Part shown: one piece after another, positions 1-64,000 of the stretch
Position numbering within the stretch: the stretch's first letter is position 1
Layout: every line of letters begins with the position of its first letter
Source of the DNA: Octopus vulgaris
Taxonomy: Eukaryota
Assembly (NCBI GenBank): GCA_951406725.2
Contig: OX597825.1
Location: 82,088,001 to 82,152,000, forward strand
DNA: 64,000 nucleotides
Reading direction: 5' to 3'
Notes under the pieces: model-generated
Seen by the model: only the letters and a program-made list of their open reading frames with translations
Database searches by the model: none
Told to the model about the DNA's origin: nothing
Position numbers and translations under genes: made by a program

Positions 1-75
1 TAATACTTCTCTCCCTGTCTCGAAGTATGTTTGGGTGTCGCGTCTAACTCTGGAACACAGTAAAAGAGGTATTCG

Positions 76-108
<33 letters not shown>

Positions 109-361
109 TGTATGTATGTATGTATGTATGTATGTATGTATGTATGTATGTATGTATGTATGTATGTATGTATGTATGTATGTATGTATGTATGTATGTA
201 TGTATGTATGTATGTATGTATGTATAGGTGTGTGTCTGTGTGTATATAATTGTTCAGTTTATTTCAAGATATTTTGCCAATAGAGAAAGAGCCGGTTTCT
301 AACCTAGATTTAAGGCGCCTTTATTGGAATTTCACCATGAACAACGGGGTATTTTTGTTGG

Positions 362-408
<47 letters not shown>

Positions 409-431
409 TGTATGTATATATAGTATGTATG

Positions 432-465
<34 letters not shown>

Positions 466-745
466 TGTATGTATGTATGTATGTATGTATGTATGTATGT
501 ATGTATGTGTGTATGTATGTATGTATGTATTTGTGCAGATTTGTATGTTTTGCTTTATGTATGTATTCGCATGCGTATAGTTACGTATCTAGATATGCTC
601 ATACATATTTAAATGATAAACTTCTAGAAAGTTTTACAGATTTTTACAGTTCCAGTGATGGGATGGATCTGTAGTCTTCAAATTAGCTTTTTCCTTTCAT
701 GCGTGTATGTATGTATGTATGTATGTATGTATGTATGTATGTATG

Positions 746-843
<98 letters not shown>

Positions 844-845
844 TT

Positions 846-1102
846 CATTCACTTGTTTCAGTCAATTGACTGCTGCTAGAATTTATTCTTTTGTAAACCC
901 AGTACTCATTCTACCGAACAGCTAAGTTACTGGGACGTAAACACGCCGACATCGGTTGTGAAGCGATGGTGGGGAGACAAACACAGACACACACAAACAC
1001 ATAGATATAAAAATATAAATATACGATGGGCTTCTTTTAGTTTCCGTCTACCAAATCCACTCACAAGGCTTTGGTAGGCCCGAGGCTATAGTAGAAGACA
1101 CT
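846..1102 (-). mobile_element. tRNA-derived SINE family A (5'-truncated, internally deleted copy)
   Basis: Matches the full copy at 46577-46990 (acttgtttcagtca..gctaagttac..gggcttct..tttccgtctaccaaatccactcacaaggc..ctatagtagaagacact). Confidence 0.9.
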
Positions 1103-1507
1103 AATATATATAAAACAAGGATAAACGCTCTTTACATGGCTTCCAGCTGTTTGACTCAAAACAACGATAATAGTGAAACAGCACGAATGGCGACTTTGAT
1201 ATAAATTTGTGTTCAGCCATATTTTCCCTACATATGTCTCGCGGCTCGTGGCTAGATCTACTTCTCAGTACAAAAGTTAACAACTATACGGAAAGGAGAT
1301 TAGATTATGAAAATCTACGTGGAACTCTGAACATGACAATACCGGTTGTACATCTATCAGCACCCATAATTTTTCAATATATAAATGTTTGTGTGTGTGT
1401 GTATGTTTATATATATATATTTAATAATAGTTATTATACTATCAGCTTTCTCTCTGTAACTTGCTAAGCCTTTCGGGTTTGTTTATAAAAGTATTATTTA
1501 TGTAGTT

Positions 1508-1563
<56 letters not shown>

Positions 1564-1569
1564 TATATA

Positions 1570-2125
1570 TATAATAATGAGAGAATAATAAGGTAATTAA
1601 TAAATTACTATTTATTAATTTAAAAATTGACAAACATCCCTTACAGCTGTTTCAGTTTAGGCTCTCAGAAGTGTAATTAATTAAATTAAAAACCATTTGA
1701 AACTCGAATTTCTTCAGAAGTAGACAAAGGTACCCAAAGTAAGTGTCCAATTTCCTCATATTGAGTAAAACAACTGCAAACCGGTTAACTAATAAAAATG
1801 TATAAATCAAAGCACAGTACACAAGTGGTAGACCCCTTAGGAGTGTAACTTTATTCTTCTGCTAAGGGGGTCTGCCACTTGAGTATTATGTTATTGATGT
1901 ATAAATTTCTATTAGTTAACGGCTTGCGGCCGTTTACTCAATATGAGAAAACTGAACTTTTGTATACATTTATCTACCGCAGAAGAGATTCGACTTTCAA
2001 ATGATTTAATTAATTATTCTTATGAGTGTCTCAACTGAAACGGCGGTAAGAGATGTTTGTCAATTTTTTTAATTAATAAATCATAATTTATTAATTACCT
2101 TTCAATTCTCCCGTCTTATTATAAT
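1570..2125. mobile_element. Fold-back element: ~260-bp imperfect inverted arms with hammerhead-like remnants near both outer ends
   Basis: e.g. caagtggtagaccccttag / ctaagggggtctgccacttg at the centre, ctcatattgagtaaa / tttactcaatatgag, aattgacaaacatc / gatgtttgtcaatt; left end abuts a TA tract. Confidence 0.8.
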
Positions 2126-2565
2126 AAATCTATTATATATAAGCCACGGTTTGTACGGTTACCTTGCAGTGGAGTATTAAATAGAATGTTTAATATTCAC
2201 TGTATGAGTAACTAACCAGTATTTTCACAGGATTTTGGTATCCCTGAATGAGGTTTGTAACCTTTTCATTGTGCTCGTGGTAAATATATATATATATATA
2301 TATATAAATATGTATATGTGTGTATGTGTGTGTCTATGTGTGTGTCTGTGTGTCTATGTGTGCGTCTGTTTGTATGTGTGTGTTTGTACTTTGACTCAGA
2401 TGAAAGTAGCCTTAGTTCTTTTGAGGTCGTTCGATTTCTGTCAACCGATCAATGGACTGACAGATTAAACTGATTAATAAACGAACCTATGAAGACTACC
2501 GGAAACGGCTGTAAGTCGAATTTACTGCAATAAAAGAATATGTAATAACCATTATTTACACCGTG

Positions 2566-2642
<77 letters not shown>

Positions 2643-3441
2643 CATATATGTGTGTGTCAGTGTGTGTATGTATATGTATATATAGATAGATTTAGGTACA
2701 CACATAAATATACATATATATACATGTACCTATATATGCATACAGAGCAATATATTCATGTACATGAGTAAACACACATATATATATGAGTGTGTTTGTG
2801 TTTGTGTATGCGTGTATGTGTGCGAGTGCGTGTGCGTATGTGTATGTGTGTAAATTCTGGTGAAGAAATCCCTTGTCAGCAGCGATTCCTGCCATGTTTC
2901 CCCATCTGTCAAAGAGGTCTGAAACAACTGGTGCCAGTTTTAAAGATATAAACATTCAGCTAAAATCAAAGACCTAATTTAGGTTCTTAGTTTACTTCCC
3001 GCCACGACCACCCCACCTCACTACAACGTCTTCAGCTTTTATTTGATTACGCACTCAAACAGAGACAAAAAAAAAACACACACACACATACAAAAACACA
3101 CAGACGCATACACGCACATATGTGTACATATACGTGCATACAGTGCTAAACAGACGTACAAGATCATAGACACACACATAAGAATACATATATTCACACA
3201 AACCAAGAACATAGGAACATTATGCATTTATGAACACGCGTATAAAACAGGGAATATATAAGACACGCACATACACACTTTTATGTATGTATATATAGGT
3301 ATGTACGTGTATATGAGTGCATAAGATAGAAGTAGATATATACACGCACACACGAAAATATATACAATATATTTATGTGCGTGTATATATATATGCATAC
3401 ACACACATACAAATACATGTGTATGTATATATGTATGTATG

Positions 3442-3491
<50 letters not shown>

Positions 3492-3514
3492 TATAATATA
3501 TAAGTATCTATACA

Positions 3515-3735
3515 TTCTTTTATTCTCTTAATTCTTTCAGTTATTTGACTGCGGCAATGCTGGAGCACCGCCTTTTATTCCAACAAATCGACCCCAGAAC
3601 TTATTCGTTTTAAGCCTGGTACTTATTCCATCTGTCTCTTTTGCCGAACCGCTAAGTTATGAGGACGTAAACATAACAACATCAGTTATCAAGCGATGAT
3701 GGGTGAACAAACACAGACACAAATACACACACATA
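3515..3735 (-). mobile_element. SINE family A, 3' half
   Basis: gactgcggcaatgctggagcaccgcc..ttttgccgaaccgctaagtta shared with other family A copies. Confidence 0.9.
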
Positions 3736-3837
3736 AATATATACATACACACTTAATTACATACATATATACATACACACACACATATATATATATACAC
3801 ATTTACATTTATATATATATATATATACACATTTACA

Positions 3838-3886
<49 letters not shown>

Positions 3887-4393
3887 TATTTATATAATAT
3901 TGATAATTTTATATATATATATATATATATATCCACAGGCACACATTTACAAATATAGGCAAATACACATATGCGTTCATGTTTTCAATGTATATAGCAT
4001 TACCTTTCCAAAGTTAAACAAATCTAAGACAATAAGGGCGAATCGAGCGAAATTCTCGTTAAATCCGCAATGAACAAAGATGGCAGCCAGAAATAAAAAG
4101 AAAACAAATAAATTGTCGTTAAGTAGCCATTGTGACAGCGTTGAATATAGTCTTACAATGACACAATGGCGTTCTCTCATTTCATGTTCACATACCGAAA
4201 GACATTCCTCCTACGTCATGGACACATCTGTCTTTGTATGTACGTATGTATGTATATATATGTTTATATATATGCATGCGTGTATGTATGTTTTTATGTA
4301 TGGTTGTATATAAATATATGTGTGTGTGTGTGTCTGCTTGTGGATGTGCGTATGTAGGTGTGTATAAATAAATATGAATATATAGGTTTATAA

Positions 4394-4448
<55 letters not shown>

Positions 4449-4984
4449 TATATATACATGCATATATATATATATATATATACACACATACACACACACA
4501 CACACTCACACACACACACACATATATATATATACATACATATATGCACGCGTATATAAGCACCCCAGTCACATAACATTAACTAATTGCAATTACATGG
4601 GTACACAGATACATGTAACCGTATAGCCTTCTCCCTCCCCTCTTCACACACACACTCACACGCACAAACACACATATATAGATACACACACACACACACA
4701 CATATATATATCAACATACATACATATATGTATATATGTGCTTAACCGCTGTGTGAATTCATTCGTACATACATACATACATACATACATACATACATAC
4801 ATACATACATAATACATACATACATACATACATACATACATACATACATACATACATACATGTAATACACACATACATACATACATACGTTCATACACAA
4901 GCACACGTTCACGCTGACGTACACACATGCGCACAAACAGACAAAAAAATGCAGCTCCAATAACGGACAGAATCAACATCCATT

Positions 4985-5165
4985 GACAAGGTTGCAGACG
5001 CAACGAAAATATTGGAAGAAATAATATAAATGATATAATCGAACCGGTGAGTGTGTTAGATAATATGGCAATAAGTCAATATGACCCTTCCCAGACACGG
5101 CATAATTTGTTTCAACACACGAATTCACATAAAGAATCTTGCAAACCGGATACAAAAACGAAGTA
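4985..5165. repeat. Unclassified interspersed repeat (further copies 35885-35975 same orientation, 42785-42965 inverted)
   Basis: Shared core ttcaacacacgaa(t/c)tca(ca)taaagaatcttgcaaacc in three places. Confidence 0.75.
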
Positions 5166-6442
5166 TATATATATATATACATATATATAATGTTATGATA
5201 TATATATACACTAGCACACATTCTCCATTTTAATTTTCTTGAGTGGATAGTTTTCAGGAATAACATGACTTTGTGAATGGGTTTTTTGAGACGTGAGTTC
5301 ACGTGATACCGCAGGAACGTTCCAGTTGCCGCTGATGATATTTACTTAGTGACAAAGCTTTTTCAGCCACCAAGATCTAAAAGAATGATAAGAAATTAGA
5401 TTCAGTGAGTTCGGCAGGCTTTCAAAATAATATCCCGGATGTGATGACGTAAAGCCAACCTGAAATCGAAACCCCGCTGGATGGATTCAGGTCACTGAGA
5501 GTTCGTTTTTATTGTCATAAGTATATTACTACGTTCGACAATATTTTGTATCAACAAAAAGTCGAAGGAGAGGTCACATAGGATTGTCTATAAGACCTTT
5601 CCGTTAGACTTCATATTTATTGAATGTAGTAACGATTTGTTATTATTCAGGATTATTTGCGAATAAACCATTCCTGTCGGGACCATCCTGTTTTGTTCTT
5701 GAAGTCATAATTTCGAGGATTGTGTCAATGAGTGTGGTGTTATTAGAAATGGTAGCATATGATATAAGGATGATTTGAGTGCTATTTCTAACAGGATGAG
5801 TTACTCCTGTAGAGGCCTATTAGCTGGTTTAAGAGGAATATGCTTTGAAAGAGAACACCTATGTGAGTATTTGTAACAGATGGAGTTAAACAGTTGCCGC
5901 CAACATCGGAGTGTCAGCCAGCGGTTATCGGATAAAAGTAACCGGAATTATTAATGTCTGTTTGGATTTTAGAGAGATTATTAAATATATTGAATCCTTA
6001 CAAAATCATGCGAGCAGCTGTGTCCCAGGATAACCACAGCCGACTGTCTAGCAGCAGTAAAATCCTGAAGGTAATTTGAGATTTGAGAGATGTCAAAATT
6101 GTTTGAGCAGAGATCGGCAAACTTATATCACTGACCCCGCTTCATAGAATCGTTGATAACTTATCGTTCCTATAATGTTAATTTTGACAAAACAATTAAG
6201 AAGCATCATTGATTAAAGATTCTTGATTTAAAAACAATAATCCCTTCGTTCTTTTGGTTCATTCTTGCTTTATTGTGTGAAATATTTAAAGAAACCTTGT
6301 GAAAATACCGAAATTGATAAAGAACTATAAAAATTCTGGTAAATTATATTGACGTAGTCAAAGACAGTGTGAAATATATGCTCAATAGATTCTAGTTATT
6401 GCATCAATATTCAACTGGAAAACATCTCGTTTTAGCCTTAAA

Positions 6443-6833
6443 ATAGCAGTATCGCCCGACCTTGCTTGGGTTTGTTTCGACCCTTCAGAATTGGAATTTT
6501 TGAAAAGTAAAAGTTTTGCATTATGTAGTTTGTTATTCTCTTTAAGTGAACATTTTTCTGGTTGAAATACACCGAAAAATGGCGACACAACAGTCAAAAA
6601 ATCGTAAAAAATAGGGATATTCATAGATAAAAAGCACCTTTTTGATGTAAATAATGTTTGGTGTTATGGTCCGATTTGAATTTTATCTTCTACGGAAGGA
6701 AGAGCAAGCCTTCTTCTATCATACTCTCAATTTTGGTCAACTTGCGCCGCAGGGTCTCGGAGGAGATAATGTTAGTTGAAGGCTACTAAACCTGCCATAC
6801 ACAGACAACTTCAGCTTTATATATATAGAGAGA
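6443..6833 (-). mobile_element. Non-autonomous Helitron (family H1)
   Basis: Minus strand begins A|TCTCTCTATATATATAAAG and ends with a GC-rich hairpin (cccaagcaaggtcggg) followed by CTAT (decayed CTAG); homologous to 63720-64000 on +. Confidence 0.8.
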
Positions 6834-6878
6834 TTATTGCACTCTTACAGGTTCAGTTTGTTAATACTCTGCAATGTT

Positions 6879-7098
6879 AAGGCGAAAAGCTGGCAGAATG
6901 GTTAGCACACTGGGTCTAATACTTGGCGGCGTTTCGTCCATCATTTACGTTCTGAGTTCAAATTCCACCGAGGTCGACTTTGCCCTTCATCCTTTGTAGG
7001 ATCGATAAAAAAGTACCAGTTGAACACTGGGGTCGATGTATTCGACTTTAGACTTCCCCTGAAATTGCTGGCCTTGTACCAAAATTTGAAATCAATAT
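6879..7098 (+). mobile_element. tRNA-derived SINE family B (Meta-domain-like core), monomer
   Basis: A-box-like gctggcagaatggttagc, B box gagttcaaattcc, core gtcgactttgcccttcatccttt..gataaa..aagtaccagtt resembling the MetaSINE central domain. Confidence 0.85.
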
Positions 7099-7342
7099 TT
7101 GCTGTAATTCTTTTCATTTCTGAGTCTGGTGAACGGAACTGGTTAGTTTGGTGCCATTAAAGTTGTGTTTAAATTGTTGCGAGTCGGGGGAATAGGCCCT
7201 GGGGAGGAAGGATTAGGAAAGGGGATTAGTGCTGGGAAAAGTTGATTAAAAGGACCATGGGAGACAAGAAGTGGAGAGACGAGTGTCTGAGTAAAAACAG
7301 TTGAGAGATGATCTGGACTAACAACAATAACTACAACGACGA

Positions 7343-7490
7343 GTGGAGGCGATTGGCTTAGTGGTTAGAGTGTTTGACTCATGATCGTAAAATTGTAGTT
7401 TCGATTCCTGGGCCGGGCGACGCGTTGTATTCTTGAGCAAAACACTTCATCTCACATTGCTGTAGTTCACTCAGCTTGCAAAAACGAATA
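7343..7490 (+). mobile_element. tRNA-derived SINE family D (CORE-like), 5' part
   Basis: A box tggcttagtgg, B box gtttcgattcc, then cttgagcaaaacacttcatctcac..gttcactcagc; related to 25934-26071 and 55760-56051. Confidence 0.8.
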
Positions 7491-7633
7491 AAAGTGGTGA
7501 CTCAGTGAAGTCACCTGGCGGAGTTCTCGTGAGGCACGTTTTGTATTCAGCAATCAAAAGGGTCGAATAATAGGATCAAATCAAGATGAAGGTTTAAGAT
7601 GCGTTCCGAGTCGATCGTACTGTGGACCCCGAG

Positions 7634-7870
7634 TGATTGGGACTGAATGGGGGACTGGTTGGGGGTTTGGTTGGGGTGACTGATTGGGGGACTGGTTGGG
7701 GGACTGGTTGGGGTGACTGATTGGGGGGACTGATTGGAGGACTGATTGGGGGACTGATTGGGGGGACTGATTGGGGACTGGTTGGGGGTTTGGTTGGGGT
7801 GACTGGTTGGGGAGACTGATTGGGGGGATTGATTGGGGGACTGGTTGGGGGAACTAGTTGAGACTGGTTG
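7634..7870. repeat. G-rich 12-13 bp minisatellite (gactg[a/g]ttggggg)n
   Basis: Tandem units read directly from the sequence. Confidence 0.95.
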
Positions 7871-8799
7871 TTCAATTACGTCGAAGGGTGACGATGACAA
7901 TGACGACGGCTACGAAGAAGACAACTACGACAACAACAATGTCGACGATAGCCATGATGGCGGCGGCGGCGGCTATGACGATGACGATGACGACGACAGC
8001 GACTAATATTAACAATACAAGAGAGATCCGCTAAAAATCGCTTACATTCTTTAATGTTTGCTTTTTTAAAACTTTTTCTTTTTTATGTTTGTTTTCCGTT
8101 GGTGTTTGACATGCCGTCATGGAGAGGTGGTTGGAATGTGATTCCTGCCACATGGAAGTCATCAGAATTGTGTACAATGGAGACAACTGGCAACATGTCA
8201 AACGGATAACAGTTGTTGAAATAACCGAGAATTGAAGCCGGTTGTGGAGGGGTTTCTGCCCCAAAGTGGGTTATAAAGAATTTTGTCAAGTAAACATAAT
8301 TTCGTGTCTGACTCGACTTTAACCTGTTCCGCTGGGTATTGAACCCTTGAAGTTGTCATACATGTCACATACGTCATTGAATTAATATCATTGCGGAGCT
8401 ATAGAATCTCGTCCCAGTATACACCTTGTAAAAGACGAAACCCTTTTTTTGCTAATACACGCCTATTTAGATAGGAATCCGATATTTATTATTTGAAAGC
8501 AACTTATGTATATATAATGGAGTTTGGAACGGAAAAAACAGATTGGAATGGGGTCCCTTGGATATAGATTTTCAATATGCTGTGTCAAAATGTAGAGGGG
8601 AGTTAAGAGAAAACTGCTATAGAAAGTACTCAGCGTAGATTCAACGATTCTTTGATGAACCGTTGGGAGTTTTGTTGACTCCAACCTGAAAGCTGAAAGC
8701 TAATTAACCCTTTTCAAGTTACTAAAACAAGTTTTGTGTTATGTTTTCACGGCTGATATAACTTCGTACACCATTACATACAATCAAACACATAATTTA

Positions 8800-9520
8800 A
8801 TTTGTTTTATATTTGATTGAGTTTGGAGGAAATGAAAAATGCTCAGGGCCCTTGCAGGTCTTCGGATATTGGCGCGTTTGATGCTGTTAATGTTTTTTTT
8901 TGGTTTTTGATCATACAGAAAGGACATGCGCAGGGAGGAGATTCCAGGGGAACAATGTTCTGGGGATGAAAGACTGGATATTATGTCTAGTGTGCAGCCG
9001 AGAGTGACAAAAGGGGGAAAGGCCATTAGGACGAGGGTGCCTGAGAGGCGAGGAATGAGACCAGCGGGCCTGAGGAACAGAGGCCATTAGTGTTGCAGTA
9101 GGAAAGATATAGAAAAAGGCGTCGAGCTGGCAGAACCGTTAGCACGCCGGACGAAATGCGTAGCCGTATTACGTCTGCCGTTACGTTCTGAATTCAAATT
9201 CCGCCGAGGTCGACTTTGCCTTTCATCCTTTCGGGGTCGATTAATTAAGTACCAATTACGTATGTCTGTCCTTGTCTGTCTCCTCTGTGTTTAGCCCCTT
9301 GTGGGCAGTAAAGAAATATGTATTTCGTGTCTTTAACGTTCTGAGTTCAAATTCCGCCGTGGTCGACTTCGCCTGTCATCCTTTCGGGGTTGATAAATTA
9401 AATACCAGTTGCATAATGGGATCGATCTAATCGACTGGCTCACTCCCCCAAAATTTCGGGCCTTGTGACTGGAGTAGAAAAGAAAAGACTTGTGAGCCAG
9501 GGGCTGCAGTGTGTGCACTA
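8800..9520 (-). pseudogene. Decayed LINE (L2/CR1 group) ORF2 C-terminal fragment, interrupted by the SINE at 9116-9484
   Basis: Minus-strand translation gives LQPLAHK (right of the SINE), then NGLCSS and TRHNIQSFIPRTLFPWNLLPAHV, matching the SFxPRT..WNxLP C-terminal motif; frameshifted. Confidence 0.75.
9116..9484 (+). mobile_element. SINE family B, dimeric form
   Basis: Two tandem copies of gttctga(g/a)ttcaaattccgccg..gtcgactt..catcctttcgggg, with tail ccttgtgactggagtagaaaagaa. Confidence 0.9.
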
Positions 9521-9740
9521 GTAATTGTATTCCAGTTTGTTGAGGGAACTCCCTGAATGTTTCTTTTTTTAACCTTCCTGCAAATACTTATAATTGGGTG
9601 ACGCAGCTCTCCAAAGTACTCTGTTGAAATCTTCCAAAGAAACTCTTGGAATACTCTACTGAGATTCTCCTCTGAATCCCCTAATGTGTGATTCTGAAAG
9701 CTTTTCAATTATGGAATAAAGACAACTACTTGAGAAATGT

Positions 9741-10511
<771 letters not shown>

Positions 10512-11351
10512 TACTTGAGAAATGTTCCAAATATATCCAGAGGGTTGCTATTAAGCAATTTTCTTTAAGATAAAACCAAAGCAAAAAGAAAGGCTTTTAG
10601 TGAGCCTAGTTTACAACCATATTGTACCTCATTCCTACCTAGTGCCTTATAGTAACCCCTTAGCTTAATCCAACTTTCCTCAAATATGAACCCTCTAGAA
10701 AACATTCGCTTTTCCTATGTTTTACTTGCCGCCGTGAACTTAAAGCTCAACTTTATCGATGTTATCTGTTTTGGGAAGGGTTGCAGAAATTTTGGCATAA
10801 CCCTTACAGACCTCTTCAAATACGATTAAACCATTCAGAAACGAAAACCCCACGAAAACAATCGACCTTCAATCCGTAGTCGTACTTTGATAATCTCCTT
10901 AAGAAAATCATGAATTTCACAACTTCACCTTTCATAGAGAGCATTAGTCTTAATACAAAGATATTAGCCTGATCCTCAGCTGCTTTTTTCTTTTCTCAAT
11001 AAAGCCCTTCTTGGTGAAAATATTGATTGGTGACATCAGCTGATATTGGTGACATTATAGATCTCAGTCAGTCATTCGATTAAATTCGGGAGCCAAAACA
11101 GTCCCCTTTTCCACACACATACATATGTGTGTGCTTATGTGCCTGTATCGGTATTCTTTCACTGATAAAAAACTCTGATAACTAGAAACCCAGACACTTT
11201 TCCTGTCTACGGAGAAACGAGGTCTGTAACATAACCACTTCGTTTAGTTTTCATTGAGAGGTTAAGATTGTATGGTTATTACAGAGAAGATTCTCCTCAT
11301 ATTTCAGATTATCTCAAAACGTTCGGTAGTGCCCTATGAAAAAGTAACTGA

Positions 11352-11396
<45 letters not shown>

Positions 11397-11426
11397 TGTG
11401 TGTGTATATATATGTATATATATATG

Positions 11427-11477
<51 letters not shown>

Positions 11478-11506
11478 GTACATATATATATATGTATGTA
11501 TATATG

Positions 11507-11604
<98 letters not shown>

Positions 11605-11680
11605 TATAATATATATATAGATATTTAGACGGTTGAAAATTAACACACGAGTTGATTTTCCTTACACTTATGTATGTATA

Positions 11681-11716
<36 letters not shown>

Positions 11717-12445
11717 TGTATGTATGTATGTATGTATGTATGTATAACGTATGTGTGAACGTGCAAGTGTGATAAATAAATATTTATCCTATATTTAATT
11801 ACCTGCTAGCACTATGATACTCCATTTCTGACTTCGAAACTTTCACATCAAACATATTTCTTAAGCATATTTTATTCGCATGAATAACGGCAATAAAAAA
11901 AAATTAAAAACGATAAAAACAAAAGAGAAAAAAAAACAAAACAAAAGAAGAAAAAACAAAACCGTCAAAAACTTCGTCAGATGTAAAATATGTATGACAA
12001 ACGTTAAACGTTGGCGTCAAATTATGACAATTTCGAAAATGTTCGCCAAATATGTATTCGCTGACGAAATATTCATTCAAAGAACGCATTTCTGTTTTCA
12101 CTTCAAAATGTTTGTTGCTGTTTTCGCTTTTATTGTTTCCTTTATGATTTCTGACATAAAGAAGATTCAGCAAGTCAGTATCAGTGAAAAAAAAGCATGC
12201 GTTGTTTAATGTAGAACGAAGACAAAAGGTTTTTTTTTACCTCTTTCTTTTAGTATTATTGTTCTTGACAAAATACCCTAGTCCGAAACGTTAAGTTCTC
12301 TGTTTCCTCATTACAATGTCAAATTAACTACCTTGCATTGCTGTTCGTATTTAGTGTCTTGTTTGTTTTTGTCTGTGTGATATTTGTGTATATATATTCA
12401 TGTACGCAGACGCAGAACGCCCCTCTGAATTATACAGAGTTGAAC

Positions 12446-12529
<84 letters not shown>

Positions 12530-12533
<4 letters not shown>

Positions 12534-12750
12534 CATAACAAAAACACCAGGACTTACAAACACATATAACATACAGAAAATTGCACTACTAGGCACTGCA
12601 CACATCCTACGCAGAACACTTTTCATACAATAACCATCAGAGCATCACAACAAATCACAGCACATACCTAAGGCATACAGAGCTGCGCTCGGTAGTGAAG
12701 TGAAAGCACGCTATAAAAATAAAACAACTGAATGATAATAATAATAATAA
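12530..12750 (+). mobile_element. R4/Dong-clade non-LTR retrotransposon 3' end inserted in an (AAT)n tract
   Basis: IQKIALLGTAHILRRTL-stop matches the R4/Dong C-terminal motif (QKxxLLGTAxILR); (AAT)n on both sides, the known Dong target. Confidence 0.85.
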
Positions 12751-13200
12751 AAATGATGATAAAAAATTAGCTCATTGACAGATTGATCGAATGCTTCATC
12801 AGACGATTAATTAGTTAATTGGCTAACCAGCTGACGAATAAATGTTCCTTTCTACTAGGTCACAAGGTCAGCAATTGGAACATAAATAATACAGACGTGA
12901 AAAAGAAACTACGTGTGTTTCGTATTGGCATAATGACCTTCCCGAGATACGAATAAAAGATAAAGTTTAGCACAGCTAAAGGAGTATGTGACGTAAGGGT
13001 AGATTATGTTCCTGTGAAATTCCCAAACAGACCCCCACCAGCTATTACATTAAATATGTTAATTCATATTGATTACTCGAAAATATTTTATACTTAATAT
13101 GATGGACCTATGACCTTTCAGTATATCTAAAGGGTTATGGGATATATCGTAAAGTGTTGCATTTTCATTTAGTGATTATACGAAAGTTCCCTCCTTGTAA

Positions 13201-13231
<31 letters not shown>

Positions 13232-13269
13232 GACACTCTCTCTCTCTCTATATATATATACACATAGAC

Positions 13270-13400
13270 ATTTTTAACGTTTAAAAGCTGTAAAGAGTCT
13301 TGACGGTTCGGACATGCTCCCTTCGTCAGAAAATGAGAAGGAAGAATAAAATAAATATGGGAAAAGCCGGGGAATAAAAAGAATGAGAAAATGTGCTTAG
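13270..13400 (-). mobile_element. Short Penelope-like terminal fragment with decayed hammerhead
   Basis: Minus: ttttCTGACGA-A-GGGagcatgTCC-GAAC-CG-TC-aaga; TA tracts nearby on both sides. Confidence 0.55.
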
Positions 13401-13473
<73 letters not shown>

Positions 13474-14095
13474 TATACTCACACACAGACACGTACATTT
13501 ATCAGAAGCTTATTGTGGTTATTACTTACAGGCTGTGCACTGTGATACCCTCTTGGATCTACTGTTTTGGCCTAATTAGTATAAAAAAGATATACAATTT
13601 AATCTGCGTTAACGAACTATTTATATGATTCTGGGTGTGTTTCATTAGATTTTAAAAGAAATTAAGACCACATTATATATTATAGTGCGGCAAGAACAGA
13701 AAAATTATAGTCAAAATTAGTTTCACTTAATAAATTTCTAACGAATTTATGCATAGAACTTAACAAACACAAGATGTGGGTTGGTAGAATGTCACTCACA
13801 CTTCGAGCCTCATATCTGTCACCTTCCCACTAACCTGCCATCTGTCGTTCCATATGATGCACTTAGGAGTGGAGACTACTGCACTGCTGTCTCAGAGCAA
13901 CTCTCATACTATTCCATAGCAAGGAACAGAGAAATTCGTTTCTCGGTATGATTCCGATACGATTTTATTTACGATTGAGTTTCATATTAATAATGAATTA
14001 ACCATTTTTGGAGGGTATTCAACAAAACGAGTACACGCAGAATATATGGTCTTGTCAGATGGAAACTGAAAGACGCCTGTTGTATATATATATAT

Positions 14096-14171
<76 letters not shown>

Positions 14172-14187
14172 TATATAATATAAAATT

Positions 14188-14226
<39 letters not shown>

Positions 14227-14235
14227 ATTTTATAA

Positions 14236-14768
14236 TGGACGGTTTCGTTGTTGAAGTTGGCGAAAGCTGCCATAATCCTTGCCTTCAGTTCATCTTTGGT
14301 GTTGCAAGCAGTTTTGATGATCTCTCTCTCAACTGTGCCCGACACATAATAATCAAGGGGTTTGCAGTCTGGGGAGTTAGGTGACCAACTTTTAGGGGTG
14401 ATGCGGTCACAGAAATTGTCTGACAGCCACGACTAGGTTCTCCTGCTTGTGTGGCATGGTGCAGAGTCATGTTGCCAGACATAGGGTGTTCCAGCAGCCA
14501 CGCTCTTCCCCCAGGCACTTGATGTAGGCCTCGGTGTTGAGTGTGAGGCCATGTGAAAAGGTGAATGGAGGCATAACGTTGCCATCACTAGTGATGACTT
14601 CAAACACCGTAATGTTGACTGGACGTTTGATTTTTATAACTCTCGGTATATGTCCTCAAAATGACACCTAAACACTCTGAGATGCTCGTATTAGCTGACC
14701 CTACTATACTGTGTAGTTGACAAAATCAAAAACAAACAATGCACATGCGACAATTTACCCACCCTATA
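14236..14768 (-). pseudogene. Tc1/mariner-superfamily DD37D (maT) transposase relic with one TIR
   Basis: Minus translation YVWQHDSAPCHTSRRT*SWLSDNFCDRITPKSWSPNSPDCKPLDYYV: 37 residues between second and third catalytic D; stop and frameshift present; terminus tatagggtgggtaaatt at ~14752-14768. Confidence 0.9.
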
Positions 14769-14779
14769 TTATATGTATA

Positions 14780-14841
<62 letters not shown>

Positions 14842-14848
<7 letters not shown>

Positions 14849-15053
14849 ATCACATGACCGACCAGTCCATCAGAAGAAAGAGTGGGAGAAAGAGTGGTGA
14901 AAGAGTACAGCAGGGATCACCACCCCCTGCCGGAGCCTCGTGGAGCTTTTAGGTGTTTTCGCTCAATAAACACACACAACACAAGGTCTGGGAATCGAAA
15001 CCGCGATCCTACGACCGCGAGTCCGCTGCCCTAACCACTAGGCCATTGCGCCT

Positions 15054-15056
<3 letters not shown>
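14842..15056 (-). mobile_element. tRNA-derived SINE family C (internally deleted)
   Basis: Minus head gtggaggcgcaatggcctagtggttagggcagcggactcgcggtcgtaggatcgcggtttcgattccc; same as 24611-24910. Confidence 0.9.
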
Positions 15057-15090
<34 letters not shown>

Positions 15091-15093
15091 TAC

Positions 15094-15148
<55 letters not shown>

Positions 15149-16112
15149 CATATCGACATCTTTATCTATATATCTACCTTCTCTATAGTGTTATCAATTA
15201 ATATGAAAATTATGTATTAATGGAAAACCTCTGTAAATGGCTGATGATTGCTCAACATTTTAAAACTGTTGTAATACTTATAAAATTTAATAAAATGATG
15301 TAGCATGAAACGATCGTACCAAATTACCGGAGATATTATTGTTGCTTATTTTGATTATAATCACCTTATTTTAAATTATATGGATAACACCATACAAAAT
15401 TCTGGTACATCTAACTTAAGTACCATATTCATTTGAATCTAAATTTTGCTGAACTTATATATATATATACATGTATATATATATATGCATACACACATAC
15501 ACGCATATGCACGTGCATATACACATACGCGTGCGCACCTCCACCGCATAAATATATGTAGGGCAAGTCTTCCTCGGTGAGAGACGGGACATATTAAGCG
15601 CTCAGTAGTGCAAGTAAACGCAACAAACACTCTACGTTCTTAGACGTAATTCACGCCTACACCACACCGGTAGAGCACTTCACATACTCGTATTAAGCGA
15701 GTCTACGTGTGGGCTTAAGTACCTTAAACACACACTCAGACACATGCAACCACACACACACTCACACAGAGAGGCACAACGGCTTGCATACGTTAGGTAT
15801 GTTAACAGGAAGTTATTAATAAAGTTAGACGACTTCAGCTTCAGTCACTAGCAATCGGCCCTGTGCCCGAAAAGTGGAGCAGATATCATATTGGCGTAAC
15901 TGCATCTGTCTTTCCGTCTAATGCAAAATTAATGTCACACCATTGGTGTCACATGTTCAACAACGTTGAGTAACTCATTAGCAGCAGCAGAAAAAAAACA
16001 AAATCAACACCAGTCAAGTATGGTCGCTGATGTCAATGAAAAGAAATTAAATGTATCAAATATTTCCCCAGTAACTTCACACATCATAAGTCACATGTTT
16101 ATATGCTTGCAT

Positions 16113-16204
<92 letters not shown>

Positions 16205-16487
16205 TTATATATATATGTGTGTGTGTGTGTATGTATATTTGTGTATATATATATATCTATATGCATATATATATATATGAGCATACATATGCATTCATAT
16301 GTATATCTGTATTTAAATATATATATGTATATATATATGTTGTGTGTGTGTGTATTATAGTGTTTATGTATACATAAACACAGACACACAGACACACACA
16401 TATATATATACACTGAAAAGAAATTAAATGTATCAAATATTTGCCAAGTAGCTTCACACATCATAAGTCACATGTTTATATGATTGC

Positions 16488-16551
<64 letters not shown>

Positions 16552-16620
16552 ATATATATATATATATGTGTGAGTGTATATATATATGCACATACATATA
16601 CATTCATATATATATATGTA

Positions 16621-16680
<60 letters not shown>

Positions 16681-16867
16681 ATGTATACATAAACACACTC
16701 GCACATATATATATACACACACACATACATATATATATATTCACACACACACACTCATATATATGTGCATTATATCTTGCACACTTACAAACACACACAC
16801 ACACAGACCTATACACAAGCATATAAACTCAAGAAGCTGGCTCACAAGACCAAATCTCCAGTTTCCT

Positions 16868-16905
16868 TTTCCTGAAGAGGGGGTCTTAACCTCGAAATAT
16901 TGAAA
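16868..16905 (+). ncRNA. Minimal type-I hammerhead ribozyme motif, core intact
   Basis: TTTC-CTGAAGA-GGGG(gtcttaa)CCTC-GAAA-TA-T-T-GAAA: 4-bp stem I, 4-bp stem II with one G-U, palindromic mini stem III; aataaa just downstream. Confidence 0.6.
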
Positions 16906-16987
16906 TATATAATAAAAGTGCAAAACTGACTCATTTGTTTTCTTTCACCTTAATACTTATATATATATCTGTGTGTGTGTATATATA

Positions 16988-17297
<310 letters not shown>

Positions 17298-17661
17298 GTA
17301 TATGTACACACGCAATCAGGCACACTCTCTCACACACATACACCCCTTCCCAGATATGTGTGTATATAAGATGAATTAGACGCATGGATAGAAATAAATT
17401 TGTGCACTGACACACGCAAATGCATGCAATTACAAACACGTGTTCACAGGTTTTAATGAAGCATAAAGGTTTTTGCATCAAACATTCAGAACGCTAAACC
17501 TAAATTAGTTAATCAAATTCCTTCGTCGGCCCATTTGAGCTGTCATCATTAGTTCGCCTTTTGATTATACAAATTATACCGGCCCCAAAGTTATCCATAA
17601 TTCTTTGTGTGCCTAAAAATCTTTATTACGCGATTAGTAATACTCGAGTAACTGTATCATC

Positions 17662-17692
17662 CTGATGAGGTCTATCAGACTGAAATGCATTC
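17662..17692 (+). ncRNA. Hammerhead-like motif with decayed stem I
   Basis: CTGATGA-GGTCT(atc)AGACT-GAAA-TGCA-T-T; flanks no longer pair well. Confidence 0.5.
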
Positions 17693-17972
17693 ATAATTGT
17701 TTCCCTTGCTCGCAAATGAAGATTAATCTTTCTCTTTCTGTAAGCATGTAAATTAAGATTTTTGAAATTATCTCCCTTTTTGTTTAAGAGTTGCACGCAG
17801 TTACCGCTAGGTTTATGTCTTTATTTTCTTTCACCAGCTAAACTGGGAATTTCAAGTAATTAATTAAAATAAAAATGCTTGCATACAGTATTCAGAAATT
17901 CCACCCTTTAAATTATTTATAGATACTTACTGACACACGAACACATAATAAAACGCATATTCACACACACAC

Positions 17973-18027
<55 letters not shown>

Positions 18028-18133
18028 AAAGTACTCAACAGGACGTGAAAATTATAATTGAAGAGTTGGCGGTTGCGTTCTAACGAGGAATTTTCAAGTA
18101 GAACCTCATTCACAATCTTTCTCTCACACCTAG

Positions 18134-18177
<44 letters not shown>

Positions 18178-18194
18178 ATACACACACACATACA

Positions 18195-18243
<49 letters not shown>

Positions 18244-18384
18244 GCACATACTCACAACCACCGTTTTCTCACATTTACGCTCTCTCACCCATATATAAAC
18301 GACACACATTTGCACACACACAGACACACACACACACACACACACACGCAGACGCTTTTATAAGGAAATGGCAATACTGGTAGG

Positions 18385-18567
18385 ATGACGATGACGACGA
18401 CGGCGACCATGATGATGACAATGATGGTGATGGTGATGATGAGGATTGTGATGATGTTGATGATGATGATGATGATGTTCATGATGATGATGATGAAGAT
18501 GATGATGATGATGGTGATCATGATGATCATGATCATGATGCTGTTGCTGCTGCTGATGATGATGATG

Positions 18568-18600
<33 letters not shown>

Positions 18601-18765
18601 TTGATGATGATGATGATGACGGCGACGATGATGATGATGATGCTTTTAGTGACGATGACACTTTTATTGACGGCGAGGGTAACGAGGATGGCCGGGCTGT
18701 GTTGATGTTAATGATGATAATGATGATGATATACGACGGCTAAGACGACGACGACGATGGTGATG
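18385..18765. repeat. Degenerate (GAT)n/(GAC)n triplet tract
   Basis: Read directly; source of the poly-Met ORF. Confidence 0.95.
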
Positions 18766-19079
18766 GTGAAGTGTGGAAGGCGGTGTGAGTGGTGTGTGAC
18801 GGGGGATAGGAAAATTATTGGCGGAGGCAAGGACTACAGAAAGGGAGGTGGTGAGAGTAGAGTGGGGATGAGGCGAAAGACGCCTTTTTTTATCGAGAAT
18901 AAGATTATATTGAAGTGGTCAGTTTTTGAGGTGATGGTCAGTCTGAACTTCTTGGTTTGTAACGTGAAAGATAGATTTTACTTGTCGTGGATGTTGTTGT
19001 CTATAATGTGCGTCCTTGTGTCCATGTACCCGCCCTTGAGTGCGTGTGTGTGTGTGTATGAGAGAGTATGTGTAGCATG

Positions 19080-19478
19080 CGGGAAGATTCGTCGTGGCAC
19101 TCCGTCGGTTACGACGACGAGGGTTCCAGTTGATCCGATCAACGGAACAGCCTGCTCGTGAAATTAACGTGCAAGTGGCTGACCACCCCACAGACACGTG
19201 TACCCTTAACGTAGTTCTCGGGGAGATTCAGCGTGACACAAGGTGTGACAAGGCTGGCCCCTTTGAAATACAGGTACAACGGAAACAGGAAGAAAAAGAG
19301 TGAGAGAAAATTGTGGTGAAAGAGTACAGCAGGGTTCGCCACCCCAGCCCCTGCCGGAGCCTCGTGGAGCTTTAGGTGTATTCGCTCAATAAACAGTCAC
19401 AACGTCGGGTCTGGGACTCGAAATCCCGATCCTACGCCAGCGAGTTCGCTGCCCTAACCACTGGGCCATTACGCCTTC
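19080..19478 (-). mobile_element. SINE family C, long-tail variant
   Basis: Same head and body (aaagagtacagcaggg..ccggagcctcgtggagc) as 14842 and 24611 copies but a different 3' region. Confidence 0.85.
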
Positions 19479-19799
19479 TCATGTGTAGATTAGACACACC
19501 CTCACACCCTCACTCACAAACACTCATTCTTTCTCACACTCACTCATTCACTCAATCACTCACTCTCATACACGCAGGCATGCACACGTACATTCTCTCT
19601 CATTTACTCAAATATACCACAACTGTAATGAAATTAAACGTCCCAGAATTATCTGAATCCTAAAATAAGTTCGTGAACCGCGATGGAAAGTGAATACTAA
19701 CGATTTGGGGTTACACCCTTCTTGGAAGAACTTTCAGAAGTGATAGTAATGATTCCTGTCATAAACACAAGACCAGAATTCCAGAATTTCAGAGAGAGA

Positions 19800-19870
<71 letters not shown>

Positions 19871-20418
19871 TTACGATTAAATCGACAAAAGAACTAGACT
19901 GGCACATAATTTTATCGACTCACGAAAAAAACGGGAAAATAAATAAGCTGACGTCAGCGGGATTTGAACTCAGTACGTTAAAGACTGAAACAGAAATATT
20001 ACAAAGCATTATCGCCACATCTACCTCTGATGATAGTTCCAGAACACAACTTGGTGATTCTTTTTTAATCTAGGCAGAAGGCCCGAAATTTTGGGGGATG
20101 TGGTGGTGGTGGTGGATAGAGATAAATTTGCGACCTGACACATGCAAATGCATACAATTACAAACACGTGTTCACAGGTTTTAATGAAGCAGAAAGGTTT
20201 TTGCATCAAACATTCAGAACTTGGTGCACAACTTGGTGATTCCATTGTAGATACAGTAGGAGGTGTGTAGTGCTTAAGTTTTCTCTTCGTGGTCTCCCAA
20301 CATCAATGCAGACATTTATTAACTTTTCTATTCTCCTCATTTATTTCACGACTTGCGGAATTTCGTTATTTGAATGTAATGTTAGTTACTTGTTAGTACA
20401 TATTTAACTGACAAGAAC

Positions 20419-20476
<58 letters not shown>

Positions 20477-20511
20477 TATGTATACGTATATACAAGTGTG
20501 TATATTTTACA

Positions 20512-20745
20512 AAGGCGGCGAGCTGGTAGAATCGTTAGCATGCCGGGTGAACTGCTTAGGGGTATTTCGTCCGCCGCTGTGTTCTGAGTTCAAATTCCGA
20601 CAAGGTCGACTTTGCCTTTCATCCTTTCGAGGTCGATTAAATAAGTACCAGTTACGCACTGGAGTCGATGTAATCGACTTAATCCGTTTGTCTTTCCTTG
20701 TTTGTCCCCTCTGTGTGTAGCCCATTGTGGGCAGTAAAGAAATAA
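20512..20745 (+). mobile_element. SINE family B, left monomer with probable TSD
   Basis: aaggcggcgagctggtagaatcgttagc..gagttcaaattcc; aagtgtgtat flanks both sides (20494 and 20744). Confidence 0.9.
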
Positions 20746-21038
20746 GTGTGTATGTTATATGTGTGTTATTAAACGCATAACTATATTCAAGTTTTATCTG
20801 ATATTTTTCATATCATAAAGTTTTTATAAGTTGGCTTACAAAAGTGGATGTTCTAAATCCATATTCGACGATTCTAGAGCATCATGGTCTCATTATCAAG
20901 AATTAGAAACGTCTGGTGCGGATTTACGAAATCTACTCAACCCGAACGAACTGTAAAATGCTAACAACAAAATATGAAAAAAAAAACTAAAGAAAGATAA
21001 TTTTGCATATAAGGAAACGCGCAGAAAAATGTTCCTCA

Positions 21039-21069
<31 letters not shown>

Positions 21070-21103
21070 CTGTCTGTCTGTCTGTCTGTCTGTCCATCCA
21101 TCC

Positions 21104-21161
<58 letters not shown>

Positions 21162-21224
21162 ATATCTATCTATCTGTCTGTCTGACTACTTATCTATCTG
21201 TCTTCACACACACACATATACTCG

Positions 21225-21292
<68 letters not shown>

Positions 21293-21691
21293 CATATATC
21301 TATAATGCATATATATTCTTTTCGACTCTAGGCACAAGGCCAGACATTTTGGGGGAAGTATTTTTTTATGTCATTCTTCTCCTCCTCCTCCTCCTCCTTC
21401 TTCGTCTTCGTCTTCTTCTTCGTCTTCTTCTTCTTCTTCTTCTCCTCGCCACCACCACCACCACCACCACCACCACCATTATCATTATCATCATTATTAT
21501 TGAAAACAAGGATGTAGTTGCGTGGAAAACTTCCCATATTTTGTTGTTAATTATGGAATCTAATTGACACAGAATGCAGTGACACTAGGAATGGTGTATA
21601 TAATACATACATACACACACACACACACATATACATATATATATATATATATACATATACATTTACATATATATATATCTATATATACATA

Positions 21692-22002
<311 letters not shown>

Positions 22003-22400
22003 CTTTGTTATAACGTTTACGTAACGCAGTCAGAAAACTCGTATTATGAATTTCCTATTGGTTGCGGTTTGGAATCTGAATCAACAGGAATCTGAATAGA
22101 GATTAAAATGCCGTCTTTCAGAACAACATATCGTAGGGCCCGATATTTGATTATTTATTATTGTTTTTTTTATAAAATTCTACAATACTCAACATTATAT
22201 TCCTCGAATTAACGAGTATACAGTTAATTAAATTGGGCTCCAAACTACTTTTTGGTATGCTGCAGCGCTGTGTGTCCGTGTGCCCCACATTATGCATTGA
22301 AGAAAAGTTCGTGCACCGTGTTAAAATAATGATTTTTTTATGCATCAGTTTTATTCAAAAGCAACAACTATTCTTCAAAATAAAGACCATCATTTTTCCA

Positions 22401-22965
22401 CCAGACAAACGGATTAAGTCGATTATATCGACCCCAGTGCGTAACTGGTACTTATTTAATCGACCCCGAAAGGATGAAAGGCAAAGTCGACCTCGGCGGA
22501 ATTTGAACTCAGAACGTAACGGCAGACGAAATACGGCTACGCATTTCGGCCGGCGTGCTAACGTTTCTTTTTTACTCTAGGCACAAGGCCCAAAATTTTG
22601 TGGGGAGGGGGCCAGTCGATTAGATCGACCCAGTACGCAACTGGTACTTACTTTATCGTCTTCGAAAGGATGAAAGGCAAAGTCGACCTCGGCAGAATTT
22701 GAACTCAGAACGTAACGGCAGACGAAATACTTATTTCTTTATTACCCACAAGGGGCTAAACACAGAGCGGACAAACAAGGACAGACATAGGTATTAAGTC
22801 GATTACATCGACCCCAGTGCGTAACTGGTACCTAATTTATCGACCCCGAAAGGATGAAAAGCAAAGTCGACCTCGGCGGAATTTGAACTCACAACGTAAC
22901 GGCAGACGAAATACCGCTCAGCATTTCGCCCAGTGTGCTAACGTTTCTGCCAGCTCATCACCTTC
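22401..22965 (-). mobile_element. SINE family B: full dimer (22566-22965) joined tail-to-head to an extra left monomer (22401-22565)
   Basis: Three copies of gaaaggatgaaa(g/a)gcaaagtcgacctcggc(g/a)gaatttgaactca. Confidence 0.92.
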
Positions 22966-24189
22966 GTTGAAAAATAAGAATAAAAATATAAATGGGCTGA
23001 TCTCTGAAATGTTTTTGATCTAAGGTTCTTTTTCATAGACTGACATGGAATTAATAGCTTCTATAAGAACAAGAAAAATAACAAAAGACACAATAACAAG
23101 CGTATTTTTATACGAGAAACTGTGATTTCTTTGACAAAGCATGTTTATGAATAATACAAATGTGATGTGGACAGACAATGAGCGTAATTGTTTGCTTTCT
23201 GTGTAAACGTGAAAGTGGTCAACAAATTTCACACACATTTCTATGCGGGGCAGAAAACCGCCACAGCATGCTATCGCTGTCTGACTACTCATCTGTAAAA
23301 CGAAGAACTCCACCCAGTTTCAGCAAAAATATTTGATAAACTACAATACAATCATCCATCAAGGGAAAATGCTTAGACTCACACAATTCTTTCTTTATAA
23401 ATAAAATTCCATAAAACACTAAATGAGGCCAAGCATTTGAATCCACCGTAATATGTAAATATATCTTCTGTCACCGGGTTGTTTATGATAATGGTAACAC
23501 TTGGAAACAAAAAAGCCAGCCTTTTTATTATCTAAGTATGTCGTCTGTGCGACTTTATAAATAAATTATCGATTATTCATCTCTCCTGGCGCCGTTCTAT
23601 GTTTATTTTTTTAAAATGAAGTTTGTTTATTTCTAGTTTTCTGTATTATATTACCAGTAAGCAAAAACAGCATGCTTTCGCTGACGAAGTCTAGTATGAC
23701 AGAAACAGTTCTAGGAGTTATGTCCCATGACAATAAAATTACGTAATGTTTCGGCAATAGGGACGCATGTAAACACTGATAGACGAAAATTAGGGTTTCA
23801 CTTTTATGTTCTGTTCGTTATCCGATAAGAAGAATTATCCAATAATATGGGTTGTACTTATATTATTACAATTTGTACTCCTAAAATTGCACATCCTCCT
23901 TACTAGGTGGATTGTCCGGGATTAATCAACCGGAGGATTTGTTCAATGGGAGCAGTTATCAAGAGGACAAATGTCAGAGAAGAGGGAGTCCCGATTCCTA
24001 TAAAAAGGGTCTTTCTAGTCTCTCTTGAGTCCTTAGAGAGAAAATATTGTTACTTACCAGCTAATAATTTTCCTTATAATTTCTTCAGGTGTTAAGGGAG
24101 TGATGAAATTGGCTCAGGTATAAGTAATTTCAGAATTCGCAACCAATGTAACAAGGAAATTTATGCGTATGTATGTATGGTTGGTTGGC

Positions 24190-24355
24190 TGGTTGGAATT
24201 TAAAAATGACGAAGAGAGGTGTGTAAACAACAAGCAGGTGTATTAGTTTAACACTCGGGAAGGTGAGAAAGTCTTTTACGTTCCGAGCCTACGCGCTTCA
24301 ACACGAGAAAATAAACAAAGAAAGGATAAAAAAAAAGCTTTCGTCGCTAGCGGTC
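24190..24355 (-). mobile_element. Short Penelope-like element (family P2) with decayed hammerhead
   Basis: Minus tgttgaagcgcgtaggctcggaacgtaaaagac; homologous to 30500-30720. Confidence 0.6.
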
Positions 24356-24534
24356 AATATGCATGTATGTATGTATGTATGTATGTATGTATGTATGTAT
24401 GTATGTATGTATGCATGTATGTATGCATGTATGCATGTATGTATGTATGTATGTATGTATGTATGTATGTATGTATGTATGTATGCATACATGCCTATAC
24501 ACACATGCCGACATATATATATATATACATATAC

Positions 24535-24610
<76 letters not shown>

Positions 24611-24614
<4 letters not shown>

Positions 24615-24903
24615 AGGCTCAATGGCCCAATAGTTAGGGCAGCGGACTCGCGGTCGGAGGATCGCGGTTTCGATTCCCAGACCGGGCGTTGTGAGTGTTT
24701 ATTGAGCGAAAACACCTAAAGCTCCACGAGTCTCCGGCAGGAAGTTGTGGCGATCCCTGCTGTACTCTTTCGCCGCAACTTTCTCTCACTCTTTCTTCTG
24801 TTGGCCTGCTCGCTTAACCAGCGGGGTGGCGTCATTCGAAGGCTAAAACAATGCGAACGCATTGTGACCAGCGATGTGTAACAACATCTGATGGTCTGGT
24901 CGT

Positions 24904-24910
<7 letters not shown>
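24611..24910 (+). mobile_element. SINE family C, full length
   Basis: tRNA-like head with A box (tggcccaatagtt) and B box (gtttcgattccc), body, tail tcacgtga followed by (TA)n. Confidence 0.92.
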
Positions 24911-24953
<43 letters not shown>

Positions 24954-25933
24954 CCGATAAGGCTCCTTTCCAAAATGCGCCAGAAAATTTGTTTGCTTGT
25001 TATCAGTCGTAAGACACTTGTTGTGGCAACATCTGTATGCAGATCCCTGGTCGATCACGTTAGTGATCACTGTAATCTCAAGATTAATCAGCCGAAATTA
25101 CTACGATGATCCGGTTCTTGACTGAAGACTGAGGGTTTCGAATGTCCTGTCCGTGTTTATTGTATCGTCTTCTAAGAGATATACGTTCTTGTCCATGTTG
25201 TATTTTTCTACATACCTTAATATATATATATATATATATATATATGCGTCAGAGAGTCTGATCACAAAGAGCAAGATAAATCTGCGACAGCAATATCAAT
25301 CTTCTTGTAAAAGTTAATATATATTCTATTAGAAAGCGCTGAGCAAGCTTTCACTTTAATCTATAAGTTGACATAAAAACAAGCAATAGCATATGTCTTT
25401 GCGAAATATATATATATATATATTATCAAACTCACTGATGCATAAATATACATATGTGCATGTGTGTGCATGCGTGTATATCTGTACATTTATACATACA
25501 TAATACGTACATATATATTCAAATATGAATTAGAAGTGGCGTTAGTGTTGTAAACATTGTCGAACGTAAAAGCTAAATGTATGTGTCTAGCTTATTCGCC
25601 GGTCAGCTGCGATTTGACACGGTAGAGATGACTCTCGCATAGGGCCAGGTGATTACACCTGAAAATTATAGACAGGTGAGACAACTTCAGTTTGTCCCCG
25701 ATTCGGTTCAGGTACGTGATGTTGTCAATGCACAAAACTGGCGTAACACGATGTCCGTCGCTCCTGAATGTAAGATGGGGCGAGTTTGTTTCACCTGTCT
25801 AGGACTTTCAGAAGTGCCGGGTATTAAATACCCGGCACTTCGAGACTGTCGTCTCCTCTGCGACATGTCGCAGCCTATCGGCGAACAAGCGCAGTGCATA
25901 CATGTAAGTATGCTTGTTCTATAAGATACACAC

Positions 25934-26069
25934 ACTCATTTCTACAGGTGAGTGAACTCGACAAACGTGAAATATAATGTCTTGCTCCTGAACACAACAC
26001 ACAGCCCCGGGTTGGGAATCGAACTCACTACCTCATGATTGTGAGCTCAACGCTTTAACCGATAAGCCA

Positions 26070-26071
<2 letters not shown>
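25934..26071 (-). mobile_element. SINE family D, 5' part
   Basis: Minus head with B box gagttcgattccc and CORE-like gagcaagaca..gttcactcacctgtagaaatgagt. Confidence 0.82.
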
Positions 26072-26163
<92 letters not shown>

Positions 26164-26173
26164 CACACACATA

Positions 26174-26385
26174 TTCTTTTACGTTTTTCATTCATTTGAT
26201 TGCGGCCATGCTGGAGTGTAACCTTAAAGGGTGTTAGACGAAGAAATCGACCCCAGGACTTAGTCTTTGTAAGCCTAGTACTTATTATATCGGCCTCTTT
26301 TGCCGAACTGCTAAGTAAGGGAGACATTAGCACACTAACATCGGTTGTCAAGCAATGGCGGGAGGACAAACACAGACACACACAA
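26174..26385 (-). mobile_element. SINE family A, 3' half
   Basis: gcggccatgctggag..aatcgacccc..ttttgccgaactgctaagt. Confidence 0.9.
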
Positions 26386-26446
26386 ATATATATATATACA
26401 CACACACACAAACACACACACATACATACATACATACATACATACA

Positions 26447-26539
<93 letters not shown>

Positions 26540-26541
<2 letters not shown>

Positions 26542-26705
26542 TTGGCGATTTTTTTTCCTGCGTCTTCCTTTTCTCTTGAACTTTCCTCTGTCTCTTGTTT
26601 CTGAAGAAGAGCGTTGCTCGAAACGTTAAACCACCTTTCTTTCCTTCCCTAAGTGTCTGCTAATACTTTACTTGTACCACTTCCTCGCGTTGTTGCTTTT
26701 ACTTG
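26540..26705 (+). mobile_element. Family P1 Penelope-like short element
   Basis: Starts cgttggcgatttttt exactly as the 30272 copy; carries the hammerhead at 26597-26631; begins at the end of a TA tract. Confidence 0.75.
26597..26631 (+). ncRNA. Minimal type-I hammerhead ribozyme motif, core intact (extra-A variant)
   Basis: GTTT-CTGAAGA-A-GAGC(gtt)GCTC-GAAA-CG-T-T-AAAC: perfect 4-bp stems I and II and palindromic ACGT stem III, as described for Penelope-associated minimal hammerheads. Confidence 0.7.
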
Positions 26706-27620
26706 TCTGTATATATGCACACATATATACAGACACACGGCTAAGGCAGGCATACCCACGCGCCTCTGTACATAGAGCGTAACCTTTTATCGAAAGAGCG
26801 GCATTGATATGTTATAAACCCAAAGCTTCAGTCTTTTATACGTGCAGTTGTTAAAAAGCCGTTAGCCACCCCAGATACAAATTTAATTATATAATACGAA
26901 GAAACATCAAACCAGCCCTCACCACCACTCTGGATATAGCGTTGTAACCTGAGATCGAACCAGCCTTATCAGTTTTATATATGAACAATGATACCACTGA
27001 ATCATGTGACATAATTTATAATCAGTCATCAACGAAACAATTAACGGATTGTCGTATCGCAGGGAGGCTGTTATCCGAAAACTGGATCGTAGAATCATGG
27101 AAGAAAGGGATTCCTTGTAAAGAGGGTTGAGTCATTTCAAGGGGACAGATATGGGATTTGAAAAAAGAATAAAAAAAGGGGTCAAAATAACAAGAGAGGG
27201 AATGTTATTTGAGCTGTATGATGACAGAGATACATATTATTCTGACGGACATGTTGGAGGCATTGTTGCTGGTGTTAATGGTGATTACGATAGTGGTGGT
27301 GGTGGTGGTGGTGGTGGTGGTGTTGACGGTACTGGCGGTGATGTTGGGGATGGGGGTGATAGTAGTGGTTGTGGTGGTGTTGGTGTTATTGTTGATTGTA
27401 TTGCGTAGCTCTTGGTGGCGGTGGTGGTGATGGTCGTGATATCCAACCGATTAGATGGGTGGTGGCCATGTCTTGCTTGAGTGGTTCTGATTTCTACCGA
27501 TGTAGAAACGGTGACGACAACAAAAAACTACATGATGACAAACAACAACGGCAACAGAAAGAACAATAGGCAGCAGCTTCAATGTATATACAATACACAC
27601 ACACACATAAATACATACAT

Positions 27621-27669
<49 letters not shown>

Positions 27670-27757
27670 GTAAAACTTTCAGACAGAAAAACGACATTTA
27701 CAATGGTAATAAATACAACTGTGGAAACGACACATACGATAAAGGGAATAGTAAAAC

Positions 27758-27809
<52 letters not shown>

Positions 27810-28179
27810 GTCGTCGTCGTCGTCGTTGCCGTCATCATCACCGACATCGTCACCAACATCGTCATCATCTCATCGTCGACGACTTAACTAGAATGAGAAC
27901 CATCAGCACAATCACGACGACGACGACGACCACCACCACCACCACCAAAACCACCATCATTATAATCATCATTGTTGTCATCTGCATCGTCACCAAGTAC
28001 CACTAGCGCCACCAACACTCGCATCACCTCCACCGCCACCGCCGTCGTCGTTTTCGCCCGGACCACCACCACCACCACCACCACTACCACCACCACCACC
28101 ACCACCACCACCACCACCACCACCACCACCACCACCACCACTACCACCACCACCACCACCACCATCATCATCATCGTCC

Positions 28180-28213
<34 letters not shown>

Positions 28214-28235
28214 AATCATCATCAACAACAACAAC
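27758..28235. repeat. Compound (CAT)n/(CGT)n/(CAC)n triplet tract
   Basis: Read directly. Confidence 0.95.
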
Positions 28236-28470
28236 AGTTCCATAGAAATATTCATGAAGCAGAGCAGCATTAAGAACTCAATATGGGTGCGACTAGGCGA
28301 GTAAAATATGAAATTGTGTGATGAGCATAGGAGGCATCATTTGGGGATATTTAACGGAAGATGACGTCGGCAGAGTACAATGTGAATTACTATCACGTGT
28401 TCAATACATTTATGCTGTTCATATATATATATATATATATATACACATCTGGACGGTGTGTTAAAAGTAA

Positions 28471-28523
<53 letters not shown>

Positions 28524-28975
28524 TGTATGTATATATGTGTGTGTGTGTGTTTATACATATATAGGAATAATTATGCATAGAGAAATATGATAAACGAATG
28601 CTTAATTTCGTTGTGTAATAAGATCGAAACGGAAAGTTTTATTTTCTTCATTAAAGACTCATCAGTGATCGTTAACTACGTCTTTCATTAAAGCTGGCCG
28701 AGTTTACAAAATTACTTATAGAACCATAAACAAAATTATAAAAACATAACTAGAATTTAGTTATTAATAATACACAGAGCCACAAACCCGATAGCCAGGA
28801 ATTAATAGCTGTAGAGCAAAAAAGAAAAAAGTGAAACCCAAAACAATGTCTTTATAAAACATAGAATTTAGATAGTATGAAAGACGAAACTAGTCCGTTT
28901 AGTTTCCATTTTAATCTACTTATCGTATTATGGTTAATCTACGTGCTGTTATTTCCCAACGGATAGAAAAGTGTA

Positions 28976-29168
28976 TACTCTCTTACTCTTTTTCTCTTTT
29001 ACTTGTTTCAGTCATCTGACTGCGGCCATGCTGGAGCACCGCCTTTAATCGAGCAACTCGACTTCGGGACTTATTCTTTTGTAAGCCCAGTACCTATTCT
29101 ATCGGTCTCTTTTGCCGAACCGCCAAGTAACGGAGACATAAACACACCAGCATCGGTTGTCAAGCAAT
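28976..29168 (-). mobile_element. SINE family A, 3' half
   Basis: ttttacttgtttcagtcatctgactgcggccatgctggagcaccgcc. Confidence 0.92.
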
Positions 29169-29823
29169 GACTAATACATGCAGTTCGTCTTCATTTGTCT
29201 AAGTGGTAAATATAAGTGTTAGTAAATAAGAGTCTAGTTTCTGCAAATCTTCGTACATAGAATAATAGACTTCAGGAAATAGGTTTCGGTCTCTTTAAGA
29301 CTGTACGTGTGTGTGTGTTCGTATTTGTAAGCGTGCGTATGTGTGTAAGTGTGAGAGAGAAAGAATGTAAGATATATGCAAGTATATGTGTGTGTGCGTG
29401 TGTGTCTGTGAGTGTATATGTATATATTTGTGTGTGTGTGTAGAGAGAGAGAGAGAGCGAGAGAGTGAGTTAGAGGGAGAAAGTGAGGGTTAGGGTAAGT
29501 ATGAGTGTGTGGAGGAAAGAAAGGAAAAAAGGAAGAGAAAAGAAAAAAAATGTTGTGAGGAACCCAAATGGGGGGTGGGGATTGGGGCGTAAAATCCTGA
29601 AGAAATTCGAGCTTGCTGACTCATTGAGGTCATTGAAATGGTTCCTAAAATTCTTGGAGAAGAAGAAATTTGAAGAGATTTATTTTTTGGGGTATGGAAA
29701 TCCTGTCTCTTCTATTTACGACATCAAATTAAAGCGCGAGGATAGTATTAGGCATATTCAGCTCGTAACGATACGTCGTAATGATATTACATGTCATAAC
29801 ATGAGAAGGGAAGGGTAGAGGGT

Positions 29824-29855
<32 letters not shown>

Positions 29856-29976
29856 AAGAGAGAGAGACGGTTGAGAGGAAAAGAGAGAGAGACAAAAAGA
29901 GCGAGGGGTGGAAGTTTTATATGCACAGATACTTACCCTCTCTATCTCTCACTCACACACATGCGCACGCGCGCGT

Positions 29977-30166
29977 ATTCTTTTACTTGCTTCAATCATT
30001 TGTCTGCGGCCATGCTGGAACACAGCCTTTAGTCGACCAAATCGACCGCAGGGTTTATTCTTTGTAAACCTAGTACTTATTCTATTGGTCTCTTTTTGCC
30101 GAACCGCTAAGTTACGGGGAAGTAAACGCACCAACATCGGTTGTCAAGCGATGGCGGGGGGACAAA
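29977..30166 (-). mobile_element. SINE family A, 3' half
   Basis: Same diagnostic motifs as other family A copies. Confidence 0.9.
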
Positions 30167-30211
30167 AAGAGAGAGAAGGAGAGAGCGAGAGAGAGCGAGA
30201 GAGCGAGAGAG

Positions 30212-30253
<42 letters not shown>

Positions 30254-30271
30254 TGTGGCCTCGTGTGTACC

Positions 30272-30462
30272 GTTGGCGATTTTTTTCCTCTGTCTTCCCT
30301 TCTCTGGATCTTTCCTTCTCCTATGTTTCCGACGAAGAGCTCCGCTCGAAACGTTAAACCCTCCTTCTTTCCTTCTTTCCTGAGCGTCCAATAATACTAT
30401 ATTTGTTCCACGTCCTTGCGTTGTTGCGTTTTTTTGTGTGCTTTCTTGTTTGGATTAACTTT
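30272..30462 (+). mobile_element. Family P1 Penelope-like short element, hammerhead with U4-to-C change
   Basis: GTTT-CCGACGA-A-GAGC(tcc)GCTC-GAAA-CG-T-T-AAAC at 30325-30359; ends gtttggattaac then (TA)n. Confidence 0.78.
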
Positions 30463-30499
30463 ATATATATGTATATATATATATAATGTATATATGTAT

Positions 30500-30720
30500 G
30501 ATTCAAATTTGTTAAGAGGCAACAAAATACAAACGCAAACGGCAGAGACAGATGAGGGTGCAACAAAAAGGACGGATTAGTTTGACGCTGAGATAAAAAT
30601 GGAAGAGTCTTTGACGTTTCGAACCTAGGCTCTCCTACAGAAAGGAAAGAGGGGGCAAAAACAGATGGAGAGAGGGGAAGAAAACAGAAAGAAAAAATGT
30701 GCCTGGATGAACAGCTGTAC
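30500..30720 (-). mobile_element. Family P2 Penelope-like short element, tail-to-tail with the P1 copy across a TA tract
   Basis: Minus CTTT-ctgtagga-GAGC(ctag)GTTC-GAAA-CG-TC-AAAG at ~30609-30644. Confidence 0.6.
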
Positions 30721-30793
30721 ACGCACACACACGCACACACACGCACACATACAAATATTTACATATACATATATACATAGATATAGAGATTTA

Positions 30794-30840
<47 letters not shown>

Positions 30841-30865
30841 GCATATACATTTATATATATGTATG

Positions 30866-30985
<120 letters not shown>

Positions 30986-31528
30986 GTATATGTATATACA
31001 AATACATATATGTTTTTCCCTGTTGAAACTTGTTGCGTGATTAGCGAGTATACGCACGATTCTCGGAATGGCAATAGGGAGATTCTTAGCACCAGAATAT
31101 GTACATAGTAATTATACAGCCGCCCTGAATTGCGTGCTTCTTCACCATATATATATATATATATATATATATATGGTAGATTTCTGTGTGTGTGTGTGTG
31201 TGTGTGCGTATATGTACGTATATGCGTAGAAATTGGAATAGTCGCATATACAATGTTACACACATACAGGCCCAGACGCACGTGGACGTAGAGGCGCAGA
31301 CGCTTTCGCTTCCTGAATATTCCCACGGATATGTTCAGCAACACCGCTAAACCCCAGCCAACACACATGCACGCAAATGCACACACACACGCACACACAT
31401 GCATACGAACATGTACACATTCACATTCACATACACACTTCATATACATATATATATATATATATATACATATATATATAGATGCACGTAAACTGACGTG
31501 TTCATAGTATGTATGTATGTATGTGTGT

Positions 31529-31571
<43 letters not shown>

Positions 31572-31572
31572 G

Positions 31573-31611
<39 letters not shown>

Positions 31612-31640
31612 TATATACATATATATATACATATATATAC

Positions 31641-31701
<61 letters not shown>

Positions 31702-32087
31702 AATGCATGCGTGTCTGTGTCTGTGTGAAAGCACGGGTATGTACTTATATTTAGGTGTATATGTATATATTTGTGCATGTGTGTGTTTGTAGAATAACAT
31801 TTGAAGTAGTAGTCACAGGAAAATGCTGCTACTTTTAGATACGAGAGAACCGTAATTAAGGAAATAATCAGATATGTTACACGATTGTTACGCTTCTAAA
31901 TGTAAATTCTTCATTTCCACATAATCCCTTTTCTTTCTTTCTTTCTTTTCTTTTTTCTTTTTGCGTTTTACTTACGTTTCTAACATTTACTGGTGGCTTC
32001 TTACAAGGTTTATCCAAAAGTAAGAACATCCACTATTAAGTGGGGGATACATATACCTTTCGGTGTTAATACTGATTTTACTCACCT

Positions 32088-32217
32088 TATTCCCTTCTCA
32101 GATTCACACACACTTATTGCAGCGGTCCTTCAGTTTAAAAGAATTCGGAAGGCTGGGTCTCCGACCAGTCCTTTCACGATACCCTTAAAGCCAGGAACTT
32201 TTGGGCACTCCTTCGTG
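32088..32217. mobile_element. Partial mariner-type MITE (one TIR)
   Basis: Homologous to 33025-33232 (cttattgcag(c/t)ggtccttcagttt..gatacccttaaa(g/t)ccaggaact). Confidence 0.75.
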
Positions 32218-32250
32218 TATATGGATCTATTCATCTATCTCCACTCCTCT

Positions 32251-32323
<73 letters not shown>

Positions 32324-32390
32324 AAATTAGAGATTTTTCAGTGCGTGGCGAGGCACAAGCCAAGCCCTTGATATAGTTATGTTTATAATC

Positions 32391-32430
<40 letters not shown>

Positions 32431-32521
32431 GTTAATCCAAACAAGAAAGCACAAAAAAACACAACAACGCGAGAACGTGGAACAAATTTTTCCCTGTAAG
32501 TTTGGATTTATTCCCTAATAT

Positions 32522-32605
<84 letters not shown>

Positions 32606-32697
32606 TATAATAATAATAAAGAGTAAAAATCATTAATGCTTTTTACCAAGTGGTCAGCGCGAAAATTTAAAACCTCATAGGTCAATTTTATAAATAT

Positions 32698-32922
32698 TTT
32701 ATAATTATATATATATAATTATATCAAGGGCTTGGTTTGTACCTCGCCACGCACTGAAAAATAGACGTCAAAAGACACTATTACCACTGTAAATTCTCCG
32801 AGAAAAACACACTACTACTCGGACAATTTATGGTGGTAATAGTGTCTTTTGACATCCATTATTCAGTGCGTGGCGAGGCACAAACCGAGCCCTTGATATA
32901 ATTATGTATATAATTATAATAT
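32698..32922. repeat. Fold-back with ~100-bp arms; a third partial arm at 32335-32395
   Basis: atatcaagggcttggtttgtacctcgccacgcactgaa / ttcagtgcgtggcgaggcacaaaccgagcccttgatat. Confidence 0.9.
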
Positions 32923-32961
32923 ATATACATATATGTGTAAGTACCTTACAACTTCACTTTG

Positions 32962-33015
<54 letters not shown>

Positions 33016-33024
33016 GGACACACA

Positions 33025-33232
33025 AGGGGTGTCGAAAAGTCCCTAGCTTTGGGTAAAAGAAAATACGGGAGGATCAGCTAATTATGGTTTTATTCAACGT
33101 ATTCCCCTTTTAGATTCACACGCTTATTGCAGTGGTCCTTCAGTTTTTCTAAACCCTGAAAAAGAACTCGGAAGGTTGGGTCTCCGACCAGGCATTTTGC
33201 GATACCCTTAAATCCAGGAACTCATCAGTACC
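33025..33232. mobile_element. Mariner-type MITE with decayed TIRs
   Basis: ggggtgtcgaaaagtccctagcttt at the left and aaatccaggaactcatcagtacc at the right form imperfect TIRs. Confidence 0.7.
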
Positions 33233-33419
33233 TGTATTGCGACCTTAGCAGTACACTTCAGCTGCAAAGAACAAACGATGGAATCTCTATATGGTAGTTC
33301 CGTCTTATTTTATTTTAATCTTATCTTTAGTCAGGGGAGAAGGCAGAACCTATCAGGCCTTCGAAGAGGACCCTTTTCCTGACTGGTTCCAACAGAGTGG
33401 ATTCTACCAAAGGTGCCCA

Positions 33420-33625
33420 TAGTATCAGGGGTCAGTGAGTGAACGCTACGACCGGCTTGAAGTAGTAGCAAAATTCCCTCAAACCATTCCTTATCGTCTT
33501 TAGAAAAGAATACTGTGTTGAATTACGTGGTACCTGGTTTCTGGCTCACAAGAAAATAACGGGATGGTCGCGGATGGAATGCTTTTGATCAGGGATATGT
33601 TTGATCAGTGCTGAACTGGGATTGC
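33420..33625 (+). repeat. Old unclassified retroposon-like repeat (relatives at 58610-58830 +, 63560-63695 +, 5670-5830 -, 37590-37670 -)
   Basis: Shared remnants gaa(a/g)tag(c/t/a)agc..aaa, atcgtctt, ggga(tgg)tc..tgatca; the 58.6-kb copy ends in (AAC)n. Confidence 0.55.
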
Positions 33626-34180
33626 ACACCACCACCACCACCACTACCATTACTGCCACCAACACCAGCACCGCCGCCACCACCACCACCACCACCACCA
33701 TTACCACCATCACCATCACAACTACCACCACTACCACTACTACCATCATCACCACCATCACCACCACAGCTGCCGCCGTCACCAACAGCAGCAGCACCAC
33801 TAGCACCACCACCACTCACCACCATCACCACCACAACTACCACCATCAACCTCACCTCCCACCACCGCCACCATTACCACCACAACTACTACCACTACCA
33901 CTACCACCACCATCACCACCCTCACCACCACAGCTGCCACTGTCACCACCAGCACTAACACTCCCTACCGCCACCATCACCATCACCATCACCATCACCA
34001 TCACCAGCACCACCAGCACCACCACCCACCACCATCAACCCCCCACCACCGCCACGATTACCACCATCAACACCACAACTACCACCACCATTACCACCAT
34101 TACTACCACCATCACCACCACAGCTGCCGCCATCACCACCAGCACCACCCCCCACCTCTACCACCAGCAACAACAACAAT
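33626..34180. repeat. Degenerate (CAC)n/(CAT)n triplet tract with internal sub-repeats
   Basis: Read directly; produces poly-Thr/Pro/His ORFs in all three frames. Confidence 0.95.
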
Positions 34181-35107
34181 AACTGGGTATTCTTTACATC
34201 AGTCCTCTGAAGTGAAAGCTATTCAGGACTGCTTCTCTCACTTCTTTTTTTAAGATCCATAAATATCAAACCAAAGTGAGCTTCACAAAGAAACATGTTC
34301 TGCCTTGAAGACATTTACTAATGAAGATTTAGAGGCATTGATTGTATCGTATTTCTGTGCAATCGAGATTCTTTCAGCTCTTGAATTCCAGATGAGAAAT
34401 ACAGACAAAAGTAGATATAAAAATGCCGATATAGTTAACAATATCTTTATATATTCGCTAAAGTATATTCACCAATATCATTTGTAATGAAAATAAAAGT
34501 CACCAAGTCGCAGACAAGATTGCCAACATGAAAAAGTTGTATAAGGTTTTGATGCTAAACTAGTTATCCGGAGGCCTTTATCTTAGATAACGGCCGAAAC
34601 AGAAGGACAAGGAAAATAAGCGGTGGATACGAACATCTGCTACTTCAGGATGATTCACTTAAGTAAACACCTTACCAATTCGACGGTTATACAAAGAGAA
34701 GGGCTGCTCAATTGGGATTTTTCCTTCTAAAAAGCTACATATCTAAACAAACAAACTCTATGATTCTAACAGAAGATCCACACTAGCGAACTAGTTGTTT
34801 GGAAGAACCGACAAATGTTTTAGATCATACGTGCTGTACAGTGCTTCAGCGAATGTGTAACGAGCTTTACTCAGGCGTTAATATCGGGTATCGTTTACCC
34901 GCAAGAAAGCATATGGCCGTACAAGCCTCGTCAATTAAAATACATCTCGGCAGTTGTTAAAATAGAGTGAAATAATAATGTTAAGATTTTCTTGGAAACG
35001 CCATTAACTTGTATACGAAGGAAGCAATAATGGTTAGATGTCTGCGATCGGAGTTTAAGAATTGTCATGCGATTCTTAACTGTCAACACTTCATTACATG
35101 ATTTTGT

Positions 35108-35345
35108 CATCACAACCCACGCTTGTTCGTCACATGTGCATGTCTATGTTTATCGCGGCATACACATCGTCCTCTCATTGCGTGTGTGTATGTATGTCTA
35201 TCACAACCACACAATCTCCTCTCATTGTGTGTGTGTGTATGTCTATCACACCTACACATCGTCTTCTCATTGTGTGTAAGTGTGTATGTCCGTGTATGTC
35301 TAATCACAGGCCACTCTTCGTCTTCTTAATTTGTCTGTATGTGTT
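35108..35345. repeat. Diverged ~45-50 bp minisatellite
   Basis: Recurring tgtctatcaca..cacatcgtc(c/t)tctcattgtgtgt units (4-5 copies). Confidence 0.8.
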
Positions 35346-35435
35346 TGTGCGCGCCTTTATGCATGTGTACTTCGTGTGTATATGTATGTGTGTGTATGTG
35401 TGTATGTGTGTGTGCGTGTATGTGTGTGTATGTGT

Positions 35436-35476
<41 letters not shown>

Positions 35477-36600
35477 AAGCCCACACATCTTAGGTCCCCC
35501 GGTTTGCAAGTCATTAAAGTTTTTGTTTAATTCCGAAACTGACTTCTTATTTATAATTGTTTACTTCAAGATTTGAGATTGTTAACGTTTAGGATGGAGC
35601 AAAATCTACTCAAAATGATTTCTAGAAGCAATCATCAAAATAATTAACGAGATAATTACTTGGTTATTTTGCACTCATTGTTTTACTTGAAAATAAGGAT
35701 GGTGAACTGGCAGAATCGTTGGGGTAACTGAAAAATACTTTGCGACGTTCCTGCTCTTTACATTCCAAATTTAAACTCCGGTGAGGTCAAATCCACCTTC
35801 GATTTCTCTGGTTTCAATAAAATAAAGTAACAGTTATTGAAATAAAGTACCAGAGGGGAGGGGTGGTGATCTAATCGACTAAGGCACAAAAACAAAATGA
35901 CTTTCCCAGACACAACAGAATATGCTTCAACACACGAACTCATAAAGAATCTTGCAAACCAAATCCAAAAACGAAACTGTTATTATGTCTTAACGAGACA
36001 TCAAATCACTGTAGTCGATGCTTAACTTTCAGGCTTCTCATGGTTTGCAAAACAAGGATTAGAGAGGTACTTCAGGACTTGACTGGCTCTCATTTTATCG
36101 ACCCTTACCCCAACCGTTTCCGGCAAATTATTATATATAAAAGCAAAACTTTGTTGTTTCTGATGACTCACAGACTGTTTGTAGGTGTAACAGAAGATTA
36201 CACAGAGGCACATTTTGTAAACAAACTCTTATCTTTGTGTCATATTTGAAATTATGAGATAAGAGATTTTGATGAAAGGAACGGTTAAAAATAGTCAAAG
36301 AAACATTTAAAAACTGCAAAACACAAGAACCGGAACGACTAAAGACCAACATTATTCCAACCAGCAAAGAAGAAACGCCCCAATATATACATTCATATAT
36401 ACATGTGTGTGTGTATATGTATATATATATATATATGTGCGTGTGTGCGTATGTATATATGGTATGTATAGTACATTTTTAACAGTAACTTCATTTAAAA
36501 TGACATCATTTAAAATATTTAATTCCCTTTAATATGGCCATGATTAAGATACTTAATGTTAAATGAACAACTCCATCTGGTTCGTATATATATACATAGT

Positions 36601-36659
<59 letters not shown>

Positions 36660-36668
<9 letters not shown>

Positions 36669-36830
36669 GAAATGAGGTACTCAGAAATCTGGATGGTTTT
36701 ATATTTACAGATGTTTATTAATATGTTACATGTTTTTATAAATCATATATTAGCGCTTGCGTCCACTCTAGTGGAGTCGTCAGATTGAACTTTTTCAGGA
36801 ATTTTGTCTCTTTTTATAGTATTATTGAGT
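36660..36830 (-). mobile_element. Penelope-like terminal fragment with decayed hammerhead
   Basis: Minus CTGACGA-cTCCAC(taga)GTGGAC-GCAA-GCGC-TA at ~36750-36784; 3' end abuts a TA tract. Confidence 0.55.
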
Positions 36831-38410
36831 GTGTAGGGGTGGAGAGATATATAAGATAGTACAAGAGGGTGAGGAATGGGGAGAAAGTGAGAGAGTGCGT
36901 GTGTGTGTATGCTTTTGTATCCGAAAGGAGGGTCAATGGAAAAGAGAAGGAAAGGAAGAAGGAGGAGAGAAAGAAGAAAAAATATGTTGACATCTTTGCA
37001 GCTGGTCAGTTTTTCAATAGTAAATAGTTGCACCTGATTTATTGTCTTCTTCTTTGGGCAAACCATTAAAGTTTCATAGATCCAGGTCATCTGGTTCACT
37101 GGACAGTGTCCTTGACTAAGACACTTGACATATAACAACCCACTCCATCCATTTCACTGGACTGTGTCCTTGAACAAAGAACTTAACTCTTAACCAGCTA
37201 GTCTACATAGCTCTAGAGCTGTCTCTGTTCAGTGTAGGAATAATTTAAGATAAAAAGCATGACAAACATTGCAGCATCGTTGAGAATGTCTTCGTCTGAT
37301 CATGCAAAGTTCAATTCAAAAGAAATCTACCTGTGTACAATCCATTGGTATTTTCCCCTCACATCAATTTTATGGCACTACCAAAGCCATTATTGAATTC
37401 ATATCCAATGGGTTAGGGTTAGGGTTACTCGGAGAGAATTAACTCATACTGGATGTAATAAATAGGGGAATATAAGGCAGCGAGCTGGTCGAATTGATAG
37501 CAGTCCGAATAAAATGCTTATCGGCATTTCGTCCGTCTTTGCGTTCTGAGTTCGAATTTTTGATTGTCCATCGTTACGATGAAAAGAAATTTTTTGAAGT
37601 CATGATTTGAATGAAATGCGGCTGTTGTTCCAGCAGATGGAGCGACCAGATAGAGGCTTCCTGTTGGCCAGCTCATATATTTGTCAGGTGATAGTATAAA
37701 GACATAATTTAAAAGCAATAATTCTAACGTTAAGCTTAAACCTACGCCACAACAAGTCCAATAGTGACTCGTGTCTGTATATCAACACCTACATAACAAA
37801 GAAAGAAAACACTTTCTTTGGTAGACTTACAGGAAAAGCATGCATGAGTGCCACTTCCAACATATCTAATATACATCTAGCAAAAGTAATAATTGTGTGA
37901 CAGTTCACAATTTACTATCATAAATATTGTCAAATCAGATAATCTAAAAAACATTATTGTCCACCATTATGGAAAGAAAAAGAAATGTGATCTTGCGATT
38001 CTAGGCGATGATAATTTCCAAAAAGCAAAGACCAAAATTAGAAATATCGTGACCCGGAAATATGGACAATAATATGAAAATAATGCCGTTGATCTTTAGA
38101 ACTCTTGGTATAAAAAGAACTACTTAGACACCCACACACGTACATGCATACATACATACAAGCAAACATACTCACCCATACATCTATACATACATCTATA
38201 CATACATACATACACACATACATATGTGTGTGTGTGTATTTTATTACTTATATATATTTAATATATATATGTATATATATATATATAATTTTATTATATT
38301 TATATACATAGTATATGTATGTATTCATATATGTGTATATATATATATATTTATTACCTATATTTATAATATATATATATGTATCTATGTATGTATATAT
38401 ATATGTGCGC

Positions 38411-38458
<48 letters not shown>

Positions 38459-38506
38459 ATATATATACATATATATAAATATATATACATACATATATAT
38501 ATATAT

Positions 38507-38550
<44 letters not shown>

Positions 38551-38938
38551 GTATATATATATACATATGTATACGAAAGAAAGATCTACTGAAGTTCAAA
38601 ACTTCGCATATTCATTTTTAAAGCAGAGGATGCTGGGTAATGCCGAACCGGAAACCAACCCTATACGTATACACTTGAGTCCATTCAGAAGTGGCAAAGA
38701 AACAAACTAAGTAATAAAATGAAATAAAAAAAATGAAACAAAGAAAAAAAAACAAAATAAACCAAAGTACAGAACGACACGGCAGCTGCCGTTGAAAGTA
38801 ATAATATATTTCCGTTTTCAATTCATATTTTAGCGTTGTTTCTCTTGGTAATAAGTTGTATTAGCTTCTATTAATAAGGCGAGGAAAACCACAGACTCTG
38901 AGCGTGTATAAGTGCGTGCGTGTGAGGTTTACGTCTAG

Positions 38939-38972
<34 letters not shown>

Positions 38973-39046
38973 ACACACACGCATACACACAAGAATGTGT
39001 TTACACAGACATGGAGAAACGCAGACATTTGCATAGTGCGTGTGTG

Positions 39047-39457
39047 TTCTTTTTTACTCTTCTATTCTTTTACTGGTTTCAGTAATTTGACTGCAGCCAT
39101 GCTGGAGCACCGCGTTAAAGGGTTTTTTTTTTGTTTTTAGTGGAAGAAATCAACCCCAGAATTTATTCTTTGTAACGCTAGTATTTATTCTATCGTTCAC
39201 TTTTGCCGGGCCGCTAAGTTACGGTGACGTAAACACACCAGCATTGGGGCACAAATACACACACACAAATACACACACACACACATATATATATATATAA
39301 TGGGCTTCTTTCAGTTTCCGTCTACCAAATCCACTCACAAGGCTTTTGTCGGCCCGAACCTATAGTAGAAAACACTTGCCCCAGTTGCCACGCAGTGAGA
39401 CCGAACCCGGAACCATGAGTTCGGGAATTAAGCTTCTTACCACACAGCCACACCTGC
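39047..39457 (-). mobile_element. SINE family A, near full length
   Basis: Includes tRNA-like head (tggctgtgtggtaag..gggttcggtctc) and tail. Confidence 0.92.
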
Positions 39458-40039
39458 TGCTACCACATATCAATGAGTAGTGTATGATGGGGATGTAGAC
39501 AATCATGCTGCTATCACAGAAAGCTGCATTCTCCGTCTAGGAATCGAAATTACGATCTTCCTACCGGCTCTGCGACACCCAAACCACAATGCTACACGCC
39601 TTCACGCACATACATACACACGTGCACAAACACACACATGCGTACACAAATAGGTATCTATCTATCTGTCTGTCTATATATGTATGCATGCATGCATGTA
39701 TGTATGTATGTATGTATGTATGTATGTATGTATGTATGTATGTATGTATCTATCTATCTATCTATCTGTCTTTTCCCCCGCGATCCATTTTGATAGGAAT
39801 TTTACTTTTTTTTCTTATTTTCCCCCCTTTTTTTCATTTTCGAAAAGAAAAGCTCTACGTTTGTATTTGTTTCCTCTGTATTGAGCCCTGTGTGGCCAAT
39901 AAAGAAAGTTATCTGCCTGTCTGTTTTTCTCCCTGTCTACTTGTCTGTCTGTATGTCTGTCTACATGTCTGTCTATGTATTTATGCTTATATAATGCTTA
40001 AAAAAACAACAATATATACATGCATAAATACATACATAC

Positions 40040-40088
<49 letters not shown>

Positions 40089-40486
40089 GATGTATGTGTT
40101 TACGTATGTGTCTATTGCTTTTAATGTTTTAATTGCTGTCGTGATCACGAATGTCTGGACGGATATAGCACAATCAATTAGAAACGAACGTTGTACAACA
40201 GACAAAAAAAAAAAAAGAAAAAATTCGTAATTGCAATAAATATACTTATATATCTATACTGAGAATCCCCCCAAATTAATGACTAAATATAATTGATATT
40301 TCTAAATATATATTTCTAATATATATATATATATATAAATTACATTTGAATCATGAGCTTCTGGGATGCAAAACAAAACAAGACAAAACAAAACAAAACA
40401 TCAAAAGGAAACAAAATATTTTTGTAATGAAATATATCACACATATTCTAATGAAATCCATATTTTAACATATACATACATACATA

Positions 40487-40584
<98 letters not shown>

Positions 40585-40804
40585 TGTATGTGTGTATATA
40601 GCACATATATGTCCATGTAGCATATGTATTTATGAGCACGGATTACTAATTAGTCAGCATAAGTAAGTCTATATCCGAATTTGGTTTATATTTCCCGTGT
40701 CTCCCTTGCAATCGTATTAATTAATCTTAGTCTTGGAGCCTGGAAATCTCCTCCCGTATTAAAATAGAATCGCACCATGTAAATCACAGCGGGGCATTAC
40801 GTAA

Positions 40805-41184
<380 letters not shown>

Positions 41185-41731
41185 CACATGTCACTGTTTA
41201 ATATACAACATCGTTCAAGTTTTATGTATTTTATTTTAACTGATTTCTAATTATCGTTCTAATTGCCTTTCATATTTCTAATTAGCTTTCTACAGTTCAT
41301 ATCGTACGCTAAAGTTCATATTGTACGCTACAGTCCCTCAATTCATATTCGACGTTTCCAGAACTTCACAGTCTCCTTTATTAGAAATGAGTATTTTAAA
41401 GTATCTGTGCTATTTCCCGTATACTGACTGAAACGTAGAATATGAATGTAGCACCTTTGTTGTTCCATACCAACTCCAAAAGCTGGAAAAAAATATAAAA
41501 GAAAAAGCATAAACCTTGAACCTAATTGTATGCTTAATAAACCATACATGAAAGACAAATTAAGTACCAGTTGTGTACTGAGGTCGATCCAATCGACTGG
41601 TCCCTTCCCCCAAAATTTCGGGCCTTGTGCCTAGAGTAGAAAAGAACGTTTTATATTTTGGTGCACGGCTCCATGTGCACCATTGCCCTGTCGCTGCGTT
41701 GCAATGTGTCTGTGTATATATGCAATTATGA

Positions 41732-41829
<98 letters not shown>

Positions 41830-42035
41830 GTGTTTATGTGCGTCTGCCTTCAGTCAGCTTCGGGAATAAATTGGCGTCGGCTGATGCCCCCAGATGAAAA
41901 GATTGAGATTTAAAACGCGTTTTACTCAATCGGTTTATTCTAGGTTATTCTATTGATGTCGCTCTGTACCCGTTGTTGTTTCTCTGCATTTGCGCAGTAC
42001 AACAGAAGGGGACACCACAGAGAGACAAATACCTT

Positions 42036-42089
<54 letters not shown>

Positions 42090-42157
42090 TTTTGAAGTGA
42101 GAATAATCACGGCATGATCTGAATATTTTTGAATGGCGTCTGCTATCTATCTATCTG

Positions 42158-42278
<121 letters not shown>

Positions 42279-43010
42279 AATCTATTTACCTAGATATCTA
42301 CCGACCGACCTACCTACTTGCGTACCTATCTACTTAACTCCCTGCTTGTTTTTTTTTTGCCTATTTACCTTTCTGCCTTCCTTCCTACCTACCTACCTAC
42401 CTTTCTACTTACCCACCTGTCTACCTACTTACCTGCCTACATAACTATCTATTTCTTATGTTCTTACCAGATTGTAACTGCACAGGTATCTACGAATTTA
42501 TCAAGCTATTTTCTCACATACGCACCTGCATACATGTGTGGGAAGCCATGTGCTATACACAAACAGGTAGAATACATGATTGCCTACAGGTATATACACG
42601 CACAAACCACCGTACACATACGCACACACATTTACATGCGGCATTATACCTATGTATATATATATATGTGAAAAGGCCCTGATTACACGAATAATTACAT
42701 AAAAAAACACGTAGTTTAGAGTACCACAGCAATTAATTTTAATGATGTATTTATGAAATTGCAAATGGGAAAATTATAACAAATATGGTTTTTGGATTTG
42801 GTTTGCAAGATTCTTTATGTGAGTTCGTGTGTTGAAGCATATTTTGTTTTGTCTAGAGAGAGTCATCCTCTTTTACTGCCTTATAATTTGACACACTCAT
42901 CGTTAAAATTTCCACTCATTTACTTATTTATTTTTCTAAAATTTTCGTTGCGTCTTGTAATCTTTTCAGTAGTTGTTGACTCTCAACAACTAGTAAAAAC
43001 AACCATTGAA

Positions 43011-43377
43011 AAGGTTGCAATGTGGTTTCGGGTTCTGTCCTGATGCGTGGCATATTGGGAAAGTGCTTTTTTGTTTGTAGCTTCGGGCTGACCAAAACCT
43101 TGTGGGTGGATTTAGTAGACGGAAGCTGAAAGAAGCCTGTCGCATATATCCATACATATATTTATTTGTGTATGTCTGCGTTTGACCTCATCTCCACTGC
43201 TTAGCAACAGGCGTTGGTGTGTTTATGTCTCCGTAACCTAGCGGTTCGGTAAAAGAGTTCGAGAGAATAAGTTCCAGTCCTAAAACACAAATTACTGGGG
43301 TCGATACATTAGACTATGAATCCTCCCTCGGTACTCCAGCATGGCGACAGTCTAATGATTGAAACAAGTAAAAGATG
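43011..43377 (+). mobile_element. SINE family A, diverged, opposite orientation to the other seven copies
   Basis: gtggatttagtagacggaagctgaaagaagcc..ctccagcatggc..gaaacaagtaaaaga. Confidence 0.88.
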
Positions 43378-43427
43378 CATTATTATAAATAGACATTTAT
43401 TTATACTATGTATACATACACACATAT

Positions 43428-43458
<31 letters not shown>

Positions 43459-43852
43459 AAAATGCAGACGTATTTTAAAGATGTTTATTGACTTGACCGG
43501 TTTCACTTAGAAAAAAAAAGATTTTCAAAAGTCAAATGTTAGGCTTTGTATAGCCTTTGTTTTAAACAATGGTTATCATAGATGTATTGAAATATAGTGA
43601 TACAATCTTTGACAATGATAAGAGTGTTAAGAGAGGTTTTGTTTAAACAGTTTACATAAAAATGTTAAAAAAAAAAGGTTGTGAAATAAATTTATAATTA
43701 TCTATAAGTTCATAAAAAATCATGATTGTATAGAAGCATATATACAGAAAGAACTTGTAATCAGTATTTGATAGGAGAAAGTGTGTATTGCGTGTATAAA
43801 TATATATACAACTTAACCCTCACGTCTTGTAAGAACAGTGAATATTGCCCTA

Positions 43853-44056
43853 TTTTTATTCTACTCAAGGCACAAGGCCCGAAGTTTTTGAGGAAGGGGC
43901 CATTCGATTAGATCGACCCCAGTACGCAGCTGGTACTTAATTTATCGACCCCTAAATAATGAAAGGCAAAGTCGACCTCGGTAGAATTTGAACTCAGAAC
44001 GTAAAGACAGACGAAATACCGCTCAGCATTTCGCCCGGCGTGCTACCGCTTTGCCT
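43853..44056 (-). mobile_element. SINE family B, monomer
   Basis: ggcacaaggcccgaa..gaaaggcaaagtcgacctcgg..gcccggcgtgcta. Confidence 0.9.
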
Positions 44057-44201
44057 CATTTACTCTTCAGAGATCCTTTTGTAACGTAGTATTCGAGGCT
44101 AATAACCGCAGTATTCGGTGTTGTAACAGAACGTCCATGTTTAGTTGGATTTAAAGTTCATATTTTGATATTAACACTGCTACTGTTACTTTTAATTATA
44201 C

Positions 44202-44235
<34 letters not shown>

Positions 44236-44668
44236 TCACACACGCGCACAGATATATATATACACATACACACACACACATATATATATACATTTATATA
44301 TATATATACTCACACACTCTAAATAACTTCCAGTTTCCCTTAGAAGAATTACAAGACGAATGGGCACAAAAAGAAGATTTATTACAGTTGGTGGCGCACG
44401 ACTAGAATTTTTAGATGCGACAAAAAAATCAGACGTACGAACACACACACATACACACACACACACACACGCGCGCGCGCGCACAAACGTACATATATAT
44501 AAATACACGCACGCACACTTATACATATACACAAAGGGTTTGTAAGCAACCTCACAAGTACATAAGGGGCAGAAAGGGAGAGAGAGAGAGGGCGGTGCTC
44601 CGGTAAGGTTTTATTTTCTATTTTTTAGCTCTGATGGCTAAAACAAACCGACTGACACCGTAATAATG

Positions 44669-44723
<55 letters not shown>

Positions 44724-44819
44724 TAATAATAATAATAATGAATACAGAAGTAAAACAAAATGGTGAACGGACAAAATAGAATAGTTTTCCCTCCCATCTT
44801 CCAAGAAAAACTGAGAGAA

Positions 44820-44996
44820 AAAGAGAGAGAGAGAGAGAGAGAAGAAGAAGAAGAAGAAGAAGAAGAAGAAGAAGAAGAAGAAGAAGAAGAAGAAGAAGAA
44901 GAAGAAGAAGACAAAGGAGGAGAAGACGAAGAAGAAGAAGAAGAAGAAGAAGAAGAAGAAGAAGAAGAAGAAGAAGAAGAAGAAGAAGAAGAAGAA
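44820..44996. repeat. (GA)n/(GAA)n purine tract
   Basis: Read directly; source of the poly-Glu and poly-Ser ORFs. Confidence 0.97.
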
Positions 44997-45503
44997 ATTA
45001 AACCAACAAGAGAAATGGCAAGAAATATGGAAAACAGAAAGGTGATGGAAGGTGAGGGGAAGGATTTAGAAAACACCCACAAAGAATAAATCCACCAAAG
45101 ACCACATTCTTTTTTTTTTCCATTTTATTTTATAAAGAAATCAAGGAATAAAAAGAAAACGAACAAACGGAAGCTCTCCGGACTTGGCGTAGAATCTATT
45201 CTACGTGAGAGCAGCATTTGGCAACCAAATGTGTTTTTCTTCACCGGAGAGCTCCCATTAAGTTCTTTCGGTTCAGTATTTGGTGTTATTGTGTTATTAA
45301 ACACTGTTGTAGGCATTGTGCCCATAGAAATAGAAAAGAGTTTATCCCGTCTTGTATTCTTATCAATACAGACGAGGCTTCCTCGGGTTTCTCTCACGTT
45401 CCTACTTTTCTTGACAATTTTCTCAATTATTGCTTTCTATCTTTAGTTTTTTTTCTTACTGTTTTCGTCTGATTGTCTGTCACACACACACATACACACA
45501 CAT

Positions 45504-45543
<40 letters not shown>

Positions 45544-45694
45544 CAGAGAGGAGAGAGAGAGAGAGACAGAGAGGTACCTTCTTTCTCTCGTTTTCGTTCC
45601 ACAGGGCTGATAGTTTTTGATTTGTTGGTTCCTTCACATATCTGTACCGAAGTATATCATATTGCATCCATTTGCATTGTTTCGATCAAATAAC

Positions 45695-45755
<61 letters not shown>

Positions 45756-45909
45756 CAGTAGTAGTAATGATAGTAGTCACAAACACAATGTAATGAAAAT
45801 GTATATATATTTACACACATACACGCATATATATACATACATATATGACTTCTATACATAAATGAAACTTTACGCACATAAATTCACACATAAGTGTACA
45901 TATACAGAC

Positions 45910-45979
<70 letters not shown>

Positions 45980-46576
45980 TGCACATAAACTGACGTGTTC
46001 ATAGTATGTATGCATGTATGTATATATATATATATATATATACATGTATATATATATATATATACATGTATACATACGTATATATACATTCCCGTACCAA
46101 CATGCATACGCACATGTATATACATGCATGCGTGTCAATAGGCGAAACTTGATTTACCAGTCTTCCTGATCTACACAATAAATTTGACCCCCGTATTTTC
46201 AGTAAAGAACCGCACCAACAGTAACTGCTTTGTTATTCTTAAAAGCACTTTAAAGGCTGACGTTATTTCAACATTTCAGTTTATCTTTTGCTTTTCTGTA
46301 AATGGTGGAATCTCCTGTCGAAAACGACAGATGAGGTTTCCGCTGCTTCTTGCTGAACAGCCAGCGCAGATGATTTGTTTATAAGGATCAAATTTTAGTG
46401 TTGTACATTAGGTTAGTTCTTCTATCAAGTCGGCTTTACTTGTACAGAACCACATGAAATGGAAGTGCCCTGTTCAAGATCACAGCGCACCGCCCGATTC
46501 ACGAAGCGAAAGCACAGTCTGGCGATCGCCTGTACAACATTTGAACCACCAGGTCATGTGCCTCGCTGTGTGTGTA

Positions 46577-46990
46577 TCTCTTTACTCTCTTTTACTTGTT
46601 TCAGTCATTTGACTGCGGCCATGCTGGAGCACCGCCTTTAGTCGACCAAATCGACCCCGGGACTTATTCTTTGTAAGCCCAGTACTTATTTTATCGGTCT
46701 CTTTTGCCGAACCGCTAAGTGACGGGGACGTAAACACACCAGCATCGGTTGTCAAGCAATGCTAGGGGGACAAACACAGACACACAAACATATACACACA
46801 CATTTATATATATATATACATATATACGACAGGCTTCTTTCAGTTTCCGTCTACCAAATCCGCTCACAAGGCATTGATCGGCCCGGGGCTATAGCAGAAG
46901 ACACTTGCCCAAGATGCCACGCAGTGGGACTGAACCCGGAACCATGTGGTTGGTTAGCAAGCTACTTACCACACAGCCACTCCTGCGCCT
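46577..46990 (-). mobile_element. SINE family A, full length
   Basis: Minus: aggcgcaggagtggctgtgtggtaag (A box), gggttcagtccc (B box), CORE-like cttgggcaagtg, internal microsatellite, tail gaaacaagtaaaagag. Confidence 0.95.
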
Positions 46991-47379
46991 ATGTATGTGT
47001 GTACATATTTATGTATGTACGTATATGCGTGGGCGTATGTGTTTGTGTGTATTCTTTTTCCGTGGGTGGTGCGTGTGATATTACCAAGGTTAAAATCTTA
47101 GAGGCGTCATCCGCATGAAAAACAATAGCTAAGTTAGAAACACTTCAACCATTATGAACTAAGATCGTATCTTGAAGGTGATTTATATTTCAGCCACTTA
47201 AGACAAGCACAAATCTCAAATGAATTCAGGCCACACAAATGGCTATTTCTGTTTAATGACAATATTTAAAAGATCTACAGTAAGAGTGTAAATAGTTTCT
47301 GTTGAGGACAGTGCTACTCAAAATGTGTTGAACTAGCGCTGGGGGTGAGGATGGCGGTGGAAAATTTATTCTTTCATTT

Positions 47380-47795
47380 GGCGAAAGATCAACAATTTTA
47401 AGAGGAGGGGTTTTTGTTGATGGTTAGTCGATTACAACTGCCCTAGTGCCCAGCTGGTACTGATTTCAATAACCCCTAAAGGATGAAAGGCAGAATTTCA
47501 ACTCAGACTGGCGAATGTTGCTGAAATGCATTTTACCCGGCGAGCTAACGATCCTAGTGGCTCATCACCTTTAGGCCTGAATATTGATTTCAAATTTTTG
47601 CACAGGGTCCAGCAGGCTCGTGGATAGGTCGATTACATCGACCCCAGTGTTCAACTGGTATTTGTTTTATCGATTCCGAAGGGATGAAAGACAAAGTGGA
47701 TACCGGAAGAATTTCAACTCAGAATGTAAAGACGGACGAAATGCCGCTAAGCATTTTACCCGGCGTGCTAACGGTTCTGCTAACTCACCGGCTTC
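47380..47795 (-). mobile_element. Two adjacent diverged SINE family B copies
   Basis: Two instances of ggatgaaag..gaatttcaactcaga..ttttacccggcg. Confidence 0.8.
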
Positions 47796-49424
47796 AATTT
47801 GAATATAATATTAAGCTAAACTAAAGCGGTGACACAAAATCGCTTAGCTGCGTCCAAGTTCTAAGTTCAAATCTGAGATCAGTTTCACCTGTCATTCCTC
47901 GGAAGAGATAATAACTAATAACCTCTCAACATATTCGTTACAATATTTTCTGTTCTATGAACAGTCGTGCACTAAATAATAAAATGCATATTAGATATAA
48001 TATATTGTATACATTGCATATAATGTATCGTCCATAACAGCGTGTCTATAAGAGACTGTATGTAAAAAAGGTGTGTCTTATATAATTTATGACTTCGTTC
48101 TGGAGAAGAGAGAAAAATAAACTCATTTGTTATCTCTTTTCTTGTGTGAGCTTCTCTCTTGGGATGGCAAGATTGGGATTCGAGAAATGTCGGCAGAAAC
48201 GGCGAAAGCTAAACTGGAAACACATACACACATACTTATAGTCATACACATAACCACACACACACATACATACAGATGCGTATGTATGACTATTCATGTA
48301 TACGTACAGATACATACACGTATGCCTACATATAACTACGCACATGCGTACAAACACGCATACACATGCTCACGCACATACACACACACATACGATTGGT
48401 GTATGTGTGTTTACATATATGTAGACGAACACAGACAAATCTTTAAATGTGGATGTATGGACGCATGAGTGTGTGTGTGTGTGTGAGCATGATTTTAGAG
48501 TCATTTATTATCCAGATAAATGACATAAATAACAAGTTTGGTTTAATCCACATCTAAAAATATATAGAGGATAGGGAACGTTCCCAAACAGACAGACAGA
48601 CAGACACACATTCGCATACACACACATGCATAGAAACATGTATACATGCATGAATTCAAGCAAGTAAGCGTCACATTGGCAGAGTCGTTAGAGAGTCGGA
48701 CAAAACGTTTCACGGGTTTTGCATCAATTCTTTGCAGTCTGTGTTCAATTCACGCTAAAGTCAATTGACTTTTATCATTTCGGATTCGATAAATGAAATA
48801 CCAATCAAAGGCAGAGATCAGTAGGATTGTAATAAACGTCGGACACGATACTGAGTACTATTTCTTCCAGCTCAGTGCGCTCAAGTTCAAATCCTAGCAT
48901 ACTCTGTGTGTGTGTGTATATATATATACATATACAAAATGGAAGAAGAACACAAAACATCCAGAAATGTATATTTTCTTTAATCATAGAATAAACCAGT
49001 ATCTATCTTGACTTCCACCATTTATTATAATATTAGTTTGTATCAGACGACATTATATCCCCAATCTTTGAAGTATTGCTATATTTATAAAACTAATTGT
49101 CATTTATAAGTAACTCCTGCTAAATCATTTCATGAGGGTTACTCAAAGTTTAATCTGAAATATTTTATAATCTGTGATTTTCTGCATTATGTGTAATCTT
49201 CTGCGCAATGTTTGATCGACTACATAAGTAGTCGAACCACTCCATCAAAGATGGTTGGTTGTAGATATCCTGTGACACCGAGAGGATAGCGCGAACATAA
49301 CCTGAAGAAACTCAAAGGCATTTCATTTTGTGCAACAATTCATCGACATTATTAGCGTCGTTTTCAAATACAAACCAACAAGCACGCACACACGCACGCA
49401 CACACGCACACACACACACGCGCG

Positions 49425-49474
<50 letters not shown>

Positions 49475-49646
49475 TATACACATACATACACAGAGAAAAA
49501 CACAACATATTCAAACGCCATATTTTTGGAACTAACAGGAAATATATAAATAAAAATTGTAAAAAAAAATGCTAAAAAAAAATTTTTTAACCGCGAAAGC
49601 GAGTAAAAATCTTTCTGTTAGTTGAAGTATGAAAAACAGAATTAAC

Positions 49647-50035
49647 TCTTTTTTCTACTCTAGGCACAAGGCCTGAAATGTTTGAGGAGGGGTCAGTCGA
49701 TTAGATCGACCCCAGTACGCAACTGGTACTTAGATAATCGACTCCGAAAAGATAAACGGCAAAGTCGACCTCGGCGGAATTTGAACTAAGAACGTAACGG
49801 CAGACGAAATACCTATTTCTTTACTACACACAAGGGACTAAACACAGAGGGGACAAACAAGGACAGACAAACGGATTAAGTCAATTATATCGACCCCAGT
49901 GCGTAACTGGTACTTATTAAATCAACCCCGAAAGGATGAAAGGCAAAGTCGACCTCGCCAGAATTTGAACTCACAACGCAGCGGCGGACGAAATACCGCA
50001 AAGCATTCCGTCCGACGTTTCTGCCAGCTCGCCGC
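49647..50035 (-). mobile_element. SINE family B, dimeric form
   Basis: Collinear with 22566-22965. Confidence 0.93.
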
Positions 50036-50140
50036 ATTACACAAAAAAAAAAAAAAAAATCGGAATTAACTAAGACCTTAATGTATGTAACGAATCTGAG
50101 TTTTGTTTACTCATTTATCCCTTTATTTTCTTCTTGGCTA

Positions 50141-50211
<71 letters not shown>

Positions 50212-50593
50212 TCTATGTATGTATATAAAGAAAAACAGTTTTTACACGAGAGTAGGGAACAAATTTAGTTGAAAAAGCCTGAATGTATGCACTGATAAAT
50301 TAGACACAACATTTACTAATTGTCAAGATTACTTCTACGACAGATGGTCCACATCTGTATTTCGTTTCAGTTCGTGTTGAATTGACAGGTTTTCGCCAAC
50401 TTCGTCAGGGTCCTCAGTTGTCAGAGATACGCACATGTGCAGCTAAAAGGGTGGGGGCACGTTAAATTTCTCTCTCACTGTATATATGTATGTGTGTGTG
50501 AGAGAGTGTATATATGTATGTAACTTCATGTCTGTCCCTCACTCTCTATATATGTATGGCCGTGTGTATATGCATGTATATATGTATATATGC

Positions 50594-50649
<56 letters not shown>

Positions 50650-51206
50650 GCATATATATAGTTAATGACAAAGGAAAATACAGATGCAAAAGCTGCAGAG
50701 ATGGTTATGGAAACCACCCAAGAGGTCGAGGATCGAATTTGGCTTCTTCAGACTACGACTGACCATATTAAATGAGTAATGAATGAAGTATACACGTGAA
50801 ATATTGGAAAAGTGATATCATTTCGGAAAGGGGGCGCCATTATTGTCTGGAGAGGAGAGAACAGTCATGGACACGTTTTTCTGTCTCCACAAACACCATA
50901 AGCACAATAATCACCCTATCCCCAACAGCCAATACACACACACAAGAACCCACACACATACACATACACGCATTGCTATTATATGTTCCAAGTCAGAGCC
51001 GTTCTGAGTTCATATCCCACCAAGCTCTTTTCGGGTTCGAAGATAAAATAAAGCAGCAAGTCAACCCCCCCCCCCCTCAAATTTACTTAGATTGAGAATC
51101 CTTATTTCGGATAAGGGATCCAGATTTTGAAACGTTTCTATATTTTAGATTTGGTCGACTGAATCATTGAGCTGGAATAAAATTCTCTCTTGACATTTAT
51201 GGTAAA

Positions 51207-51801
51207 CTAGCTGTTGGACCCGGCGTTGCTCGTGTTTTCCGTGTTGAAGTTAAGCCCACCTCTGACCGTTGAAATTTTACACGTGATTACAGTTCATGTC
51301 CATTGGTTGATGCCAGCTCTGGAATTTAAATTAAAATCTTTACCGTCTACCCTACCACAAAATTTACTTAAATCTCAAATTTCATTAAAATCGGATGAAA
51401 TATATATAAGTTACGGCCAAAAATAAAATCCCTATGGGTATTTGCACGCAAAAAGCCTGTTGATTTTATAAAACCACTGCTCATGCACAATTATCGATTT
51501 GTTGTCAACACCAACTCATTGCCGTGAGCCTCGTTCATTCATTGATTTTCATCAAAATCGGACAAAAAATTCAAAAGCTGCTTGAAAAATAACATCGTTA
51601 TGGGAATTTCCATTCAAACACCCGATTGAGCTCACAAATATCGATGCCAACTGAGCATTATCAAGTTTTCAAAAATTTCCGGCTTTATTTGACCTACCGA
51701 TGTGCTAAAAATCATTAAAATCGGTTGGACGGTGTGGAAGGAGTTAGGATAACTCCAAACACACAGACAGACAGACACTATTACACATTTAGCTATATAG
51801 A
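51207..51801 (-). mobile_element. Non-autonomous Helitron (family H2), complete
   Basis: Minus strand A|TCTATATAG.. and ..cacgagcaacgccgggtccaacagCTAG|T: TC start, subterminal hairpin, CTAG end, A|T insertion site, (CTGT)n near the 5' end. Confidence 0.9.
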
Positions 51802-51957
51802 TGTTATTCCTCTAATATTTTGAAAATGTATTCTGGTAAAGATTGGAGCATCGCATTTTCTAAGAAATCAGTGAGTCTTGCGGTTTTTACCTGTCGTAGG
51901 AATACTTTAAAGTGATTGTGCAGTCGGTTCATTAGTTTTGCTTTGCTTTTCCACGAT

Positions 51958-52078
51958 GAAGGACAGAGAAGGGGATTAAGTCGATTACATCGACCCCAAA
52001 GATTAACTGGTACTTATTTAATCGACCCTGAAAGGATGAATGGCAAAGTCGACCTCGGCGGAATTTGAACTCAGAAAG
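51958..52078 (-). mobile_element. SINE family B fragment (other fragments or diverged copies near 19870, 35696, 37474, 41558, 48670, 53690, 54150, 55330, 56500)
   Basis: aagtcgacctcggcggaatttgaactcagaa. Confidence 0.85.
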
Positions 52079-52849
52079 CTGGTTCACTGTGCTGCATGAG
52101 AGACTTGACAGTTAGTTCTTGTTGTGCAACCATGTTCATGCTTCCCAGTTATTTCCAAAAAGAATTCTCTAGAAAACCCTCTGAAAATTTTGTGGTGGTT
52201 ATGGTGATGATGTTGTGGCATTGCTGGTGGTGTGGTATCGGTAGTGGTGGTGGTGGAGATATCAGGATGGTAGGGGGAAGCGATGTAGGTGGCGTACAGT
52301 GGTGCACGATGCCACCAATATGAAATAGGTGGTGGTTTGATGGTGGTGGTGGTGATTATCGTAGCGGTGATAATAGTGGCGGTGGTGTTTGCAATGTGCA
52401 TAGTTGTGATAGTGATACTTAAAAATAATTTCGATAATGATAGCTACATCATAGAAGCTAGGTGGCGCTCTGTTACATTAGCACAACCGCCAGTCATCAC
52501 TCACTCTCCGCATCTGTCTTTCTAGGAATAAGTAAGAACGTCTATCTGCGGGTCCATATGTTGTCAGAAGTGATCTACATCACTCGCCATTCTCTCACCA
52601 AAAACAACAACAACAGTAACAACAACAAGAACAACAAGAGCAGCAGCAATAACAACAACAAGAACTAATGCAAAAAATATCTATGATAGTAGTAACAGCA
52701 GCAACAACGACAGCAGGACTTTTACGATAAAACTGTCGTAAGTGATAGCACGCGATTAGGTGAGGATACACTATCACTTGGCATGGTGATAAAACGCCAT
52801 CACCATGACAGTTGGAAGAAAAACTAAAACGCGCATATATACACATACA

Positions 52850-52882
<33 letters not shown>

Positions 52883-52921
52883 TTCTATGTATACGTATAT
52901 GTATGTATTTATGACTGTATG

Positions 52922-52964
<43 letters not shown>

Positions 52965-53025
52965 TTAGGTATTTAGGAATGCATGCATTTATGTATGCAT
53001 ACATACATACATACATATATATATG

Positions 53026-53058
<33 letters not shown>

Positions 53059-53099
53059 ATGCATACATATATATGTATGCACAGACACAGACACACACG

Positions 53100-53131
<32 letters not shown>

Positions 53132-53309
53132 CGTATGTGTTTGCATTAGACATAGAATGAATATAGATATAGATACGCAGACATATGTCTGTATAGAGAA
53201 GAAAAATGGTGAATAAATAAACAACAAAAGGAAAAATGGATAGGCGTGTGTGTGTGCGTGAGTTTGAATGTATGTGAGCGTGTGTGGGAGTGTGTTGTAA
53301 AAGGAATGA

Positions 53310-53354
<45 letters not shown>

Positions 53355-54868
53355 CGGTAGTCGTCGCCCTAGTAGTAGTAGTAGTAGATTGAAATGCAAT
53401 AAAAGTCAACAAACAATGGCGTTGGAGGTGAAATCTGTGTTAAGTTAAACAAAGTCAGACTTCCAATTAAGTCAGCCATATTGTTCCAGTTACTGTTCAG
53501 TGGTAGAAAGATGACACCATTATTAAATATCTTTCTAGCTGTAAGTCTCCGCGCTATCTAACAATCTGTCTATCTATCTAACTGTCTGTCTGCCTACCTG
53601 CTTGTCTGTTTACATGGGAGCATGTTTGTGTGTGTCTGTGTGTCTGTCTGTATATGTGTGCCTATGTGTTTAGCCTTCCAATTATTGCCCGGTAAAGTCG
53701 GAAGAATCGAATCGATCTGCAACAATTCTGTCAATCCAGCTTTACTTATGGATTCTGATAATATAAAATGTAAGTTTGACTTTGTTAGGATTTGAACTGA
53801 CGGTACAGTCTCAGAACTGGAAGAGTGAAGCCATTTCTTTAGACCCTCTAATAATTCCACTCACCGATATCTCAGATTATTTTCTATATTTATAAACCCG
53901 AAAAATATGATTTCCGTATGATTCGAACTCAGAGCATTGAGTACCGAAACAAGAATCTAATCAGATGTTCTAACAATTCAGCCATTTGACTTTTGCTGAA
54001 CTGGGTCCTTATTCATTAACTCCAAAAAGGATAAAAAGCAAAGATGACCCCAAAAAGATGAGTACCAAAACAAAAGCATGAAAAAAATCTCGTCAGACGC
54101 TCTAATGGTCCCACTCAGCAACTTCTCTTGAACTGGTTCCTTATCAAACCCTGGGGATAAAACATAAAGTTGGCCTCGGTGTGAAATGAACTCCGAGAGG
54201 AGTAAGCGAAAACAAATTCCATGAGGCATTGAATGCGATTCTCTAACGACTCTGCCGAGGCGATGCCTTCAAAAATTTGTTCCGAAGAGTTTCGAAGACA
54301 AAAGAAGTGAAAAGAAACGGAATCCTACTGGGAAACCGAGTTTTGGTAATTTTACCTTGGAATTATCGAAGCATGCTAAATTCCTTGTGGAATGGTTACA
54401 ACATTCGAAGATGGAAGGAGAAGATAAAGGTGGTGCCTTCATCAAACACGTTTACGCTTGATTAAACATGAGCTCACACGCCTACAATGCTTAAACACAC
54501 ACACACACACACACAAACAAACATACACATGCTTAATGAGCAACAGATGTGAGAGAGTTCAGCAATATTTTCATGCATCCTTACGTACACACTCACACAC
54601 ACACACACACATGCACACACACACATGCACATACACACTTACACACACATTCACACACACACATACATGGACATATTTATAAAGAAAGCGACACAATCGT
54701 AGAGACAGATATATACGTGCATATACATACATATATACATACATACATACATATATATATATATATACAGACACACACACACATATATATATATATGATA
54801 TTATATACATATAAAACATCTAATATGTATATGTTTGCATGTATGTATACGTATAAGTATATATATAC

Positions 54869-54945
<77 letters not shown>

Positions 54946-54988
54946 TATATACACACACATATATATATATATATACATATATACATAT

Positions 54989-55032
<44 letters not shown>

Positions 55033-55615
55033 CTAACTACACATAGAATAACCATATATGCATATACGTTTGTGTGCGTATTCTACGATTGCTCTATAAC
55101 TATTCGTTATCTTGCTTTGGCGATGCTTATATCCTCTCAAGGGTAACCAGAGAAGGCGTGGAAACTAAAAGCAATCGTATTATTTCAAGACCCGTCAAAT
55201 TCGGCGCCATAACGGCTATCATTAATCAATAAAAATAATAATTATTATTATCATTTTGAAAATAAGCGCAAGACCAGAACATTTTTATTATTAATTATTT
55301 TTTTTTTTTTCTTGAGAGCTGGGTTTCTGTCGATGAAATCGTGTCTGTACTGGAGAAGTAACTTATTCTATCGACATCAGAAGAATGTAGGTATGAAAGA
55401 TAAAGTAAATGTCGGTGGCATTTGAACGTAGAATCTAAAGATCGTGAACAAAGACTGCAAGGAATTTTGTCCGATTTTCTAGTGATCTGTGTACGTACGT
55501 ATGTTTTGTTCTTGTATGCACGCAACTATGTAGGTAGAGAGGCAGTTTACATATAATTATATATGTATATATGTATGTATATATAATTATATGAATACAC
55601 ACACACACACGCACA

Positions 55616-55742
<127 letters not shown>

Positions 55743-55759
55743 GTGTGTATACATGTATA

Positions 55760-56051
55760 TGGGGGAGATCCCCTTCGGTTATAAATGACCATGGGATTGC
55801 ACCGAGAAAGTTACCCTCCGAGGTACAAATCCGGGGAAGTTTGTTTGTGAAAGACCAGTATACCAGCCTCCCCTCTCCACACCACTGATGTTATCCAAGG
55901 GAAAGGCAAAGGGGCCGATACAGCTTGGCACCAGTGATGTCGCAACTCATTTCTACAGCTGAGTGAACTGGAGCAACGTGAACACAACATGCAGCCCGGT
56001 CAAGGAATCGAACACACAACCTCACGCTCTAGCCACTGAGCTATGCGCCTT
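55760..56051 (-). mobile_element. SINE family D, near full length
   Basis: Minus head gaaggcgcatagctcagtggctagagc..gttcgattcc, then gttgctccagttcactcagctgtagaaatgagt. Confidence 0.88.
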
Positions 56052-56060
56052 CATACACAC

Positions 56061-56122
<62 letters not shown>

Positions 56123-56290
56123 GCGTATGGCAAACCCTACTGTTTTTTCCTTCCAGGAACTATATGCCCCAATATTAGACAGTTTACCTTAGTCAATGCA
56201 CGGTGATCGCTTATAAGATTTAAGCTTATAAAATATTATTATTATTTTTCACACAGATTGTAAAATTCGGTACCGCTTACCAAATAATCA

Positions 56291-56361
<71 letters not shown>

Positions 56362-57599
56362 GTGTGTATGTATGTGTGCGTGCGTGCGTGCGTGTGTGTG
56401 TGTGTGTGTGTGTGTAACCTAAATATAAAATCATTGATTACTTATTCTATAGATATAGAAACGGAATTTAAAGGAAGTCAGCTGCCAATTATATGGAGAG
56501 TAGTACTTCAGTAGTACTTTGTTTATTGGCTCTGAATGGATGGAAGGAAGGCGAAGTTGACCTCAGGGGAATTAGAACCCAGATCGTAAAGATCAGCAGT
56601 GAAATACTCTATGGGAATTTGTCCGGCGTCCTGATGGCGACAATTCGCCGTCTTAAACATACAATAAATGGCGGTAACAACACTTATGTCATAACAAGTA
56701 ACGTCTGTACACTAAAGACTTTATTCTACGACTAATGATGCAACCCTTGGCTTAAATAACAGACAGAACTAACTCACGAGAGACAGCATCACAACAATTA
56801 TCATCTTCCACAACAGCAAAATCATCATCAACACTAACATCATCACCAGCAACAACAACAACAACTACAACTACGACAACTTATTTGTCCTAAGTTTGAA
56901 AAAGCATTTCATGTTGTTTACGTGGAAGCTGTAAAATTAAGTTTAAAAACTTATGACTCATTCTTCATTTTGGTAAACAACAATTTCAACATTTTTTCCG
57001 GAAGATTCTTATCATCAAGGCAACAAATAGTAAATACATAAATATAGGTCAATGAATTCAATTTTCTTCAAATTAATTAAAATCTTATTTCAATTAATTT
57101 CGTTTTAATTATATATTTTGTTATACCGTACTTAACATTCTTATTCTTATTATGGTAGCAGAAAATATGAAAATAAGAGAAATAATATATTTCCTCTGTT
57201 TATTGTGATGAGTAAGTATTTTAAAAGTCGGTGACTGAAAGATAAATAAGGAAAGAAGCCAACGAATAAAAGAAGCATAAACAAATGCTGAAATGTAAAA
57301 GGTTTATATAAAAATTAAATTACAAGTTTCTGTTCATTTTTTATATGTCTGAGTAGAGTCGAACGTGAATATTTTGATCGCTGTTATTTTTCGTCGTCGG
57401 AGAACACTTTCACGCTTTGGAAGACATGTATTCATAACATGCGATTCTATCAAGTGTAAGAGGAATTTGAGATGCAGTAATGTTCCAACCTCTTCAGTCA
57501 AAAATACCACTTCGAACCTAAGGATCTAACCAGAGTACAACCTCCTGTACCTGGTAATCAACGAACAAATTATTGGTTGGTGCATGCAGATGCCTGCCA

Positions 57600-58095
57600 A
57601 TATAATAGTAGTTCATGGGGTGCATGTAGAACGGTGAGAACCCAGACAATAACGTGCCTAATCATTCTTAATGCATTCTGGTAGATTCGAATGTGAATGT
57701 GCTGATCGCTGTTGCTTTTCGTCATCGGAGAGATAACACGTTTATTTAGACGATGTGTGTCCATAACAGATGCGATTCACTGGTGAAAGGGTACAGTAAG
57801 ACATTGGAACGCATCAGCAAATGCTTTGCTTGCCGATTCTTATTAACAATAGCTCGTGCTTTTGTCTGATTCATTAGTCCGGCAGGGTAAATTTCACTGA
57901 TGAGACACATAATGAGGACGAAACATGGTGGTTTCTGAAAATCCCCCTCCACCAGTGAATGGCGTGATCTTCTCCGATGACGAAATGCAAAGCGGTCAGA
58001 TATTCACGTTTGAGTTCTCTAGAAGTATTAAGAATGAATAGACATGTTGTGGATTTGATTCTCATGTACCCAATGAAATAACAAGTTAATTTAAA
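57600..58095 (+). other. Long imperfect inverted repeat (rod-like fold) with an embedded decayed hammerhead motif at 57892-57940
   Basis: Arms pair by hand over ~240 nt each around apex agc-tcgt-gct (~57855); TTTCA-CTGATGA-g..c-GAAA-c..g-TTTC-TGAAA in the right arm. Confidence 0.75.
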
Positions 58096-58253
58096 ACATT
58101 TTGTTATGAAACAACGTATCCGCTAGAAGACACGTTCATTGAGATCGCTTTGGAATGAAGCTGTTTAGATAACAATATCCGTTTGTTCAAATTGGCTCGT
58201 GATTGTAATATTCATCTACTTTGTGTGTGTCTGTATGTGTGTGTATGTATGCT

Positions 58254-58586
<333 letters not shown>

Positions 58587-58965
58587 TGAACGCACCAACC
58601 TTCTGGGTGGTTATTCGCTTTTTGAGAAATAGAAGCCAAATCTCTCCTCCATTCAAAACCAAATACTTTAAAAACAAAAAAAGAAGGGACACACCACATT
58701 AAGTAGTCCTGAATAAACCTTGGCTGAAAGTAAGCTGGGATCACTTCTGATCATAGATCAACTGAGTCGCGGCTAGTCGGGTGCTAAACGACAGCAATAA
58801 CAACAACAACAACAACAGCAACAGCAACAACAAACTACGCGATGATTTTTGGCAAAAATATTAAATTCTGGCGCATGATAACCACATTTCTTGAAGTATT
58901 TGTGCACTCTGAATTTATTTTCTGGCAACGAAACAATTTTTGGAATGTATTTATCATAAATGTGA

Positions 58966-59200
58966 ATGCTCGTGGGTTAGTGGTTAGGCGTGTAGTTCTC
59001 TCGATCATGAGGTCGTGCTTTCGATTCCCAGACCGGCTGTGCGTAGAGTTCTTGAGCCAAACACTTCATTTCACATTGCTCCGGCCCACTCAGCGATGAG
59101 GATAGTCTTCCGATCAGGGGCAAAAGTCACCCTGCTCGTTAAACCAGCTAACACGATGCAAAGAGCATTCTAACCAGCGACATATAACAACATCACGTGA
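58966..59200 (+). mobile_element. Diverged tRNA-SINE with D-like head and C-like tail
   Basis: tgggttagtggttag..tttcgattccc..cttgagccaaacactt; tail aaccagcgacatataacaacatcacgtga. Confidence 0.7.
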
Positions 59201-59266
59201 TTTACCATAAAGAACATGATTGGGTAAGACTCATGAGCATTTTTACGATATTTATTTTTGCACATA

Positions 59267-59816
59267 TTGGGTTGTCCGGAGACTTCGTGACGATTTTTAA
59301 AGGCACGAAAAAGGTCAATAAATACTTGCCATTACATTTTTAATCAACCAATATATGAACCATTTTGTTGCACAATGCGTCTCCATCTTTCCTTTCACTT
59401 GAAAATACCCTCTTCCCAGAATTAGGTGGTTTCATGATATATATATATATATATATATGTATATACATCATCTAAGGAATTGAAATTTTTCCATTAAGAC
59501 TACCAGAGATCCGGAATTCACAAGGCAATATCTGGTGAATATGGACTATAGAAAACATCCCAGCCAGAAATGTTTGTCTATTCCCAAAGCCCAAGTGCCG
59601 AAGGACGCCTTAGTCTATCGCAGCGTTACTTAAAGGGTTACAGAATTAACACAGGTTGATAGGAACATAAACCTCCTTCCACGAAAAGATAGCTTAGACC
59701 GTGCTCTAAATGGAGGTGTAGTCAAATCCTATTTTATGAACTCAACCATGTTCTAACACATAAGTCGAAATGTAAGCTGGGAATGGAAACCGGCTCGAAC
59801 TTTCCGGACAACCTAA
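59267..59816 (-). mobile_element. Internally deleted mariner transposon with both TIRs and TA flanks
   Basis: TIRs ttgggttgtccggagacttcg / cgaactttccggacaacctaa (18 of 21 match); minus translation GWDVFYSPYSPDIAL (YSPDLAP motif) and FWEEGIFK*KERWRRIVQQNGSYI. Confidence 0.9.
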
Positions 59817-59852
59817 TAGGTTCACTTGGTTTGGTCACTGAGAGTCATCAGC

Positions 59853-59945
<93 letters not shown>

Positions 59946-60005
59946 CAATGTGATTATGTTTCTATGGCGTATGTGTTCCCCCCAAGCTGGAAAAAGATGT
60001 ATATA

Positions 60006-60608
60006 CACGCCCCAAGAGGCTTAAATAATTACTGTCTCTGATCCGGAACCTTATGCCCAAGGAGCTTTACAACGCACACACCTGGGATGAAACGATCGCT
60101 GGTAACCACTCGGACTGATCTAATCGTAGTGATAAGATATATACAGATCTTATATATATAGGAATATATATATCCATCATGCAGTATATATATATATATA
60201 TGCCTATATCTCTATATATATATATATATATCTCTATATTATATTTATATATATATATGTGAGGCCATGGATGTATATATTCTCATGCGATTATGTACTA
60301 TCTCGGATCACGGATACTCACGCCCCAGGGTTAAATAAACAAGATTCTAACGAAAAATCATTGACCTACGATCGGGTATCGGACTGATCTAATCGCAGTG
60401 AAAGTTATAACAGATCTTAAAATAGGAATACCTCTAACCCATCATGCAGTATGTCTGTCTTTGTGCCTCCCCTCTCTCTCACTCACTTTTTCATTCTCTC
60501 TTTGTTTTATAAATGTGAGGCCACGGATGGAATGTTTCTCATCGTAGGTCTACTGGATCACGGATGACTCGAGGTTAACCAACAACAAGATTCTATAAAA
60601 AATCATTG
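60006..60608. repeat. Diverged tandem repeat, ~270-310 bp period, two units plus a partial one
   Basis: tcggactgatctaatcg, ccatcatgcagtat, gtgaggcca, ggatcacggat, aacaagattcta and aaaaatcattga each occur twice in the same order. Confidence 0.85.
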
Positions 60609-61055
60609 AAGTGTTTCAGGTCAATGCAAACAACTAACAAAACAAACACAAGTCAGTGATGCTGTGCTCCCGCTCCTTATTACGCTGATCTATGAAAGCC
60701 CTACGGGAACTATGTACGGCTTGTTGACGTGAAAATATTATGCTACATAAGAGAGACGTGTTGTTGACAAAAAGATCAGATAATTTCACCCTGTCATCTT
60801 GCATCAGCTTTCAAATACGTCTGAAGCTGTTATCTTTTGATCTGTGGCGGAAATATAAGTAAAAAGGAGAAAAAACAAGAAGGCTTCGTTGGCGAGGAAT
60901 CCTGCTAAATTTTTGGGAAGTATGTGTGTATGTATCTGTGTGTGCATGTATTTAAGTAGGTGTGTGTGTGTGTGTGTATGTATGTAAGTTTTTGTGTGTG
61001 TATGGATGCATGTATGTATGATGCCCGCATGTATGTATTTGTGCGCGTGCCTATG

Positions 61056-61087
<32 letters not shown>

Positions 61088-61355
61088 ATGCACGCATGTA
61101 TGTATTTGTGCATGTGTGTATGTATGTAAGTAGGTGTGTGTGTATGTCTGTATGTATGTACGTATGTATGTATGCATGTATGTATGTGTATGTATGTATG
61201 TATGTATGTATGTATGTATGTATCCATCTATGTATTTGTGTGTGTGCGTATGTATGTATGTATTTGTGTGCGTATGTATGTATACATGCATTTATATATT
61301 TGCATGTGCGCGTATGCATGTAAGTAGGGGTGTATGCATGTCTATATGTATGTAT

Positions 61356-61412
<57 letters not shown>

Positions 61413-61759
61413 CATGTATGTATGTCGGTGTGTGTGTGTATGTGTGTGTGTGTGTGTGTGAGCATATGTATGTAAGTGTGTGTGAGTGTGCGTGTATCTA
61501 TGGTTTGAAAGATAGACATAGGTATGTATGCCTGCAGATCTGACTGTTTGCCTTTATGAAAATATACATGGATGGATGAATATATGTCTATATATGCGTA
61601 TATATAGTTATATGAATCTCACACACACAAACACACACTTTCTCTCTGTCTCTGTTACTTTTCCTCACTCTCTCTCTCTCTCTCAACATACACACACATA
61701 CGCATACACGAAAGTTAGGTAAAAAACGCTGAAGAGCATTTGATGCGTGAGCATATACA

Positions 61760-61856
<97 letters not shown>

Positions 61857-61858
61857 GC

Positions 61859-61892
<34 letters not shown>

Positions 61893-61930
61893 TTCTATCT
61901 ATCTATCTATCTATCTATGCCTACATACAT

Positions 61931-62009
<79 letters not shown>

Positions 62010-62047
62010 TAACAAAGGGAAATTGTAAGATACCGCACGAGTGGAAA

Positions 62048-62511
62048 TATATATGAGAGAAGGTTTGAAAATGCAATTTCAAAAGGTGTGTTTATTCACT
62101 TGACCGGTTTCACTTTTTTAGAAAAAGATTGTCAAAAGTAAAATGTAAAAGCTTTGTAAAAACTTTTTTGTGTTAAATACTGGTTGTCACAAAATATTAC
62201 AATACATATAAAAGTTCATTGAAAATATATACATTCTTTGAACAATTTTCTTATTATTATCAAAGAATGTATATATTTTCAAGGAACTTTTTAATATTTT
62301 CTCAAGATTTTTCCTTGTAAACTGTTTTAACATTTTTCTTCTTATTATTATCAAAGAATGTATATATGTATTGTAATATTTTGTGACAACCAGTACTTAA
62401 CAGAAAAAAGTTTTTACAAACATTTTACATTTTACTTTTGACAATCTTTTTCTAAAAATGTGAAATCGGTCAAATGAATAAACATCTTTAAAATTGCATT
62501 TTCAAACCTTC

Positions 62512-62520
<9 letters not shown>
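62048..62520. mobile_element. Fold-back element with ~160-bp terminal inverted arms; one-arm relative at 43455-43720
   Basis: agaaggtttgaaaatgcaattt / aaattgcattttcaaaccttct; ttagaaaaagattgtcaaaagtaaaatgtaaaa and its reverse complement. Confidence 0.88.
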
Positions 62521-62579
<59 letters not shown>

Positions 62580-62765
62580 GCAACACACAGACAAACACGC
62601 GCACACACACACGTACATATGTATACACACAAACACATAGATAAATATAAGTATATAAATATTCATATATATACATATATGTATATATTACATATACACG
62701 TATACATATATGAATATATGTGTGTGTATGTATGTATGGATATATATATACATATATACACACAC

Positions 62766-62821
<56 letters not shown>

Positions 62822-63064
62822 ATATATATATGTATGCATACATATATATCCATCTCTACCTATCTATCTATACACATGTATATATATTTATATCCACACA
62901 CTCCTATATACGTACGCTCGCACACATATCTTATGGGCGTCAAAATCTCCATAAATGTTACCACCAAGACCCGCCGCTGTGAAGTTGACCTTTCCTGTGA
63001 GAATTCAAATATAGTGTGGGGACCATCTCGGTTGCTTTCCCCGACTATGCAGGAGGGACTTGTA

Positions 63065-63126
<62 letters not shown>

Positions 63127-63160
63127 TAACCTACCTGTATATAAGTGTATATATATATAC

Positions 63161-63201
<41 letters not shown>

Positions 63202-63247
63202 CACACATATATATATATATATATATATAATTATATGTATATATATG

Positions 63248-63285
<38 letters not shown>

Positions 63286-63719
63286 CTTAAATATATATAT
63301 TTATGCATGGAGAGAGAGAGAGAGAGAGAGAGAGCGCGCGAGAGAGAGAAATAGATATGTACACAGGTACATGCACATAAACATACGTGCACGCGAGTGC
63401 GCGCACATACACAAACACACACACACAAACACATACAAACACATACTCACACACACACGTACACACACGAATACACACACTTACACATATTTCAGTGTAT
63501 GATCGACAGACTGATGCAGAGATATTGACAAAAAAAAAAGAAAAAGATATTGACATTCAGATACCCTGTTGGCCTTCTAGAAATAGCAGCAAAGTTACCC
63601 TGAAAGCACATTTTATCGTCTTAAAAAAAAAAAAAATTATAAAAGGAAATACCCAATTGGATAATGTAAGCCTAGATATACTATGCCTGAAAGTATTATG
63701 AAATAAATAACTAAATAAA

Positions 63720-64000
63720 TCTCTCTATATATAAAGCTGAAGTTGTCTGTGTTATGGCAGGTTTGGTAGCCTTCAACTAACACTATCTCCTCCGAGACCC
63801 TGCGGCGCAAGTTGACCAAAATTGAGATAGAAAAAGGCTTGCTCTTCCTTCCGTAGAAGAAAAAATTCAAATCAAACCTTGTTAAGGCCAACAATTATTT
63901 ACATCAAAACGGTGTTTGTTTTTCTATGAAAATCCCTACGTTTTACGATTTTTTGACTGCTGTGACGCCAGTTTTCGGTGTATTTCAACAAGAAAAATGT
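63720..64000 (+). mobile_element. Non-autonomous Helitron H1, runs off the window end
   Basis: A|TCTCTCTATATATAAAG start; reverse-complement homologue of 6550-6833. Confidence 0.82.

What the first reader, a model, noticed from the sequence alone, without database searches (positions are those of the whole stretch)
57310..58220. Rod-like fold with G-U-biased pairing and an embedded hammerhead: candidate retrozyme/viroid-like or long-hairpin RNA locus
Seen: unique, microsatellite-free DNA in which 57600-57850 pairs with 57860-58095 around apex agc-tcgt-gct. Hand count of transition-type mismatches on the + strand is roughly 13 G-U versus 4 A-C, whereas the fold-backs at 1.6-2.1 kb and 32.7-32.9 kb show no G-U excess in the parts I paired. 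The right arm holds a type-I hammerhead layout (stem I TTTCA/TGAAA, CTGATGA 57897-57903, GAAA 57920-57923) whose stem II looks like a decayed GTCCTCAT-A-ATGAGGAC, and the left arm retains the complementary catcag. Short outer helices (57352-57380 with 58199-58220; ttcataaca with tgttatgaa) could extend the fold to ~870 nt. Known: hammerheads inside compact rod or branched folds are typical of retrozyme circRNAs and viroid-like RNAs; inverted pseudo-LTRs with hammerheads are typical of Penelope-like elements. Inference: a genomic copy of a structured self-cleaving RNA, or a hairpin selected (or A-to-I edited) at RNA level. This copy's ribozyme is probably inactive.
Basis: partly seen in the sequence, partly recalled or inferred. 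Interest (0 to 1): 0.72.

Follow-up and report, generated by a model that had tools for sequence, protein, structure and literature searches.

The report
Decayed head-to-head hammerhead repeat insertion
This long fold-back is two old, decayed copies of a 330-base repeat that carries a hammerhead (self-cutting RNA) motif, joined back to back, most likely by a Penelope-type jumping-gene enzyme; the hairpin is a by-product of that layout and its G-U excess lies within chance, so it is an ordinary mobile-element fossil.

Summary
The fold-back (z -11 and -8 on the two strands) and the hammerhead core at 57897-57923 are real, but the DNA is not unique. It belongs to a dispersed family (hundreds of candidate places; 98 loci examined) with a ~329-nt non-coding unit carrying a type I hammerhead. 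Here a 1.5-unit copy on the minus strand (57806 to ~57322) is joined head-to-head to a ~1-unit copy on the plus strand (57799-58083); that inversion makes the rod. 34 of 98 loci have such inversions, with varying junctions; the 15 others folded are about as stable. Family 3' ends cluster at two sites ~39 nt apart: the Penelope 'tail' signature. G-U versus A-C is 17:7 (p=0.06) here but 157:169 in 18 comparable loci, 4 of 81 loci are as skewed, and half the G-U pairs come from C-to-T, so it is not an editing or selection signal. Copies are ~18% decayed; this ribozyme has broken stems II and III and is probably dead. Verdict: a new family of a known kind (non-LTR retrozyme / non-autonomous Penelope-like element), not a viroid-like rod. 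The scan has noted the same layout in other families, in this genome and others.

The parts
57322..57806 (-). Left arm: ~1.5 tandem units of the 329-nt hammerhead repeat, read on the minus strand (profile positions 39-321, then 2-189); ends at the family's 'short' 3' site (left boundary +/-5 nt)
   Evidence: nhmmer map, (E 1.6e-74 and 2.1e-32); end contexts
57466..57503 (-).
   Evidence: row 2 of alignment A1
57799..58083 (+). Right arm: ~1 unit (profile 248-323, then 2-237), with a ~33-nt deletion near 57946-57957 that the homologous contig in run X1 lacks; ends at the 'long' 3' site
   Evidence: E 7.6e-13 and 8e-36; joint table
57799..57805 (.). Head-to-head junction of the two arms, with ~7 nt of microhomology (AGACATT); the left arm's 5' end lies within a few bases of the predicted hammerhead cut site
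   Evidence: overlap of profile hits; sequence
57635..58064 (.). Fold-back: 57635-57790 pairs with 57945-58064 because both are copies of the same part of the unit in opposite orientation
57813..57837 (+).
   Evidence: helix 1, 79% of cells paired
57845..57866 (+).
   Evidence: helix 2, 75% of cells paired
57868..57961 (+). Type I hammerhead domain: outer stem I 57868-57878/57951-57961; inner stem I 57892-57896/57936-57940; core CTGATGA 57897-57903 and GAAA 57920-57923; stem II 57904-57906/57917-57919 (one A-A mismatch); stem III 57923-57934 (C-U mismatch beside the core); predicted cut after C57935
   Evidence: does not fold into the active shape alone (z 0.3)
58050..58083 (+). 3' 'tail': the extension between the family's two preferred 3' ends, present on this end of the insertion only
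   Evidence: bimodal 3' ends

Best explanation
The locus is two decayed copies of a dispersed 329-nt, non-coding, hammerhead-bearing repeat joined head-to-head, likely inserted by a Penelope-like retrotransposon's enzyme, and the long hairpin is a by-product of that inverted layout. Shown: the repeat family, unit length, hammerhead layout, arm map, two preferred 3' ends, variable 5' ends, ~18% decay. Inferred mechanism: a family RNA longer than one cleaved linear unit (an uncleaved tandem transcript or a ligated circle) was bound by a Penelope RT-endonuclease. The enzyme nicked both strands of an AT-rich target and primed reverse transcription from each DNA end, starting at one of two internal sites ~39 nt apart. 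The two 5'-truncated cDNAs were joined through a short microhomology. In the source elements the hammerhead (3-bp stem II, short stem III with a palindromic loop) would have cut mainly as a dimer in tandem transcripts. Since insertion the copy has likely drifted neutrally and its ribozyme is predicted inactive.
For: Family: 379, 463 and 572 candidates, best independent matches <=81% over short stretches; 32 exact matches to a partial hammerhead pattern against 0 for the reversed control. Unit: 15 natural core-to-core units, mean 329 nt, 67% pairwise identity, 38% GC, longest stop-free frame 38-91 codons. Hammerhead: 11 core positions 88% conserved against 78% for all columns in the 49 rows not picked by the hammerhead pattern; named helices 77% paired against 35-45% when slid. 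Penelope layout: 34 of 98 loci head-to-head against 1 doubtful tail-to-tail call, junctions at many positions; of 134 3' ends, 54 fall at profile 180-209 and 36 at 230-249; 11 of 15 inverted loci with both ends defined have one short and one long end (p=0.05); one clear 12-bp target duplication (L150). PMC8557442 preprint and PMC3846280 describe this layout; PMC11167929 shows the tail is the stretch between two internal RT start sites and that both target strands are cut and extended. RT plus GIY-YIG elements with intact 781-aa frames are in this genome. Template: 81 of 97 arms read through the cut site, 49 of 97 exceed one unit. Neutral decay: the four segments differ 18-20% from column majorities against a family median of 17.8%; G-U:A-C 157:169 in 18 other loci; 15 other inverted loci fold at z -2.9 to -17 with strand gaps of -40 to +29 kcal/mol.
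Against: No autonomous partner was found: the unit profile had no hit at E<=1 in 30 GIY-YIG loci, nor anything better than E 5 in 8 longer stretches, and no Penelope ORF remnant adjoins a family copy convincingly; only 30 of 6136 candidate GIY-YIG places were looked at. Target duplications are not significant over all 15 loci (permutation p=0.15) and inconclusive here. The one-sided-tail test is borderline. Covariation is weak (133 against 106+/-10 double changes, 1 of 500 shuffles; pairs and pair types not above shuffles) and partly explained by CpG decay in palindromes; RNAalifold returned no consensus structure. Rfam finds no hammerhead at E<=10. Loci were found with queries that contain inversions or hammerheads, so 34/98, 81/97 and 49/97 are inflated. 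The window's strand skew is at the edge of significance (C>T 27 against G>A 13, p=0.04).
Confidence: 0.82

Rival explanations
1. The locus has been kept, or edited, as a long hairpin RNA (selected dsRNA, ADAR substrate or small-RNA source), which would explain the G-U excess and the stronger fold of the plus strand.
For: G-U:A-C 17:7 in profile-anchored columns (p=0.064), 12:3 in a local alignment (p=0.035); plus strand 40 kcal/mol more stable.
Against: 4 of 81 loci are as skewed, mean z-squared 0.94; 9 of the 17 G-U pairs arise by C>T and 8 by A>G, and the family spectrum is strand-symmetric (A>G 0.067, T>C 0.073); the arms are as diverged as any copy; the homologous contig in run X1 differs at 28 listed sites in 57600-58095, 18 of them paired, 12 breaking the pair, none compensatory (the fold was derived from the window, which biases towards 'breaks'); L161 shows the same energy gap.
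Confidence: 0.05
2. The copies are stubs of the pseudo-LTR of an extinct autonomous Penelope-like element, with tandems arising at DNA level, and not a free-standing retrozyme with its own RNA cycle.
For: Same tail and inversion signatures; retrozymes are homologous to pLTRs in Xenopus (bioRxiv 10.64898/2026.07.22.740005); no array longer than ~2.5 units was seen.
Against: Upstream of the hammerhead the copies continue into the same unit again, never into coding sequence: 15 complete tandem units, no convincing RT/EN remnant beside any of 98 loci.
Confidence: 0.1
3. A genomic copy of a viroid-like or deltavirus-like rod RNA of ~500-870 nt.
For: Hammerhead core inside a rod-like fold.
Against: The junction differs from locus to locus; single units fold no better than shuffles (mean z -0.5 sense, -1.0 antisense); antisense hammerhead core in 0 of 15 units against 6 of 15 sense, no ORF; hundreds of dispersed copies with retrotransposon ends.
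Confidence: 0.01
4. A MITE or DNA-level palindrome (foldback element).
For: Inverted arms; AT-rich flanks.
Against: 64 of 98 loci have no inversion; arms are of unequal, variable length and 5'-truncated; ends are two fixed 3' sites of a ribozyme-bearing unit.
Confidence: 0.02

Closest known systems
Metazoan non-LTR retrozymes (Cervera and de la Pena 2020, PMC7229834: passages and section 14 read; Li, Clavereau and Pollet 2026, bioRxiv 10.64898/2026.07.22.740005: parts 1-3 of 5 read)
   Same: Non-coding unit of 150-450 bp, GC below 50%, one type I hammerhead per unit, dispersed monomers and tandem dimers, co-occurring with Penelope-like elements; a mollusc example (mussel, 350-390 bp) is known.
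   Different: This family is old (~18% decayed; 5 strict full-motif matches in 2.8 Gb), arrays reach only ~2.5 units, and this locus fails the 'active' definition (two consecutive complete hammerheads). Cleavage and circles are untested. The word 'inverted' does not occur in the main text of PMC7229834 and occurs once in the 2026 preprint.
Canonical endonuclease-positive Penelope-like element insertions (Craig et al. 2021, bioRxiv 10.1101/2021.04.23.441226 = PMC8557442: passages; Arkhipova et al. 2013, PMC3846280: passages; Frangieh et al. 2024, PMC11167929: passages)
   Same: 5' truncation, partial tandem, adjacent inverted 5'-truncated copy in head-to-head orientation, 30-40-nt tail on one end, hammerhead in the repeat.
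   Different: No RT or GIY-YIG ORF; the whole element is a 329-nt unit; no partner element identified.
Type I hammerheads that act as dimers (Cervera and de la Pena 2014, PMC4209133: parts 1-2 of 4 read)
   Same: 6-bp helix I, short helix III with a palindromic loop.
   Different: Helix II is 3 bp with a 8-10-nt loop and no extra nucleotide at its base, unlike the long helix II of PLE minimal hammerheads; closer to the canonical retrozyme type. A 7-bp alternative helix can cover the cut site.

Membership tests
Non-LTR retrozyme | Type I hammerhead in each unit | tested here: met
   Family: 26 of 65 rows keep the whole core, 9 keep core and stems (12 and 4 of the 49 rows not picked by pattern). 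This copy keeps the core but has 2 of 3 stem II pairs and 3 of 4 stem III pairs.
Non-LTR retrozyme | Unit of 150-450 bp, GC below 50%, non-coding | tested here: met
   329 nt mean over 15 units; 38% GC; longest stop-free frame 38-91 codons.
Non-LTR retrozyme | Head-to-tail tandem copies, dispersed in the genome | tested here: met
   15 complete tandem units among 98 loci on many contigs; the left arm here is 1.5 units.
Non-LTR retrozyme | Active element: two consecutive units with complete hammerheads | tested here: not met
   Here the two hammerheads lie on opposite strands and one lacks stem II.
Non-LTR retrozyme | Self-cleavage and accumulation of circular RNA | not testable with these tools
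   Only assembled contigs were offered; needs bench work or raw reads.
Non-LTR retrozyme | No LTR, PBS or PPT | not tested
   Not searched specifically; the arm map shows no LTR-flanked internal region.
Penelope-like element insertion | Variable 5' truncation and partial tandem | tested here: met
   5' starts spread over the whole unit.
Penelope-like element insertion | Adjacent inverted 5'-truncated copy, head-to-head | tested here: met
   34 of 98 loci; 1 doubtful tail-to-tail call.
Penelope-like element insertion | 30-40-nt tail, usually on one end | tested here: met
   3' ends peak at profile ~198 and ~237; one of each in 11 of 15 loci, p=0.05, including this one.
Penelope-like element insertion | Target-site duplication (when present 8-10 bp) | tested here: inconclusive
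   Clear 12 bp in 1 of 15 loci (L150); overall p=0.15; score 6 here against a null of 5.0+/-1.1.
Autonomous Penelope-like element | RT plus GIY-YIG ORF | tested here: not met
   No ORF in the element; tblastn of 27 GIY-YIG-element frames finds nothing in the window.
Non-autonomous derivative of a named PLE family | Homology to the pLTR of an autonomous partner | tested here: inconclusive
   None in 30 GIY-YIG loci and 8 longer stretches; 6136 candidates exist.
Viroid-like / deltavirus-like RNA | Conserved rod fold of the whole unit, ribozymes in both polarities (feature recalled from general knowledge) | tested here: not met
   Units fold like shuffles; antisense core in 0 of 15; junction not conserved.
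Selected or A-to-I-edited hairpin RNA | G-U over A-C beyond chance, A>G-dominated changes, compensatory pairs, lower divergence | tested here: not met

The most novel reading that the evidence does not exclude
The family is a fossil retrozyme whose RNA circles were copied rolling-circle fashion by a Penelope reverse transcriptase from both ends of a DNA break: arms longer than one unit, read-through of the cut site, two fixed start sites and head-to-head joins would be the genomic footprint of the proposed but unproven retrozyme-Penelope partnership in a cephalopod-like genome.
Probability: 0.4. Interest if true: 0.42.

Novelty: new member of a known kind. Interest (0 to 1): 0.22.

Why it matters
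Modestly. It adds an old hammerhead-repeat family that carries the Penelope insertion signatures (head-to-head arms, two 3' start sites), which supports by mechanism the published proposal that Penelope enzymes mobilise animal retrozymes. Being decayed and probably extinct, it is a poorer test system than the young families this scan has noted elsewhere. It is also a useful caution: a very stable rod with a G-U excess can arise from an inverted insertion plus chance, and sister loci give the right null.

Tried and rejected
Rfam scan: whole window gave only microsatellite-driven miRNA hits among the 150 of 383 listed; 57200-58220 gave 2 chance hits and no hammerhead. RNAalifold on 15 units and on 65 domain segments gave no structure: copies too decayed. 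Expression: no RNA holder listed; of six runs guessed to be RNA, X2, X3 and X5 gave only short pieces (under 50-60 nt, 9 of 10 below 90% alike) that look like other family copies, and X6, X11, X12 gave nothing at 93%. These blanks say nothing about expression. Idea that arms stop at the ribozyme cut site (suggested by this locus and L007): 6 of 87 5' ends lie there, 6.8 expected, rejected. Idea of a preferred 5' start at profile 240-260 (19 of 132): probably truncation plus detection limit; upstream flanks share only family or unrelated repeat sequence. Partner search: weak RT similarity beside L095 (E 2e-4, 63 aa) did not extend in 9.9 kb; Penelope fragments near L016 and L046 lie 700 nt or more away. 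Host gene context: 20 of 29 long frames in the window scanned, no Pfam hit. Earlier-findings look-up by sequence found nothing. Literature: search 'hammerhead ribozyme' + 'octopus' gave 4 listed papers, none describing such a family by title or abstract start; PMC13282606 has no occurrence of 'ribozyme', 'retrozyme' or 'hammerhead' in its main text; its repeat library and all supplements were not seen, so the family may already sit there unnamed.

Full report
Observation. The inverted repeat is real: BLAST pairs 57635-58064 with itself at 62%, and 57310-58220 folds at -297 kcal/mol on the plus strand (z -11.3) and -254 on the minus strand (z -8.1), with none of 20 shuffles as good. Half of the strand gap is compositional: the shuffles average -222 and -200.

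It is a repeat family. The 911-nt interval has 379 candidate places and 68 scored matches in the own genome G000 (2.8 Gb, 227 contigs). Two other natural copies gave 463 and 572 candidates. A partial hammerhead pattern matches 32 times against 0 for the reversed control; a strict full-motif pattern matches 5 times. After removing duplicates, 98 of 125 fetched family loci remained. Fifteen natural core-to-core units average 329 nt and 67% pairwise identity, 38% GC, without an ORF. Copies differ from column majorities by a median 17.8% (197 hits, range 8.6-31%), so the family is old. The host is not given; size, contig number and microsatellite load suggest a cephalopod (inference). If it is an octopus, the age fits the Penelope-like expansion at distance 0.2 reported in PMC13282606 (passages read).

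Anatomy of this locus. A profile built from natural copies maps four segments: minus strand 57806-57522 (profile 39-321) and 57502-57326 (2-189), a 1.5-unit tandem; plus strand 57799-57874 (248-323) and 57892-58083 (2-237), about one unit. The arms point away from a junction at 57799-57805 with ~7 nt microhomology. Only 57635-57790 and 57945-58064 are an inverted duplication; the centre is one unit and folds as a branched structure. A contig of run X1 (kind not on record, other organism label) covers the whole locus with 32 + 17 differences and holds 45 letters where the window has 12 at 57946-57957, so a ~33-nt deletion in the right arm is recent.

The ribozyme. Alignment A1 holds 65 of 73 candidate segments (8 truncated or second copies left out by hand; L005 and L118 are a near-identical duplicate pair; 16 rows came from a hammerhead pattern search). 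The family has a type I hammerhead: 6-bp inner stem I extended by an 11-bp outer stem, 3-bp stem II, and a short stem III with a palindromic loop, the design that PMC4209133 describes as needing a dimer. Core positions are 88% conserved against 78% for all columns in the 49 rows not picked by pattern. The named helices are 77% paired against 35-45% when slid; double changes are 133 against 106+/-10 in shuffles, a weak signal partly due to CpG decay, and the structure was read from these same rows. RNAalifold found nothing and Rfam no hammerhead. The plus-strand copy keeps the core but has an A-A mismatch in stem II and a C-U mismatch beside the core in stem III, and does not fold into the active shape (z 0.3); the minus-strand copy lacks stem II. 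Both are predicted inactive.

Penelope signatures. 34 of 98 loci carry head-to-head arms, with junctions at many positions, against one doubtful tail-to-tail call (a few weak cases may be internal self-complementarity, and two queries contained inversions). 3' ends are bimodal at profile ~198 and ~237 (54 and 36 of 134); 5' ends are scattered. Eleven of 15 inverted loci with both ends defined, this one included, have one end of each kind (p=0.05), and L150 has a 12-bp target duplication, though duplications are not significant overall (p=0.15). This is the layout given for Penelope-like elements in the preprint of PMC8557442 and PMC3846280. PMC11167929 shows in vitro that the enzyme cuts and extends both target strands and starts at two internal RNA sites that bound the tail. 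RT plus GIY-YIG elements, many with intact 781-aa frames, are abundant in this genome, but none of the 30 loci and 8 longer stretches examined shares sequence with the unit. 81 of 97 arms run through the predicted cut site and 49 exceed one unit (biased towards long copies), so the template was an uncleaved multimer or a circle; the data do not separate these. PMC3846280 offers self-priming on an antisense template as another route to head-to-head repeats; the junction here has no clear palindrome, but that route is not excluded.

The G-U excess. With symmetric scoring the outer stem gives 9:2 to 13:7 (p 0.035-0.30); anchored on the profile, 17:7 (p=0.064; three of the 17 lie in the ambiguous junction). 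The right null is sister loci: 157:169 in 18 loci oriented like this one (p=0.54); the window's strand skew (z 2.0) is matched by 4 of 81 loci, mean z-squared 0.94. Nine of the 17 G-U pairs come from C>T and eight from A>G; family-wide A>G and T>C rates are 0.067 and 0.073, so there is no editing signature. The four segments are 18-20% diverged, like any copy. Of 28 listed differences to the X1 contig (the tool counted 36 in 57560-58110), 18 are at paired sites, 12 break the pair and none is compensatory (biased because the fold came from the window). Fifteen other inverted loci fold at z -2.9 to -17 with strand gaps from -40 to +29 kcal/mol; the window's is -40.

Comparison and verdict. It works like a non-LTR retrozyme mobilised by a Penelope-like element (PMC7229834; bioRxiv 10.64898/2026.07.22.740005) and meets the sequence-level criteria of that class as a family; this locus fails the 'active' criterion, and cleavage and circles are untested. 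It is not a viroid-like rod, a MITE or, on present evidence, a selected hairpin. I had this reading before looking at earlier notes; they report the same two-armed layout for other, younger families here and in other genomes (AI notes, not checked), and none matches this sequence. New member of a known kind; interest 0.22.

Noticed in passing
window 57902-57908 with 57931-57937; L091, L093: In the family a 7-bp helix between the stem II 5' strand and the cut-site strand (82% pairable) dominates the monomer fold even in copies with intact motifs; it could be a built-in off state that protects unit-length RNA.
   Followed up: partly
L007:1525 (and window 57799-57806): L007 has almost the same junction as this locus (profile ~42 joined to ~255), with one arm starting at the predicted cut site; no family-wide excess of such starts.
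   Followed up: yes
window 17662, 23681 (+), 50417, 28665 (-), 16872/26601 (+), 17110 (-): Other CTGANGA...GAAA layouts in the window, some with short complementary stems, unrelated to this family; those at 26601 and 17110 recur in L020 and look like another repeat family.
   Followed up: no
window 1549-2141 and 32691-32927: Two other fold-backs (233 and 99 Watson-Crick columns) bounded by TA-rich runs; possibly other inverted insertions; no hit to this family's profile.
   Followed up: partly
L096:1745-4087, L097:1342-3684: A young Penelope-type family with an intact 781-aa RT plus GIY-YIG frame at about 20 listed places, ~4.7 kb unit with an upstream 359-378-aa frame; no standard hammerhead core found by a simple pattern in L096.
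   Followed up: partly
L099:1321-2086 with 3718-4483: A 5'-truncated Penelope copy with a 100% identical 766-nt inverted arm: a very recent insertion with the same inverted layout.
   Followed up: no
L005 and L118 (G000:C3, ~410 kb apart): Near-identical family copies, probably a segmental duplication.
   Followed up: no
window 60110-60401 and 60252-60542: Short direct repeats at 256-269 nt spacing, with a fold-back at 60162-60282: perhaps another tandem/inverted element.
   Followed up: no
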